Shown here: in pieces, positions 1-64,000 of the stretch
How positions within the stretch are numbered: position 1 is the stretch's first letter
Layout: each line of letters begins with the position of its first letter
NCBI GenBank assembly: GCA_041191405.1
Contig: JBEEOW010000007.1
Span: 33,484 to 97,483, forward strand
Origin: Bacteroidota bacterium
GTDB taxonomy: Bacteria; Bacteroidota; Bacteroidia; Cytophagales; UBA9547
Direction of reading: 5' to 3'
Length of the DNA: 64,000 nucleotides
Position numbers and translations under genes: made by a program
Notes under the pieces: generated by a model
Seen by the model: the letters and a program-made list of their open reading frames with translations, nothing else
What the model was told of the DNA's origin: nothing
The model's database searches: none

Positions 1-273
1 ATATTTTCAGGGAATTGATCATTTAAGACTTTTACAGGTTTTTCTGAATTATGCAATTTAACATATACTTCAATATTGTTTTGTTGTTTATCTGCAATCT
101 TTTTTTGTTGTTTTAGTTTCGATAAGACAATTCTTTTTTTTGCATTTGATTCAGAATTATTTTTTTTCTCACAAGCAGAAATAATTAACAAAAGTATAGC
201 TATTTTATAAAATACATTTTTCATAATGCTCAGTTTAAAGTCAATTATCAAAAATACAGATTTGGTTAACATT

Positions 274-969
274 TCAAAACTCATCAAGATTAAATTTCAG
301 AAACTTAGCCATACTTTTAAATGATTCTTGAAAAGGCGCTTTAATAGAAACAGGTTCATTTGTAAATGGATGAGTAAATTCAAGTTTATAAGCATGTAAC
401 ATCATGTCATAAAATCCATGATTTTTCTCGAAATAATTGTTCTGTGTATTGTCTCCATGTTTTTTGTCGCCCAAAATATAATGCCTTAAATGAGCAGCAT
501 GGCGACGTAATTGATGCATTCGTCCGGTTTTGGGTAAAAATAATGCCAAAGAATATCTACTAGTTGGATAGCGTGAAACTTCAATATCTAATTCGCTGGT
601 TTGTAAACATTTGTAAGTTGTGTAAGCATCTTGAAGTTTACCATTTTCTTTCGCTAATGGTTTGTCAACAATACCCTCTTCGGGTAAATAACCTCTAACA
701 ATTGCAATATATTCTTTATGAGGTGTATGATTCATAAATTGTTTTTGCATGGCAGCATCTGCTTCACTCGAAAGTGCAAATAGCAACACACCTGCAGTTT
801 TACTATCAATTCTGTGACAAGGATAAACTCTTTGGTCTAATTGTTTATGTAAATATTGTAATGCAAATGCTTCCTTCTCTTCTGATATTTTAGTTCTATG
901 AACCAATAAGTTATGTGGCTTATTGATTGCAACATAATGTTCGTCTTGGTATAATATTTCTAATTGCAT
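274..969 (-). CDS. RluA-family pseudouridine synthase
   Basis: The motif HRIDSKTAGVLLFAL contains the catalytic Asp of the RluA/RsuA family. The length is typical at about 230 aa. The ATG at 969 is preferred over the TTG at 975 used by the ORF track. Confidence 0.8.
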   Translation of the reverse strand: MQLEILYQDEHYVAINKPHNLLVHRTKISEEKEAFALQYLHKQLDQRVYPCHRIDSKTAGVLLFALSSEADAAMQKQFMNHTPHKEYIAIVRGYLPEEGIVDKPLAKENGKLQDAYTTYKCLQTSELDIEVSRYPTSRYSLALFLPKTGRMHQLRRHAAHLRHYILGDKKHGDNTQNNYFEKNHGFYDMMLHAYKLEFTHPFTNEPVSIKAPFQESFKSMAKFLKFNLDEF

Positions 970-1032
970 ATTCAATAATTAATAACTCTATTTTGTCAAA
1001 TTAAATTCTATTTCCCTAAGTTTTCTACCCCT

Positions 1033-1389
1033 TTAACTTAAAAGAAAATCATTACAATAAGTTTTTAAATCATTAACAATTTCAATTAATGCATTTTCTG
1101 GTTTTAATTGACTATAAATCTTCCTTTCTTCATTTGGTAAATTATTTAAAAATATATCAATTTTAGAATTATTATCTTGTAATTTCAAAGAAATTCCATC
1201 AAATAAATCATAATGATGCATACAAAAACTTAAAATAATATTTTTTTCATTTTTATTAAAAACAACTTCATAAGAACCAATATTCTCTATTATAGTTTTA
1301 TGTAAAAAATGAAATCCATATTCTTTAAGAAAAGGCAATAATTTTATTTGCATTAATGTATCAAATGATTCTATTTCCTTACTTCCCAT
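1033..1389 (-). CDS. hypothetical protein (118 aa)
   Basis: Intact ORF with no recognisable motifs. Confidence 0.35.
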   Translation of the reverse strand: MGSKEIESFDTLMQIKLLPFLKEYGFHFLHKTIIENIGSYEVVFNKNEKNIILSFCMHHYDLFDGISLKLQDNNSKIDIFLNNLPNEERKIYSQLKPENALIEIVNDLKTYCNDFLLS

Positions 1390-1508
1390 TGTTTTTAAAA
1401 TTGTTGAAAGTTAATATAATTAATAATTAATAAAGTTAAAGTATTTAATAAAAATGTATTAAATCTTTTATTACAAATATTTTTTCTGGTTCAAGTTTAA
1501 TATAAGCA

Positions 1509-1533
1509 AAAAAGCCCATTAAGGGCTTTTTTG
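1509..1533. terminator. bidirectional intrinsic terminator hairpin
   Basis: The sequence aaaagccc-atta-agggctttttt has A-runs and T-runs on both sides. It lies downstream of the minus-strand gene 1576..2040. Confidence 0.6.
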
Positions 1534-1534
1534 A

Positions 1535-1590
1535 AATCTTAAATCTTAAATCTTAAATCTTAAGTCTAAAATCTTCTATCTTAATCTATC
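1535..1590. repeat. 7-bp tandem repeat (aaatctt)x4 plus degenerate units containing atcttaagtctaa
   Basis: The periodicity is visible directly in the sequence. The same module recurs at 50447-50480. Confidence 0.7.
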
Positions 1591-2040
1591 AGCAGCATTT
1601 ACTAATTTTTCATCACGTCTAATAAAACGACTAGCTAATGTATTTAAAACCATTGCCCCTACTGGCAACATAAATCCTGCACCAAATTTAGGCGCACCTT
1701 CAACAATAGAGCCACTTGTATAACCTTGGTATGCAACACAAACAAACAATGCCATGATTAAAAAGCTGTTCGCCAAACCAAGTAATAGTTGTAACGGACG
1801 TTTTTTGTATTGTAAAATAATATAAACAGATAAACCAATGATAATCAATGCTAATGCTTGAATATACCAAAGATTAGTATTTTCAACTGAACCTGCTTTA
1901 GTAACTGTTTTATAAGCAGTTGTAACAATTACTGAATCGCCTGTTTTTTCATTATTTACAGTTGCAACAGTTGCTCTTAAGAAAAAGCCTAAAACGCCAA
2001 CTACTGCAATTAAACATAAAGTTTGTATTCTCTGAATCAT
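1576..2040 (-). CDS. small integral membrane protein (4 predicted TM segments)
   Basis: Hydrophobic segments are present and the position is operon-like, directly downstream of the LMW-PTP gene. Confidence 0.5.
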   Translation of the reverse strand: MIQRIQTLCLIAVVGVLGFFLRATVATVNNEKTGDSVIVTTAYKTVTKAGSVENTNLWYIQALALIIIGLSVYIILQYKKRPLQLLLGLANSFLIMALFVCVAYQGYTSGSIVEGAPKFGAGFMLPVGAMVLNTLASRFIRRDEKLVNAADRLR

Positions 2041-2045
2041 TGTAA

Positions 2046-2528
2046 TTACTTTTTGATATTAAAATTTTTGTAAATATAATCAATTAGTGCAATTCCACCA
2101 CGATTTGTAATTTCATAAACTTCATTAAATCCCTCCATATTTCCATAATATGGGTCAGGTACATCTTTACCTTCAAAACCTTTGTCAAAATCTCTAAACA
2201 AGAAAACCTTTTTACTTGATTCATTATCAGGAGATACGGCTAAAATATCTTGAAAATTTGAATTGTCCATTGCCAAAATAATATCAAAATCTTGAAAATC
2301 TTTTTTTGATATTTGTCGGCCAAGATGCGATAATTTTATTCCATTATTTGCTAAAACTCTTAAAGTTCTTGGGTCGGCCAATTCACCAATATGATAAGCA
2401 GCAGTTCCTGCAGAATCACACTGAATTTTACTTGATAAACCCTCTTTTTCAACTAGATGCCTGAAAACGCCTTCTGCCATTGTAGATCTACAAATGTTAC
2501 CAAGGCACACAAATAATACTTTAACCAT
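2046..2528 (-). CDS. low-molecular-weight protein-tyrosine phosphatase
   Basis: The N-terminus VLFVCLGNICRSTMAEG carries the CX5R P-loop, and the protein has the C-terminal DP motif. It is 160 aa. Confidence 0.85.
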   Translation of the reverse strand: MVKVLFVCLGNICRSTMAEGVFRHLVEKEGLSSKIQCDSAGTAAYHIGELADPRTLRVLANNGIKLSHLGRQISKKDFQDFDIILAMDNSNFQDILAVSPDNESSKKVFLFRDFDKGFEGKDVPDPYYGNMEGFNEVYEITNRGGIALIDYIYKNFNIKK

Positions 2529-2532
2529 GTTA

Positions 2533-3759
2533 TTAATCTTCTAAATATTCTTGAATATCAGAATAGTTTGCTTCTAAAGTTTTTTTGATTTCTTTTTTAC
2601 TTAAATCTTGTGGCCATACTACATTCATATCATTGGTTGTAGCATCGTTTGAATTATTGTTTCCTCCAGCATCGTAGTTATTATTCATACCTTGTAATTC
2701 AATATATGGACTCATGGTGCCGTTGTAAGTTGGTTTTCCAAAATAATAACTAAACGAAAAACCTATAAACCCAGCATCTTGAATTTGAATATCTCTTCCT
2801 GCTCCTCTAAATACATTTGGTCCCCCAATTCCTGAAAGTCTTTGTGTTGAGTTTAAATTAACAACTCTGTTAGTAACAACACCTAAATTGAAAGAGAAAT
2901 ATAAGTTAGGTGTAAATGATTTGTTAATCATTAAACCTGTTAGCCATTCTGTTCTATTAAGTACTAATTCTGTTCCATCAATACCCGACCTAAAAATATT
3001 TTGGTTTGATTTGTCAATAACAAATTTATAAACTCCTCCATTTGGTCGAGTAAAAAGTCCAAAATAAGTTTTTTTAGAGATTCGAATATTGTAACTTATA
3101 TTTCTTGGAATTTGAATTAATAGAAAACTCTTGGTATAATCTCCAATCCTTACTCCTAATGTTGGCATAAATCTACCACCACCTAGTCTAAAATTATAAC
3201 TTAAACCTAATTGATAACTAAATCTGTTGTTTACACTTCTATTGTAAACCAAATCATACATATATCTCCATTTTGCTTTACCCACACTAAATCTATCTTC
3301 AGCAAAAAAACTATTTACATTCCACATAAGTATTCCTTTTTTGCCATCAAAATGAAATCCTCTTAAGCCAACTGACAGTTTTTTAAAATTTGGTTTTGAT
3401 TCGTAAAATGAGAATTGTGGATTAGAGGTTAGGATATTTCCTGTGAATAGTAATGTGAAAAATTTAGTTCTATCGTCTTTTTGAGTATATGAATTATAAA
3501 ATGGCAAAAATCCACTTAAACTTCGTTCCGAAAATCTATATTCTACTTCATTTAATAAAGGTGATTGAGTTTTTAATTTGGAAACTCCTGTTCCCCAAAC
3601 ATTTAAAGAAATAGTTGGTCGTAATTTGAATTTTTCAGGTGTTTTTGGGATTGAATCTTGGGCATTTGCAAAGCCCATTGAAGCCATTAATAATGTAAAA
3701 ATGGCTATATATTTAAAGGTAATAGTTCGCAAGTTGATGTCAGTTTTTGTTTTTGACAA
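2533..3759 (-). CDS. secreted hypothetical protein (signal peptide; possibly outer-membrane associated)
   Basis: It has an N-terminal signal peptide ending ANAQ and a composition rich in beta-strand-forming residues. There is no catalytic motif. Confidence 0.45.
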   Translation of the reverse strand: MSKTKTDINLRTITFKYIAIFTLLMASMGFANAQDSIPKTPEKFKLRPTISLNVWGTGVSKLKTQSPLLNEVEYRFSERSLSGFLPFYNSYTQKDDRTKFFTLLFTGNILTSNPQFSFYESKPNFKKLSVGLRGFHFDGKKGILMWNVNSFFAEDRFSVGKAKWRYMYDLVYNRSVNNRFSYQLGLSYNFRLGGGRFMPTLGVRIGDYTKSFLLIQIPRNISYNIRISKKTYFGLFTRPNGGVYKFVIDKSNQNIFRSGIDGTELVLNRTEWLTGLMINKSFTPNLYFSFNLGVVTNRVVNLNSTQRLSGIGGPNVFRGAGRDIQIQDAGFIGFSFSYYFGKPTYNGTMSPYIELQGMNNNYDAGGNNNSNDATTNDMNVVWPQDLSKKEIKKTLEANYSDIQEYLED

Positions 3760-3826
3760 TTATATATTCCAAAAGTTTAATTGGGAATCTAAATTTAGTA
3801 ATAATTTTGTAAAAACCTTTTCAATT

Positions 3827-5011
3827 ATGATTACTAACAGACAACTATTTCAACAAAATCTTGCTCAAACATCAGACTTCCCGTTAGCCTTAGAAATTCA
3901 TAAAGCTGAAGGAGTGTATTTATATGGAGAAAATGACAAAAAATATGTTGATTTAATTTCAGGAATTGCTGTTAGTAATGTTGGGCACCGAAACCCAAAA
4001 GTAGTTGAAGCTATAAAAAATCAAGTTGACCAATATATGCACTTATTGGTGTATGGCGAGTTCATACAAGCTCCTCAGGTTCAATTAGCTAATGCTATTT
4101 GTAAAACTTTACCTTCAACGCTTGACAATGTTTATTTTGTAAATTCTGGCACCGAAGCTATTGAAGGTGCAATGAAATTAGCCAAACGATATACTGGTAA
4201 ATCTGAAATCATTTCATGTTTTGATGCCTATCACGGTTCGTCACAAGGTGCATTGTCGATAATGGGAAGTGAGGTTTTTAAAAATGCTTTCAGACCATTA
4301 CTTCCAGGAGTTAAAAATATTCGATACGGTGCTTTTGATGATTTAAACCAAATCACTACTAATACTGCATGTATTATTATTGAAACTATTCAAGGTGAAG
4401 CAGGTGTTAGAGTTGCGAGTAAAGATTATTTTAAGGCGCTGCGAAAGAAATGTGATGAAACTGGCACTTTATTAATTTTGGATGAAATTCAATCAGGTTT
4501 TGGTAGAACAGGTACTTTTTGGGCATTTGAACAGTTTGATATTGTACCTGATATTTTTGTTACTGCCAAAGGTATGGGCGGAGGAATGCCAATTGGGGCA
4601 TTTGTTTCTTCAAATAAAATAATGTCGGCATTGAAAAATAACCCAATTTTGGGACATATTACCACATTTGGCGGACATCCAGTTTGTTGTGCAGCTTCAT
4701 TGGCTACTTTAAATTATATACTTGATGAAAAACTTTGTGAGTCGGTTAAAGAGAAAGAACAATTATTTAAAACCTTATTAGTTCACGAAAAAATAAAGGA
4801 ATTTAGAAGTGCAGGTTTAATGATGGCTGTTGAATTTGATTCCTTTGAAACTTTAAAAGCTATTATAGATAAAGCTATAGAATTTGGAGTAATTACAGAT
4901 TGGTTTTTATTTTGTGATAATTCAATGCGTATTGCACCACCTTTAACTATTACCACTGAAGAAATTGCTTATTCTTGTAAAATTATTTTAAAAGCAATTG
5001 ATATTATTTAA
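3827..5011 (+). CDS. class-III pyridoxal-phosphate aminotransferase (acetylornithine/ornithine aminotransferase family)
   Basis: Motifs LISGIAVSNVGHRNP, LILDEIQSGFGRTG and TAKGMGGGMPIGA are present. The start was moved to the ATG at 3827 (MITNRQ), because the ORF-track start at 3578 would overlap the convergent upstream gene. Confidence 0.8.
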   Translation: MITNRQLFQQNLAQTSDFPLALEIHKAEGVYLYGENDKKYVDLISGIAVSNVGHRNPKVVEAIKNQVDQYMHLLVYGEFIQAPQVQLANAICKTLPSTLDNVYFVNSGTEAIEGAMKLAKRYTGKSEIISCFDAYHGSSQGALSIMGSEVFKNAFRPLLPGVKNIRYGAFDDLNQITTNTACIIIETIQGEAGVRVASKDYFKALRKKCDETGTLLILDEIQSGFGRTGTFWAFEQFDIVPDIFVTAKGMGGGMPIGAFVSSNKIMSALKNNPILGHITTFGGHPVCCAASLATLNYILDEKLCESVKEKEQLFKTLLVHEKIKEFRSAGLMMAVEFDSFETLKAIIDKAIEFGVITDWFLFCDNSMRIAPPLTITTEEIAYSCKIILKAIDII

Positions 5012-5022
5012 ATAATAAATAT

Positions 5023-5994
5023 ATGAAAATCAAATATATAAATACATTATATTTAAGTATTACTTTATTGTTATTTTTATCTTTAAATAACTGTAAGGTA
5101 AACAAAGAACAAAGTAAAATTTCTGAATACAAAACTGAAAATATCATCGTTTTGGTAATGGATGGACCTCGATATTCAGAAACTTGGGGAGATTCTACTC
5201 ACCAGTATATTCCATTTATGGCTAATAAAATGGCAAAATCTGGGGTAATATTTACAAATTTTTTCAACGATGGGTTTACTTATACTAGCTCTGGGCACAC
5301 TGCTATTTGTACAGGATTTAAGCAAGAAGTTGAAAATTCCAAAGGAAATCAACTTCCAAGTTATCCTTCGTATTTTCAATATTATCTTAAAAAAACGAAT
5401 GCACCAAGCGAAAGTGCTTACATTATTACTTCAAAAGATAAATTACAGATTTTAGCAAATTGCGAAAATGTTGACTTTAAAAACAAGTATAATCCAATTG
5501 CTGATTGTGGTATAAACGGACTTGGTTCTGGTTATAGAAATGACACAACAACTTTCAGAAAAACAATTGAAATCTTAAATATAAAACAGCCTAAACTGCT
5601 ATTAGTCAACTTTAAAGAGCCAGATGTATCAGGGCATGCAAACAAGTGGAACGATTATTTGAAAGGAATAAAAACCTCAGATAGTTTGATTTATGAAATT
5701 TGGAAATTCATACAAAATGACCCAAAATATAAAAACAAAACTACCCTATTTGTTACCAATGATCATGGTCGTCATTTAAATGGAATAAAAGACGGATTCG
5801 TAAATCATGGTTGCCCATGCGATGGTTGCCGACATATTAATTTATTTGTCATGGGACCTGATTTTAAGAAAAATTTAATCATAAAAAACACTTATAATCA
5901 AGTAGATATCACAGCAACCATTGCTGAGTTACTATCCATTGAAATGCCTTTTGCACAAGGAAAATCAATAGATGAATTGTTTATTGAGGATTAA
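5023..5994 (+). CDS. alkaline-phosphatase-superfamily metalloenzyme-like lipoprotein
   Basis: It has a signal peptide with a lipobox-like LNNC. VLVMDGPRYSETWGD and TNDHGRH...NHGCPCDGCRH resemble the AP-superfamily metal-binding core. The family assignment is tentative. Confidence 0.45.
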   Translation: MKIKYINTLYLSITLLLFLSLNNCKVNKEQSKISEYKTENIIVLVMDGPRYSETWGDSTHQYIPFMANKMAKSGVIFTNFFNDGFTYTSSGHTAICTGFKQEVENSKGNQLPSYPSYFQYYLKKTNAPSESAYIITSKDKLQILANCENVDFKNKYNPIADCGINGLGSGYRNDTTTFRKTIEILNIKQPKLLLVNFKEPDVSGHANKWNDYLKGIKTSDSLIYEIWKFIQNDPKYKNKTTLFVTNDHGRHLNGIKDGFVNHGCPCDGCRHINLFVMGPDFKKNLIIKNTYNQVDITATIAELLSIEMPFAQGKSIDELFIED

Positions 5995-6004
5995 CTATAC
6001 TATT

Positions 6005-7096
6005 ATGAATATTCAATATATTATAATATTTACAAGTCTATTATATTTTTTATTAACGTGGTATATCTTTGGTAAAGATGTTAAAATCAAAGATTTAAAT
6101 ACCATAAATAAAGATTCTAAATTCAATTTTACTCCAGCTTTTGCTGAATATTTAAAAACACAATTTGTAAACCCTAAAATATTGTTTTTTACAATATTGA
6201 ATTTAGCATACAAAAAAGCGTTAATAATTACTGATAATCAGAAAGAATCATGGAAAGATAGCTATGTGTATATTTTAAGAAAATCAAATACATTACCAGA
6301 TGGTTTAGAGGAAGAAGAGCAAACAGTCTTAAATAACTTATTTTCAAGTAGAAATGAAATAATATTTAATAGATTAAATGCGAGAACATTGTTTTTGCAA
6401 CAATACGCTTTTATTGAAAATATATACAAAAAGAAGTATCCTTTAAAAAAGTATGTAACTAGCAATTGGCTACTAATATTTACTAACATTGTAGTGTTTA
6501 TTGCATCAATATATTTGCTAAAGTTTGTTGGGATGAAGTTTGAATTATGGTTGTACTATTTTCTGTTTATATTTTTAGTTATTCCTTTACTTATTGGCGA
6601 GTATATTTGGGGTACTTTAAAAACTAAAAAAGGATTGGTTGGATTAATATTCATTTTCCCTTTATGGACATTTGTAACTTTTGTTGCTTTTCAAGGTTAT
6701 AGAGCAATATTTCTTAATTTAAACGCATTTGATTCCTTGTTAATGACCATTTTAACATTGGGCTTTTACTTTAATTTGAGATTTATAAAGCGAAAAACCA
6801 ATATTGGAGAGTTGGCACAAACCGAAATTAACAATCATAGAAAATTTTTAATGAATTATAAAATGTCAACAAATAATGCTGAAAATCAATTGTTTTACGA
6901 GCAAAATATAGCATTTGCACTACATTTTGAAATAGAAAAAGAATGGGTTCAAAAATTTAAACCAATTTTGGATTCATTTGATAATTATAATACTAGTTTT
7001 CAAGTTTTTGGTGGACACACAGCTTTTGCTAAAGATAATTATTTTAAGTTCATAAAAACATTTGAAATAATTACAAAGCCTAAAAATAATAATTAG
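6005..7096 (+). CDS. polytopic membrane protein, hypothetical
   Basis: There are multiple hydrophobic helices. The start at 6005 (MNIQY) is preferred because it avoids overlap with the upstream gene. Confidence 0.5.
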   Translation: MNIQYIIIFTSLLYFLLTWYIFGKDVKIKDLNTINKDSKFNFTPAFAEYLKTQFVNPKILFFTILNLAYKKALIITDNQKESWKDSYVYILRKSNTLPDGLEEEEQTVLNNLFSSRNEIIFNRLNARTLFLQQYAFIENIYKKKYPLKKYVTSNWLLIFTNIVVFIASIYLLKFVGMKFELWLYYFLFIFLVIPLLIGEYIWGTLKTKKGLVGLIFIFPLWTFVTFVAFQGYRAIFLNLNAFDSLLMTILTLGFYFNLRFIKRKTNIGELAQTEINNHRKFLMNYKMSTNNAENQLFYEQNIAFALHFEIEKEWVQKFKPILDSFDNYNTSFQVFGGHTAFAKDNYFKFIKTFEIITKPKNNN

Positions 7097-7710
7097 GGAA
7101 TAGCTATTAATTCAAATTCAGCGGATTCATTTTTTAGTAAATCTATAAGTAAGTAAGCCATATCATGTTTTTCAATTATAAAATTATCAAAAGGAAGTTG
7201 TTTAATATTTTCTTTAAATTGCTTTATTGAATATCTTTTCATTGATTTATAAAACTCATCTCCAACTTTTTCAACTAATAGATATGTTGGATTATATTGC
7301 ATATTTGTATCTAAAAATATTTGCTGTTTTATAATTTTTAATAAATATATACTATAATGATTATCAATTTGATACGAAGGTATTTTATTTCTAATTACTG
7401 ATTCTGCATCAATTCGATTTCTTAAATCATTAATTGCATTTTGTAATTCAAATCCAGAATTATAAACAAACACTCTCCTATCTTTTTTATAAATGATATG
7501 ATAACCAAACCCGACAGGTAATTTTGTAATGTCTTTTGAATTTATGTACTTTTTTGATTGTATTGTAAAACAGTAAAAGTTTTCTAAATCTTGGAAATTA
7601 TTTAAAGTAAATTCATCACCGTAATTACTTAAAATATAATCGTTTGCTATGATTTTGAAATCTATTTTTTGAATTAAGTTATTCATCTGAAGTTCTTGAA
7701 ATTTTTTCAT
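7093..7710 (-). CDS. hypothetical protein
   Basis: Intact ORF that overlaps the upstream lipoprotein gene in an operon-like arrangement. Confidence 0.4.
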   Translation of the reverse strand: MKKFQELQMNNLIQKIDFKIIANDYILSNYGDEFTLNNFQDLENFYCFTIQSKKYINSKDITKLPVGFGYHIIYKKDRRVFVYNSGFELQNAINDLRNRIDAESVIRNKIPSYQIDNHYSIYLLKIIKQQIFLDTNMQYNPTYLLVEKVGDEFYKSMKRYSIKQFKENIKQLPFDNFIIEKHDMAYLLIDLLKNESAEFELIAIP

Positions 7711-8329
7711 ATAAATACTTAGTTTTTTCTACTAAGATGGAATCTGATTTTATTACTTTTTTATCAAACTTTATATTATCAAGATTGTACTTTTCAAAAG
7801 ATTTAGTGTGTAAAAATCTATTTAATGAAACAGTATTTTGTTGATTAAAAGTATAAATATTTTCTTCGGCTTTATATATGGTATTTTTATTTTCTGTTCC
7901 AAAATCTAAGATATCTAAATTCTCTTTTCTGTAATAAATTAACTTACTGTTTTTTAGAACAAATTGATCATTACTATATCCATAATCTCCACAATCATGT
8001 AAAAATATATATAATTCTACCATTTCTTGTTCATTAAAAAGTTTAATCATTGAAAAACAACAATCTCCGCCACAAATATCAAACAGATAACTTTTTTGTG
8101 TTGATGATTTAGATTCTAATTCGCTTCTTAAGCTATCTATATAACTATTAAAATTGACATTAAAATACGAACTATCAGAACTTGAAAACTCATAATCATT
8201 TTCATTATTTATATTATCGGTTTTGATTGAATCATTATTTTGATTGCTATTCTTAACATCTTTATTTTTTTCATTACAACTTGAAAGTAAGAACAGAAAA
8301 ATTATAACCAACTTAATTTTTTTATTCAT
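7679..8329 (-). CDS. hypothetical lipoprotein
   Basis: The sequence MNKKIKLVIIFLFLLSSC has a lipobox LSSC after the internal ATG at 8329. Confidence 0.45.
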   Translation of the reverse strand: MNKKIKLVIIFLFLLSSCNEKNKDVKNSNQNNDSIKTDNINNENDYEFSSSDSSYFNVNFNSYIDSLRSELESKSSTQKSYLFDICGGDCCFSMIKLFNEQEMVELYIFLHDCGDYGYSNDQFVLKNSKLIYYRKENLDILDFGTENKNTIYKAEENIYTFNQQNTVSLNRFLHTKSFEKYNLDNIKFDKKVIKSDSILVEKTKYLYEKISRTSDE

Positions 8330-8461
8330 TATATTTTTTTGCCAAATTATAAAAATATTATTCAATTAACACCAAAAACTCGCAAATTCCCCACTTTCAT
8401 ATTAGTTTTATTTAACAAAAAACATTTTCTTTGTTTATACTTGTAATATAGTTTTTAATCA

Positions 8462-9457
8462 TTGATTCGCATGGCAATTTCGGCAGAAGAGCAAACTCGT
8501 ATTTATCTCGAAAAAATTCAAAATATACAGAATGAACTTTCAAAAGTAGTTGTTGGTCAGCAATATATGGTTAACAGGTTGTTAATTGGCTTGTTTACTA
8601 ACGGACATATTTTGCTTGAAGGTGTTCCGGGTTTGGCTAAAACGCTTACTGTAAATACCTTAGCAAAAGTACTTGCTTTGAAGTTTAACAGAATTCAGTT
8701 TACTCCCGATTTGTTACCTTCTGATTTGGTTGGAACAATGATTTACAATCAAAAAGAAGGCATTTTTGAAGTTAAAAAAGGTCCAATTTTCGCCAATATT
8801 ATACTTGCCGATGAGGTAAACCGTTCGCCAGCAAAAGTACAATCTGCCCTACTTGAATGTATGCAAGAAAAGCAAGTTACACTTGGCGAAACTACCTATA
8901 TGCTTGAGCAACCTTTCTTGGTTTTGGCTACTCAAAATCCTGTAGATCAGGAAGGTACATATCCCCTACCTGAAGCTCAAATGGATAGGTTTATGATGAA
9001 AGTGTATGTAGATTACCTAAGCAAAGAAGATGAATTGGAGGTAATGCGTAGAATGGCAAACATGAGCTATGCACCAACAATTAACGCTTGGGTTACAAGA
9101 GAAGATATTCAAGGAATTAGAAAAGAAATAAATCAAGTAAATATTTCAGAACAGCTTGAAAAATACATTATTGAGTTGATTTTTGCTACTCGTCGCCCAC
9201 AAGAATATGGCTTAAAAGACGAGGCAAATTATATTCAATTTGGTGCATCGCCTCGTGCAAGTATCAGTATGAATTTAGCTGCAAAAGCTATTGCATACTT
9301 CGGTGGACGAGATTATGTATTACCCGAAGATATTAAAGATGTGGCAATGGATGTACTGAATCACAGGGTTTTACTGAATTACGAAGCCGAAGCTGATGGA
9401 GTAACTAGTCGCCAAATTATAGATAGTATTTTGAAAAAAGTAGCAATTAATAAGTAA
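8462..9457 (+). CDS. MoxR-family AAA+ ATPase
   Basis: It has the Walker A motif GVPGLAKT, and the length and conserved C-terminal region are typical of MoxR/RavA ATPases. Confidence 0.85.
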   Translation: MIRMAISAEEQTRIYLEKIQNIQNELSKVVVGQQYMVNRLLIGLFTNGHILLEGVPGLAKTLTVNTLAKVLALKFNRIQFTPDLLPSDLVGTMIYNQKEGIFEVKKGPIFANIILADEVNRSPAKVQSALLECMQEKQVTLGETTYMLEQPFLVLATQNPVDQEGTYPLPEAQMDRFMMKVYVDYLSKEDELEVMRRMANMSYAPTINAWVTREDIQGIRKEINQVNISEQLEKYIIELIFATRRPQEYGLKDEANYIQFGASPRASISMNLAAKAIAYFGGRDYVLPEDIKDVAMDVLNHRVLLNYEAEADGVTSRQIIDSILKKVAINK

Positions 9458-9472
9458 TTAAAATTTTTATAT

Positions 9473-10798
9473 ATGGACAATAAAGCATTGATTGATAGTT
9501 TATTAAATGCACTTTCATTTTCGCCTAATAATGTACCTTTGCGTTTACAAATTGCTGATTTGTTGGTAAAAGACGGTGAATTTGACAAGGCCATTGAGCA
9601 ATACACTAAAATAATTGAAATTGAGCCAAGTAATGCGCCAGCTAAATTTTTATTAGCACAGCAATATTACAATGTTGGTAAAATTTCGGTAGCAGCAGTT
9701 TTGCTTGATGAATTGTTGGCAATAAATGATTCGGTGCCTGATTTTTTACTGTTACTTGCTAAAATTCAACACAAGGAAGGCAATAAAGAAGAATGTTTAA
9801 ATACATATCAAAAACTACTGTCAATCAATCCATTATATACTGACGAAGAGCTTGACAATGTGTATCGCACGCCCTCAAATGATGCATTGTTTAATATAGT
9901 TGAGGAAATTGAAGATGGTTTTTCGGATTATATGATTTCAAAACCAGATGTTAATTTTTCGCATGTTGGTGGATTAGAGGATATTAAAAAAGAGGTTAAC
10001 TTAAAAATAATTGCGCCATTCAAAAATCCTGATTTGTTCAAGATGTATGGCAAAAAAGCTGGAGGTGGGATTTTGTTATACGGTCCTCCAGGTTGTGGAA
10101 AAACATTTTTAGCCAAAGCTACAGCTGGAGAAATCAATGCAAACTTCTTTAATGTTGGCATAAGCGATATTTTAGATATGTGGATTGGTAACAGCGAAAA
10201 AAACTTACACAATATTTTTGAGTTAGCTCGTAGAAAAAAACCTTGTGTACTGTTTTTTGACGAAGTAGATGCACTTGGAGCCAATAGAAATGACATGAAA
10301 AACTCAGCTGGTCGCCAAGTGATTAATCAATTTTTGGCAGAACTTGATGGTGTAGATACTGATAATGAAGGTGTTTTGATTTTAGCTGCAACCAATGCTC
10401 CTTGGCATTTAGACCCAGCTTTTCGTCGCCCAGGCAGGTTTGATAGAATTCTGTTTGTAGCTCCACCTGATGCTCCTGCAAGAGTTGAAATGTTTAAATC
10501 AATGTTGGCAGACAAACCAATTACTGATATTGATTATAATGCTTTGGCTAAAATTACTGATGGCTATTCAGGAGCTGATATTAAATCAATTATCGACAAA
10601 GCAATTGAAGGTGTACTTGAACAAGTAATGTTAACAGGCAACCCAATACCTTTGACAACCAATATGTTACTTGCTGCAGCTAAAAAGTCTGTCCCTTCAA
10701 CTGCTGAATGGTTAAGTACTGCAAAAAACTATGCTGTATATTCAAATGAAGCTGGTCAATATGATGAAATATTGAAATATTTAAAGTTGAAAAAATAG
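9473..10798 (+). CDS. TPR-repeat protein fused to a classical AAA ATPase domain (CDC48/FtsH clade)
   Basis: N-terminal TPR-like repeats are followed by Walker A LLYGPPGCGKTFLAKA, Walker B VLFFDEVDALG, and the second region of homology TNAPWHLDPAFRRPGRFDR. Confidence 0.8.
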   Translation: MDNKALIDSLLNALSFSPNNVPLRLQIADLLVKDGEFDKAIEQYTKIIEIEPSNAPAKFLLAQQYYNVGKISVAAVLLDELLAINDSVPDFLLLLAKIQHKEGNKEECLNTYQKLLSINPLYTDEELDNVYRTPSNDALFNIVEEIEDGFSDYMISKPDVNFSHVGGLEDIKKEVNLKIIAPFKNPDLFKMYGKKAGGGILLYGPPGCGKTFLAKATAGEINANFFNVGISDILDMWIGNSEKNLHNIFELARRKKPCVLFFDEVDALGANRNDMKNSAGRQVINQFLAELDGVDTDNEGVLILAATNAPWHLDPAFRRPGRFDRILFVAPPDAPARVEMFKSMLADKPITDIDYNALAKITDGYSGADIKSIIDKAIEGVLEQVMLTGNPIPLTTNMLLAAAKKSVPSTAEWLSTAKNYAVYSNEAGQYDEILKYLKLKK

Positions 10799-10918
10799 AT
10801 ATCATAGGATTTTCAAAGAAAATCAAAACTTATATGGTTTAAAGAATAAAATTATACTTCATTAAGTACATATAAGAGGATTTATTCTAAATCCGTTATT
10901 ACCATTAAACTATAAAAA

Positions 10919-12118
10919 ATGAGTGCCCAATTAGATTACGTTATCTTACTTTACAAACAAGAAAAATATGCTCAAGCGGCTGAACAATGTAAAAAATTGT
11001 TACAAGAAGACCCTGAGGATGTTTATGTAATCTATTTATTATCAACTATTTTACTTGAGCAACGCAAACTTGACGAAGCTTTAAAAACCATACAAAGTGG
11101 TATGGCTATTGCACCTGAATTTGCGCTTTTTCATTATGCACAAGCCATATATTTTTATTATAAAAACAAAACCAAAGATGCATTAAAATCACTTGCAGAA
11201 GCATTAAAACTGAATCCTTTTGATGATGATTTTTATACTTTAAAAGCACAAATTTTAATGCACGACAAAGAGTTTTCAAAGGCATTAATTGCTGCCAATG
11301 AAGCACTTAAATTTAATCCTGAAAATACAACTGCATTAAATCATCGTTCAAAATGCTTGGCAAGGTTAGGTAACAAAACCGAAGCTTTAGATTCGCTACA
11401 TAAGTCATTAGAACTTGACCCAAATAACGAAGCAACATTTACTAACCTCGGATACAGAGCATTAGAAGATGGAAACCATATACAAGCATTAGAGAGTTTT
11501 AAAGAAGCATTAAAACTACAACCTAACAATGTGGTAGCTCAGGAAGGAATGAAAGAAGCATTAAAATCAAAATATTGGTTTTACAGAAAATACTTATCAT
11601 TTGAGTTTTGGTTAGAAGAGCATAGAAGAAACATTTTTTATGTAGTAATTGCAATAAATGTATTGATAAAAGCTGCTGGTGCTTACAGTATGCTGCTTTC
11701 TATTTTGCTAATTATGAGCTTTTTAGCTATTAGATTAATCAAACCACTTTCAAATGTATATTTACTTTTACATCCATTTGGTAAATTGATACTCGATAAA
11801 AGAGAAAAACTAACCGCTAGAGTAATTGGTTCAGGATTTGGACTAGCTACCTTATTAGGAATCACCTATTTAATTACTCAAAACACTACTTTTGCAGGCA
11901 TTTCATTTGGTTTGTTTTTAATGTTAGTTCCACTATCAGTTAGTTTAGGAAATGTATTCGTAAACAAACTTTGGACAGGCATTAGCTGGACAATTTCTAT
12001 TGTAGCTATTATTTTAATGTTACTTTCAAGTACAGTTTCAATAGCAACAGGTATTGTAATCAATGATTTTAGTGTTTGGTTGTTAGTTTTGGTTTGCTTG
12101 TTTACTTGGGTGTTTTAA
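10919..12118 (+). CDS. TPR-repeat protein with C-terminal polytopic membrane domain
   Basis: The N-terminal ~230 aa carry several TPR-like repeats (for example ALKLNPFDDDFYTLKAQ and ALELDPNNEATF). The C-terminal ~150 aa are strongly hydrophobic. Confidence 0.65.
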   Translation: MSAQLDYVILLYKQEKYAQAAEQCKKLLQEDPEDVYVIYLLSTILLEQRKLDEALKTIQSGMAIAPEFALFHYAQAIYFYYKNKTKDALKSLAEALKLNPFDDDFYTLKAQILMHDKEFSKALIAANEALKFNPENTTALNHRSKCLARLGNKTEALDSLHKSLELDPNNEATFTNLGYRALEDGNHIQALESFKEALKLQPNNVVAQEGMKEALKSKYWFYRKYLSFEFWLEEHRRNIFYVVIAINVLIKAAGAYSMLLSILLIMSFLAIRLIKPLSNVYLLLHPFGKLILDKREKLTARVIGSGFGLATLLGITYLITQNTTFAGISFGLFLMLVPLSVSLGNVFVNKLWTGISWTISIVAIILMLLSSTVSIATGIVINDFSVWLLVLVCLFTWVF

Positions 12119-12134
12119 GTCAAATGTGTGATTT

Positions 12135-12554
12135 ATGTGGGGGTTGAGTGTAAAAAGTTTGAATTGGTATTTTTTTATAATAACCTTTATAAGTCTATTG
12201 ATTTGTATATTTAGTATTGGTATTGGACTACTATTCTATTTTCTTAGTTATCCATTTTTTATTTTTTTATTCTACAAATCAATGTATAAACTTAGTAAAC
12301 AAACGGAAATTCTTTATCCAGAAATATTCAATAAACATAAAACATTAGATAGAAGTAATAAATACATTATACAAGTTGATAATGATATTTTACTAGGAAA
12401 TAGTTCACTTAGTGAATCTTATAATAGTATTGACAATTTAGAATTAAAAAACTTATTTCATTTCTCAAAAAGATGTTCTTTATTGACTATAATTTCTTTG
12501 CCATTAGGTGTCTTTATAAGTATTATTATTTTTATATTTCAAAGGTATTTATAA
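12135..12554 (+). CDS. small membrane protein, hypothetical
   Basis: Hydrophobic ORF; it is the last gene of the moxR cluster. Confidence 0.35.
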   Translation: MWGLSVKSLNWYFFIITFISLLICIFSIGIGLLFYFLSYPFFIFLFYKSMYKLSKQTEILYPEIFNKHKTLDRSNKYIIQVDNDILLGNSSLSESYNSIDNLELKNLFHFSKRCSLLTIISLPLGVFISIIIFIFQRYL

Positions 12555-12595
12555 AAAAATACCTAACAGGTTTTAAAAACCTGTCAGGTATTTGT
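12553..12595. terminator. bidirectional terminator hairpin (copy 1 of a duplicated element)
   Basis: The sequence aaaaaaa-tacctaacagg-ttttaaaaa-cctgtcaggta-tttg forms an 11-bp stem with one mismatch, flanked by A-runs and T-runs. Confidence 0.6.
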
Positions 12596-12599
12596 AAAA

Positions 12600-15386
12600 T
12601 TACTCTTCAGTTACTACCATTTTTAAGCGGTGAATTTTTTCACTTATTACTTCAACAGTGTACACTCCTGGTGGCAAACTATGATTAATCATTACTGAAG
12701 TTTCAGTGCTTGTTTTTTCTTTAGCAAAAATCAAATTTCCACTAAAGTCATAAATATTAATTTTATCAATTGGATATTTACTTTGAGCAATTGAAACCTT
12801 ACCATCATTTGATGGATTTGGATACAATTTAATTAAATCAGGATTTTCAATTAAATCATTATCCAAATTTGTAAGAATTGATTTAATTTTAAAATATACT
12901 CTGTTTGAAATTTCGTTGTAGGAGTCATTTGTAAAAAACACTACAAAATATTCACCATCTAATTTGGGTACATTATCAGCTTGGAATGTAGCTGTGCCTT
13001 TTGGTAATCCACCTACATAAGCATAATTGATTAAAGGATCAATGTTCGGGTTTGCGTTTTTATTGAAAATCCCAAGCCAGTCTTTTGCTACACCTGGTCC
13101 ATCTTGAAAATCTACAGATATTAAATCTCCTAGATTGTATTCAATTTTATCAGTTTTAATTGTAGCAATTGTATCTCCATAGGAGAAATATAATTTATTA
13201 CCAACACCAGTGTAACCATCTGTTAATAAGTATTGTGCGTAATAATACCCTTTTGTTAATCCTGTAAATTTAAGAGTTCCATTCGTTCCTGTTGTGTAGC
13301 TCCATTTATCAGCAGGCGAACTTGCACCTGGGGTTTTTCCTACTCTATAAATACCTATCCAATCTTTTGCATTTGCGGGTGCATTCGAATAATTTATTTG
13401 TACTGTATCTTTGTTTTTGTAGGTGTTTTTATTTGATGTTAAAACTGGTATTGAACCAACATAAATATTTATTCTTGTTGCTAATTCAGTATAACCATCA
13501 TTTGAAAAATAAGCTATGTAATACTCTCCAGCAGTTGAAACAGTAAAATTAAGTACTCCACTAGCCCCTGTTACATACTTCCAAGTTGTTGAAGTAGTAC
13601 CTGAACCTGGAGTTTGTCCTTTTTTATAAATACCAATCCAATCTTTTAAGTTACCCGAACCATTGGTATAAGTTACTTGAATAGATTCACTGTTAATATA
13701 CTCAATTTTATCTGTAACTATTTTTGGGGTCGAAACTGTACTACCAGTAATAACCAAGGTTTGTACAGTTGACCAAGCCGACCAATTCATGTTTCTATCT
13801 CTATGTCTAACTCTTACATAATGAGTACCATTAGGTATTTCGCCTGAGTTTATTGTGTATTTAAAAATATCAACACCAGCACCAATATCTTTGGTTTTAT
13901 AAACTACCCCATCTTTACCAAATAAATTTTCATAATCTCTTAAAATATCCTTTTCTAAAGTTGAAAATGAATTTGTTTGTGAAATTTGGAATTGAGTAGA
14001 ATTGTAAGGCTCTGATGTTGTAGTGCTATATGTCGAACTTACCAAGGTAAACGGTAATGTGGTACTACTAGGAAATGTGTTTGTAAATGAAGGTGTTGCT
14101 GGAGATGCTTGTCCCGTTTTACGATAAAATTGATCAATTAACCTACTTTCTTCCCAAACAAATTTTGTGGTTGTATTTGTCCAATCATTAATTGAAGTAG
14201 TGTAACCAATTGAATATGATTCTATATTTACAGCATTCGTAACTAAATCAACTTCCATAATTTGGTAATTCCAATTACAAATAGTTTTCTGACAATCATC
14301 GTAATCAGCCTCTGTTGACATACCCCAATATTGGTCCCAAGCCGAACCACCAGAAATGATATTATAAACTGGTTTGTTTTTATCTTGTCCACGAGCATAT
14401 AGATGGTGATGAGCACCAACATTCATCAAATATTTCGATGAAGTAATCAATTTTGGATACATTGTATTTCTGATCCAAGTTGAAACGTCTCCAATATATT
14501 GTTCAGCTTGGTATGGTCTGTGCGCTAAAGAAACAATCCATTTTACATTAGGGTCAACATTGGCAGAATCTAAAACTTTTGCACCCCAAGTATATTGAGC
14601 TGCATTTAAAGTTGAACTTCCTTCTGTTGTGAAATTCATAAATAACACATTTCCAGCTAAAAAAGCATAATATTCTTCTGTACCCGAATTTATACCTTTA
14701 TAATTTATTCCATCATAATGAAAATGATTTTTGTATGCGGTTAAATTTAAAGAGCCATACGTTTCATGATTTCCAACTATTGTTGATATACCAATATATG
14801 GTGAAATTGCTTTTATCTTATTAAAATGTACATTTTCATAATGGTCTAGTGTTCCAACATCTACTTGGTCACCAACCATTACAACCATATCCACTGCCTC
14901 ATTTAACGGAACACCATATTTAGCTTCAACTTTGCGTTTAGCTCTGATTACCAATGAATCATAACGAGGTTCGTTTTTTAATTGGTTATCGCCCATAATT
15001 AAAAAACGCATTTTTTTATTACTTACCTCTGCCCCACCTGGCGAAGGCATGGTTCTAAATGAATAAACTGGAGAAACATACGCTCCAGTTTGTACTTTGT
15101 AATAATACTTGGTATAAGGCTGTAAACCAGTTAAATGTACAGAGTGATAGTAGTAATTGTTACTATAGCCAGCATCTGTCCAGATATTATTTGTACCTGT
15201 GGTTGTTAAATTCAGGTTTGATGAACTTTTACCATAAAGTACTTTACTTTCGGTACCTGATGAAGTTTTCCAGTTTATAAAAACCGAATTTGGTGTCATT
15301 ACCTCGAGGTAAGGCACAGTAGTTTGAGCTTTAAGGCTTGTTAATACTACAAAAAATAGCATTAAACTTAGTAATTTTGCTTTCAT
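12600..15386 (-). CDS. secreted calcineurin-like metallophosphoesterase with repeated beta-sandwich domains and a T9SS C-terminal sorting domain
   Basis: It has a signal peptide and the metallophosphoesterase motifs GDNQ, GDQVD and GNHE. Three ~90-aa repeats contain KDWIGIY. The C-terminus KLYPNPSNDGKVSI...YDFSGNLIF...GVYTVEV matches the Por/T9SS CTD. Confidence 0.75.
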   Translation of the reverse strand: MKAKLLSLMLFFVVLTSLKAQTTVPYLEVMTPNSVFINWKTSSGTESKVLYGKSSSNLNLTTTGTNNIWTDAGYSNNYYYHSVHLTGLQPYTKYYYKVQTGAYVSPVYSFRTMPSPGGAEVSNKKMRFLIMGDNQLKNEPRYDSLVIRAKRKVEAKYGVPLNEAVDMVVMVGDQVDVGTLDHYENVHFNKIKAISPYIGISTIVGNHETYGSLNLTAYKNHFHYDGINYKGINSGTEEYYAFLAGNVLFMNFTTEGSSTLNAAQYTWGAKVLDSANVDPNVKWIVSLAHRPYQAEQYIGDVSTWIRNTMYPKLITSSKYLMNVGAHHHLYARGQDKNKPVYNIISGGSAWDQYWGMSTEADYDDCQKTICNWNYQIMEVDLVTNAVNIESYSIGYTTSINDWTNTTTKFVWEESRLIDQFYRKTGQASPATPSFTNTFPSSTTLPFTLVSSTYSTTTSEPYNSTQFQISQTNSFSTLEKDILRDYENLFGKDGVVYKTKDIGAGVDIFKYTINSGEIPNGTHYVRVRHRDRNMNWSAWSTVQTLVITGSTVSTPKIVTDKIEYINSESIQVTYTNGSGNLKDWIGIYKKGQTPGSGTTSTTWKYVTGASGVLNFTVSTAGEYYIAYFSNDGYTELATRINIYVGSIPVLTSNKNTYKNKDTVQINYSNAPANAKDWIGIYRVGKTPGASSPADKWSYTTGTNGTLKFTGLTKGYYYAQYLLTDGYTGVGNKLYFSYGDTIATIKTDKIEYNLGDLISVDFQDGPGVAKDWLGIFNKNANPNIDPLINYAYVGGLPKGTATFQADNVPKLDGEYFVVFFTNDSYNEISNRVYFKIKSILTNLDNDLIENPDLIKLYPNPSNDGKVSIAQSKYPIDKINIYDFSGNLIFAKEKTSTETSVMINHSLPPGVYTVEVISEKIHRLKMVVTEE

Positions 15387-15632
15387 TATTAGGGTTTTGT
15401 AAATTATTAAATATTCTGAAACAACATTATTTCAGAGTAATAATCACTAGTCGATTTTAAATAAAAAGGTAACTTTTATATTTAGAGGTTAAAAATAAGT
15501 ATAATGTTGATAATCTAATAGTTAATGTTATTTTACAATAAAATGATTACCCTTTAATAATATTGAATGATATCTATTAAATTTTGAAAAATTATAAAGA
15601 AACATCTGAGTAATACTAAGAGTTGGATATTA

Positions 15633-15672
15633 AAAAAATTACCTAACAGGTTTTTAAAACCTGTCAGGTTTG
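15633..15672. terminator. terminator hairpin (copy 2, near-identical to 12553-12595)
   Basis: The sequence aaaaaaa-ttacctaacagg-tttttaaaa-cctgtcaggtt-tg lies downstream of the minus-strand gene 15683..16738. Confidence 0.6.
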
Positions 15673-15682
15673 ATAAATTTAA

Positions 15683-16738
15683 TTATCTACTTGTTTTTAT
15701 TCTGAAAACGAATTGTTTTGCATTTTCAATTTTAGATAATTTGTAGTTATTATTTGTTTTTGATTTGTTTGAAAGTTTAATTTTTACTTCCGATTTATTA
15801 ATTGCTTCAATGATTTCTTTTGATTTTAAGGCATACACAGCACCCTCATTTTCAGTATTTTTGGCTGTAATCACTCCTATCACATTTCCTTGTTCGTTAA
15901 ATAATGCTCCACCGCTATTTCCTGGATTTACCCAAATTCCAATTTGATATGCCAAGGTATCATCTTCGTAGCCATTTGCCGAACTTACATAACCTTCACC
16001 ATAAACGATACTTTTTTGTGGATAACCAAGCGTATAAACTTTTTGTCCTAATGGCGCTTGATTGGTTTCAAATTTAAATGGAATATTTCCAAAACCTTCA
16101 TTACTAGAATCTTCAATGGCTAAGATGGCGAAATCAAGTTTTTCGTTACTGTATATCAGTTTAGTTTTTATTGAACCAAACTTGTCATTTTCTGCAAAAA
16201 TCTTGTTTGCATCTTTAATAACATGATAATCAGTCAATATCATATTATTATTAATTGCAAAACCAGTTCCACCTGAAAGCATTTCTTCTGTTTTTTCTTC
16301 TTCTTCTTCGCTTACTACTTGCCACAATTTACTTTGCGATTTTTTAACTTTTTCTAAATCAAGTTTTAAAGCTTGGTAATGTGATTTTGTTTGGTTCGAT
16401 TTCATACCAATAAATGCAAAAGTCCCAATCACAAAAGCCAATGAAGCCGCAGCCATTATTGGCGTCCAGTTTTGATACCAAGGTATAATTTTGGTTTGTG
16501 GAGTTTGCGAAATTATATCTTTAGGCATTTCAGCATGAAACTGATTAAGTTTTGATTTTAATTCTAATCTATCTTTAAATACATCAAAACCATTCCTTAA
16601 CTTTTGATAATCAGCTACATCTTGCGCAAATATTGTTTCGTTTTTAAATCTATAATTGTATAATTCTATTTCTTCAGGAGTGGCAGTTCCTTCAAAATAT
16701 TTTTCTATTAGTTCAAATGTTAATCCTTTATCGTTCAT
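15683..16738 (-). CDS. membrane-anchored anti-sigma-like protein with periplasmic trypsin-like (S1) serine protease domain
   Basis: A ~95-aa cytoplasmic N-domain is followed by one TM segment (IMAAASLAFVIGTFAFIG) and then a chymotrypsin-fold domain. The catalytic triad is visible as His in LTDYHVI, Asp in LDFAIL and Ser in GNSGGALF. The start was moved to the ATG at 16738, which is 9 nt from the stop of the sigma gene. Confidence 0.7.
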   Translation of the reverse strand: MNDKGLTFELIEKYFEGTATPEEIELYNYRFKNETIFAQDVADYQKLRNGFDVFKDRLELKSKLNQFHAEMPKDIISQTPQTKIIPWYQNWTPIMAAASLAFVIGTFAFIGMKSNQTKSHYQALKLDLEKVKKSQSKLWQVVSEEEEEKTEEMLSGGTGFAINNNMILTDYHVIKDANKIFAENDKFGSIKTKLIYSNEKLDFAILAIEDSSNEGFGNIPFKFETNQAPLGQKVYTLGYPQKSIVYGEGYVSSANGYEDDTLAYQIGIWVNPGNSGGALFNEQGNVIGVITAKNTENEGAVYALKSKEIIEAINKSEVKIKLSNKSKTNNNYKLSKIENAKQFVFRIKTSR

Positions 16739-16746
16739 AACCTTAT

Positions 16747-17319
16747 TTATTCGAAGATGGATACTTTTTGATTTTGTTGTGATGCAAAGAACAGTTTTTT
16801 GAGTCTTTGCAAACACTTATATTTCTGATTTTTAGCATTATCAGCATTGGTATAGCCAAATTTATCTGCGATTGCATTCATTGATAAATTATGGATATAA
16901 TAGTCTTCAATAATCGTTTTACAGGGTTCGCCCAAACCAAGTAACGCAGTATTCATTTGTTGAAATTGAATTTCATTTTCAGTTTGGGTATTTAACTCCA
17001 CTTCTTCATACTTTTCATTTTCGTATAAATCAGCTACATATTTTGATTTTGCACTTAATTTCCTAAGCCATAGTCTTTTACAAATAGCATATAGATAAGT
17101 GGCTATACTACAAGTTAATTCAAATGAATTATCCCTAATTTTTTCATAAAACAAAATCACAGCTTCTTGATAAATATCTTTGGCTTCGTCTTCAGTACCG
17201 TTGTTATTCAGTACCAAAAAGTTAATTGGTTTAAAATGAGACTTATAAAGCAATTCTAATGCTTTATTATCACCATTTTTTATCCCTGAAATGAGTAATT
17301 GATCTGTTTGATATTGCAT
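16747..17319 (-). CDS. ECF (sigma-70 family) RNA polymerase sigma factor
   Basis: It has a region-2-like segment (ELLYKSHFKPI...EDEAKDIYQEAVILFYEKI) and a region-4-like segment near the C-terminus. It is 190 aa and is followed immediately by the membrane partner. Confidence 0.8.
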   Translation of the reverse strand: MQYQTDQLLISGIKNGDNKALELLYKSHFKPINFLVLNNNGTEDEAKDIYQEAVILFYEKIRDNSFELTCSIATYLYAICKRLWLRKLSAKSKYVADLYENEKYEEVELNTQTENEIQFQQMNTALLGLGEPCKTIIEDYYIHNLSMNAIADKFGYTNADNAKNQKYKCLQRLKKLFFASQQNQKVSIFE

Positions 17320-17432
17320 AGACTCAAATTTGGTGTCTTTTATGCAATAATGCGTTATAGGTAACCCAAAAAAATGAAAATATTTTAAAATTATCTTACA
17401 TCCTTTTATACCTTTACCACAAATAGTTAAGT

Positions 17433-17996
17433 ATGCTAAAAGAATATTTTAAATCATTCAATATATTTTCTGAAAGTGAAATAAATGAAATTGAAAATAT
17501 TGCCAAATTTAAATCTTTACATAAAAACGATTATTTAATTAAAGAAAACGAAGTTTGTAAAAATGTAGCATTTATAGTTTCGGGAACATTAAGGTCGTTT
17601 TATATTGCTAACAATGGAGATGAAATGAGCTATTGTATATCCTTTCCAAATCAATTTATTACTGCGTATTCATCGTTTATAACTGGTGCTGTTTCAAAAG
17701 AAAATATTCAGGCAATTACACCAGTTGAAATGTATTTGATTAGTAAAGAAGATATTGAATCAATTAGTGCCAATAATTTAAACTGGATTAAATTTCAAAA
17801 AATTATGGCTGAATTTCAGTATCTTGAATTAGAAAATAGAATTTTTCAATTACAAAGAGATTCTGCAACTGAAAGATATTTAAATTTAAAAACTTCTCAT
17901 CCTGAGTATTTTAGCAAAATTCCATTACAATATATTGCCTCCTATTTAGGAATTACACAACGACATTTAAGTAGAATTAGAAAAGAATGTAATTGA
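17433..17996 (+). CDS. Crp/Fnr-family transcriptional regulator
   Basis: It has an N-terminal cNMP-binding-like beta-roll and a C-terminal HTH (ASYLGITQRHLSRIRKE). Confidence 0.75.
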   Translation: MLKEYFKSFNIFSESEINEIENIAKFKSLHKNDYLIKENEVCKNVAFIVSGTLRSFYIANNGDEMSYCISFPNQFITAYSSFITGAVSKENIQAITPVEMYLISKEDIESISANNLNWIKFQKIMAEFQYLELENRIFQLQRDSATERYLNLKTSHPEYFSKIPLQYIASYLGITQRHLSRIRKECN

Positions 17997-18062
17997 TAGA
18001 CATTTGTCCTATTTGATAAGTATCATTTAAAGTAGTTTTGTATATAATTAAATGATATTCAG

Positions 18063-18641
18063 ATGAAAAAAATACTAATCATAAACGGACATCCAAATCT
18101 AGAGTCATACAATAAAGCATTGGCTGAATCATATAAAAATGGAGCTTTGGCTTCAAATGCTGAAGTAAAAGAAATCCATATTGGTAGTTTAAATTTTAAT
18201 CCTAATTTGGCATTTGGTTACCAAAAAAGAACAGAATTAGAACCTGATTTATTAGATGCTTGGGATAAAATTTTGTGGGCAAATCATCTAGTTTGGATTC
18301 ATCCTGTATGGTGGGGAGGTTTGCCAGCCATTACCAAAGGTTTTATAGATAGATTATTTTTACCTGGATTTGCTTTTCAATACCGTGAAAATTCTGTTTG
18401 GTGGGATAAACTTCTAAAAGGTAAAACTGCACACATTATCACCACTTTAGATCAACCAAGTTGTTATTATAAAATTATTTATGGCAACCCTAGTGTAAAT
18501 CAACTTAAAAAATCAACTTTGGAATTTTGTGGTATAAAGCCAGTAAAAGTAACCTATGTTGGGATTATTAAAAATTCGAGCCTAGAAAATAGACACAAAT
18601 GGATTGATAAGGTTAAGCAGTTAGGAATAAGATTGTTATAA
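18063..18641 (+). CDS. flavodoxin-like NAD(P)H dehydrogenase (quinone) family protein
   Basis: The sequence MKKILIINGHPNLESYNKALAESY is the typical N-terminus of the NAD(P)H-quinone oxidoreductase / general-stress-protein-14 family. Confidence 0.7.
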   Translation: MKKILIINGHPNLESYNKALAESYKNGALASNAEVKEIHIGSLNFNPNLAFGYQKRTELEPDLLDAWDKILWANHLVWIHPVWWGGLPAITKGFIDRLFLPGFAFQYRENSVWWDKLLKGKTAHIITTLDQPSCYYKIIYGNPSVNQLKKSTLEFCGIKPVKVTYVGIIKNSSLENRHKWIDKVKQLGIRLL

Positions 18642-18647
18642 AAATAA

Positions 18648-18679
18648 AAAGGTTCTTCAAAACTAATTGAAGAACCTTT
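18648..18679. terminator. bidirectional intrinsic terminator
   Basis: The sequence aaaggttcttcaa-aactaa-ttgaagaaccttt is a perfect 13-bp stem. A T-run follows it on the minus strand. Confidence 0.65.
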
Positions 18680-18699
18680 AACAAATTGCTTAATCAAAA

Positions 18700-18918
18700 T
18701 TATAATAGTTGTTTTACAACCAAATAACCAGTTACAACTACAGTTGAAATCATTATTGTTGAGAATAAATACAATAATGTATTAAATCCAACAATACTTA
18801 AGTTTTGGTGTTCTCTCCACAATTGGGCTATACTTTTTTTTCCTCTATTGCGTAACCATAAATACATTGCTCCAATACAAGAGTCAATACCTTCAGAATT
18901 TAATAAATCAAAAATCAT
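18700..18918 (-). CDS. small hydrophobic protein (72 aa), hypothetical
   Basis: ORF with a predicted TM helix. There is no other support. Confidence 0.25.
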   Translation of the reverse strand: MIFDLLNSEGIDSCIGAMYLWLRNRGKKSIAQLWREHQNLSIVGFNTLLYLFSTIMISTVVVTGYLVVKQLL

Positions 18919-19098
18919 TGTTATTGGTGTGTTTTGTGATTCAAAATTAGGTTTTAACTAGTTTATCTGCAATTTTATTCCCAAGAATTTTGCTTAATAT
19001 TCAAAAAATACAAGGAAATATACACTAAATACAACAATAAAATGAAAGGTAACCGATAATCGGAAAAAGAAGTAAATATTTTTATTATAAATTAAATA

Positions 19099-19713
19099 TT
19101 AATTTAAAATAACATCTTTCATGGTCCATTTTCGCACATCTACATACTGCATTCCAGCGGCAATGGCAGCATCTATCCCTGGCTGACCGTCTTCAAAAAC
19201 GATACAATCCTTTGGCTCTACTCCCATTAATTGTGCAGCTAATAAAAAAGTATCAGGTGCAGGTTTGCCATTTTTAACCATGTCACAACCAACAATAGCT
19301 TGAAAATAATTTTCCATACCGATAGTTTTTATAGTTTGTTTTCCCACTTCAGTAGTTGCACCTGTACCTAAAGCCATTGGTAATTTACCTAAGTAAACTT
19401 CTGCAACTTCGGCAGCAGGATTTAATGGTTTTACTTGTGGTATAAGTGTTTGAAAAATTGCTTCTTTTTCATCAGCAAGTGCATACCCATCAAAGGGTAA
19501 ATTTAAATCAACCATAAGCATTTGAAATACTTTATGCGTTGGAATACCTGCTTTTGCATAAAAATACTCCAAAGGGAAATCAAAACCTTTGGCATTACAA
19601 ACAATTTGCGATGCTTGATAATGTAAAGGCATGGTATCAGCAATGGTTCCGTCGATATCAAAAATAATTCCTTTGATATTTGCTGGAATTAATGGATGAA
19701 ATTGATTGTTCAT
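19099..19713 (-). CDS. HAD-superfamily hydrolase (subfamily IA, beta-phosphoglucomutase-like)
   Basis: Motif I is IKGIIFDIDGTIADT, and the downstream K and DG motifs are present. Confidence 0.75.
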   Translation of the reverse strand: MNNQFHPLIPANIKGIIFDIDGTIADTMPLHYQASQIVCNAKGFDFPLEYFYAKAGIPTHKVFQMLMVDLNLPFDGYALADEKEAIFQTLIPQVKPLNPAAEVAEVYLGKLPMALGTGATTEVGKQTIKTIGMENYFQAIVGCDMVKNGKPAPDTFLLAAQLMGVEPKDCIVFEDGQPGIDAAIAAGMQYVDVRKWTMKDVILN

Positions 19714-19841
19714 AGTTATATTTCTTTATTTAATGTCAGCCAGTTATTGGAGAAATGAATTATGTTTTATTGTATTTTTAGATTAAATTATTACAATATA
19801 TCCACCATTTGTTTTAGGTAAAAAGAACTATTCAAAACTAA

Positions 19842-19873
19842 CCACCTCCTTAAATTTTCATTTAAAGAGGTGG
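19842..19873. terminator. GC-rich hairpin downstream of tex
   Basis: ccacctc and gaggtgg form a 7-bp stem around an 18-nt loop. The T-run is weak. Confidence 0.35.
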
Positions 19874-19882
19874 GATGAAATA

Positions 19883-22156
19883 TTACTTAAACTTATTTTT
19901 CAAGGCTTGTAATTGGTCTTGCAATTGGTTGCCAGATTCTTTTACCGTTTCTTTTTTTGCAGGAATTGGTGTTCTTGCAGTAGTTGATTTGGCAGTTTTT
20001 TCAGTTTTAGTATTACTTGAAGTGAAACCATTCAATCCTTTCATAGTTAAAGATATACGTTTTCGTTGAACATCTACTTCTTGTACTTTTACTTTAACCT
20101 TTTGCTGTACTTTTACAGCTTGGTTTGGGTCTGAAATAAAGGTATCCGATAACTGTGAAATATGAACCAATCCATCTTGATGTACTCCAATATCCACAAA
20201 TGCACCAAAGGCTGTAACGTTGGTTACAACACCGGTTAACTCCATCCCTACTTTTAAATCTGCAATTGAGTTTACACCTTCTGCAAATTGAATTACTTCA
20301 AATCCATCACGAGGGTCACGTCCAGGTTTGGCTAATTCTTGTAAAATATCTGTTAATGTAGGCAAACCAACTTTATCAGTTACGTACTTTTTAAGGTCAA
20401 TTCCTTTTCTAATTTCAGCATTGGCAATTAAATCTTGTACTTTACACCCTAAATCTTTTGCCATTTTTTCAACAATGGCATAACTTTCAGGGTGTACAGC
20501 TGATGAATCTAAAATGTTTTTTGCATTATTTATTCTTAAAAATCCTGCCGCTTGCTCAAACACTTTTTCGCCCAAACGAGGCACTTTTTTTAATTCGGTT
20601 CTTGATTTAAAAGGTCCGTTTGCATTTCTATATTCAACAATATTTTGTGCCAATGCTGGACCTAAACCTGAAACATAGGTAAGTAACTGTTTACTAGCTG
20701 TATTCACTTCAACACCAACAGCATTTACACAACTCATAACCACATCATCAAGCATGTGTTTAAGTTTGTTTTGCTCCACATCGTGTTGATACTGACCCAC
20801 TCCTATTGATTTGGGATCTATTTTTACCAACTCAGCCAATGGATCCATTAATCTTCTTCCAATAGAAACTGAACCTCTCACGGTAATATCTTGGTCAGGG
20901 AATTCTTCTCTAGCAATATCCGATGCCGAATATATTGAAGCTCCACTTTCATTTACCATTACAACTAACACATTTTCAAGCTTTAAACCACGAATAAAAC
21001 TTTCCGTTTCTCGTCCTGCAGTACCGTTTCCAATAGCAATGGCTTCTATTTTGAATTGTATTACCAAGCTTCTTATTTTAGCCTCTGCATCAGCAAGTTT
21101 CGCTTGAGAATCGTGAGGGTAAATAACTTCGTTTACCTCTAATTTACCTTGCTCGTTTAGGCAAACAACTTTACATCCAGTTCTAAATCCCGGGTCAATT
21201 GCCAACACTCTTTTTTGCCCCAAAGGTGCAGCCATCAGCAATGTTTTTACATTGGATGCAAATACCTTGATAGCTTCTTCGTCGGCTTTTGCTTTGGTTA
21301 GTAAACGAACATCAGTTTCAATAGAAGGTTTAATTAATCTCTTGTAACTATCTCCAATTGCAAGTTTTACTTGGTGGGTCGATTCGTAGTGTCCTTTCAA
21401 TACTTGACGTTCAACCAATGCAACTGCATCTTCATCAACAGGCGAAATTTCAAGCATTAAAATCCCTTCTTTTTCGGCTCTACGTAATGCCAACAATCTA
21501 TGCGATGGAATATCTTTAATAGATTCGTCCCACTCAAAATAGTCTTTGTATTTTTCGCCAACATCCTCTTTTCCAGCGATAACTTTTGATTTTACAATAG
21601 CTGTTTTAACAAATAATTCACGTACAGAAGCACGAACTTCTTGTTGCTCACTCACCCATTCTGAAATTATATCTCTAGCACCTTGTAATGCTTGATGAAT
21701 ATCTTCTACGCCTTTTTCAGCAGAAATATATTTTTCAGCTTCAGCAAAAACATCTAATTTTTCTTGTGCAAAAAGTAGGTTTGCCAAAGGTTCTAAGCCT
21801 TTTTCTTTGGCTTGTGTAGCACGAGTTCGGCGTTTTGGTTTGTATGGCAAGTAAATATCCTCAAGTTCGGCCATTGTTTGTGCTGCACGAACTTTTTTCT
21901 CTAAATCCGGAGTTAAAAACTTGTTTTCGGTAAGTGATTTAATTACAGCTTCTTTGCGTTTTTCAAGCTCACGTAATTGCAATGCACGGTCTCTGATTGC
22001 TGCAACTTCTACCTCGTCTAAACTGCCTGTAACCTCTTTTCTATACCTCGAAATAAATGGAACAGTTGCTCCTTCGTCTAAAAGAGCTAATGTAGCTTCA
22101 ACTTGTTTTTTACTGATTGATAGCTCTTTAGCTACAATTTCATTGATGTCAAACAT
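19883..22156 (-). CDS. tex: Tex-like transcription accessory protein (YqgF/RuvC-like, HhH and C-terminal S1 domains)
   Basis: It is 757 aa and matches the conserved Tex N-terminus and the C-terminal S1 domain (GMELTGVVTNVTAFGAFVDIGVHQDGLVHIS). Confidence 0.9.
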   Translation of the reverse strand: MFDINEIVAKELSISKKQVEATLALLDEGATVPFISRYRKEVTGSLDEVEVAAIRDRALQLRELEKRKEAVIKSLTENKFLTPDLEKKVRAAQTMAELEDIYLPYKPKRRTRATQAKEKGLEPLANLLFAQEKLDVFAEAEKYISAEKGVEDIHQALQGARDIISEWVSEQQEVRASVRELFVKTAIVKSKVIAGKEDVGEKYKDYFEWDESIKDIPSHRLLALRRAEKEGILMLEISPVDEDAVALVERQVLKGHYESTHQVKLAIGDSYKRLIKPSIETDVRLLTKAKADEEAIKVFASNVKTLLMAAPLGQKRVLAIDPGFRTGCKVVCLNEQGKLEVNEVIYPHDSQAKLADAEAKIRSLVIQFKIEAIAIGNGTAGRETESFIRGLKLENVLVVMVNESGASIYSASDIAREEFPDQDITVRGSVSIGRRLMDPLAELVKIDPKSIGVGQYQHDVEQNKLKHMLDDVVMSCVNAVGVEVNTASKQLLTYVSGLGPALAQNIVEYRNANGPFKSRTELKKVPRLGEKVFEQAAGFLRINNAKNILDSSAVHPESYAIVEKMAKDLGCKVQDLIANAEIRKGIDLKKYVTDKVGLPTLTDILQELAKPGRDPRDGFEVIQFAEGVNSIADLKVGMELTGVVTNVTAFGAFVDIGVHQDGLVHISQLSDTFISDPNQAVKVQQKVKVKVQEVDVQRKRISLTMKGLNGFTSSNTKTEKTAKSTTARTPIPAKKETVKESGNQLQDQLQALKNKFK

Positions 22157-22262
22157 ATTTTTAGTTAAGAGTTTAGTGTTCAGAAGTTAAGAGTTTTCGA
22201 GTTAAGATTTTAAAATTTTTGTAAACTATAAACCCTAAACTCTATACTCTTAACTCTAAACT
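22157..22262. repeat. inverted array of gttaaga(g)tt-type heptamer repeats forming a long imperfect hairpin
   Basis: The left arm reads gttaagagtttag...gttaagagttttcgagttaagatttt and the right arm reads aaccctaaactctatactcttaactctaaact. It sits between the chorismate-enzyme stop and the tex start. Confidence 0.6.
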
Positions 22263-23443
22263 ATTAATTTCAATAAAGCATTTGCTTTGAGTAAACATTC
22301 TTCATATTCGTGTTCGGCATTTGCACCAGCAGTGATTGCCGAACCAACTTTTATACTTAAATATCCCGTTTTTGCATTATAACAAAAAGCTCTAATTACT
22401 ACATTTAAAGTAAAATCATTATCATTTCCATAACCAACAGTGCCAGAGTATAATTGTCGCTCAAAAGGCTCGAATTGAGCACTTATTTCAATAGCATTTT
22501 TCTTTGGTGCACCTGTCATACTTCCCATTGGAAATGTTGCTTCAAGAATGGTTTTTACATCTGTATCATTTTGAACATTTCCACTTATGGTAGAAATCAT
22601 TTGATGTACATTTTTGAAGGAATAAATACCAAAAAGTTCATCCACTTTTACTTGATTACAGATAGTTGATAAATCATTTCTAACCAAATCAACAACCATT
22701 ACATTTTCGTTTTGCTCTTTTGAATCATTACGTAATTGATTGATTATCTTTTGGTCAGCTACTGTATCAATACCTCGAGGTGCGGTACCTTTGATTGGTT
22801 TTGAATACAATTTTGAGCCTTGTTTTTCGAGAAATAATTCTGGCGAAGCACAAAGCAAATAACTATCATTATGCTTTACAAAACAAGAATATGGCGCTTG
22901 GTTATTAATGATTATTTTTTGCCATAAATCCAATACTGAAACTTTAACATTATCAGCACAAAGTTCTATACAATAATTAGTTATATAAATATCACCTCTT
23001 AAAATATGAGATTTTATTTTATCAAAATTATGAATATATTCTTGTTTTGAAATACTTGGTTTTAATTGAATTGAAGATTTTTCAGAAGATTCTTTAAGTT
23101 CTAAACCAATAATTTCATTATAAACTTGATTGGTGTTAATACCTTGAATTTCAATATTATTGACATTGATTTGTTTAATTGAAACTTGAGGTAAAAAGAA
23201 ATATTCATCTTCAAAATCAAATTTCATATCAGCATTTCCTTGTAAAGGATAGCATTTATATCCAGCCCAATTGTGTTGAGGTTTGGTTAGTTTGTTTTCA
23301 ATATTACCAATTGCCAAATAATTAACAAAACCTTTATGGTCATCCGTTGAATTACAGGTAAATACAACTATTTGAGCGTTATTCGCCCATTGAATAGCTT
23401 TCTCCCAAAAATTTTCTGTATATGGAAATTGAATTGTTTGCAA
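22256..23443 (-). CDS. chorismate-binding enzyme, aminodeoxychorismate/anthranilate synthase component I family (PabB-like)
   Basis: The C-terminal chorismate-binding motifs MGSMTGAPKKNAIEI and GYLSIKVGSAITAGANAE are present. The TGAPK motif favours the TrpE/PabB branch over isochorismate synthase. Confidence 0.7.
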   Translation of the reverse strand: MQTIQFPYTENFWEKAIQWANNAQIVVFTCNSTDDHKGFVNYLAIGNIENKLTKPQHNWAGYKCYPLQGNADMKFDFEDEYFFLPQVSIKQINVNNIEIQGINTNQVYNEIIGLELKESSEKSSIQLKPSISKQEYIHNFDKIKSHILRGDIYITNYCIELCADNVKVSVLDLWQKIIINNQAPYSCFVKHNDSYLLCASPELFLEKQGSKLYSKPIKGTAPRGIDTVADQKIINQLRNDSKEQNENVMVVDLVRNDLSTICNQVKVDELFGIYSFKNVHQMISTISGNVQNDTDVKTILEATFPMGSMTGAPKKNAIEISAQFEPFERQLYSGTVGYGNDNDFTLNVVIRAFCYNAKTGYLSIKVGSAITAGANAEHEYEECLLKANALLKLIV

Positions 23444-23478
23444 ACTGGATTTATTAATTCAGTTGCAATTTAGCCAAT

Positions 23479-24357
23479 TTACCTTAAAACAATCATTAAA
23501 ATGAAAGCAAAACTTAATGCAAAAGATGAAACATAATTTAGTTGCAATGTACTTTTGTAATCAATTTTTGAAAATGATTTATTGACTTTCACCAACCAAA
23601 ATCCAAAAAATAATATCAATGGTATCATACAAAAAATATACACTTCATAATAGAATAAATGATGTGTTGAAAATAATATGATTCCCAATATTTTAGAGGT
23701 AATTAAAAAGGATTTTCCACTAAATAAAATTGAACTCCAAACACTAATTTTAGTATTCAATTGCTGTGTTAAATCTTTGTGTTTGTTTAAATTATGTAAA
23801 TGAGTAACTGGGTAAGTACCTAAAATAAATAATGTACATAAAAATGAAAATGTTATATTGGTTTTGCTTAAAATTATTGGGGCTGGCACATGTAAACCTT
23901 CTTGAATAAATAAAAACAAAATTGAACCTTGAATAATACCTCCCACTACAAATCCATACAAATTAAATATACCTTTATTAACTAGAAAATATCCATATAA
24001 CTTGCTGATAATAATATAAATAAATATCATAACGGCAAAGTATTTACTTACCCATAATGACAAAATTATACTCAAAACATCTATCAAAATTAGAAAAAAA
24101 AGTGTTGATTGTTTGGTAACTTTAAGTGTTTCTGCATTGAATAATTTGTCTTTATCTGCCGATAAAAACCTGTTAAATGCAAATGTACTTGGGTGAATAA
24201 GTAGGTGAATAATTGCAAAAACTAATACCGCATTTGAAACTGAAGTACGATTTATTGTGGAAACTGCATAAGCAAACCAAAAAATAGGCATTAAAAACAA
24301 AGAATATCTTATTCTAAATAAATGCTTAAAATATTGAAATGTAAGATTTTTAATCAT
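23479..24357 (-). CDS. polytopic integral membrane protein, hypothetical
   Basis: It has 8-9 hydrophobic helices and no diagnostic motif. Confidence 0.45.
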   Translation of the reverse strand: MIKNLTFQYFKHLFRIRYSLFLMPIFWFAYAVSTINRTSVSNAVLVFAIIHLLIHPSTFAFNRFLSADKDKLFNAETLKVTKQSTLFFLILIDVLSIILSLWVSKYFAVMIFIYIIISKLYGYFLVNKGIFNLYGFVVGGIIQGSILFLFIQEGLHVPAPIILSKTNITFSFLCTLFILGTYPVTHLHNLNKHKDLTQQLNTKISVWSSILFSGKSFLITSKILGIILFSTHHLFYYEVYIFCMIPLILFFGFWLVKVNKSFSKIDYKSTLQLNYVSSFALSFAFILMIVLR

Positions 24358-24424
24358 TTTTGAGTATTAAACATTGTATGTTTTTATACTCTAAGAATGG
24401 ATTGAAAGTTTTGTAAAATATGAC

Positions 24425-25411
24425 TTATTTTAGATTGATGGTTTGAATTTTTTGATTTACTACCTCAATTTCTGTATTTACATTTAGTTTGTTGCTAAGT
24501 TCATTTAATTGATTTAATGTAGTTTGTAAATGTTGTAAATATTTAATTGAGTTAACTTGTATTGGTCTGTGATTGAAGTTATTAATTGCTTTTTGAAGTG
24601 ATTGTAAGAGTTTAATCGTTTCTTCATTAAAGTAAATTTCTTTGAATTTTTCAAAAATATATTGTTGAGCTATAGCATTAGGATGCAATAAATCGGCTTC
24701 ATAAAAACGATAATCTCTCAAATCATCTTGTACAAATTCATAAGCAGGGAAATAGCTGATTTCAGACTTAAAATGCTGAATTACATTATAAACTGAAATT
24801 AACAATTGTGATTTGCTTACATTATTTAGCACCAATGTATCTTTGATATGCCTAACTGGACTTACGGTTAAAACAGTTTCTATCTCTCTGTTTTTTGATT
24901 TAACTAATTCTAAAGCTTCAATTAAGTTTTTTTCAATTTCTTGATGTGTTAAAAGTATTTTATTAAATTGATTATTAGGTATTTTATGACAATTAGCTAC
25001 AGTTTTTTGTTGTTCAATTAATTCATAAACCCAAGCTGTACCGAGGGTAATAATTAACCATTTTGAGTTTAATAAATAGTTTTTAAACTCAATTTGAATA
25101 TTGTTTAATTTTTCAATTAACTCACTTTCAATATTTTCGCTAAGTGATGAATGTACATCAAAACAATGATATTGTTCATTATGAAATACTATATTCCATG
25201 AAAAATCATCCTGTAATGCTTTGTTTATCAAATAAGTAATTGATAATGGATTAAAAATAGTTCCGTAAGGATTATTACAAACATCAAATTTATTACTACT
25301 TAAAGTATTGCCTATAAAACTTGCAAAACACGAACCTATACTAATTATTTTATCCTGATAATTAATACTTTGTGAATATTTTTCGCTTATAAGTTCAGTT
25401 CTGAATTGCAT
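24425..25411 (-). CDS. GSCFA-family protein
   Basis: The eponymous N-terminal motif GSCFASFIGNTL is present. It is 328 aa. Confidence 0.7.
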   Translation of the reverse strand: MQFRTELISEKYSQSINYQDKIISIGSCFASFIGNTLSSNKFDVCNNPYGTIFNPLSITYLINKALQDDFSWNIVFHNEQYHCFDVHSSLSENIESELIEKLNNIQIEFKNYLLNSKWLIITLGTAWVYELIEQQKTVANCHKIPNNQFNKILLTHQEIEKNLIEALELVKSKNREIETVLTVSPVRHIKDTLVLNNVSKSQLLISVYNVIQHFKSEISYFPAYEFVQDDLRDYRFYEADLLHPNAIAQQYIFEKFKEIYFNEETIKLLQSLQKAINNFNHRPIQVNSIKYLQHLQTTLNQLNELSNKLNVNTEIEVVNQKIQTINLK

Positions 25412-25450
25412 ATATTGGCTTTACAATATTTCTATGTATTTTATTTTTTT

Positions 25451-25509
25451 ACCACAATAGGTACATAGGTTTGATTATTAATAATTTAAATCTATGTACC
25501 TATTGTGGT
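25451..25509. promoter_or_regulatory. perfect 18-bp inverted repeat (accacaataggtacatag / ctatgtacctattgtggt) with 23-bp AT-rich spacer
   Basis: Seen directly in the sequence. It lies between the start of the GSCFA gene and the stop of the upstream gene. Confidence 0.6.
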
Positions 25510-25580
25510 TTATTTAATTTGATTAAATGATGTAAAGTAAACATTAGAGGATTCATACTGAACCCTTTAATACTAATAAT

Positions 25581-26651
25581 TTATTCTTCTTTTAAGAAAT
25601 AAGTTTTATAAAAATACATTCCTTTTTCTTCATCGTAACCACGTTCTATTAAATCATGGCGACCATGTAAGTATATGTGAAAGTTTTTATCAAGCTTTAA
25701 GATACTTTTAAATACTTTTTGTGCTTTTTTTACAGCCTTTTCTGAAATATCAAATTCGTCAAAAGAAGTAATTTCATTGTTATTGAAGAATGTAGTTTTG
25801 TAATCTTTAAATGCCTCAATGATAATAGGTTCTTGCAAAGCTTCCTCCTCAAATTCTTGTTTGTTAAACACTTCTTTTGAAGTAAAATAATTCATTGCAT
25901 TTTCTTTGATTTTTAGCACTTCATTTCTTGGTGCATCTATCACAGTATCAATGTATTCTTCGCAAAAAGTATTACACATATCCAAATAGTTTTTGGTATG
26001 GTAAAACTTATCTTCACGAGGTTTTACATTCAAAAAATTATTCATCCAATATTGGGCTTCACTTCCTTTATTGGTGTTATCAATTATCATTAATTTGTAA
26101 CCTTGCTCCTTTTCAGTGTTAAAAATCAAACAACCTTTATCTAATTTATTGATACTCACCCCAGCATCTGATGATATTCCTACATTGCTTTTTTCGTGGT
26201 AAATTTTCAAATACGAATCCTTATTTTCAGATTTAAATAAACCAACAGCATCGCAAAGTTCATCATCAATTACACAATCTTTAAACTGAACAATATAAAA
26301 TTCTCCACCTTTTACTTTTGGATGATCGCTTTTATCATAAAGTAATTTTGCAAGTGCCTGACTTTGAAGTAAAAAATCATCTTCATGTTCAAAAATATGA
26401 TTTACATGATGCATAACTTCATTCAAAGCAATATCAGTTTCATGTTGAAAAACATACAAACTTTGGTCTTTAAATGAATGTAAAAAATACTGTTTTAGCA
26501 ACAAAGGCAATAAATCATCTTCAAGGTAAAGTTCGTTTTGAGATAGAATTAAATCTTGGTCTTGCGAGGAATTATCAACATAATGTACAGCTACTTTTCC
26601 TAAAACAGTTGAAGTATTATCAAGCATAAGTGAAATATTTATGAAATACAA
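25581..26651 (-). CDS. nucleoid-associated protein NdpA/YejK-like (tentative)
   Basis: The length and general sequence character match the family. There is no sharp motif, so the call is moderate. Confidence 0.45.
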   Translation of the reverse strand: MYFINISLMLDNTSTVLGKVAVHYVDNSSQDQDLILSQNELYLEDDLLPLLLKQYFLHSFKDQSLYVFQHETDIALNEVMHHVNHIFEHEDDFLLQSQALAKLLYDKSDHPKVKGGEFYIVQFKDCVIDDELCDAVGLFKSENKDSYLKIYHEKSNVGISSDAGVSINKLDKGCLIFNTEKEQGYKLMIIDNTNKGSEAQYWMNNFLNVKPREDKFYHTKNYLDMCNTFCEEYIDTVIDAPRNEVLKIKENAMNYFTSKEVFNKQEFEEEALQEPIIIEAFKDYKTTFFNNNEITSFDEFDISEKAVKKAQKVFKSILKLDKNFHIYLHGRHDLIERGYDEEKGMYFYKTYFLKEE

Positions 26652-26740
26652 AAATAAGGAAATACGCCAATGATGTTCACTATTTTGTAAAATCTTATTT
26701 ATTCAAGTATCTTCGTGCATTCAATTTTATTGATTTTAGT

Positions 26741-27499
26741 ATGCAATTATATCACAGAGAATTAGGTGAAGGAAAACCGCTAATTATTATTCATGGTTTA
26801 ATGGGTTCGTCGGATAACTGGTTAACAGTTTCAAAACCTTTGGCTGAAAAATACAAATTATACATAGTTGACCAACGTAATCATGGACGTAGTTTTTGGA
26901 GTAATAACTTCACTTACAATGACATGGCTAATGATTTGGGTAAATTTATTGAAACACATAAAATTGAAAATCCAATCATTATTGGGCATTCAATGGGCGG
27001 TAAAATTGCTATGAAATTTGCAACTGAAAATAGTGATTTAATAGATAAACTTATTGTAGTTGATATTGCTCCTCGTTATTATGCACCACATCATCAAGCA
27101 ATTTTAGCAGGTTTAAACTCAATAAATTTATCAACTTTAAGCTCTAGGAATGAGGCAGATGAATTACTGAGTATTCATATTTCAGATGCAGGTGTTCGTC
27201 AGTTTTTATTGAAAAATTTATATAGAAACGAGGCAGGCGCATTTGCTTGGAGAATTAACTTAGAAGTTATCAATGAACAAATAGGTAATATTGGTGAAGC
27301 ATTGGCTGAAAATGCCATTTTTGATAAACAAACATTATTTATTCGTGGTGATAGGTCGGCATATATCACTCCACCTGATGAAGCTGGGATAAAAAAACAT
27401 TTCCCTAAGGCGAGCATTAAAACCATTGTTGATTGCGGTCACTGGGTACAAGCCGAACAACCACAAGCTTTTATAAATGCGTTGAATAGTTTTATATAA
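26741..27499 (+). CDS. alpha/beta-fold hydrolase
   Basis: It has the nucleophile elbow GHSMGG and a late His near the C-terminus (CGHW). Confidence 0.75.
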   Translation: MQLYHRELGEGKPLIIIHGLMGSSDNWLTVSKPLAEKYKLYIVDQRNHGRSFWSNNFTYNDMANDLGKFIETHKIENPIIIGHSMGGKIAMKFATENSDLIDKLIVVDIAPRYYAPHHQAILAGLNSINLSTLSSRNEADELLSIHISDAGVRQFLLKNLYRNEAGAFAWRINLEVINEQIGNIGEALAENAIFDKQTLFIRGDRSAYITPPDEAGIKKHFPKASIKTIVDCGHWVQAEQPQAFINALNSFI

Positions 27500-27503
27500 A
27501 CCA

Positions 27504-28049
27504 TTGATTATGAAAAATATACTTATTTTAATTTTACTAACTTTAAGCATTCAAGTATTTGCACAACAAAACAATAAAGTAGATTTACCTAAAGGTGTAA
27601 TTTATAAATATTGTGATTCTATTACTTTTCAAAATGCAAAAAAAATCATTATTGATGAACTTGATAAAAATCCAAATTATATTTTAAGTGATGATATAAC
27701 ATTTGTGGGACCTATTTTATGGTCTCGATTTAAAAAAAGTAAAGAACTTAAGAGTATAGAAGGTGGAGATGTTACTTTATTAGTTGATAATACAAAGTTA
27801 TCTGGTAAAATGACTCAAAACCTAAAAGATAGTAAAAAAATTTGGGATGAATTAAGAAATGAAATAAATGGTAAAGATTTTATATTGCGAAAAGCTACTT
27901 TTTATGAATTGCAATATTATTGGTCAGTTATTTCATTTGATATTGAAGAACCATTAATTATTATTGAAACAAAGAAGCATAATTACATTCTTAATATTTC
28001 ACCTAAAAATTTTAAATTATTTTGGATTGATGAAGCTCCCAAAAAATAA
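27504..28049 (+). CDS. secreted hypothetical protein
   Basis: It has a signal peptide ending VFAQ. Confidence 0.4.
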   Translation: MIMKNILILILLTLSIQVFAQQNNKVDLPKGVIYKYCDSITFQNAKKIIIDELDKNPNYILSDDITFVGPILWSRFKKSKELKSIEGGDVTLLVDNTKLSGKMTQNLKDSKKIWDELRNEINGKDFILRKATFYELQYYWSVISFDIEEPLIIIETKKHNYILNISPKNFKLFWIDEAPKK

Positions 28050-28109
28050 TTTAAAATGTAAACATTCATTAAGCAGCGATTTAAAGCCTAAATTGCGAGT
28101 TATATAACA

Positions 28110-28829
28110 TTGAAAATGAGTAAAGGAAAATTATACCTTATCCCTTGTCCACTTACGGACGATACACTGAAAGACGTACTACCTTCGCAAGTAATAGATG
28201 CAATTTTAGCTTGTAAGTTTTTTTGGGTTGAAAATGCCCGTACTGCCCGTAGATTTATTAGTAGTCTCAAACTTGGAATTGATATCAGTACCCTTGAATT
28301 TGAAGAAATTCCGGGTAAATCAGTTACAAATGAGCAACTTAAACTTGGTTTTGAAAAAGTTAAAAATGGAGTAAATGCAGGTGTAATTTCGGAAGCGGGT
28401 TGCCCAGCAGTTGCCGATCCAGGTTCGCTGGTTGTTGCTCGTGCACATCAATTGAATATTGAAGTTATTCCTTTGGTTGGACCATCTTCTATCCTATTGG
28501 CGTTGATGGCATCAGGTTTTAATGGACAATCATTTACTTTTAATGGTTATTTGCCCATAAAATCGGATGAAAAATTAGCCAAATTAAAAGAATTGGAACG
28601 TAAAGTAAATGCTGAGAATCAATCTCAAATATTTATTGAAACACCTTTTAGAAACAATGGTATGTTTAAGGATTTGTTGAAAAATCTACAAAACAATACC
28701 AAACTTTGTGTGGCAGCCAATATAAACTCTCCTACCAAAGCTTATATTAAAACTTACCAAATTCACGAATGGAAACAAATTCCTGTTCCTGAATTGCACA
28801 AAATTCCTTGCATATTTATTATTGGATAA
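28110..28829 (+). CDS. SAM-dependent methyltransferase of the tetrapyrrole-methylase (RsmI-like) family
   Basis: Motifs KLYLIPCPLTD and SEAGCPAVADPG resemble the RsmI/TP-methylase motifs. Confidence 0.6.
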   Translation: MKMSKGKLYLIPCPLTDDTLKDVLPSQVIDAILACKFFWVENARTARRFISSLKLGIDISTLEFEEIPGKSVTNEQLKLGFEKVKNGVNAGVISEAGCPAVADPGSLVVARAHQLNIEVIPLVGPSSILLALMASGFNGQSFTFNGYLPIKSDEKLAKLKELERKVNAENQSQIFIETPFRNNGMFKDLLKNLQNNTKLCVAANINSPTKAYIKTYQIHEWKQIPVPELHKIPCIFIIG

Positions 28830-28980
28830 CAAAGATTCTGCCATATAATATTCTTAATTAATTAACATTTTAAGAATATTCTATTTAATTTAAAGATTAA
28901 CACAGATTTTCTTTAAAATATAAAAACTCAGTATTACATTTGCTTTTACAATTGAATTTTAAAAGAATAAAAAATATATA

Positions 28981-30291
28981 ATGGCTTTATTATTTACTTC
29001 AGAATCAGTGTCGGAAGGACACCCAGATAAAGTAGCCGATCAAATTTCGGATGCACTATTAGATGCACATTTAGCACAAGATCCACAATCTCGTTTTGCT
29101 TGTGAAACATTGGTAACTACAGGTTTAGTTGTGGTTGCTGGTGAAATCACTACTAAAGCAAATGTTGATGTACAAGCAGTTGTACGTGCAACAATCAACA
29201 AAATTGGTTATACCAAAGCTGAATATATGTTTGAAGCTGAGTCATGTGGTATCATGAATGCACTTCATGCACAATCACCTGATATTGCACAAGGTGTAAA
29301 CGAAGGCGAAGGTTTGGATAAAGAGCAAGGTGCTGGTGACCAAGGTATGATGTTTGGTTATGCATCAACTGAAACTCCTGAGTATATGCCAATGGCTTTA
29401 GCGTTTTCTCACAGATTAGTGAAAAAAATGTCTGAAATCAGAAAAGAAGGTAAAATAATGACATACCTTCGTCCAGATACAAAATCACAAGTTACAATAG
29501 AGTACGACGAAGCTGGTAAAGCAAAAAGAGTTGATACTATTGTAATTTCTACACAACATGATGATTTTGTAAAACCAACTAACAATAGCAAAGAAGCTAA
29601 ATTAGTAGCCGACAATGCAATGTTAGATGTTATCAAAGCTGATATTTTAGCAAATGTAATTCCTGCAGTAATCCCAGCTGAGTTATTAGATGCTAACACA
29701 AAATATTTTATTAACCCAACAGGCGTATTCGTAATTGGTGGTCCACATGGTGATTCTGGCTTAACAGGTAGAAAAATTATTGTTGATACTTACGGTGGAA
29801 AAGGTGCTCACGGTGGTGGTGCATTCTCTGGTAAAGACCCATCAAAAGTGGACCGTTCGGCAGCTTATGCAGCACGTCACGTAGCTAAAAACTTAGTTGC
29901 AGCGGGTGTTTGTACCGAAGCTTTAGTACAAGTTGCTTATGCAATTGGTATTGCTAAACCAGTTTCTATCAATGTAAATACTTATGGTACAGCAGTAAAT
30001 GGCTTATCTGATGCTAAAATTGCTGATGCTGTAAATAAAGTATTTGATATGAGACCAAAAGCTATTGTTGAAAGATTTGGATTAAAAAATCCAATTTATT
30101 CAGAAACAGCAGCTTACGGACACATGGGTAGAGAAAGCTACGAAAAAGAAATTGATGTAAACTATGTTACTGTTTCTGAAAACAATGGCGTAGTTACTGA
30201 AACTCGTACAGCATCTAAGAAAAAAGTAACTTTCTTCGGATGGGAGAAACTTGATTATGTTGATGCAATTAAGAAAGAATTAGGTATTTAG
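28981..30291 (+). CDS. metK: S-adenosylmethionine synthetase
   Basis: Motifs [33 protein letters not shown] and [16 protein letters not shown] are present. Confidence 0.95.
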
Positions 30292-30340
30292 TATTTAGTA
30301 TTTAGTATTTAGTACAAAGTATTAAGTATTAAGAAAAGAG
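30285..30340. repeat. 7-bp tandem repeat (tatttag)x5 - tacaaag - (tattaag)x2
   Basis: Seen directly in the sequence. It starts in the last codons of metK. A nearly identical module lies at 50401-50437. Confidence 0.7.
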
Positions 30341-30369
30341 GAATCGAGAAATCGGTTTCTCTTTTTTTG
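30337..30369 (+). terminator. metK intrinsic terminator
   Basis: The hairpin gagaaa-tcgg-tttctc is followed by ttttttt. Confidence 0.5.
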
Positions 30370-30392
30370 TGATTATTTGAAATTTAAATATA

Positions 30393-30977
30393 TTGTATTA
30401 CTTAAATAATAAATACTTTATGAGAGCTACTGCCTTTTTTAAAAATAAATTATTCTATATCGTTCTATTTCTTTTTTCTCTTACCCAAAGTTATAGTCAA
30501 TGTAGTTTTGAGTATAATGATTCATTTAAGAAAAGAAAAGTTTTAGAACAGAATTGGAATAATATAAAATTTGAATTTATTCCTGAAGACCTTAAAAAAT
30601 TCCCATTAATATTTCAACGATTTAGTGACGAAAATTATGAAAATAAAATAAACGTCCAAAAAGAAAAACTTTTAAGAAAAGACACTACTTGTAGTTGTTT
30701 AGAAGGTAATTATAGTACAATGTGGTATAATGAGGACTGGATTGAAAAATACTATAAAGGTGAATATACTTTTAAAAATATCGATTCTATTCAAGATTTT
30801 AATCCTGAAAAATTTCCTTATGTGATGATGTGTTATAATACTTTAGACTATTTTTCGAATGGTTACGGAAGCGGAAGAGTAGGTGTATATATTTGGGATA
30901 GAAGAACTGATAAAAAGTACAAAGTCATTAGTGTATGTGGTAAAAGTGAAATGGTTTGGTTTTTGAAAAATATATAA
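30393..30977 (+). CDS. secreted hypothetical protein
   Basis: It has a signal peptide ending SYSQ. Confidence 0.4.
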   Translation: MYYLNNKYFMRATAFFKNKLFYIVLFLFSLTQSYSQCSFEYNDSFKKRKVLEQNWNNIKFEFIPEDLKKFPLIFQRFSDENYENKINVQKEKLLRKDTTCSCLEGNYSTMWYNEDWIEKYYKGEYTFKNIDSIQDFNPEKFPYVMMCYNTLDYFSNGYGSGRVGVYIWDRRTDKKYKVISVCGKSEMVWFLKNI

Positions 30978-30992
30978 AAACATAAAAACACA

Positions 30993-31016
30993 AAAAGCGA
31001 GAACACCCTCGCTTTT
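30993..31016. terminator. bidirectional terminator between convergent genes
   Basis: The sequence is aaaagcgag-aacacc-ctcgctttt. Confidence 0.55.
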
Positions 31017-31043
31017 TGTGCTTTATAAAAATTTAACAAAACC

Positions 31044-32957
31044 CTATTCTTCTAATTTTTCATTTTTCTTTGGGTCCATCATTTCCATTAATTTTAAACC
31101 TAATAATCCGTCCATTGCTGAGCCGTTGCCGCCTCCATTTGCACCACCAATTAATATATCAGGTATTAATTTGATGTGTCCTTTAGCAAGCTCTTCAGTG
31201 ATTTTGTAACGTGTAAAGTTATCGCCTCCCATGGCTTTTACAGCTAACTCGTAAGCTTCGGCTGTTGACTGACCTATCGCTAAGATTTTACCTGCTTCCG
31301 CACTACCTGTTAATCTAATTTGCTCAGATTCAGCTTCTGCACGTAATTTGGTTGCTTCTGCTTCGGCTTTTGCTCTGGCTTTGGTTGCTTCTGCTTCGGC
31401 AAATGCTCTTAATTTTGTAGCTTCTGCCTCTGCTCCTACTGCAAGTTTTACACCAGCGGCATCTCCTTCTGATTTTTTCACTGTAGCACTTGCGGTACGT
31501 TCTGCAATTTCAACCGATTGTTGTGCTTTTACAATGTCCTTTTGCATATCTGCAATGGCAGTTTCTTTCTCCATCCCTTGACGAGTTTCTTGGGCTTGTT
31601 TTTGGGTTTCGTATGTCACTTTTTGCTCCTCAGCTATTTTCCTGTCGGTTAAGGTTTTCATTAATGATTCAGGAGGAACAATATCTCCAATTAAGGTATC
31701 AACTGCATTAACGTTGTATTCGTCAAGCACTTTTTTGATATGTTCTTTGGCCGATTCTTGACGTTCTTTACGAGTAGTTAAGAAAGCAATTACATCACTA
31801 TCTTGTGCCGAGTTACGGAAGTAGTTACCAATAGTTGGCTCAAGTACCTGAGAAACAAGGTTTGTCATGTTCCCAAATCGAGCAATTACTTTTGGCGCTT
31901 CGGTTGTTGGTACATGAATAATTTGCGAAACATCCAATTGGAAAGGGAAACCATCTTTTGAACGAACTGTAATTGTAGATAAGTTTTTATCCAGATTATG
32001 TGATTCTGTTCTTGCAGATGCCCAGTTTAACACAAGGTTTGTGGTTGGTACTTGCTCCACTTTCATTGTGTATTTGTTAATCGGGTATTTACCAGGACCA
32101 AGTGGTTGAATCCAAACACCTTTGTTTCCTTTTTCAACAATGTTACCATGTTTAAAGTCAACACCTGTTAAATCGTGTCCTTCCTGACCGATATATGAAA
32201 TCACAACTCCCACATAACCAATAGGAATTTCAGTCATCATAATTTCCTCTAACTGAATAGCCCAAGGGTTTAAGTTATACGAACCTGCTAAAATAACCTG
32301 TGGTTGTAAACCTCTATTTCCCCCTGCTTTTATAAATTTATCAAAATCTTGAAAGTTATTATGACCTTCAATTAATTTACCAGCAATTTGTCCAGCTTCA
32401 ATTGGCAAACCATCTAAAGTAGTAACAATACCTACCCTACTCTCTTGAATACGAACCATATCCGTTACCGAGATATGAAACAACATAGTGTTTATACGAT
32501 AAGTACCTGCGGTGATATATGAAGCTTGTCGACCTTTTTGCCCACCATCAAGTAAGAATTTAGCTGCATCTTGAAAGTTATCACATTCAACAAATTGACC
32601 TAAAATATTACCTGTTGGAATTTCGGCACCGTCATTAGCGAGTACCAAACCAATTTTACCCTCAGGAATGATTGTAAAATTTTCCATGATAACATCGTAC
32701 TGCCAAACCCATTTCCAGAAATACAAACCTGGAGCAAGTGGCTTAGCTTGGTAACCTGCTTCACCTTTAAGTGCAATAATTCTACCATCGGGTAACTCTT
32801 TGTCTTCACCAAAAAGAACAAACTTCTTTGTTACCAATCCAATTTTATCTTCGGGTACTATTACCATCCCGAATAAAAATCTAAGAATAAACCTGTGCCC
32901 AATAATACAAAAAACTATGAGCATAATCCACCACGCATTTGAGATAAAGTTCCCCAT
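31044..32957 (-). CDS. flotillin-like SPFH/band-7 protein
   Basis: It has an N-terminal TM segment, an SPFH core, and a long coiled coil with AEAEATK(L/A)RA tandem repeats, which is typical of bacterial flotillins. Confidence 0.8.
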   Translation of the reverse strand: MGNFISNAWWIMLIVFCIIGHRFILRFLFGMVIVPEDKIGLVTKKFVLFGEDKELPDGRIIALKGEAGYQAKPLAPGLYFWKWVWQYDVIMENFTIIPEGKIGLVLANDGAEIPTGNILGQFVECDNFQDAAKFLLDGGQKGRQASYITAGTYRINTMLFHISVTDMVRIQESRVGIVTTLDGLPIEAGQIAGKLIEGHNNFQDFDKFIKAGGNRGLQPQVILAGSYNLNPWAIQLEEIMMTEIPIGYVGVVISYIGQEGHDLTGVDFKHGNIVEKGNKGVWIQPLGPGKYPINKYTMKVEQVPTTNLVLNWASARTESHNLDKNLSTITVRSKDGFPFQLDVSQIIHVPTTEAPKVIARFGNMTNLVSQVLEPTIGNYFRNSAQDSDVIAFLTTRKERQESAKEHIKKVLDEYNVNAVDTLIGDIVPPESLMKTLTDRKIAEEQKVTYETQKQAQETRQGMEKETAIADMQKDIVKAQQSVEIAERTASATVKKSEGDAAGVKLAVGAEAEATKLRAFAEAEATKARAKAEAEATKLRAEAESEQIRLTGSAEAGKILAIGQSTAEAYELAVKAMGGDNFTRYKITEELAKGHIKLIPDILIGGANGGGNGSAMDGLLGLKLMEMMDPKKNEKLEE

Positions 32958-33226
32958 TTTGAGTTCAATTTAAGTGTGTTAAGAATAATTTATCAAATAC
33001 TCGAAAAGTAATTTCAGTGAATGCAAATGGATATTTAAGGTTAACTTTTGAACGCTTTGTACGAATCCATGATTAGTGAAAAAACTTCTTTTTCATTGTT
33101 GAAAAAGAATTATCACAATTCGAGCCAAAAGATTTAGTTTAAAAATATATTTTTAAAAATATTTAAATATTACAATTTTTACATTTTGGAGTGATATAAA
33201 TTGAGAAAAAAGTTGAAAATTTATTT

Positions 33227-33754
33227 TTACCATTGTAAAGAATCAATCATTTTTTTGATTTGTAAAATTAATTCTTGGTCAATAATTTCTTTTTGTTGAT
33301 TCAATTTTGAGTTTATAATTGGTATTGACAAACATCTTTCAGTATTAATTTGTGTACCTAATGCAGTTAATGTTTGGGTTAAGGAGAATAAACATTTTTC
33401 TCCGCCACTTCCTAAAGGCGAAACTGAAATTGCAAATACTAATTTTTCATTAAATTCACCAGATTGCACCAACCAATCTAATGCATTTTTCAACACACCT
33501 GGTACACCAAAAGCATATTCAGGAGTACATATTATAATTAAATCTGCCTTCGAAACTAAATCTCTTAATTCTTTTACTGAAGCTATTTCATTATCTTCAT
33601 CAGGATTAAAAGGAGGAATGCTTAAAAGGTTTTTATAGAAAATATACTCTGTATTTATTGGTAATAAATTAGCAATAGCACTTAAAACCACTGTATTCGA
33701 TGAATATTCTCTTACACTTCCCGAAATCCCTAAAACTGTTTTATTTATATTCAT
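33227..33754 (-). CDS. NADPH-dependent FMN reductase-like flavoprotein
   Basis: It has a flavodoxin-like fold, and GISGSVREYSSNTVV resembles the FMN-reductase P-loop. Confidence 0.65.
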   Translation of the reverse strand: MNINKTVLGISGSVREYSSNTVVLSAIANLLPINTEYIFYKNLLSIPPFNPDEDNEIASVKELRDLVSKADLIIICTPEYAFGVPGVLKNALDWLVQSGEFNEKLVFAISVSPLGSGGEKCLFSLTQTLTALGTQINTERCLSIPIINSKLNQQKEIIDQELILQIKKMIDSLQW

Positions 33755-33767
33755 AGAATATCAAAAT

Positions 33768-34811
33768 TTACTTACTTTTCTCATCCAACTCTTTTTTGAT
33801 AAACTCTAAAATTGCCAAATGGTGTTTAAAACTTATCATTAAATTACCATTTCCATAATCAACGTTTTCTAAAACAGTAATTGAAATTTTTTTATCGTAT
33901 CGAGGAAAATAATAATTCATTGATACAAAGCCTGGTGCAAAACCAGTTTGTCCAAATTGCTGTACTCCATTATTTTCAGTTATAGTAATTCCATAACCAT
34001 AATAAGTAGTTCCAAATAATGGATGATTACGAATTGCATTTGGTTGCTTTGTAATCATAAGCTTGTAAGTTTCAGGTTTTAAAAGCTTTACATGATAGTT
34101 ATTATGTAATTCTGCATTCCATAATGCCAAATCATTTACAGTTGAAACAAAGGAACCTGCCGCAGGATAATTTTCAAAACTTGCATTTTCAATTTCTAAT
34201 TTTCCTAAATCACTTTTTGTATATGCTTTTGCTAAATGTTTATATTGCTTATTATCAGGATGAAAAGTGTTTTCCATTCTACAACTTTTGAATAAATTTG
34301 CTGATAATTGAGCAAAGGTTTTACCCGAAGTTTTTTCAACAATTTCAGACAATAACTGATATCCTAGTTGCGAATACGAAAACTTTGAACCTGCTTTAAA
34401 TTCCGAAGGTTTATCCAATGCAACAATTCCGTGCGTATGTGTAAGTAAATGATGAACAGTTACAGAATCAGCCCAAGATTGTGTTAAATAAGGCAAGTAT
34501 TTTTTTATTGGAGTATGTAATTGTAATCTATTGCTATCCACTTCTTGTAATACAATTACAGCTGTAAATTGTTTACTTATTGAACCAACTACAAATTGGT
34601 CTATCCAATATTTTATTTTAGTTTTTGATTCAATATTTGAATATCCTTTTTCAATTACATGAACCCTTTTATCATTTTTAACCAAATACACTACCCCATT
34701 AAATGGATTCATTTTATCTAAAGAAAGAATAGAATCTAATTTATGTAAATCTTGAGCATTTAAAACAAAGATACTTTGTAGTAAAAAGAGGAAAGTGAGG
34801 AGTTTTTTCAT
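33768..34811 (-). CDS. serine hydrolase of the beta-lactamase/PBP family
   Basis: It has a signal peptide, the SxxK motif in VGSISKQFTA, and a downstream YxN-like element. Confidence 0.75.
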   Translation of the reverse strand: MKKLLTFLFLLQSIFVLNAQDLHKLDSILSLDKMNPFNGVVYLVKNDKRVHVIEKGYSNIESKTKIKYWIDQFVVGSISKQFTAVIVLQEVDSNRLQLHTPIKKYLPYLTQSWADSVTVHHLLTHTHGIVALDKPSEFKAGSKFSYSQLGYQLLSEIVEKTSGKTFAQLSANLFKSCRMENTFHPDNKQYKHLAKAYTKSDLGKLEIENASFENYPAAGSFVSTVNDLALWNAELHNNYHVKLLKPETYKLMITKQPNAIRNHPLFGTTYYGYGITITENNGVQQFGQTGFAPGFVSMNYYFPRYDKKISITVLENVDYGNGNLMISFKHHLAILEFIKKELDEKSK

Positions 34812-34897
34812 CTCATGTCTAATTATAATTCAATCTTTCTAAAATTACACTTATTTTCCAAATCTTTAAAATGCCAAAATATTATTTTAAAAAAATA

Positions 34898-35914
34898 TCA
34901 CAAACCTCTCAAAATCCCTGCTGCTTTTTCAGGAGCTAGCGGGTTGATAATATTCCCTCCAGCTGTTTCAAAACCAGCCAAGTATTTCAATTTATCGGCT
35001 TCACGTAAAGGTGGCGTAAATTTTATAAAAAACTGAAAATGATTAGCTTTATATTGACTTGTTGTGATTAATGGTGCATTAAATAGTTGAGTTATATTGG
35101 GCAATGAAAATCCAAATAACTTATCATATTTCTGTAAAATATCCTTTAAAATAAGCGCTAATGAAGTTTTTTCATTCGGCAATAAATGCCCTAAATGTTG
35201 AAAAAATCGCTTAGGAATCAACCATGTTTCATAAACATATTGTGCAAAATAGGGCACAATTACTATCCAATCTTCATTTTCGCAAACTACTCTTGTATTG
35301 GTTTTTAATTCATGTTGAACAATATCTTGCAAAATATTTGAACCATTTTCTGTAAAATATTCACTAAATGATTTTGCCATTTGAGCTATATTTTTCGGCA
35401 CAAAATCAGTTGCATACAATTGCCCATGTGGATGCGGATTTGAAACGCCTATAATTTTACCTTTGTTTTCAAAAAGTAAAATATAGGCGATTTTATTATT
35501 TTGAGCTAGTGTTTCAAACTCATTTTTCCATAAATCAATTACAAACTCAATTTCATTTTCGGTAAACTGACTTAATGTTTTTGAATGATCTCTACTATAA
35601 ACCAATACTTTACAAATTCCTTCTGCGGAGCTTGATTTAAATAAACTATTTTCTTCATTAAGCAATTTTTCATCTACAAATGCTAATGAAGGATAATCGT
35701 TTTCAAAACTAAACGGAAAAGTATAATCTGCATTTACTTTTCCGTTTGCTCTGGTATTTGTAGGGCACAAATAACAATTTGAATCATAGTTATTTGTGTC
35801 ATTTTCTTCTATTTTACTAACTGCTCCATTCCACGGACGAGAAGCTGTACTTTCAGCTATAATTACCCATTCCTGCAATAATGGATGCCACCTTTTTTCT
35901 CTAATTTGCGACAT
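34898..35914 (-). CDS. galT: galactose-1-phosphate uridylyltransferase
   Basis: The HIT-like motif NPHPHGQ is present. The gene overlaps galK by 14 nt. Confidence 0.85.
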   Translation of the reverse strand: MSQIREKRWHPLLQEWVIIAESTASRPWNGAVSKIEENDTNNYDSNCYLCPTNTRANGKVNADYTFPFSFENDYPSLAFVDEKLLNEENSLFKSSSAEGICKVLVYSRDHSKTLSQFTENEIEFVIDLWKNEFETLAQNNKIAYILLFENKGKIIGVSNPHPHGQLYATDFVPKNIAQMAKSFSEYFTENGSNILQDIVQHELKTNTRVVCENEDWIVIVPYFAQYVYETWLIPKRFFQHLGHLLPNEKTSLALILKDILQKYDKLFGFSLPNITQLFNAPLITTSQYKANHFQFFIKFTPPLREADKLKYLAGFETAGGNIINPLAPEKAAGILRGL

Positions 35915-37133
35915 ACAACTCAGCTTCTCTGTTTAGGGCATGTGCTCCAGCGGCAGGTTTTACGATATAAAAACTAGGAATTAATGAAGTTTTAGCAACA
36001 TAATCTGATGTGATTGCTGCTTCAAAATCTAACAAATTTTCTTTTCTAACCAATGAAACTGTACAACCGCCAAAACCAGCACCCGTCATTCTACTTCCTG
36101 CTACATAATGTAATGATTGTGCTTTTGAAACTAAAGTATCTAACTCAAAACCAGTCACTTCATAATCTTCTTTTAACGACAAATGTGATTCATTTAATAA
36201 TCTACCCACTTGTTTTACGTTACCAAATTCCAACGCTTCAACCATATCAATTACACGCTGATTTTCAGTAATGGTGTGTCGAGCTCGTTTTACCAGTGTG
36301 TCACTGTTTATCATTCTCTCTAATTCAGTAAAAAAAGTAGGACTTATATGGCACAATTGCTCAAATTTTAAATCATCCTGTGAATGTCTGTTAATTTCAT
36401 CTAACACCAATTTACACTCTTTTAATCTTTGATTATATGCCGATTCAATCAACTCTCTAGGTTTGTTTGAATTAATAATTACCCATTCATAATCAGTTAT
36501 ATGTAAAGGTATTTGTGTATGACTTAAGGTACTACAGTTCAATAATAAAGCATGATTTTGTTCAGCATTTAAACAAACATATTGGTCCATAATACCGCAT
36601 TGAACCCCAGCAAATTCATGTTCAGATTGCTGACATAAAACTGACAATTCTTTCCTATCAATTTTGATATTAAAAATAGATTCAAGTGCAATTGCGGTTA
36701 CCGCTTCAATTGATGCAGACGACGACAAACCAGAAGATTGTGGCAAATTACTTTGATAATAAAAATCCATGCCTTCAAGTTGTAATTGATATTTACGGTT
36801 AAATAATTCCATTACGCCCAATGGATAATTTACCCAATTACTTCCTTGATTTAAAATCGGATATTCGGCCTTGATATCAACTTCATCCTCTTTAGATTCG
36901 GAGAAAAAACGCCATACATTTAAGTCATTTTTTCTGATAGCCAAACTTGTACCTAAGTTCATCGCAAATGGCAAAACCAAGCCTCCATTGTAATCAATAT
37001 GTTCACCAATTAAGTTAACTCTGCCAGGAGAAAAAAACTCCATCACTTCGCTGCCTCTGGTACCAAAATGATTCAAAAATTGTTGTTTTAAGGATAAATT
37101 CATATCAAATTTTAGTTTCTCAAGATTAATCAT
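35901..37133 (-). CDS. galK: galactokinase
   Basis: It carries the galactokinase signature PGRVNLIGEHIDYNGG and the GHMP kinase motif PQSSGLSSSAS. Confidence 0.9.
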   Translation of the reverse strand: MINLEKLKFDMNLSLKQQFLNHFGTRGSEVMEFFSPGRVNLIGEHIDYNGGLVLPFAMNLGTSLAIRKNDLNVWRFFSESKEDEVDIKAEYPILNQGSNWVNYPLGVMELFNRKYQLQLEGMDFYYQSNLPQSSGLSSSASIEAVTAIALESIFNIKIDRKELSVLCQQSEHEFAGVQCGIMDQYVCLNAEQNHALLLNCSTLSHTQIPLHITDYEWVIINSNKPRELIESAYNQRLKECKLVLDEINRHSQDDLKFEQLCHISPTFFTELERMINSDTLVKRARHTITENQRVIDMVEALEFGNVKQVGRLLNESHLSLKEDYEVTGFELDTLVSKAQSLHYVAGSRMTGAGFGGCTVSLVRKENLLDFEAAITSDYVAKTSLIPSFYIVKPAAGAHALNREAELYVAN

Positions 37134-37192
37134 TAAATTGTATTAGCGAGTTAATACCCTGTAAATAAATTGTTAAGAAATTAATTTAGACT

Positions 37193-38086
37193 ATGGAATT
37201 AATAAAAATTACAAACAATGAAGGTTTTGAGCTAGAAGTTTGCTCGGTTGGTTTGGCTATCAAATCAGTTACACTTCCATGGAATAATTCACCAATAATT
37301 GGCTACAATACTATTGATGATTATAAAATTAACCCAAATTATCATGGTTGTATTGTTGGCAGAATTACCAACAGAATTAATAAAGGAAAATTAAATATTG
37401 ACAATAATAGCTTTCAGTTAGATATAAATCATGGGCAACATCATTTACATGGCGGAAACAATGGTTTACACCTTGCTAATTGGGAATTAACACAAGAAGA
37501 GAATAGCGTAATCGGTAAATACACTTCAAAATCAGGAGAAAGTGGTTACCCAGGTGAAATTGAAATTACTACAACAATAACTTTAGAGAATAATAAAGTA
37601 ATTATTAATTACCAAGCAACTTGCGATACCAAAACTCCATTGTCGTTAACACAACACCCCTATTTTAGTTTTGGAAACGATTTTTCAAATGTGGAAATGA
37701 ATATTTTTGCCCAAAAATATGTAGAAACTACCAATGAATTAATTGCTACTGGTAAACTGTTAACGTTTGAAAACTTTAATTTAGACTTAGGCATTGACAC
37801 TTGTTTTGTTACTGAAAATGAACAAGATAACATTCAACTTAATGCTACAATTTTGGACAAAGAATCTAAAACCAAACTAAATATTTTATCCGATTATCCT
37901 GCATTTCAAGTTTATACATCAACCAACAAACTAGCAAATGTATCAGCACCAATTGACAATGTTTGTATTTGCGTGGAACCTCAATTTGTAACTGGTTTTA
38001 CAGAATTTGAAAATGTAAAAGGCTTTTTCTTTGATGAAAAAAATGAATACAATCAAACGATTGTTTATGAGTTTTTGAGGGAGTGA
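37193..38086 (+). CDS. aldose 1-epimerase (galactose mutarotase-like)
   Basis: Motifs HHLHGGNNG and the position divergent from galKT support the call. Confidence 0.6.
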   Translation: MELIKITNNEGFELEVCSVGLAIKSVTLPWNNSPIIGYNTIDDYKINPNYHGCIVGRITNRINKGKLNIDNNSFQLDINHGQHHLHGGNNGLHLANWELTQEENSVIGKYTSKSGESGYPGEIEITTTITLENNKVIINYQATCDTKTPLSLTQHPYFSFGNDFSNVEMNIFAQKYVETTNELIATGKLLTFENFNLDLGIDTCFVTENEQDNIQLNATILDKESKTKLNILSDYPAFQVYTSTNKLANVSAPIDNVCICVEPQFVTGFTEFENVKGFFFDEKNEYNQTIVYEFLRE

Positions 38087-38395
38087 AAGGTTGTAAGAAT
38101 ATTGTTAAAAATAATTGTTTATAAGACGACGCTTGAATGTAAATTAACTAACAAAAAAACTGTAGAGATGTGGCAAACAATGTCTTATTTAAATTAGAGA
38201 AGATATATGGCATTTAGCAAAAAACTAATGCTTAAAATATCTATTTATAATTAAAACACAATAATATAATTGAGTTTATTAACAATTTTGTTTAATTAAA
38301 TCAATTTAGTATCATTATGCAAAACTATTAGTTATCTGCATGCCGAACAAAGTTGATTAAAATTCTTTAAAAAATTATAAACTATAATTTAAACT

Positions 38396-38788
38396 ATGAA
38401 AGAAACATCAGAATTTCTTAAACATAAGATTAATGAACTTATATTAAAGTATGGAGAGGTTCCTCCATTTTGGATTTACAAACCTAATTCTCATCCATAC
38501 AGTTTTTTGTGGAGACAAGGAAGCGGAGAAGTGTTTACTGATTGTTTCATAATTTGGTTTGAGGAAAATTGTAAGACATTAGAAGAAAAAATTAATTATT
38601 TTAAAAAATATTCACCTCCACCAAGATGGTTAGCAACCGTTGTAGAATCCCTATGGGATGTGGAAGGTTGGAATGATTCCGATTTTGATTACTCTCCATA
38701 CTTAAAACAACTTGAGGAATTAGGATTTTCAGGAACTTCTGATTACCAAAAAGATTTAGACGATGAAAAATGGTTAGAATTTGAATAA
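38396..38788 (+). CDS. hypothetical protein (130 aa)
   Basis: Intact ORF with no motif. Confidence 0.35.
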   Translation: MKETSEFLKHKINELILKYGEVPPFWIYKPNSHPYSFLWRQGSGEVFTDCFIIWFEENCKTLEEKINYFKKYSPPPRWLATVVESLWDVEGWNDSDFDYSPYLKQLEELGFSGTSDYQKDLDDEKWLEFE

Positions 38789-38957
38789 ATCTGACAGTAT
38801 GTTTTGGTAAAATTAGCTATCAATAAAAAGTGATAAACAAATTATTGATTATTGGGAACAAGAAAATTTAAATTATACGAATGGAATATTTGAAATTCCA
38901 GACAAAATAATGGAGTGGTAAAATACTAAATATTACTCATAATGTTAAATTAAGAAC

Positions 38958-41900
38958 CTATTCCACCACAATAGGAAAATCCTGACCTCGTGAGAAGGTG
39001 TATGGGAATTGAAGTTTACCGCTGTATTTATTGTTTAACTCTGGCACTTGGTCGTCGAGGTAAGATTTTAATTCATAAATAGTTACCTTGCCATCTTTAG
39101 GCGAACCATCGGCTTTGCCCGACATGGCATCGAGCAACACATAAGTAAATAATCCATGTTTCAATGTTGAAAGTTCTTTGGCATTTTGCTCGCTTCCCGC
39201 CGATGCCAACACATGTATTCCTGCACTTCGTGAAAGTTGTGCCAAGGCTTTTTCCTCCATCGAACCTCGCATTGCCAACAACTCTACCGAACCTCCTGAT
39301 TGACAAGCATCCATGATAATTATCTGCTTCAATGCTTTTATTTGTTTAAAAATCTCTTGCATTTCGGTAGCTGAAATGGCTGCTTTTGAAAGTCTGCCAT
39401 CATCAAACAAACGTGGGCAATCGCTTGGTATAAAATAAAATTTATTGTCGCTCATGCTTCCATGTCCAGCATAATAAAACACAAAAACATCGTGCGAAGA
39501 GGTGTGTTTTGCCAATGCATTGAGTGTATCAAGTATGTTTTGTTTCGTTGCTTGTTCATCAAAAATGGTATGTATTTTCATGGAAGTGTATAAAGCTCCT
39601 TTGTGTTTTTGTAAAGAATCTACAAAAGATTGGGCATCTTCATGTGCAAAATTCAGTGTCAAATTTGGGTTTTTATATTTGTTAATTCCAATTGCCAACA
39701 CATGGCAAACTATTTTATTATCAGCATTTTCTGCAAAATAGGCTGCACCAACAGGCGACGATTCAACCCTACCTTTGCTATAACCTGTAACCTCCAACTT
39801 ATTATGTCCACGAACCAAATTAACTGATTGATTGATAACAATGAAACTGTCTTTTTCCTGAGGGAAAATAATTTTTGAATGGTCAATTGGCAATAATTTC
39901 CCATTGTGACTTAGTTTTATTTCATCAATACCTCCACCAGAATTTATAATTTTAATTCTCAAATCCGCCGTTTGTCCGTCGGGTTTTACATTCAAGGCAG
40001 TTCTAATAATTGGCGGAGGCGAGGTATTTAACTTATCATTCATCGAAGGCATTTTGTTGGCTCCACCCCTATTTTTAAACAAACTTGGCAACAAGTCCGG
40101 ACGATAATATTCTTCAAAAAATTGGTCGGGAGCATAAACTTCCATGCCTTTTACAAAGTTTATTGCACTGCGAGCCATAGTAGTTGCGTTGAAATATCCA
40201 TCCTTTGTATGTGCCATCCATTCATTTTCGCCAAGGTGTAAATGTTCGTAAAACTCTACGCCTTTTTCAAGGTTCCAGCATTTAATAGCACCATCTAAAC
40301 TATAGGAAATCAACAACTTATTATCATTACTAATTTTAAGTGAAGTAATTTCTGATTGATGTCCTTCAAGTGTTTGAATTAATTTCCCAGAGTTTGCATC
40401 CCAAATCCTAATGATTCTATCTGCTCCAGCGGTGATAACTTTTTTATCGTCTTTGGTAAAAATTGCTGCATGAATAGCCCCTTCGTGACCTTTGAATTTT
40501 TGCAACATAATTCCTGTTGAAATATCCCAAATTCGTGCAGTTCCATCCCATGAGGCACTCAACATTTTGTATTTATCCAAACCAAAACTTACCGCCGACA
40601 CTATATCTGTATGTCCTAAAAATGAGCGAACTACGTTTTTACTATCTGGTTCAATCAATTGCAAGGTTTTATCAAGTTTTGCTACCACCAAATACAAACT
40701 ACTTGGCAAAAACGCAATACTATATCCTGAATAATTATTTAAATCAATGTCGGATATTTTTTTACCAGTAGATAAATTCCATAAAATAATACTTCCATCC
40801 CATGAGGAAGTAGCCACAGTTTCTCCATCTGGACTTAATTTAACATCGAAAATTGGTTCTCTGTGACCTTTAAATGTTTTCAGTTTTTTACCCGTTTCCA
40901 TTTCCCACAACATTGCTTCTCCACTTGCATCAGCGGTTACAAGTAGCTTATTATCAACACTAATATCAAAACAAATTACTGCTTTTTCGTGCCCTGTAAA
41001 TGCAGTTTCTGGTTTGCCCGAAGCAATATTCCATTTAATAGCTTTTCGAGCAATTTTGCCTGTTATAAAAAACTTGTCATCTTTACTTAAGGCAATTAAA
41101 TTCTTGTATCTTAAATATTTAGCAATATTTGATTGCCAATAATTATCAGGGTCATAATCGAGCCCTCCATTATCTTGACCATTTAAAATTCCACTTAATT
41201 TACCAATCACTTTTCCGTTTAAAGCATTATAAATCAATGCAATATTTTTATTGCAAGCTGTAATTATACTATTGCCATCAATGCTATAAATTGCTTCATT
41301 TACACTTCCTGCTGCTGTATCTGATTTAAAAGTTTGAATTAACTTATTGGTAGTCAAATCATATTGCGAAACAAAATCAGCAACTAGCAACAGTTTTTTG
41401 CCATCAGCACTAAAATTCAGACCTTGTAATTTATCAACTTCGGCACCAAATTTTAATTTTTCTTTTCCTGTTAAAACATCAAAAAGTCTTAAGGTATCAT
41501 TATGAGATAATTTTGCAAGATACTTATTATCAGCACTAAACTCAACCAAAGTACCACAGCCACCACACCAACCTTCTGCTGGAGCAATTGTATGTAACAA
41601 AGAAAAATCACTTGTTTTATAAATTTTTGCAGTTTTATTGTCTTCACCAATAGCAAGTAATTTACTATCGTTACTAAATGCAAGGCTAATTCCGTAGCCC
41701 GAACCTTGGTCAGCATTGGTAGCAATTTTGGTTATTAAAGTCCAATTTGAAGTATTATACACCTCCGCTGAATCACTATAACCAGCTAAAATTAAATACT
41801 TTGCATCAGGCGAAAAAGCGACATCGGTTACATATTTATTTTGTTCAGGTGATGAAAAAACTAATTTCCCTGAATTTACAAGCCAAACTTTCACTGTATT

Positions 41901-42188
41901 ATCAGCACTTGAAGACGCTATATATTTCCCATCTTTACTCCACGACAAACCATTAACTGTGGAAGTATGCCCCAACAAACTTCTAATTTGAGCACCTGTA
42001 CTTGCATCCCAAATAATAATACTTTTGTCTCTACTTCCTGTTGCAAAGTATTTACCATCAGTACTAGTAGCAATTGCTTTTACAGCCGCTGAATGTCCTT
42101 TTTGAATAACAGTTTCAAGTTTGTTTTGTGCAAAGCTTGCAAATGTGATAAGGATTAAAAATATTGGTAAAATGTGTTTTAATTTCAT
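38958..42188 (-). CDS. secreted WD40-repeat (two beta-propellers) protein with C-terminal caspase-like (peptidase C14) domain
   Basis: It has a signal peptide ending SFAQ and about 14 WD-like repeats (for example GHTSTVNGLSWSKDGKYIASSSADNTVKVW). The C-terminal domain carries the caspase His/Cys dyad contexts YYAGHGS and IIMDACQSGG. Confidence 0.8.
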   Translation of the reverse strand: MKLKHILPIFLILITFASFAQNKLETVIQKGHSAAVKAIATSTDGKYFATGSRDKSIIIWDASTGAQIRSLLGHTSTVNGLSWSKDGKYIASSSADNTVKVWLVNSGKLVFSSPEQNKYVTDVAFSPDAKYLILAGYSDSAEVYNTSNWTLITKIATNADQGSGYGISLAFSNDSKLLAIGEDNKTAKIYKTSDFSLLHTIAPAEGWCGGCGTLVEFSADNKYLAKLSHNDTLRLFDVLTGKEKLKFGAEVDKLQGLNFSADGKKLLLVADFVSQYDLTTNKLIQTFKSDTAAGSVNEAIYSIDGNSIITACNKNIALIYNALNGKVIGKLSGILNGQDNGGLDYDPDNYWQSNIAKYLRYKNLIALSKDDKFFITGKIARKAIKWNIASGKPETAFTGHEKAVICFDISVDNKLLVTADASGEAMLWEMETGKKLKTFKGHREPIFDVKLSPDGETVATSSWDGSIILWNLSTGKKISDIDLNNYSGYSIAFLPSSLYLVVAKLDKTLQLIEPDSKNVVRSFLGHTDIVSAVSFGLDKYKMLSASWDGTARIWDISTGIMLQKFKGHEGAIHAAIFTKDDKKVITAGADRIIRIWDANSGKLIQTLEGHQSEITSLKISNDNKLLISYSLDGAIKCWNLEKGVEFYEHLHLGENEWMAHTKDGYFNATTMARSAINFVKGMEVYAPDQFFEEYYRPDLLPSLFKNRGGANKMPSMNDKLNTSPPPIIRTALNVKPDGQTADLRIKIINSGGGIDEIKLSHNGKLLPIDHSKIIFPQEKDSFIVINQSVNLVRGHNKLEVTGYSKGRVESSPVGAAYFAENADNKIVCHVLAIGINKYKNPNLTLNFAHEDAQSFVDSLQKHKGALYTSMKIHTIFDEQATKQNILDTLNALAKHTSSHDVFVFYYAGHGSMSDNKFYFIPSDCPRLFDDGRLSKAAISATEMQEIFKQIKALKQIIIMDACQSGGSVELLAMRGSMEEKALAQLSRSAGIHVLASAGSEQNAKELSTLKHGLFTYVLLDAMSGKADGSPKDGKVTIYELKSYLDDQVPELNNKYSGKLQFPYTFSRGQDFPIVVE

Positions 42189-42301
42189 TTGGACAAATAA
42201 ATTATATTAGACAATTCATTAATAAATAAGGAATTACACATAAAAACTATAATCAACATAATAGAAATTCTTACTAGTTATTAACAAAATTTAGTAAAAA
42301 C

Positions 42302-42874
42302 TTATTGATTCAGAATCAATTTTTCTTCTAAAACCTTAGCAAATTTATAGCAAATCAAAGCAAAAAGTACTCCAGTAATACCTCCTGCAAGTACATCAGT
42401 TGTGTAGTGAACTGCTAAATATACTCTACTATAACTAATTAAAGTCGCCCAAAGTAACATTCCTGTTAACCAGTATTTTCGTGGTTTTAACCATAAGCCA
42501 AATATTATTGCAATTGCAAATGAGTTTGCAGCATGTGAGGATATAAAACCATATTGACTACCTGCTTTTTCAGGAACTTGTAATTTTGGCGCTAAATTAA
42601 CATCATAACAAGGTCTGTATCGTTTGAAAAATGGCTTACAAAATCCAGATGAAAATCTATCTGCCATGGCAATTAACAGTACAATTATTAAAACTTTGAT
42701 TCCCACACTTTTTAATGGGTAGCTTTTGTACAAACAAAATAACAAAATTGCATAAAAAATATACCACGTTTGTTTACGTGATACAAATAGCATAAACTTA
42801 TCCCAAAATGGTGTATGTGTATTATTTATTGCAAATAATATAACCTCGTCCCAATGTTGAATAGTTTCTAGCAT
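42302..42874 (-). CDS. PAP2-family phosphatase (membrane)
   Basis: Motifs KRYRPCYD, SSHAANSFA and SRVYLAVHYTTD match the three PAP2 motifs. Confidence 0.75.
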   Translation of the reverse strand: MLETIQHWDEVILFAINNTHTPFWDKFMLFVSRKQTWYIFYAILLFCLYKSYPLKSVGIKVLIIVLLIAMADRFSSGFCKPFFKRYRPCYDVNLAPKLQVPEKAGSQYGFISSHAANSFAIAIIFGLWLKPRKYWLTGMLLWATLISYSRVYLAVHYTTDVLAGGITGVLFALICYKFAKVLEEKLILNQ

Positions 42875-42878
42875 GTTG

Positions 42879-42975
42879 TAGTTGAGAGTTAAGAGTTAAG
42901 AGTTGAGAGTTAAGAGTTGAGAGTTGAGAGTTGAGAGTTTAAACAAAAACTCTTAACCCTCAACTCTTAACCCTC
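42879..42975. repeat. eight tandem gttgaga/gttaaga heptamers followed by inverted complement units (aactcttaaccctc x2)
   Basis: Seen directly in the sequence. It forms a long imperfect hairpin and exactly fills the hisIE-PAP2 intergenic space. Confidence 0.7.
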
Positions 42976-42977
42976 TA

Positions 42978-43583
42978 CTATTTATGTCTTGCTTTTAATA
43001 CTTCTAACACCTCATCAAGCGTGTAATTTTTAGCTTCTAATAAAACCAAGTAATGGAATAACAAATCAGCAGCTTCACCAAGGAATAGCTCTTTGTTGTC
43101 ATCTTTAGCTTCTATTACCAATTCTACGGCTTCCTCTCCTACTTTTTGAGCAACTTTGTTAATTCCTTTGTGAAATAAACTTGAAGTATATGACGATTCT
43201 GGAGAAGCTGCTTTACGTTGTTTAACAACCTCTTTTAATTGATTAATAAACAATGTATTATCAACTTTGTTTGGTTCATTAAAACAAGTATCAGCACCAG
43301 TGTGACATACGGGACCAACTGGTTCAGCTTTAATTAAAACAGTATCTTTGTCGCAGTCAACAATGATATTTTTAACCATCAAAAAATTGTTTGATGTTTC
43401 ACCTTTGGTCCACAAACGATTTTTTGTTCTACTAAAAAATGTAACCTTACCTTCAGCAACAGTTTTTTCTAATGCTACTTTATTCATAAACCCAACCATT
43501 AGCACTTTAGATGTTTGAACATCTTGCACTACTGCTGGGATTAAACCACCTTGTTTTTCGAAATCAATCTCTGCTATATTCAT
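42978..43583 (-). CDS. hisIE: bifunctional phosphoribosyl-AMP cyclohydrolase / phosphoribosyl-ATP pyrophosphatase
   Basis: The HisI part matches GGLIPAVVQDVQTSKVLMVGFMN...CHTG, and the HisE part matches the C-terminus (LFLGEAADLLFHYLVLL). Confidence 0.85.
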   Translation of the reverse strand: MNIAEIDFEKQGGLIPAVVQDVQTSKVLMVGFMNKVALEKTVAEGKVTFFSRTKNRLWTKGETSNNFLMVKNIIVDCDKDTVLIKAEPVGPVCHTGADTCFNEPNKVDNTLFINQLKEVVKQRKAASPESSYTSSLFHKGINKVAQKVGEEAVELVIEAKDDNKELFLGEAADLLFHYLVLLEAKNYTLDEVLEVLKARHK

Positions 43584-43643
43584 CTTTTATATCGTTGGAG
43601 GATTTTCAAAAATCCCTTTTATAAATATCTAATTATAATGTTA

Positions 43644-44714
43644 TTATCTAATTCTTAGTTTTCGACCAACTTTTAATGTTGTTCTCATACTAATTCCATT
43701 CAACTTACAAATTCTACCTGCGGAAACTTTGTATTTTTTTGCAATTCCACCAATAGTATCACCAGATTTTACTCTATGATAATACACTTTTCTTGCACGA
43801 TTTAAATACTGAAAGTTCTCTTTTGTAATTAAGCAAACTCTACTGATTACTTGTCCATCCTCGAAATCAAAGAAATATTCAGCATCTATTGGCGAACCTT
43901 CAAATCGAACTTCAAAATGCAAATGTGGACCAGTACTTCTACCTGTGCTTCCACCCCAACCAATAAAATCACCCGCTTTAACATATTGACCAACTTCAAC
44001 AAACGATTTAGTTAAGTGACCATATAAAGTTTCAAGTCCATTGTAATGCCTCAGTGTGATATAGTTACCGTAACCTCCACCATCATATTTCGACATACGA
44101 ACTATTCCATCAAATACTGCAAAAACTGAATCTTTTATATCTAATTCTAAATCAGTACCAAAATGCCAACGTGACCAACGAGCACCAAAATCACTGGTTA
44201 CAAATGTTTTTCTTAATGGTGGATGAAAATAACGACCTTGCGTTGAGTCGTACAATGTAATTTGTACAGTATCTTTAAAATTACTATGGTCAATTCTGTA
44301 TGGATTTACACTTCTTGAATCCCAAATAGAGTAATATTCTGCAATTTTAACCCAAACGCAGTCCATTTTCATCTCTTCAGTTACTTCAACTATGCTTAAT
44401 TCTCCATCTTCCATTGAAGATGTATCTTCACTCACGATAGATAATTTTCTTCTTGGATCAAAAACTGAGCGCTTTGCATCAGAATATTCGTCAAATAAAT
44501 CACCTTCTTCTACATGAATAATGGATGTATCTGCCTCTACTGCATCTATTTTAGGTGCTTTAATATCCCAGATATCGCTTGTTCCTCTTTTGGGTGGTTT
44601 ATTGGGCTGACTTTGAGCAAATGCACTTGTAAAAAGTGTAAAAAGTAGCGTAATTATATATATTTTTTTGAAATTCATAGGCAATACTATTTGATACTTT
44701 ATCGTATCGTGCAA
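43644..44714 (-). CDS. M23-family metallopeptidase with C-terminal LysM domain
   Basis: It has a signal peptide, the M23 motifs HFGTDL and GPHLHFEV, and a LysM domain (YHRVKSGDTIGGIAKKY). Confidence 0.8.
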   Translation of the reverse strand: MHDTIKYQIVLPMNFKKIYIITLLFTLFTSAFAQSQPNKPPKRGTSDIWDIKAPKIDAVEADTSIIHVEEGDLFDEYSDAKRSVFDPRRKLSIVSEDTSSMEDGELSIVEVTEEMKMDCVWVKIAEYYSIWDSRSVNPYRIDHSNFKDTVQITLYDSTQGRYFHPPLRKTFVTSDFGARWSRWHFGTDLELDIKDSVFAVFDGIVRMSKYDGGGYGNYITLRHYNGLETLYGHLTKSFVEVGQYVKAGDFIGWGGSTGRSTGPHLHFEVRFEGSPIDAEYFFDFEDGQVISRVCLITKENFQYLNRARKVYYHRVKSGDTIGGIAKKYKVSAGRICKLNGISMRTTLKVGRKLRIR

Positions 44715-44792
44715 AACAAATATTCCCGATTATATACTTTTATAGAAATACAATCGGGAATAAAGGTAATAAAAAATATTGTATTTTGAAAC

Positions 44793-45734
44793 TTATTCTT
44801 GCGAAGCAAGGTATCTTTCAGCATCTAAAGCTGCCATACAGCCAGTTCCTGCGGCAGTAATTGCTTGTCTGTAAACGTGGTCTTGAACATCTCCACAAGC
44901 AAAAACGCCTTCTACATTTGTTTTTGAACTATCAGGTTTAGTGATGATATAACCACTTTCGTCCATATCAATTACACCTTTAAATATATCAGAATTTGGT
45001 TTGTGACCAATAGCTACAAAGAAACCAGTTACCGCTTTTTGAGTTATTTCACCTGTTCGAACATTTTTTACAGTAAATCCGTCAACACCATCTTTACCTA
45101 AAATTTCTTGTGTTTCTGATTCCCATAAAATTTCAATTTTAGGATTGTTCATTACACGTTTTTGCATAATTACCGAAGCTCTCATTTGACCTTCTGGCTT
45201 ACGCACAATCATATACACTTTATTACAAAGATTTGCTAAATAAGTAGCTTCTTCACAAGCTGTATCACCAGCTCCAACAATGGCAACATCTTGATTTCTA
45301 TAGAAAAAACCGTCGCAAACAGCACAAGCCGAAACGCCCATACCATTCAAACGTGTTTCTGATTCTAAACCTAACCATTTTGCAGATGCACCTGTCGAAA
45401 TAATTACAGTATCAGCCTCAATAACTGTGGTTTCGTCAATAGTAACTTTTTTGTTTTTAGGGTCTGAAAAATCCACTGAAGTTGCTATACCTATGCGAAT
45501 ATCAGCACCAAAACGTTTAGCTTGCTCTTCAAATTGAACCATCATTTCTGGACCAGTAACTCCTTCTGGGTAGCCAGGGAAATTCTCTACATCATTAGTC
45601 ATAGTAAGCTGACCACCAGGTTGTGGACCTGTATATAAAACTGGTTTTAAACCAGCTCTTGATGCATAAATTGCCGCTGTATATCCCGCAGGACCTGATC
45701 CAATAATTAAACAATGTACTTTTTCTGCTGACAT
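44793..45734 (-). CDS. trxB: thioredoxin-disulfide reductase
   Basis: It has the FAD motif GSGPAGYTAA, the redox centre CAVCDG and the NADPH motif GAGDTA. Confidence 0.9.
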   Translation of the reverse strand: MSAEKVHCLIIGSGPAGYTAAIYASRAGLKPVLYTGPQPGGQLTMTNDVENFPGYPEGVTGPEMMVQFEEQAKRFGADIRIGIATSVDFSDPKNKKVTIDETTVIEADTVIISTGASAKWLGLESETRLNGMGVSACAVCDGFFYRNQDVAIVGAGDTACEEATYLANLCNKVYMIVRKPEGQMRASVIMQKRVMNNPKIEILWESETQEILGKDGVDGFTVKNVRTGEITQKAVTGFFVAIGHKPNSDIFKGVIDMDESGYIITKPDSSKTNVEGVFACGDVQDHVYRQAITAAGTGCMAALDAERYLASQE

Positions 45735-45931
45735 AATATTTCTAGTTTATCTATTCTCAAAATTGATATTACAAAAATGGTTAATCAATGCCTTAAACAC
45801 AAATTATATGGCATTGATTATTTTTATTTCAAGATAAAAATTATTGATAGTTTTCTTCAAGACTTAGGATGAATGACATAAGACTTTGTAATAAAATATT
45901 ATTAATTGAGATGTAGATGAGCGGTGGGCAA

Positions 45932-46058
45932 AAAATCCTTGGATATGGCATCATGATTGTAAATCAGGACGAGCACGATAATCATACTACAAAAAGGTTC
46001 GGAGAACCTAATTTATCTACTGTTCGAGATGCGCTTCGCTAACATCTCGAACAGCAAG
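45932..46058 (+). repeat. R1 repeat copy a (~127 bp) ending in a 12-bp-stem hairpin plus T-run
   Basis: It is about 90% identical to 46853-46979. The hairpin ctgttcgagatg-cgcttcgctaa-catctcgaacag at 46020-46054 is followed by agattttatt. Confidence 0.65.
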
Positions 46059-46065
46059 ATTTTAT

Positions 46066-46169
46066 TAGTTTTTGTTCTTAATTTTTAAGGGAAGGTGTCG
46101 ATGAGCGGTCGTTTATCTAGTTTTTGTTGTTAATTTTTAAGAGAAGATGTGGAAGAGCGGACAATATCT
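46066..46169. repeat. 52-bp tandem duplication (2 units)
   Basis: The units are tagtttttgttcttaatttttaagggaaggtgtcgatgagcggtcg and tagtttttgttgttaatttttaagagaagatgtggaagagcggaca. A related gatgtagatgagcggtgggc sits at 45903. Confidence 0.55.
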
Positions 46170-46594
46170 TAAATTTTAACACCTATAGTAATTAGATGGA
46201 GTATATTATTTAATTTTTTTACATTATTAACTTTTAATATGTGATATTCAGATTGGGTCATTTGCCAACTCTGAATTTTGGAAATTTCTTTAATTAAGAA
46301 ATCTGACCATAAGCTACTTTTTGAAAAATAAAAAAATAACTTTTCAGGTTCATTTAAAATATCATATTCATCTTTAGGGAAAGGTTCTTCCCAATTGTCA
46401 AAATAATCTGGCACATCCCTAATTATTTCAATATAATTTTCAAAAATAGATTTGCTCAAAGTTTTTAATTGCTCGTTATCAATTGATATTATTATCTGAA
46501 TTTTTACCTTAGAATTAACTCTTTCATTGTCTGACCAAGTAAATTCGTCATAACTCAATTTATTAAACCCTAATGATAAATTTTCTATTCTCAT
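46169..46594 (-). CDS. hypothetical small acidic cytoplasmic protein (141 aa)
   Basis: Intact ORF flanked by repeat elements. It has no motif. Confidence 0.4.
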   Translation of the reverse strand: MRIENLSLGFNKLSYDEFTWSDNERVNSKVKIQIIISIDNEQLKTLSKSIFENYIEIIRDVPDYFDNWEEPFPKDEYDILNEPEKLFFYFSKSSLWSDFLIKEISKIQSWQMTQSEYHILKVNNVKKLNNILHLITIGVKI

Positions 46595-46705
46595 TATGTA
46601 TTTCGCACTTATTAATGTTATGCACTGTAGCTACCCTTGTTATTCTTATGACCAACAAGCCACTATATTTTATATCTTACTCCAATCTGAGTAATGACAT
46701 AAAAT

Positions 46706-46818
46706 TTCCGCTACTCGACTTCTTCCCTAACCACTTACACAACTGCAAGATAGTGTGGCTATTCGATATTTGCAATGTCGAATCAGTATCAGTGGATTTG
46801 CAATCCACATAAACAGTT
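46706..46818. repeat. R2 repeat copy a (~110 bp)
   Basis: It matches 47811-47916, apart from a 12-bp indel and a few substitutions. Confidence 0.6.
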
Positions 46819-46852
46819 GTTAAAAAAACATTTTGCTAACTATTTAGGATTG

Positions 46853-46979
46853 AAAATCCTTAGATATAGCATCCAGATTGCAAATCATTACGAGCACGAT
46901 AATCATACTACAAAAAGGTTCAGAGAACCTAATTTATCTACAGTTCGAGATGCGCTTCGCTAACATCTCGAACAGCAAG
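46853..46979 (+). repeat. R1 repeat copy b, hairpin plus ttttttt
   Basis: It is a direct repeat of 45932-46058. Its terminator-like hairpin lies at 46942-46975 and is followed by a T7 run. Confidence 0.65.
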
Positions 46980-47089
46980 TTTTTTTGAATCTATTATATT
47001 CAGTCGTTGCACTTACTACAGCTAAACCTGCTTGTACAAAGGAACTTGCCCTGCAAAGTTCACTGTTATTTTCTTTCCCATTAAAGTAT

Positions 47090-47602
47090 TCAGCGGTCTT
47101 GCCCCCTAATTTTATTGAAATTCAATACTAAATAAAGAGGAACTTTTCTTTTTATAAATTCATTCCCTCGTCTTATTCTGATTACCCCATCGCCTAAATA
47201 CATTACATTCAAACTTAGGTTAAAACATTTATATTGTCCTTCTTTAGTGCTCAATATAGATGTCTCGTATTTTTCCAAAACCGAATGAAGAGAATCATTT
47301 ATACCAATACTAAAGTATTTTATTGATTTACTATTTTGTTCATTAATACATTGTTTGGGCACTTCTAATCCATATTCAAAGGCATAAAAACCTTCCTTAT
47401 AAGCAATACTATCATTTTGTATAACAAATAAAGAAGCCCTTCTATATATCATATCATCTTCAGACCATAAATCATTTGACCATTCAAAAGCAAAATCCCC
47501 TTCTATATGTTTTACATCACATATCTTCAAGTCTTGACCATAGGTTTTTAAGCTAATAAAAACAAACAGTATATATATATACTTGCTACTTAATTTTAAC
47601 AT
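47090..47602 (-). CDS. secreted hypothetical protein (170 aa, signal peptide)
   Basis: It has a signal peptide ending TYGQ. Its ATG overlaps the last five codons of the metalloprotease remnant. Confidence 0.45.
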   Translation of the reverse strand: MLKLSSKYIYILFVFISLKTYGQDLKICDVKHIEGDFAFEWSNDLWSEDDMIYRRASLFVIQNDSIAYKEGFYAFEYGLEVPKQCINEQNSKSIKYFSIGINDSLHSVLEKYETSILSTKEGQYKCFNLSLNVMYLGDGVIRIRRGNEFIKRKVPLYLVLNFNKIRGQDR

Positions 47603-47849
47603 TTTTTAAGTTTGTATTAATTATATCAATATTATTCTTCTTTGTAGGTCTAATTATACCCTGTTTATTGCTCATCATCCCGTCTTGGCTATAATCGTCT
47701 TTTGCATGATTAAGACCAAAGTTATGTCCCATCTCATGTGCAACTAAGTCTTTCTCATCAGCTCCATGCTCGGCTACATTTATATCTATAGGGTTCTTTC
47801 CAAAAACTTCATCATTTCCGCTCCTCGAGTTCTTCCCTAACCACTTACA
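47586..47849 (-). pseudogene. start-less C-terminal remnant of an HExxHxxGxxH zinc metalloprotease (metzincin-like)
   Basis: The translation is CKWLGKNSRSGNDEVFGKNPIDINVAEHGADEKDLVAHEMGHNFGLNHAKDDYSQDG...NVKIK*. There is no start codon upstream of the HExxH motif, and the reading frame opens inside repeat R2b. Confidence 0.55.
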
Positions 47850-47916
47850 CTACTGCAAGATAGTGTAGCTATTCGATATTTACAATGTCGAATATTTGCA
47901 ATCCACATAAACAGTT
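47811..47916. repeat. R2 repeat copy b
   Basis: It is a direct repeat of 46706-46818. On the minus strand its end encodes CKWLGK(N/K)S(R/S)SGN in frame with the metalloprotease remnant. Confidence 0.6.
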
Positions 47917-47995
47917 TTTAATTAAACCATTTATTTATTCATTTAAACATTCAAAAAATCAATTAATACATTAATTTTAATGAAAATTTTAACTT

Positions 47996-48679
47996 ATGAA
48001 AAATTTAGTAGTTCTAACAGGTGCAGGTATAAGTGCCGAAAGTGGCATAAAAACTTTTAGAGATTCTGACGGATTATGGGAAGGACACGATGTAATGGAA
48101 GTGGCTACTCCTCAAGGTTTTGCGAAGAACCCTGCGTTGGTTTTAGAGTTTTATAACCAACGTAGAAAACAAGCTCTTGAAGTAAAACCAAATGGTGGTC
48201 ACATAGGTTTGAAAGACTTAGAAAAACATTTTAATGTATCAATCATTACCCAAAATGTAGATTCATTACACGAACATGCAGGTTCAAAAAATGTACTTCA
48301 TTTACATGGAAAATTAGACGAAAGTAGAAGTACTAAAAACCCTGATTTAGTGTATAAATTAAATTCTTGGGAGCTTAACTTAGGAGATAAATGTGAATTA
48401 GGTTCTCAACTTCGCCCAAATATAGTATGGTTTGGTGAGGCGGTTCCAGCCATTGAGGGTGCAATAGAAATTGTAGCCAAAGCTGATATTTTCGTCATAA
48501 TTGGTACATCATTAGTTGTTTACCCAGCCGCAAGTTTGATTGATTATGTTCCTAAAAAAGTGCCAGTTTATGTAATTGACCCAAATAAACCCTCACTTAC
48601 AAATATCAAACACAATATAACTTTTATTGAAGAAATGGCTAGTGTTGGGGTGGAAAAATTAAAGGGTTTGATAATATAA
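47996..48679 (+). CDS. NAD-dependent protein deacylase, Sir2 family (CobB-like)
   Basis: It has the Sir2 motifs GAGISAESGIKTFRD, QNVDSLH and an HG in LHLHGKL. The Zn-ribbon region has only one conserved Cys, which matches the short bacterial CobB forms. It is 227 aa. Confidence 0.85.
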   Translation: MKNLVVLTGAGISAESGIKTFRDSDGLWEGHDVMEVATPQGFAKNPALVLEFYNQRRKQALEVKPNGGHIGLKDLEKHFNVSIITQNVDSLHEHAGSKNVLHLHGKLDESRSTKNPDLVYKLNSWELNLGDKCELGSQLRPNIVWFGEAVPAIEGAIEIVAKADIFVIIGTSLVVYPAASLIDYVPKKVPVYVIDPNKPSLTNIKHNITFIEEMASVGVEKLKGLII

Positions 48680-48714
48680 GGGCGATTGAACTCCCTTATA
48701 TTATCAATTTAATT

Positions 48715-50394
48715 TTAAAAACTCTTCCCAATTTTATATTTTTCCCAAAATGCTGCATTGATCAATTTGTCGGTTTCAATTTCTAAAATAGAAGCTGAAT
48801 CTGATTTTAAAAATGCAGCTATTTGAACATCAAATGATTCATAATCATTTGCAAAATAGTAGTTTAAACCAAAATCACTTGCTGTATTTTTAGCATTTAG
48901 TTTTTGATTGGTTTCAAAATAAGTATCTATTTCAGGCTGAGTACTTGGGCCATCAATTAACCTAAAAATACCTCCAGCATGATTATTTAAAATAATAACT
49001 TTTAAATTACTTGGAATATGATTGTGCCAAAAAGCATTTCTATCATAAAAGAAAGCTAAATCGCCAGTAATCAATACATTAGGTGCATTATTTACAAGTG
49101 CATTTCCTAAAGCTGTACTTGTACTACCATCTATTCCACTTGTACCTCTATTGCAATAAATTGGTATATAATTTTTGATACCAATAATATTCACATACCT
49201 AACAGTCATACTATTAGATAAATGTAAATGACAATTCGTTGGAATTTTAGGCAATATTTTGGCTATTACCGAAAACTCATTAAAACTTGTTTCCTCTTTA
49301 ATTTTTCTATTGATATAATCCTCTGCATCTTCATTGAGTTCTTCCCATTGATTTGCATAATCCATACTAAACGAAATTTTATTGTTCAATATGGCTTGTG
49401 ATATTTGTGTAAAAAATGAATCAGCAGAAACTTGAATATGCTTTGTTAATTGTTGAAACGAATCAGGCGCAACAATTTCCTCAGAAACATGCCATTGTGC
49501 TTTTGCTTTGTATTTTCTTAGGAAATTTTTTAAACCTTTTGACAACACTTGTCCGCCAAATGTAATCAATAAATCTGGTTGTAAATCTTGCAAACTATCC
49601 TCTCCTATTGCATTTATAAAAATGTCATGATGACTAACTACATTTTCTAATGAATGACAATTAGCTATAGAATCTGCAACTAAAACAGCCTGCGAACTTA
49701 AAGTAAACGAAAATAGAGAATCCAACAAATGATTATTTATTGGCGATTGTCCAGCAACAATCAATACTTTTGAATATTGTTTTAACTCAGTTATTAATGA
49801 GTTAATTTCTAAATTTTTACTTGTATCTTGAATTTCAATAACTCTTGGAGCATTATCAAAAACAATTTCATCATTGCTGTATAATGGTTCCCTTAAAGGA
49901 ACATTTACATGAACTGGACCTTTAGGCGATTGATTTGAATGATTAATTGCCTCATTAAGCGTCCTATTAATAAACCATTGAGCATCTGAATTTGAGTAAT
50001 CTTCTGGTAATTGATATGATTGTTTTACGTGTTTTCCAAAAATATTTTGCTGAAAAATAGTTTGTCCATCTTGTTGAGCAATCCATTCTGTTGGTCTATC
50101 AGCAGTTAGTAAAAGTAAAGGAATATTTCTAAAAAATGCTTCGGCAACAGCAGGTGCAAAATTATAAACCGCTGATCCACTTGTACATATTAAAGCAACC
50201 GTATTATTACTCGCTTCAGCCATACCCAAAGCCACAAATGCAGCAGCACGTTCATCAGGGATAACAAAAGTTTCAATTTCAGGATGACGAGCAAAAGCAA
50301 TTGTTAATGGAGCGCATCTTGAACCCGGACACATAACTACTTTATTTACTTTTTTAGCTGCGCAAAGAGATGCGATATTGTAAATTGCTTTCAT
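48715..50394 (-). CDS. menD: 2-succinyl-5-enolpyruvyl-6-hydroxy-3-cyclohexene-1-carboxylate synthase (TPP-dependent)
   Basis: It has the MenD-like N-terminus (VVMCPGSRCAPLTIAF) and the TPP-binding motif GDLAFFYDRNAF...NNHAGGIF. It is 559 aa. Confidence 0.75.
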   Translation of the reverse strand: MKAIYNIASLCAAKKVNKVVMCPGSRCAPLTIAFARHPEIETFVIPDERAAAFVALGMAEASNNTVALICTSGSAVYNFAPAVAEAFFRNIPLLLLTADRPTEWIAQQDGQTIFQQNIFGKHVKQSYQLPEDYSNSDAQWFINRTLNEAINHSNQSPKGPVHVNVPLREPLYSNDEIVFDNAPRVIEIQDTSKNLEINSLITELKQYSKVLIVAGQSPINNHLLDSLFSFTLSSQAVLVADSIANCHSLENVVSHHDIFINAIGEDSLQDLQPDLLITFGGQVLSKGLKNFLRKYKAKAQWHVSEEIVAPDSFQQLTKHIQVSADSFFTQISQAILNNKISFSMDYANQWEELNEDAEDYINRKIKEETSFNEFSVIAKILPKIPTNCHLHLSNSMTVRYVNIIGIKNYIPIYCNRGTSGIDGSTSTALGNALVNNAPNVLITGDLAFFYDRNAFWHNHIPSNLKVIILNNHAGGIFRLIDGPSTQPEIDTYFETNQKLNAKNTASDFGLNYYFANDYESFDVQIAAFLKSDSASILEIETDKLINAAFWEKYKIGKSF

Positions 50395-50400
50395 TTTTTT

Positions 50401-50480
50401 AGTATTAGGTATTAGGTACTAAGTACAAAGTATTTGAAAAATAAAATCTTAAGTCTAATGTCTATAATCTTAAGTCTAAA
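50401..50480. repeat. heptamer repeat module (gtattag x2, gtactaa, gtacaaa, gtatttg) followed by the atcttaagtctaa module x2
   Basis: It shares agtacaaagtatt with the metK locus and atcttaagtctaa with the 1535-1590 locus. Confidence 0.65.
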
Positions 50481-50819
50481 TTAAAAGTGTTTTCTTTCTG
50501 AAATTACCCTTCCATGTAATTGCATCAATTTAATATATTCAGGCTCAGCAATAATTAACTGAATAGAATAATCACGCATTAAACTAAACCCATGATTGGT
50601 TACAAAGACCTTATTTCCATATAAATCTTTTGCCCAAAAATCTACATTTAAATATTGCCATGAACCACTATACTTCAAAACAAAATTACCTGTAACAGGA
50701 TAAGTTACAGGTAATAAATCTTTAGTAATTTGCGAATATGAATTAATATTGAATAAAAACATCAATACAATAAATGAAAATAAATTCCTTAATTTAAAGT
50801 ATTGAGTTTTTAATCTCAT
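50481..50819 (-). CDS. secreted hypothetical protein (112 aa)
   Basis: It has a signal peptide. The stop is 4 nt from the aroA stop side and it forms an operon-like unit with aroA. Confidence 0.35.
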   Translation of the reverse strand: MRLKTQYFKLRNLFSFIVLMFLFNINSYSQITKDLLPVTYPVTGNFVLKYSGSWQYLNVDFWAKDLYGNKVFVTNHGFSLMRDYSIQLIIAEPEYIKLMQLHGRVISERKHF

Positions 50820-50826
50820 TTTATAT

Positions 50827-52062
50827 TTAATTATTTATGATTGAAAAACCTACAGATTTTAAATCATTCCAATAACCTGGATATGATTTTTTTACAACAT
50901 CAGGTTCTTCGATAATCACATCACCTACCAATGCCAATGGAGCAAATGCCATTGCCATTCTGTGGTCATCGTAAGTATCAACTATTTGATTATCAATTTT
51001 AAAACTATCACTTTCAACCACAAAAACACCTTCTTCTGCTTCGTTCATGCTAGCACCAAATTTAGCTAATTCAGTTTGAATAGCATAAATTCTATCAGTT
51101 TCTTTGATTCTTAAACTCTCTAAACCTGATAATGATAACTTGATATTTTTTGCAGCTGCCACTACCGACAATGTTTGTGCAATATCAGGGCAGTGTGTAA
51201 AATCTATACTTACTTCTTTTTGATGTGGTATTTTAGTCAACACCACTCCTCTTTCATTGAAAGTTGATTTAACTCCTAGTGGTTGCATAATATCAACCAA
51301 AACTGAATCCCCTTGTAATGAATTTTCTTTCAAACCTAGTAATTCAATACTTGTATTTTCATCAGCTAAAGCTACAATAGAATACCAATAACTTGCACCT
51401 GACCAATCAGATTCAATTGTATATTCTTGCACTTTATATTGTTGTCCACCAGCAATATGAATTTCATTATTTACCCATTGGTGTTGTACTCCAAAATGAC
51501 TCATTAAAACCAAAGTCATATCCAAATATGGGCGAGAAGCAATTTTTCCGGTTAATTCAACAATCAAACCATCTTCAAACAAAGGTGCATTCATTAGTAC
51601 AGCAGAAATATACTGACTACTTACATCACCTTGCATGGTAATTTTGTTTTTCAATTTACCAGTATATGGCTTGATACTCAATGGCGGAAAACCTTCTTTT
51701 TGAAGATAATTAATATCGCAACCAATTGATTTTAAAGCTTCAGCTAAAATACCAATCGGACGTTCGCACATACGTGAAGTACCAGTCATGATGGTTTCAC
51801 GTTTACTAATTGCTGTAAAAGCAGTTAAAAAACGCATTGTTGTACCAGCATCAATTACATCCAAAGTTACATCATTACTTGCTAAAAGTCTTTGCATAGT
51901 TTGTGTATCACGAGCTTCAGACAAGTTGTGAAGTGTACATTTATTTCCAGAAACTGCATTGATAATCAAAGCTCTGTTACTTTCACTTTTTGAAGAAACA
52001 AGTTTAACAGTTGCTTGAATAGACTTATTGGGTACTGATACTTTTATACTTGAATGTGACAT
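50827..52062 (-). CDS. aroA: 3-phosphoshikimate 1-carboxyvinyltransferase (EPSP synthase)
   Basis: Motifs LSLSGLESLRIKETDRI and the C-terminal DHRMAMAFA are present. It is 411 aa. Confidence 0.85.
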   Translation of the reverse strand: MSHSSIKVSVPNKSIQATVKLVSSKSESNRALIINAVSGNKCTLHNLSEARDTQTMQRLLASNDVTLDVIDAGTTMRFLTAFTAISKRETIMTGTSRMCERPIGILAEALKSIGCDINYLQKEGFPPLSIKPYTGKLKNKITMQGDVSSQYISAVLMNAPLFEDGLIVELTGKIASRPYLDMTLVLMSHFGVQHQWVNNEIHIAGGQQYKVQEYTIESDWSGASYWYSIVALADENTSIELLGLKENSLQGDSVLVDIMQPLGVKSTFNERGVVLTKIPHQKEVSIDFTHCPDIAQTLSVVAAAKNIKLSLSGLESLRIKETDRIYAIQTELAKFGASMNEAEEGVFVVESDSFKIDNQIVDTYDDHRMAMAFAPLALVGDVIIEEPDVVKKSYPGYWNDLKSVGFSIINN

Positions 52063-52248
52063 TGAATGCTATATAAATTTTGACATTTTTTTTTGAATTG
52101 GAATTAATAATTTCTAATTCAAAATTTATTAATTATTTAACCAAATAGGAACATAGTTTCTTGAAAATATAAATCAAATTTCTAAGTTCTTATGTGTTTA
52201 ATTTTAAATTACACTTAAGTGGATTTATTCTAAATCCTTTAGTGCTAA

Positions 52249-53037
52249 TTATTTAAAAGGAACATTTTGATTTCCTTCTTTCATAATATTAGGAGTTGCA
52301 AATGAACCAACTACGTTAGCTTTTAATGAAATTTTAGCATACTTAGTTACAATATCATTAGAAGTTATAGAAACCACTTCTTCTATTTCTCCAAGGTTTT
52401 TAGGGGTATAAATTAATTCTAAAATTACAGTTTCTTTTGGTTTAATAGTTTCTTTTGAAATTTTGTATTCAATACAACCACAACCTGCCAAAATAGCGTT
52501 ATTCAAAGGAATCTTCAAGTCGCTCATTCCTGTGTTTGTGATTTTAAACTTATAATTAACACGTTGACCTTTTTCAATTTTACCAAAATTGTAACTTACT
52601 TTATCTACAGTTAATCTTGGAGAAGCTTTTATTTCAGCAGCTGTGTATTTATTTTCTTCTTTTTTCTCAACAATACCTCTGATATAGATAGTTTTATTAG
52701 TTTCGTTTGTTGCATTTGAAACAACAGCAATACTTTTATTGAATACACCTAATCTACCTTGACTATTGTAAGATGCTTTGATTAAACCTGTTTTTCCAGG
52801 CATAATTGGCTCTTTACTCCACTCAGGAGTAGTACATCCGCATGAAGGTTGAACAGATGAAATAACCAATGGAGCTGAACCAGTGTTGGTTACTTCAAAA
52901 GTAAATGATGCTTGTACACCTTCTTCAACAATTCCAAAATCGTGGCTTTCTGTTTTGAATTTAATTGTTTGAGCAATAGAATTATATCCTAAAAATAAGG
53001 ACATTACAGCTAGGGCACTTATTCTTTTATAGTTCAT
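52249..53037 (-). CDS. DUF1573 domain protein (two copies), secreted
   Basis: It has a signal peptide and two modules with the characteristic PSCGCTTPEW / AGCGCIEYK cysteine pair. Confidence 0.7.
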   Translation of the reverse strand: MNYKRISALAVMSLFLGYNSIAQTIKFKTESHDFGIVEEGVQASFTFEVTNTGSAPLVISSVQPSCGCTTPEWSKEPIMPGKTGLIKASYNSQGRLGVFNKSIAVVSNATNETNKTIYIRGIVEKKEENKYTAAEIKASPRLTVDKVSYNFGKIEKGQRVNYKFKITNTGMSDLKIPLNNAILAGCGCIEYKISKETIKPKETVILELIYTPKNLGEIEEVVSITSNDIVTKYAKISLKANVVGSFATPNIMKEGNQNVPFK

Positions 53038-53285
53038 CTTTAAAGAAGATTTAAATTACAAATATTTATACTAAACAGATTTTGCTGTGTAAAAATAAGA
53101 AAAATTATAACATATTAACGAATATATATTGAGAAATTGTGTTTCAAAGTAAATTTAATATTAGATAAGAAACTTAAAAGAAATAGCTTAAAATGATTAA
53201 AATCAATTAATTAAGTCAAAATTAATGCAAAAATAATCGAAAACTAACACTTCGACTACGCTCAGTGAACGTTTTCGAGTATTTT

Positions 53286-56200
53286 TCATCGTATCAAACT
53301 ATATCCAAAATGATGTTTCATCGACAATCCTGATTGCCAATGTGTATTTAACTTATTTTGAGGTACTTCAATTGCTCCATTTTGTGCATTTTGAGCCCAA
53401 ACTAAGTAATTTTTCAACAATGAAATTCCTTCGTGTTTGGCAGTTTCGGTTTGTAATTGGTTTGGATCAAAACTGATAAAAATATCCATTTTTGATTTAG
53501 CTCTTGTAATAGCAACATTCAATCTTTTTTCACCATTTTTTTGCGACAATGAACCAAATTGCATTTTAAAATTCCCTTTTTTATCTGGTGCATAAGCAAC
53601 TGATAATAAAACTATATCTGCTTCATCACCTTGTACGTTTTCAATATTTTTATTGAATACTATTACATCAGTTGAAATCTTTTTTTCATTTATTGCTTGC
53701 TCAATTTTTTGTTGAATTAACTCTTGTTGGTTAAAGTTGAAACTAATAAACCCAATTGATTTTTTACCTAAATTATAATATTCAATTGCTTTATTTACAA
53801 CCTGTTCTGCTTCAAATTCATTGCTTCTATTTTCCCAAATTCCAACATTATTTTGATGAACTTGAATAGGGAAATTAACATTTTCACTGATTCTAGAAGT
53901 AAAATTCAATTTACTCTTATAAAAATGTTCATTTGAAAAGGCTATTAAACCATAATTTTCACTCCTATAATGGTTTTGCAAATAAAATTCAGGAAAATAT
54001 CTAGCACAAAGTTCTAAATAAGATTCAACTTCTAATGTTGGGGAATCTTCTTCATCTTCATCGCCTTCCCACCTATTTTGGTACAATGTACTTGGGCTCA
54101 ATTGCTGACTATCACCCGCAACAACAATTTGCTTACCTCTGAAAATCAACGGAAAACCTCGTTCAGAAAAACATTGAGAAGCCTCATCAACAATTACTAC
54201 ATCAAAATACTGCTCCAAAGGAAAAATTGCTGAAATAGTTTCTGGAGAAGCCATCCAACATGGTAAAAGTTTGAAAATATCGGCTTCATTTTCTGCAATT
54301 AACTTTCTAATTGGCCAAATATTTTTCTTTTTATTTACCTGATGTTTTAATTCTCTGTATGAAACTACATTCGTTAATCTATTGTATTGTAAGTGTTTAT
54401 ATGTTTGTTCTTTAAGTCTGATTGATACAATTCTCTCAGAAAGAGTTTGTTTTTCTTTAATCAAATGTTTCAGTTCTTTACTTAACTCTTGTAACTGATT
54501 ATTTTGTAATAAATTCAACGCTGGATATGAATAAAATGCTTGTTTTAGCCATTTTCGTTCAAACTCCAGTACAACATTTTCAATTGATTCATTTTCAATT
54601 AGTTTAAAAAGTTTTTTCTCATTAACACTTAAAGCATTAAAATTTATATCTATTTGTTGAAATAAATTGAAATACTGATTTAAATAAGAAATTACTTCAT
54701 TTAATCCTTCTTCATTTAATTGCGCTAATGCTATTACCTGATTTTCAGTTAGTGTAGTTAATAAATTAGCATTCAATACTTTTAAATTCAATAACTGTGA
54801 AATTAATTCTTGAACCTTTTTAGTAAATACTTGAATATTTTCAGATTTAAATAAATACTCATAACTAATTGAATTTGTGCTAAATAACTTCTTTAATTCA
54901 ATTAACTGAGTTAAATTATCAATTCGAGTTACTATTTCTATCAAACTATTTTCAGAAATTGAACTAGAAATACCTGAAAAAATAGAGTTTTCAATTGTTT
55001 CTGTTATTTTTTTGCAATTTTCTAAATGTGTATGTACTTTTTTAATATCATCAATTGATTTAAAACTAAGTGAGTTTTTAGTTAAATACAATTGTAATTT
55101 TTTGTTTTTATTACTTGAAAAAGTATGTAATGCTTTCATTAGCAAACTTTTATCATGCCATAAAATAGCATCATTTGTTTCTTCAAGTAGTAAATTTATT
55201 TCATCTAAAGTTGATGGTATTTCAAGTTTTACTTCTTTTTCTTTTGCTTGAAATGAAGTGATAGCTTTATTTAATTTATTTAAATCAGTTATCTTTTTTA
55301 AAGCATTTTTATCTAAAAGTATGTTCAATATTTCATTTAAATCACTGTTTAAAAGTGATTTAAGTTTCAATAATTGTTCAAGTTCAACATTTAAAAGTGA
55401 TTCAGAATTGATATCTTCTTGATCAATATTTAAAATGCTTGAAATATTTTTCAAAGCTTGTTTGTAATCAGTAATATTCTGATTTAAGTTGTTAAAATCA
55501 ATATGATCAAAAACATGCTTGCGAACTTTCCAAAAGTAATGTTTTGGAGCTTGTTTTAGTAAATTTTGAACTTCAACTATATTTGTCAAAGCATCAGATA
55601 AATCAAAGATTGACAATGCATTAGCTAACTCATCTGAAATTATATCCTTGTTTGAAATATGATGATTTACTTTTTGCCAAAGTTCCTCTACATTATAGCC
55701 ACAAGGCAAAATTTTAAAATAAGCATCTTTAAAATCGTCTAACTGTAGCGTAATTTGTTCACTTCTCTTGGCATTAATTACAAAGTTTCTTTCAAGTGCA
55801 ATAGTTTCATAACCAAGCGTACTTTGCTTTAACTCTTCAAGTTTATCTATTTGATTAGCAATACTTTTATATAATGATTCTCTATCATAAACATGGTCGT
55901 GAACCAATGCCACAAACGAGTCTGCTTCTATCGATTTTAACCTTTGCAGAATAACCTCAAGTGCTACTTTTTTCTCTGAAGCAACCAATACTTTTTTGCC
56001 TTGAGAAACCAATTGACATATTAAATTGGCAATTAACTGCGATTTACCCGTTCCAGGTGGACCTTGAACTACAACACTTTTGCCATGTTGCACAGCTTTA
56101 ATGATATTTTCTTGAAAAATATCAATTTTAAATGGTGTAACTATTTGTTCTTCACGAACTTTATTGATAAAATTTAAATCATTTTGGTTATGTTGATTTT

Positions 56201-56999
56201 GAAAAAAATGCTCAAAATAATTATCAATAGAAGGGTAATTAAATTTTTGCTCAATTAATTCGTAATCATTGTTTTGTATATTTCCAAGTAAAGGAAACAT
56301 ACCAATTACTGCTTCTGGAAATAGTTTTAATATCCCTTCGTTGTAAAATAACTCAAAATCATTCTTTTTATAATTTAAAAAATGTTCAAGTTTTAAAGAG
56401 AATAAGTCTCTGTTAAACTGAATGTTAAACCCTATTTCTTTAAGTATATTAAATAGATGGGTTATGAATGAAGTTGCGTCCGTTGGTGCATCATTAAATG
56501 CTTTATTTAGAATATCGTAATTTAGCTTTGATTTAGTATTTTTTTGATAAGCTAACAACAAACTTTCATTCCATTGAATATCTCCATGCAATTGCAGAAA
56601 CCAACCTTTTTCATCTTGTTCTAAAGTTGTTTGCCATAATAACAATGGCGCTCTTAAATATTGATTATCACCGAAATTTCCATGTAAAAATGGCCATGCT
56701 AAATACAATTCATGGCTACCATTTTCATTTAACAAATAATTCGCTCGTCGTTGAATTTGACGTAATTTATTTGAAACAGTGTTATTTGATGCATCTCTTG
56801 GGTCAAAAACAGGTGCAATAAAAACTCTTTTATTACCTTCGATAAATGAATTAATAATACCAAACGAATCACTCCCATTTAAAAAATCTAAATTTTTCAA
56901 ATCCAAGTCATTAGCTGTAAGTCGGGGTAAAAATATAAGTTTATTACTCGCCCCAAGGTTAGCTAATCTTCGCTGATATGTTAAAACATCGTTTTGCAA
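53286..56999 (-). CDS. Upf1/DNA2-like superfamily-I helicase (DUF4011-type N-terminus, AAA_11/AAA_12 motor split by ~550-aa insertion)
   Basis: Walker A VVVQGPPGTGKSQLIANL sits near aa 310 and Walker B VVIVDEASQ near aa 935. Motif III VVAGDSQQLSP and motif VI VAITRAKSKMDIF are also present. There is no signal peptide. Confidence 0.8.
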   Translation of the reverse strand: MQNDVLTYQRRLANLGASNKLIFLPRLTANDLDLKNLDFLNGSDSFGIINSFIEGNKRVFIAPVFDPRDASNNTVSNKLRQIQRRANYLLNENGSHELYLAWPFLHGNFGDNQYLRAPLLLWQTTLEQDEKGWFLQLHGDIQWNESLLLAYQKNTKSKLNYDILNKAFNDAPTDATSFITHLFNILKEIGFNIQFNRDLFSLKLEHFLNYKKNDFELFYNEGILKLFPEAVIGMFPLLGNIQNNDYELIEQKFNYPSIDNYFEHFFQNQHNQNDLNFINKVREEQIVTPFKIDIFQENIIKAVQHGKSVVVQGPPGTGKSQLIANLICQLVSQGKKVLVASEKKVALEVILQRLKSIEADSFVALVHDHVYDRESLYKSIANQIDKLEELKQSTLGYETIALERNFVINAKRSEQITLQLDDFKDAYFKILPCGYNVEELWQKVNHHISNKDIISDELANALSIFDLSDALTNIVEVQNLLKQAPKHYFWKVRKHVFDHIDFNNLNQNITDYKQALKNISSILNIDQEDINSESLLNVELEQLLKLKSLLNSDLNEILNILLDKNALKKITDLNKLNKAITSFQAKEKEVKLEIPSTLDEINLLLEETNDAILWHDKSLLMKALHTFSSNKNKKLQLYLTKNSLSFKSIDDIKKVHTHLENCKKITETIENSIFSGISSSISENSLIEIVTRIDNLTQLIELKKLFSTNSISYEYLFKSENIQVFTKKVQELISQLLNLKVLNANLLTTLTENQVIALAQLNEEGLNEVISYLNQYFNLFQQIDINFNALSVNEKKLFKLIENESIENVVLEFERKWLKQAFYSYPALNLLQNNQLQELSKELKHLIKEKQTLSERIVSIRLKEQTYKHLQYNRLTNVVSYRELKHQVNKKKNIWPIRKLIAENEADIFKLLPCWMASPETISAIFPLEQYFDVVIVDEASQCFSERGFPLIFRGKQIVVAGDSQQLSPSTLYQNRWEGDEDEEDSPTLEVESYLELCARYFPEFYLQNHYRSENYGLIAFSNEHFYKSKLNFTSRISENVNFPIQVHQNNVGIWENRSNEFEAEQVVNKAIEYYNLGKKSIGFISFNFNQQELIQQKIEQAINEKKISTDVIVFNKNIENVQGDEADIVLLSVAYAPDKKGNFKMQFGSLSQKNGEKRLNVAITRAKSKMDIFISFDPNQLQTETAKHEGISLLKNYLVWAQNAQNGAIEVPQNKLNTHWQSGLSMKHHFGYSLIR

Positions 57000-57003
57000 A
57001 TTA

Positions 57004-58923
57004 TTATCGAATAGATTCTAAAACTAAAGTAACTTTATTAAAATCAGCAGCAGCATTGATAACTTTACGGTATTGTTCAAAATTTGCAACACTACAATTT
57101 ATTGTTTTATAATATTCTTCAACCTTAATTTTCAACTTATTACCTTCAATTTTATAAGTTGATGTAAATATAAAATCAGCCCCTAATTGTTGTTTCAAAT
57201 TGATATCATTTAGATTCTTAACTCTATATCCATTTGGAATTTCCAAATCAATTTCTCTAATATAAATTCTATTAAAATCAGCTTCAATTTCTTGTTGACG
57301 TTTATTTGGTTGATACATTTCCATTTGGTCTCCAATTAATTCACCAATTTTAAACAAATACTTTTCACCTGCTCTTTCAATGAGTGAAGTTGATTCAAAA
57401 TCAGATTCAATTATCAATGGATTTGTAACTACAGATAAATTCAAGTCTGAATTTATTACATTAACGCTTTTAATTTTTGCATCAGGAGCCGATGATTTTA
57501 CAATTCCTTCTAATATTTCTTTTTTTTGTTCTTCAGTAATAACTTGTAAATATGGCTTTACATACATTGCTTTATGACCACTCATAACGTTTTTTATGTG
57601 CCCCAAAACAAGTTCATTAACAAAATCAATTTTACATTGAATATAATGGTTATGTTGACTTTGTGTGGCATTACTTGGCTCAATAAATTTAACTTTTGAT
57701 TCATGAGAATTTATAAATAAACCATAATTGTGTGTAAACTGATAAGGAACCAAAGGGTATCTATATTCTGGTTCTGAAGGACTTAAGTATGAGTTCAAAT
57801 TCGGAAAATAAATTAAAAACTCTTGTAAAGCGAGTGGAAATTCAAATTTTGAATCAAATTTTGCTAAAGTTCTATCGTTGGTTAAAACTAATTCATAATT
57901 AACTGATGCCACTTTTAAACAAGCAAAAAACAATCTTGAAATACCCCAATCTTGTCCATTTTTTTGCTCAATAATTTCTGTTATTGATTGCGTATTTGAG
58001 TTGTCGTCAATTGTAAAATTTGTCTTAAGGTAGTTTTCTATTTTAGTAATTTTAACTAACTCATCGGTTTCATTTTTCGGAATTTTAATAGCTTTTATTA
58101 ATTTCTTAACTGCTTTTAATTCTTTCTCCGAAAACTCGTTATAAGTCAATTTAATCAAATTTGCATTTACATCCCATGAATGTTGTTCTTTTGTTTTGGG
58201 AGTATTTACAACGTAATCAACCCTTGTTAAATTAGCTCTATAACTTGAAAACTCTTCCTCATTAAGTGCAGTTAATTGATTTACAGAAAAATGATGTTTT
58301 GAAGGTGCATTGAATGCTGCACTATCAATAAATGTAAAACTTTCTTTATAATTATAAACTTTTGGAGTAACTATAATATTTGGGTATGAATAGATTGTAA
58401 AATCTAGATTTTTAGTATTAAACTCACTTTGCAAATACTCTCTTCCATATTCATGATTGGGGGTTTTTACAGAATAAAAATATTCAATTTCAGCACCTTT
58501 TTCTACACCTTCTACTGCAAAAATTCGGTAAGCACCTGCATTTTCTAGATTATCTATTTCTTTAATATTTTCTTTATTTAACAATATTTCTTTACCATTC
58601 ATTAAAATTACCCTCACCTTTAATTGTATAATTTTACTATTTCCAGAAATTGGTATAAATACTTTGTTAAACCTTTCAATTGCAGCTTCAGAATTAACCT
58701 TTATTATTTTATGATATAGTTTATAACAGTCAATCTGTTCGCCATCTTTTGAAAAAAACTCAAAAGTACGTTTATCTTTTAAAATAATTACTTGTTCTTT
58801 ATGTTCTAAATCAGATAATTTAAACTGTTTTCTTGAGGTTTGCCAATCGTAATTTGGGATTTTTTGTGCAAATAGTACCCCTTCAATTAAACTAAATAAT
58901 ATTAATATTATATATCTAAACAT
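57004..58923 (-). CDS. secreted DUF3857/DUF3858-type protein with degenerate transglutaminase-like core
   Basis: It has a signal peptide. The central segment GISRLFFACLKVAS is a transglutaminase-fold remnant. Its stop is 4 nt upstream of the helicase start. Confidence 0.55.
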   Translation of the reverse strand: MFRYIILILFSLIEGVLFAQKIPNYDWQTSRKQFKLSDLEHKEQVIILKDKRTFEFFSKDGEQIDCYKLYHKIIKVNSEAAIERFNKVFIPISGNSKIIQLKVRVILMNGKEILLNKENIKEIDNLENAGAYRIFAVEGVEKGAEIEYFYSVKTPNHEYGREYLQSEFNTKNLDFTIYSYPNIIVTPKVYNYKESFTFIDSAAFNAPSKHHFSVNQLTALNEEEFSSYRANLTRVDYVVNTPKTKEQHSWDVNANLIKLTYNEFSEKELKAVKKLIKAIKIPKNETDELVKITKIENYLKTNFTIDDNSNTQSITEIIEQKNGQDWGISRLFFACLKVASVNYELVLTNDRTLAKFDSKFEFPLALQEFLIYFPNLNSYLSPSEPEYRYPLVPYQFTHNYGLFINSHESKVKFIEPSNATQSQHNHYIQCKIDFVNELVLGHIKNVMSGHKAMYVKPYLQVITEEQKKEILEGIVKSSAPDAKIKSVNVINSDLNLSVVTNPLIIESDFESTSLIERAGEKYLFKIGELIGDQMEMYQPNKRQQEIEADFNRIYIREIDLEIPNGYRVKNLNDINLKQQLGADFIFTSTYKIEGNKLKIKVEEYYKTINCSVANFEQYRKVINAAADFNKVTLVLESIR

Positions 58924-58940
58924 TTTTCAATAATTTAAAA

Positions 58941-60896
58941 TCAGTTATTTTTTTTCAAAACCACAGCTTCTCTATAAGCTTTACTTAATTCAGTAACCAT
59001 GGTATTCCATGAATCAAAGTTTTCTTTTTGAAGCAGTAAAGCATCTAACCAAACACTCCTTTTCATTTTAATTTTATTTCCAATTTGTTCAAATGAAATT
59101 CTATAACCAAAATATTTTGAAGCAAATTCTTGTCCGTGAGGCAAATACGATAACTTAAAACCTTGAGGTATTTGTAAAACTACAATTTCATCATCAATAA
59201 ATTTATAATCTTTTTCTATACTAATATCCCTTTCAGGTTTTGTTTGTGTATTATAAAAAGGTTTTTTTAAATGAAGATTAATATAAATTTCATCATCAAT
59301 AGTTTTTGCATAATCTTCAATTTTAAAGTTGTAATTAATTTTAGCAACTTTATCTCGATTATATAAATCTAAAATTTGTTCATTTTCTAGAAAAAATTTA
59401 TTTGAACCCTTTTGTAAATATGAAGCAATTGCATCTTTTTGTTTTTTTGGATCGTGTGTTAATTGCGTATAAATCAAATCTATTTTAGGATAACCTTGTA
59501 AAACATTTACTCCTGCCCCCAAAATAGCATTTCCTTTAATAGAAATATTTACAGAATCTGTTCTAGTATTTTGTTCTTTATCTAAAATTGGAACAAAAGT
59601 TTTTTCAAAATTATTTTCATCAATTCCAATTAAACATTGTTTACCTTGAATCATATCTGTAGGTAAACCAAACGGCATATACATACCTGTTGCATCAAAA
59701 AACAACCATTTTTCATCTATTTTGGCAGTACAAATCATGTGATTTGCAGCACTTGGAGATGGATTTTCATCAAAAGTATATGGCAATTCTCTACTTCCAA
59801 TCCAAGTTAAATAGGCTTTAATACCCGCTTGTTTTAACATGTAGGTAGTTAAATTGGCCATGTCTTTACAATCACCATATCTTTTAGAAAGTACAGCCCC
59901 TGGTGTACGTGGGATAAATCCACCAAATCCATCCTCAAAAGCAATATATTTGATATTATCTTGAATCCAATAAAAAATTTTCTTTGCCTTTTCAGTTTCA
60001 GTTTTTGATTTACTAACCAGAGAATCAACTAATTTATCAACAGTAGGTTCTTTAATGTTTACTTGGTCTTTAACAAAACCATAAAAAAACTTATATAAAC
60101 TTTTTATATCACCCGAAAACTTCTTTTTATCACCCAATTTAGTTGTTACTTCTTCTACAAACATCATAATATGAGGTGCATAGTATCTTAAATTCGGACT
60201 TTCATCTTCCATTTTATGAACTGCAATTTTATTAGCAGACCATGTAACAGTTATGATATTTCCTTTTTTTGATTCAGAAAAAGTAAGTAATTTAGGGTCA
60301 ATGCCAAATACTTGAAATCTTAATTTTATTCCTTCTGGATGTGAAATACTAAACTCTGAACTCAAAACATTTAAATGTTCGGAAAAGAAGAATGATGAGA
60401 TAAACCTTGGTTCTTTTATTTTTTGTTTATAATTCAAAATTGTTCTAGCCCCAACTCTAACCGCTGGATAAACAAAGGATGTTTGTTTTCCATCATCAAA
60501 AAACACACCTGCCCCAAAGTTATCTTGAGTTTCGAATTTTGTAACTGGAATTGTTTCAAATTTATTTTTTTTAATAGGTATTAATGTTTTTGCATCAATA
60601 CTTGCAAGTTCCATAAAATGAGAGTGATATACTGATTTTTCGGATAATTGATGTGACTGTTCAGTTAAATGTAACATTTCAGAGTAATACTCTGATGTAA
60701 TTACTAAACTGTCATTTATTAACTGTAAATCAAGATGTTCTCGTTTTTTTAAATAAACAGCATGATGCCCTTCGTATTCTTTTTTTATGTCTTCAAACTG
60801 TACATCAATTTGAGAGTATATGTTGAAATTAACTAAACAAAAAAATATCAGTAAAATACTTTTAAAGTAAGATTTAAATACCAATTCAAAATTCAT
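58941..60896 (-). CDS. secreted DUF3857 plus transglutaminase-like cysteine protease domain protein
   Basis: It has a signal peptide and the canonical transglutaminase-like catalytic Cys context RYGDCKDMANLTTYMLK, with downstream His and Asp. Confidence 0.7.
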   Translation of the reverse strand: MNFELVFKSYFKSILLIFFCLVNFNIYSQIDVQFEDIKKEYEGHHAVYLKKREHLDLQLINDSLVITSEYYSEMLHLTEQSHQLSEKSVYHSHFMELASIDAKTLIPIKKNKFETIPVTKFETQDNFGAGVFFDDGKQTSFVYPAVRVGARTILNYKQKIKEPRFISSFFFSEHLNVLSSEFSISHPEGIKLRFQVFGIDPKLLTFSESKKGNIITVTWSANKIAVHKMEDESPNLRYYAPHIMMFVEEVTTKLGDKKKFSGDIKSLYKFFYGFVKDQVNIKEPTVDKLVDSLVSKSKTETEKAKKIFYWIQDNIKYIAFEDGFGGFIPRTPGAVLSKRYGDCKDMANLTTYMLKQAGIKAYLTWIGSRELPYTFDENPSPSAANHMICTAKIDEKWLFFDATGMYMPFGLPTDMIQGKQCLIGIDENNFEKTFVPILDKEQNTRTDSVNISIKGNAILGAGVNVLQGYPKIDLIYTQLTHDPKKQKDAIASYLQKGSNKFFLENEQILDLYNRDKVAKINYNFKIEDYAKTIDDEIYINLHLKKPFYNTQTKPERDISIEKDYKFIDDEIVVLQIPQGFKLSYLPHGQEFASKYFGYRISFEQIGNKIKMKRSVWLDALLLQKENFDSWNTMVTELSKAYREAVVLKKNN

Positions 60897-61099
60897 AATT
60901 GCCTAATATTTTTTTATTGTTTTAACAATAGCTCAAATATAATTAATAATGCGATTTCAAACCTCAATTAAAGATTTTTTTTGAAAATACTAAAGAAAAA
61001 CATGTAGATACAAAAAATATATTTTCCCAATTATAAACCCTTTTATCATATCTTTTTTTCAACATAAGCGTAAAAAACAATCAATTTATTTAAAACTAT

Positions 61100-61843
61100 A
61101 TGAATTATTTAAGACAAGTTATTATAATTTTAATTTGTACTATTATTACTTTAACATCTTGTACAAATTCCGAAAATCATCAAACACAGAATAATGATTC
61201 AATTGTTTCATTATCAAATGATGAAATTTTTCAAATTGCTTCTGCAATATTATCTAGGGATAAAAATGAAATGATTTGGAATTTAACTGATGTTGACTCT
61301 GTACCTCAATTAGATACAATGGATTTTTTCACGAATTCAAATACCAAAGATAGATTAATATTAATGAGTGGTCATGCAGGATTATCATCAGGAACTGCTG
61401 ATAACCTATTGATTTTATTTGAAAATAATTCTAAAAATGTGCTTTTTGTTTGTCAAATTGGGAATATTGCTCCTGAAGATTTAAGAGATTTAACAAATGA
61501 TGGTATTAAAGAAATTATAAGTAAATCATACTCAATATATCAAGGTGAATGTAATGATAATGTGAATATTTTTAATTTAAAAAATGGTAAACATAATATT
61601 CTCTATAAAAACTTTTCAAAATCTGTAATTGAATGTGGATTAGAAAATTTAAACTCTACCTTCAAACAAGGTGATACACTCGAAGAAAAATTTGAATTCT
61701 CAATTAAAAATACAGTTAAAAATGAGTATTATATTGAACAAATAAAAACTACCAAAATTCATAATGGAGGTAAAAGCAATGCTGAAATTATTAAAAATGC
61801 GAATGTTACGTATGAAAATAAATCAATCTATTTGAATCAATAA
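61100..61843 (+). CDS. hypothetical lipoprotein
   Basis: It has a signal peptide with the lipobox LTSC. Confidence 0.4.
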   Translation: MNYLRQVIIILICTIITLTSCTNSENHQTQNNDSIVSLSNDEIFQIASAILSRDKNEMIWNLTDVDSVPQLDTMDFFTNSNTKDRLILMSGHAGLSSGTADNLLILFENNSKNVLFVCQIGNIAPEDLRDLTNDGIKEIISKSYSIYQGECNDNVNIFNLKNGKHNILYKNFSKSVIECGLENLNSTFKQGDTLEEKFEFSIKNTVKNEYYIEQIKTTKIHNGGKSNAEIIKNANVTYENKSIYLNQ

Positions 61844-61869
61844 TTTCAAAAGTATATTTATTTTTAAAA

Positions 61870-63438
61870 TTACCATTTAACTAAATATCCTTGTGCTAAT
61901 GCTGTAAACGACTCGATTTGAGCATCAATCCACTGTTGAGGTTTGTGTAATTCTTTCGCCATAATTTGTGCAACAATTGGCGCTGATTCAATAGAAGCTT
62001 TTGCATCTAACAACAAAAATCTTATTCTTCTAGCTAAAAAATCTTCAACATTTATTGCCATTTCATTACGAACTGCCCACACAATTTCAGCTTTCATAAA
62101 TGGGTAATTGGGATGAATTTTTTCTGCTAATGATTCATCAGCTTGAATTAATTGATTTATATTTTTTGCATCTGAACCATAAATATATAAATGTGATGAT
62201 TTATCCTCATTTAAGGTGTAACCATGAATTTTAAAATCGTTTGTTTTACAATTTTCATACTTTAAACCACCAGCTTTAATAGCCAGATTAACAGTATCTT
62301 CTGCCATTCGTCTGTAGGTAGTCCATTTACCTCCAGTAATTGTAACCAAACCACTTTTGTTTACAAACAACTTATGGCTTCGTGATATTTCCTTGGTACT
62401 TTTGCCTTCTTTATCGGGTTTTGCAAGTGGACGTAAACCACTAAAAATTGATAAAATATCCGACTTAGTTGCTTTTTTATAGATATATTGATTCAATGTT
62501 TCAAGAATAAATACTACTTCTTGTTGCAACGGTTTTGGTTCTAAACTTTCATTTTCAATTAAAGTGTCAGTAGTGCCTACCAATAATTTATCATGCCATG
62601 GAATAGCGAACAGCACCCTCCCATCACTTGTTTTAGGTATCATTAAGGCGTATTCTGTTGGCAAAAATGATTTATCTAGCACAATATGAGTACCTTGGCT
62701 CACACTTACTGTTGGTGCTTTTCCTTTTTCATCGAAACCTAGAATCTTATCAACAAAAACGCCTGTAGCATTTACTACAACTTTTGTTTTAAAATTATAC
62801 TCTTTCCCTGATTCTAAATCTTTTGCAAAAACACCATTTACTTTTCCGATTTCACTTTTTTGCAAACGTGTAACTTGAAAATAATTCAATATACATGCTC
62901 CATTTTCTTGAGCTGTTTGTGCTAAATTTATTCCTAAGCGAGCATCATCAAATTGTCCATCGTGATACACAATTCCATTTTGTAAATTTTGTTTATTGAT
63001 GCCTGGTAAAGATTTAATTACTTGTTTTGCAGTAATATAACCCGATTTTCCTAAACTTAATTTGCCTGCTAATAAATCATATAATTTCAAACCAACAGTG
63101 TATTTTAATCCATCAAAAAATGAAAACGAAGGAATAATAAAAGTTTGATTATCTGTTACATGAGGTGCATTTTTCAATAATAATCCTCTTTCATGCAAGG
63201 CCTCTAAAACCAACTTTATATCACCTTGAGCCAAATATCTTACTCCACCATGAACGAGTTTTGTACTTCTACTTGAAGTTCCTTTAGTGAAATCAGCTTG
63301 TTCGAGTAATAAAGTTTTATATCCTCTCAAAGTTGCATCAAGTGCCACACCTAAACCAGTTGCTCCTCCTCCTATCACAATCATATCCCATTGAATATCA
63401 TCATTTTCAATGAAATGAATATTTTCTGAACGGTTCAT
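61870..63438 (-). CDS. glpD: FAD-dependent glycerol-3-phosphate dehydrogenase
   Basis: It has the N-terminal FAD motif DMIVIGGGATGLGVALDA and GlpD/GlpA family conservation over 522 aa. Confidence 0.85.
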   Translation of the reverse strand: MNRSENIHFIENDDIQWDMIVIGGGATGLGVALDATLRGYKTLLLEQADFTKGTSSRSTKLVHGGVRYLAQGDIKLVLEALHERGLLLKNAPHVTDNQTFIIPSFSFFDGLKYTVGLKLYDLLAGKLSLGKSGYITAKQVIKSLPGINKQNLQNGIVYHDGQFDDARLGINLAQTAQENGACILNYFQVTRLQKSEIGKVNGVFAKDLESGKEYNFKTKVVVNATGVFVDKILGFDEKGKAPTVSVSQGTHIVLDKSFLPTEYALMIPKTSDGRVLFAIPWHDKLLVGTTDTLIENESLEPKPLQQEVVFILETLNQYIYKKATKSDILSIFSGLRPLAKPDKEGKSTKEISRSHKLFVNKSGLVTITGGKWTTYRRMAEDTVNLAIKAGGLKYENCKTNDFKIHGYTLNEDKSSHLYIYGSDAKNINQLIQADESLAEKIHPNYPFMKAEIVWAVRNEMAINVEDFLARRIRFLLLDAKASIESAPIVAQIMAKELHKPQQWIDAQIESFTALAQGYLVKW

Positions 63439-63552
63439 TTTGAGAAATTATTTATTAAAACAATAAAATACTTTTGAATGAATATTTTGACATTGAATTC
63501 AAACTAAACTTCAACTACCTTATACCGTATAACGCAAAAAAAGTCTGAAACT

Positions 63553-64000
63553 ATGCTAAACTTTTTATCACCTCCGAAAGCAAAACCACTTATTTCAGAC
63601 GAAAAAATAAGTAGTGAATACAAAAAGTTACGATTTCAAGTTTTTTTAGGGATTTTTGTTGGCTATGCAGGATATTATTTAGTGCGAAAAAACTTTACAC
63701 AAGTTATGCCCGACTTGGTAAAATTGGGTTTCACAAAAGCTGAACTAGGATTTGCCTTATCAGGAATTTCAATTGCTTATGGAGTAAGTAAATTTGTGAT
63801 GGGAATGGTTTCTGATAAAAGTGATGCCAGGGTATTTTTAAGTTTGGGTTTATTTTTATCAGGATTAACAATGATTGTGATGGGACATTTTTCTTGGGCA
63901 ACTAGTTCAATTCCAATTATGTTTACCATTTTATTGATACTTGGTTGGTTTCAAGGAATGGGTTGGCCACCATCAGGCAGAGTGATGGTTTACTGGTTTT
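63553..64000 (+). CDS. glpT: glycerol-3-phosphate transporter (MFS), 5' partial at window edge
   Basis: The ATG at 63553 opens an ORF that runs to the window edge. FQVFLGIFVGYAGYYLVRKNF, SKFVMGMVSDKSDAR and GWFQGMGWPP match the GlpT/UhpT family. The gene is divergent from glpD. Confidence 0.7.
   Translation, partial: MLNFLSPPKAKPLISDEKISSEYKKLRFQVFLGIFVGYAGYYLVRKNFTQVMPDLVKLGFTKAELGFALSGISIAYGVSKFVMGMVSDKSDARVFLSLGLFLSGLTMIVMGHFSWATSSIPIMFTILLILGWFQGMGWPPSGRVMVYWF

Follow-up and report, generated by a model that had tools for sequence, protein, structure and literature searches.

The R1 element, which occurs twice in the 64-kb stretch of Bacteroidota DNA analysed here (the window), is very likely a locally duplicated piece of a REP cluster whose 75-nt core is the DNA partner of a Bacteroidota RAYT (TnpA_REP) of subclass 2.6. 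REPs, or repetitive extragenic palindromes, are short repeated DNA sequences that form hairpins, and the core belongs to this already described and fairly ordinary kind of bacterial DNA hairpin repeat; R1 is most unlikely to be a small RNA gene, as a sequence-only reading of the locus had proposed.

Two copies of R1 lie between trxB and a SIR2 gene

R1a and R1b are direct repeats with a spacing of 921. The suggestion of a duplicated unit of ~130 nt with high (~90%) conservation proved accurate: the element measures 132 nt and is present in two copies in the window. Each of two R1-derived 31-mers has exactly two occurrences in the 64-kb window and 0 in 100 shuffles. The features of the locus are as follows.

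44793-45734, minus strand: trxB
45932-46063, plus strand: R1a, 132-nt copy (hairpin B3, 26-nt spacer, hairpin B4, TTTATC, hairpin A, AGCAAG)
45952-45968: hairpin B3 of R1a, CATGATTGTAAATCAGG, of the canonical GATTnnAAATC type, imperfect
45984-46058, plus strand: REP module 1 (covariance model 80.2 bits, E 2.4e-16), the part common to other Bacteroidota
45995-46009: hairpin B4 of R1a, AGGTTC GGA GAACCT
46020-46054: hairpin A of R1a, perfect 12-bp stem (46020-46031 with 46043-46054), 11-nt loop
46066-46160, plus strand: D3, two tandem 52-nt units, each with the lineage-specific motif CCGCTNNTCNACNNCTTCCC on the minus strand
46169-46594, minus strand: ORF141, conserved hypothetical accessory gene between R1a and R1b
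46755-46818, minus strand: inverted REP module in D2/D4 (covariance model 25 bits, E 0.003), inverted repeat I1
46761-46783: short-loop hairpin A', with AGC after the stem
46792-46808: hairpin B1 of the inverted module, GTGGATTTGCAATCCAC
46846-46860: hairpin B2, AGGATTGAAAATCCT
46853-46984, plus strand: R1b, second R1 copy, 92% identical to R1a
46873-46889: hairpin B3 of R1b, CCAGATTGCAAATCATT, decayed to 4 bp
46905-46979, plus strand: REP module 2 (covariance model 81.0 bits, E 1.6e-16)
46916-46930: hairpin B4 of R1b, loop AGA
46941-46975: hairpin A of R1b, 10 perfect bp (46943-46973), an A/A mismatch and one C-G pair
47090-47602, minus strand: ORF170, small protein with a signal-peptide-like N-terminus
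47814-47932, plus strand: D2'/D4', second D2/D4 copy, which keeps short-loop hairpin A'
47996-48679, plus strand: SIR2 gene

Both R1 copies are located between ORFs, each 106 nt downstream of a minus-strand stop codon, that of ORF170 for R1b. The neighbouring genes had been described as all lying on the minus strand, which holds for trxB, ORF141 and ORF170 but not for the SIR2 gene; neither ORF141 nor ORF170 was assigned to a Pfam family. The flanks of the two copies are not simply unrelated either. R1b adjoins the repeat D2/D4 (46704-46834), which carries the inverted REP module and recurs at 47814-47932, where a 12-nt deletion removed half of hairpin B1, and the tandem 52-nt unit of D3 sits at 46066-46160; a 20-nt motif has four occurrences, found only at the R1 locus. 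In all 64 kb of the window, modules occur at one locus: two are strong, a third is inverted and weaker, and a short-loop hairpin there is truncated.

The homology between the two copies starts inside the right arm of hairpin B2, and R1a is without the left arm: R1a corresponds to the right half of a REP doublet, a half copy. The left 52 nt of R1 are lineage-specific and absent from published REPs, and an exact 24-mer from this part gave 0 matches among metagenome contigs. No tRNA or tmRNA turned up in a scan that asked whether R1 is a tRNA fragment that an integrating element had duplicated.

The core of R1 is a two-hairpin DNA module

The last ~75 nt of each copy form a module composed of hairpin B, TTTATC, 4 nt, hairpin A and AGC. 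Hairpin A consists of GTTCGAGATG, an 11-nt loop and CATCTCGAAC, followed by AGC. The perfect or near-perfect 12-bp stem noticed earlier is perfect in R1a and, in R1b, amounts to 10 bp plus an A/A mismatch and a C-G pair; the inner ggttc/gaacc hairpin reported for each copy is likewise present, as AGGTTC-GGA/AGA-GAACCT at 45995-46009 and 46916-46930. The loop of hairpin A is itself structured (TTAGC-NNN-GCG, with a 2-bp mini-stem) and is inverted in the strain variants L003/L008 and in L037, and the imperfect hairpin B3 is a perfect 7-bp stem in L003. Folded as DNA, the module is equally stable on its two strands (-17.9 and -18.1 kcal/mol). Within R1a, gene callers annotate a spurious 41-aa ORF; hairpin A is a site at which short-read assemblies break.

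The module recurs across Bacteroidota with covarying stems

BLAST matches of R1a in other genomes are confined to module 1 (45984-46058). A genome scan with the stem pattern returned 30 loci, 26 of them of the Bacteroidota type (Chitinophagales, Sphingobacteriales, Cytophagales), against ~0.5 expected by chance. Thirty-three aligned modules share a common layout of B, TTTATC, A and AGC, and five of the six hairpin B pairs have changed on both sides. In a larger set of 140 modules from RAYT loci, 95.7% of cells are paired and 14 of 16 pairs show two-sided change. Both partners changed in 291 cells and a single one in only 9; none of 500 shuffles reached the observed values, and slid controls paired 24-49%. 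Both stems thus covary, which answers the covariation analysis that had been called for, and they do so as strand-symmetric DNA palindromes in which G-U pairs are almost absent.

Long ORFs contain 70% of bases but only 11 of 206 modules. Because different genes end next to R1 in different strains, the R1 core is non-coding, in agreement with the earlier view. The alternative offered there, a small mobile element and not decayed coding sequence, came near the truth, the core being a RAYT-linked REP element.

The reading of R1 as a MITE, a non-autonomous transposon with terminal inverted repeats, or as a chance local duplication of non-functional spacer, is nonetheless very unlikely. R1a does begin with AAAATCCTTG and end with CAAGATTTT, a 9/10 imperfect inverted repeat (the outer helix), and there are only two copies, close together. 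Yet the terminal pairing is weak in R1b, no target-site duplication is present and the R1 boundary falls inside hairpin B2; moreover, the core is no arbitrary spacer DNA, being conserved from one bacterial order to another and linked to RAYTs. The miniature-transposon reading was rejected on the missing target-site duplication, the weak terminal repeats and the presence of two copies.

Modules flank RAYT genes in inverted orientation

The association of the core with RAYT genes was observed in genomes other than the host. At two loci (L028 and L033), inverted modules bracket both sides of a gene for a PF01797 Y1 transposase with NHVH...YIHQNP motifs. As an independent test, we collected 80 metagenome loci by RAYT protein similarity alone. 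The covariance model detected 140 modules in 54 of the 80, in inverted orientation around the RAYT gene (Y1/HUH, PF01797). A minus-strand module lies at most 200 nt upstream of the RAYT gene in 40 of 73 cases and a plus-strand module at most 200 nt downstream in 39 of 72. Orientation is biased 53:11 on the upstream side and 64:11 on the downstream side, and the order reads A-B-[RAYT]-B-A, the inverted arrangement of a REPtron. AGC, the complement of a TGCT foot, follows the stem in 117 of the 140 RAYT-flanking modules. A B hairpin identical to B4 of R1a adjoins a RAYT gene in L076, and the short-loop hairpin A' variant flanks RAYT genes in L060, L066 and L069. Databases name the protein family "REP-associated tyrosine transposase" or RayT.

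By the REP convention, the sense strand is the minus strand of the window, which reads 5'-TGCT foot, hairpin A, GATAAA, hairpin B. At 46056-46022 and 46977-46943 the minus strand carries TGCT-GTTCGAGATG-TTAGCGAAGCG-CATCTCGAAC, and the first of these, hairpin A with its TGCT foot (46056 down to 46022), is identical at 32 of 35 positions to a published P. saltans REP. The REPs of the P. saltans RAYT ADY50986.1 are TGCTGTTTGAGATGTTAGCATAGCGCATCTCGAAC and TGCTGTTCGACATGTTCCGCAGGGCATGTCGAAC, and other subclass-2.6 RAYTs have GGATTGCAAATCC-type hairpins, B hairpins of this type being given for F. johnsoniae and Runella (Quentin et al. 2018, PMC6006769, Table S1). R1 shares with the P. saltans REPs the hairpin A stem, the kind of loop and the TGCT foot, and with subclass-2.6 REPs generally the extragenic location and the inverted copies around RAYT genes. 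It differs from them in its extra 52 lineage-specific nt, in its very few copies in the window and in the lack of a RAYT there; moreover, the published table (PMC6006769, Table S1) lists hairpin types separately, whereas A and B are here joined in one fixed module. A GTAG-foot class of REP, suggested by AGTAG after the minus-strand stem in R1a, was considered and rejected: GTAG lacks conservation in the family, and it is TGCT/AGC, on the other side, that is conserved.

No RAYT gene was found in the 64-kb window by a motif scan, and tblastn with seven RAYTs gave nothing significant there. Among the best 120 of at least 7,710 members of the RAYT family, none bears the source name of the host MAG.

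By analogy with E. coli TnpA_REP, the hairpins would act as single-stranded DNA, recognised by the RAYT through foot and stem and then cut and rejoined, which would explain the spread of such modules. The subterminal hairpins of IS200/IS605 elements are also DNA hairpins recognised in single-stranded form by a PF01797 Y1 HUH enzyme; unlike in those elements, the enzyme of the RAYT clade is single-copy and flanked by inverted hairpin arrays, and the hairpins are also dispersed without the gene.

R1b is part of a REPIN-like doublet

R1b and the inverted short-loop REP (46755-46818) together form a REPIN-like doublet spanning 46755-46979. Its A hairpins, of different subtypes, are ~157 nt apart, and its arms are 74% complementary over 39 nt. 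Like Pseudomonas REPINs and E. coli BIMEs, the doublet comprises two inverted REPs with their feet outside, and those elements, too, are multi-hairpin clusters in intergenic DNA downstream of genes and are tied to a single-copy RAYT, as R1-type modules are in other genomes. The foot is GT[AG]G in REPINs and BIMEs but TGCT in R1-type modules. Further differences from REPINs and BIMEs are the spacer of ~157 nt between the A hairpins, which contains four extra small hairpins, the limited complementarity of the arms (only ~74% over 39 nt) and the combination of one long-loop with one short-loop A hairpin.

R1 is very unlikely to be a small RNA gene with its own terminator

R1 had been read as a plus-strand sRNA-like unit with an intrinsic terminator, that is, as a duplicated sRNA gene of ~130 nt ending in a Rho-independent terminator made of hairpin A and a T-run. 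We consider this extremely unlikely. In both copies a T-rich stretch does lie 4-5 nt 3' of a strong hairpin, the plus-strand RNA folds better than shuffles (z -3.3 and -2.4), and a sigma-70-like match is located ~30 nt upstream of R1a, though of R1a only. As RNA, however, the minus strand folds better still (z -5.7), G-U pairs hardly occur, the two strands are equally stable as DNA, and the flipped loop of L003/L008 and L037 would turn the RNA loop into its own complement. Upstream of R1a and R1b the sequences show no relationship to each other, neither copy has the Bacteroidota -7 motif, and the left boundary of R1 is a truncated hairpin rather than a promoter.

The proposed terminator fares no better. 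The T-run does not directly follow the stem, as had been stated, but begins 4-5 nt further on, after CAAG (from 46059 and 46980). In a terminator scan, hairpin A went uncalled on the plus strand; the sole calls, on both strands, were for the small inner hairpin, which is followed by TTTTTG on the minus strand. Across the family, a T-run follows hairpin A in 34 of 206 members (16.5%), compared with 19.7% at random positions. What R1 has in common with Rho-independent terminators and terminator-ended sRNAs is a hairpin that is stable and contains G+C, with T-rich sequence near it on both strands; it differs from them in the offset of the T-run by 4-5 nt, in the large and structured loop of hairpin A, and in being strand-symmetric and tied to a transposase.

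Searches for known RNAs and promoters were also negative. The Rfam scan that had been proposed as a check returned no match at the gathering score in the whole window; with E<=10 over 45700-48000, only chance-level matches to eukaryotic snoRNAs and lncRNAs appeared. Scans for sigma-70 and Bacteroidota -7 motifs revealed no consistent plus-strand promoter, and TAnnTTTG was absent from the plus strand in 45735-46446 and 46455-47606, motif scans being weak evidence.

Transcribed from the other strand, the element might have taken on a function in addition to its REP identity. Hairpin A followed by B4 and UUUUUG could, in the mRNAs of ORF141 and ORF170, terminate transcription or stop 3' exonucleases, and could insulate trxB; we regard this as possible but rather unlikely. 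Such an adopted 3'-end function is known for E. coli REPs. The position of both copies, 106 nt 3' of a minus-strand stop codon, speaks for it, as do the terminator-like call for B4 and TTTTTG on the minus strand, the minus-strand RNA folds (z -5.7 and -3.6), the presence of the same element after the stop codon of a different gene in strain L003, and the mild enrichment, 15.5% versus 8.8%, of A-runs on the 5' side of hairpin B, which are T-runs when read from the opposite strand. Against it, the T-run enrichment after hairpin B is weak and the B4 stem has only 6 bp, three of them G-C. The family also occurs in both orientations and in tandem arrays by RAYT genes; therefore a role in termination cannot define it.

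Strain variants point to recombination at direct repeats

The small-gene content of the locus differs among strains. ORF141 is absent from strain variants L009 and L004. Where natural variants have gained or lost ORF141, the endpoints of the insertion or deletion fall at the R1 copies and at further short direct repeats. In L005 R1 is a mosaic, the product that recombination between R1a and R1b would give; with the variants L009, L004, L003/L008 and L010, L005 supports a role for R1 in recombination. An exact look-up of ORF141 found it only at the R1 locus, and the only further contigs recovered with the SIR2 protein were ones that break inside hairpin A.

Such variation invites comparison with gene cassettes. 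We judged it highly improbable, however, that R1 is an integron attC-like site, or an equivalent used by a RAYT, for the capture and excision of small gene cassettes in the interval from trxB to the SIR2 gene. Gene-sized units are indeed bounded by structured repeats, the small gene beside R1 varies by strain (ORF141, ORF170 or, in L003, a different ORF), and in L009 the junction coincides exactly with the right end of R1. The attC sites and the Vibrio cholerae repeats resemble R1 in being ~130 nt long, ~90% identical, structured and 3' of small genes of unknown function, and variation in gene presence and absence is common to them and the R1 locus. Nevertheless, R1 lacks RYYYAAC/GTTRRRY core sites, GTTCGAG having a C at the purine position, and folds into several separate hairpins where attC sites have a single long bulged one. 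A different direct repeat, of 15 nt, is the endpoint of the L004 deletion, the mosaic R1 of L005 fits ordinary homologous exchange, ORF141 was found only at the R1 locus, and the clear partner of the module is a RAYT, not an integrase. The attC reading was accordingly rejected on core-site sequence and fold shape; compared with attC sites, R1 has neither core sites nor an integrase link, is multi-hairpin, and shows variants that recombination between direct repeats explains.

A related proposal keeps the REP identity of R1 and gives it a wider role. The REP doublets of the family could be portable boundaries of exchangeable accessory-gene units, which a RAYT, or replication slippage driven by the hairpins, would swap, insert or delete; the small genes between trxB and the SIR2 gene may each be bracketed by inverted A hairpins with their TGCT feet toward the gene. 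We consider this a long shot. If true, it would make the doublets a REP-based counterpart of integron cassettes and the fixed module of B, TTTATC, A and AGC a functional unit recognised by the enzyme.

Biological meaning of R1

The R1 copies in the host now probably act mainly as passive relics that serve as substrates for recombination, and they may also provide 3'-end hairpins for minus-strand genes. The REP identity of R1 explains both the spurious 41-aa ORF and the assembly breaks in hairpin A. R1 would come as no surprise to a specialist in REPs and RAYTs, nor does it open a long-standing question. It nevertheless offers a worked example in which a poorly studied clade of Bacteroidota RAYTs has a defined two-hairpin DNA partner, a module for which a covariance model now exists, and in this genome the relic R1 copies mark a strain-variable hotspot beside trxB.

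A duplicated hairpin module upstream of trxB

R1 is present as two direct copies of 132 nt that are 92% identical and spaced by 921 nt. The repeat itself is real. Two 31-mers drawn from it are each present at exactly two sites in the 64 kb and in none of 100 shuffled versions.

Features of the locus (window coordinates)
44793-45734, minus: trxB
45932-46063: first R1 copy, R1a
45984-46058: REP (short DNA hairpin repeat) module 1
46066-46160: 52-nt unit duplicated in tandem
46169-46594, minus: ORF141
46704-46834: repeat D2/D4, adjoining R1b
46755-46818, minus: module within D2/D4
46853-46984: second R1 copy, R1b
46905-46979: REP module 2
47090-47602, minus: ORF170
47814-47932: second occurrence of D2/D4 (D2'/D4')
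47996-48679, plus: SIR2 gene

The 3' end of each copy forms hairpin A (R1a: stem CTGTTCGAGATG / CATCTCGAACAG, 12 bp, 11-nt loop; R1b: 10 bp, an A/A mismatch and one further pair), and a small hairpin, B4 (AGGTTC-GGA/AGA-GAACCT), lies inside each. The sequence-only reading had regarded hairpin A and a following T-run as the intrinsic terminator of a plus-strand sRNA-like unit. The strong terminal hairpin stands in both copies; the T-run begins 4-5 nt past the stem, behind CAAG, and a terminator scan left hairpin A uncalled, B4 being its sole call (followed on the minus strand by TTTTTG). That reading also placed all neighbouring genes on the minus strand and held the flanks to be unrelated, which is contradicted by the plus-strand SIR2 gene and by further repeats around R1 (D2/D4, the tandem 52-nt unit and a 20-nt motif present four times). 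A 41-aa ORF annotated by gene callers in several public assemblies at 45917-46042 (+), nearly all within R1a, is most likely spurious.

The module belongs to a published REP family

In BLAST against other genomes, only ~45991-46063 and ~46912-46984 proved to be shared, leaving the left-hand 52 nt of R1 as lineage-specific sequence. An exact scan for GTTCGAGATG-N11-CATCTCGAAC, with one genome per species, recovered 30 loci against ~0.5 expected by chance. Twenty-six are Bacteroidota-type (Flavipsychrobacter and other Chitinophagales, Pedobacter, Olivibacter, Sphingobacterium and Chryseotalea), and the other four look like chance matches within G+C-rich sequence. Oriented copies share a common layout, namely a 5-7-bp hairpin B (usually GGATTnnAAATCC), TTTATC, ~4 nt, hairpin A and AGC, with both-side changes in five of the six pairs of hairpin B. 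The B4 variant of R1, GGTTCnGAGAACC, occupies the equivalent position beside genes for REP-associated tyrosine transposases (RAYTs) at L076, L052, L096 and L069.

TnpA_REP subclass 2.6, mostly from Bacteroidetes, is flanked by 'atypical secondary structures' with further copies elsewhere in the genome (Quentin et al. 2018, PMC6006769). Table S1 of that study lists the REPs TGCTGTTTGAGATGTTAGCATAGCGCATCTCGAAC and TGCTGTTCGACATGTTCCGCAGGGCATGTCGAAC, both with the foot TGCT, for Pedobacter saltans ADY50986.1, and CGGATTGCAAATCCG-type hairpins for F. johnsoniae and Runella. The window's minus strand, which is the sense strand by REP convention, reads TGCT-GTTCGAGATG-TTAGCGAAGCG-CATCTCGAAC and is identical to the first P. 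saltans REP at 32 of 35 positions. Given this identity and the listed B-type hairpins, the published family includes both hairpin A and the B-type hairpins found in R1. The joining of the two hairpin types in one fixed module, unstated in the published table, is a modest addition.

Modules flank RAYT genes

At two loci found through the hairpin, two inverted modules enclose the gene for a 175-aa protein that has NH[VI]H...YIH[QL]NP motifs and matches Pfam Y1_Tnp (order A-B-gene-B-A). To remove ascertainment bias, we picked 80 metagenome loci by similarity to this protein alone and ran on them a covariance model built on 33 modules. The model detected modules at 54 of these 80 loci, 140 in all; those without a module were mostly the ones whose proteins diverge most. 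Among loci with sufficient flank, a minus-strand module lay within 200 nt upstream of the RAYT gene in 40 of 73, and a plus-strand module within 200 nt downstream in 39 of 72 (orientation bias 53:11 and 64:11, respectively). The protein family comprises at least 7,710 clusters, named, where sources give a name, 'REP-associated tyrosine transposase' or 'REP element-mobilizing transposase RayT'.

Many RAYT genes also adjoin head-to-tail arrays of 4-6 modules with periods of ~84-190 nt (L064 1458-1905 and 2523-3011; L077 1694-1884 and 2559-2997; L058 1625-2118; L033 967-1297; L034 7538-7997), made of identical units without unique spacers in between.

Evidence favours a DNA palindrome over an sRNA

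In the 140 RAYT-flanking modules, 95.7% of cells were paired and 14 of 16 pairs showed both-side changes; the alignment was fitted to the model, which biases it towards pairing, and the margin over slid controls (24-49% paired) and shuffles is still wide. The stems covary, with 291 cells changed on both sides and 9 on one side, so that G-U intermediates are nearly absent, contrary to a plus-strand sRNA. Either strand of the module folds with equal stability as single-stranded DNA (-17.9 and -18.1 kcal/mol, z ~ -6). Moreover, the strain variants L003/L008 (~240-272, corresponding to window 46022-46052), and also L037 (2364-2394), carry the 11-nt loop of hairpin A in the opposite orientation (CGCTTCGCTAA instead of TTAGCGAAGCG) between an unchanged stem and flanks. 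This flip-flop between stem arms is harmless to a palindrome, while an RNA loop would become its complement, which favours a DNA element. A T-run within 6 nt past hairpin A accompanies 34 of 206 modules, against 19.7% of random positions, and the modules are extragenic (11 of 206 within long ORFs, which hold 70% of bases). R1 had no Rfam match (whole window at gathering score; 45700-48000 at E<=10), no tRNA was found, and no Bacteroidota -7 promoter motif precedes either copy on the plus strand.

Covariation, DNA fold, loop flip, T-run rate and extragenic location all favour a strand-symmetric DNA element and lend no support to R1 as a self-terminated plus-strand sRNA. The sequence-only reading was essentially right in its alternative, a 'mobile miniature element': the conserved core of R1 is a REP of an already published, RAYT-linked family, and an sRNA gene is very unlikely.

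An inverted REP doublet between ORF170 and ORF141

The covariance model placed the minus-strand module within D2/D4 at 25 bits, in the order hairpin B1 (GTGGATTTGCAATCCAC), short-loop hairpin A' (ATTCGACAT-TGCAA-ATATCGAAT), AGC; the A' variant also flanks RAYT genes at the low-G+C metagenome loci L060, L066 and L069. Together with the R1b module it makes 46755-46979 an inverted doublet with its feet outside (A', B1, B2, B3, B4, A), REPIN-like in this respect but with a long spacer. R1a represents the right-hand half of a doublet of this kind, because R1 homology starts partway through B2, in its right arm; D2'/D4' represents a left-hand half that has lost 12 nt from B1.

On the minus strand, a stop codon precedes each R1 copy by 106 nt, that of ORF141 for R1a (stretch 46064-46168) and that of ORF170 for R1b (stretch 46985-47089). 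Because these two stretches are unrelated in sequence, the shared distance is probably coincidental. ORF141 is a genuine, sporadically distributed hypothetical protein, 53-62% identical to six other clusters (e.g., Flavobacterium oreochromis). A secondary role of R1 as 3'-end hairpins for the two genes is rather unlikely, though B4 followed by UUUUUG is terminator-like on the minus strand, whose RNA folds with z -5.7.

The Bacteroidota-type -7 motif TAACTTTG occurs at 47717-47724 (-), upstream of ORF170, as the only intergenic minus-strand match in the region; two more lie inside ORF170 and ORF141, and none falls on the minus strand between these genes (46594-47090). ORF141 may therefore be co-transcribed through the doublet, as intercistronic BIMEs are in E. 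coli operons.

A non-hairpin 20-nt motif, CCGCTNNTCNACNNCTTCCC, has four copies (0.12 expected), at 46089-46108 (-), 46141-46160 (-), 46708-46727 (+) and 47818-47837 (+), with a partial copy at 45909-45925. All copies lie within the trxB-SIR2 gap, inverted on either side of ORF141. The motif is absent from 116 loci, that is, all except re-fetches of this locus, and L010, a divergent strain of it, carries a diverged copy.

Repeats at the endpoints of natural insertions and deletions

Contigs with an identical TrxB protein revealed at least five arrangements upstream of trxB.

Arrangements upstream of trxB
L001, L002: window type
L009: without ORF141, D2/D4 and R1b; a single R1, 99.7% R1a-like, joined directly to the R1b flank
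L004: without R1a and ORF141; D2/D4 abuts trxB at the 15-nt direct repeat AATGACATAA
L003/L008: a different ORF ends ~30 nt from the REP; loop flipped
L010, 1-60: another REP subtype, stem CCTTAGAG / CTCTAAGG, loop TTAGCGTAGCG

The segment absent in L004 ends exactly at the 15-nt direct repeat AATGACATAAnAnTT (45872-45886 and 46693-46707). In L010 the whole stem is replaced at an equivalent position with the loop type kept, resembling the second published P. saltans REP (CTGTCCGTAGAG...CTCTACGG). The R1 of L005 is a mosaic that matches R1b at the last two variable sites on the right and R1a at all the others, a pattern expected if the two copies had exchanged sequence.

The natural insertions and deletions at this locus thus have repeats at their endpoints. 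As their cause we tentatively prefer ordinary recombination between direct repeats over enzyme-mediated events. That REP doublets delimit exchangeable accessory-gene units has little support. Short-read (Logan) contigs often end inside or at hairpin A (L005-L007, L122 and L123; equivalents of ~46030 and ~46951); these are assembly breaks caused by the repeat and carry no information on arrangement.

Proposed origin and present role

The TnpA_REP of E. coli binds a folded single-stranded REP along with the 5' foot of that REP, and its cutting and rejoining take place nearby. By analogy, the TGCT foot and hairpin A, probably with hairpin B and TTTATC, would form the recognition unit of a Bacteroidota RAYT, and such recognition would spread the modules. 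No RAYT gene was found in the 64-kb window by motif scan or tblastn of seven RAYTs, and, by source names, none of the best 120 of at least 7,710 family members is tied to the host MAG. The B3 hairpins are decaying (R1a retains 5 bp plus a mismatch and R1b 4 bp, versus 7 bp in L003). Both observations suggest that the host copies are relics, which may now serve mainly as recombination substrates.
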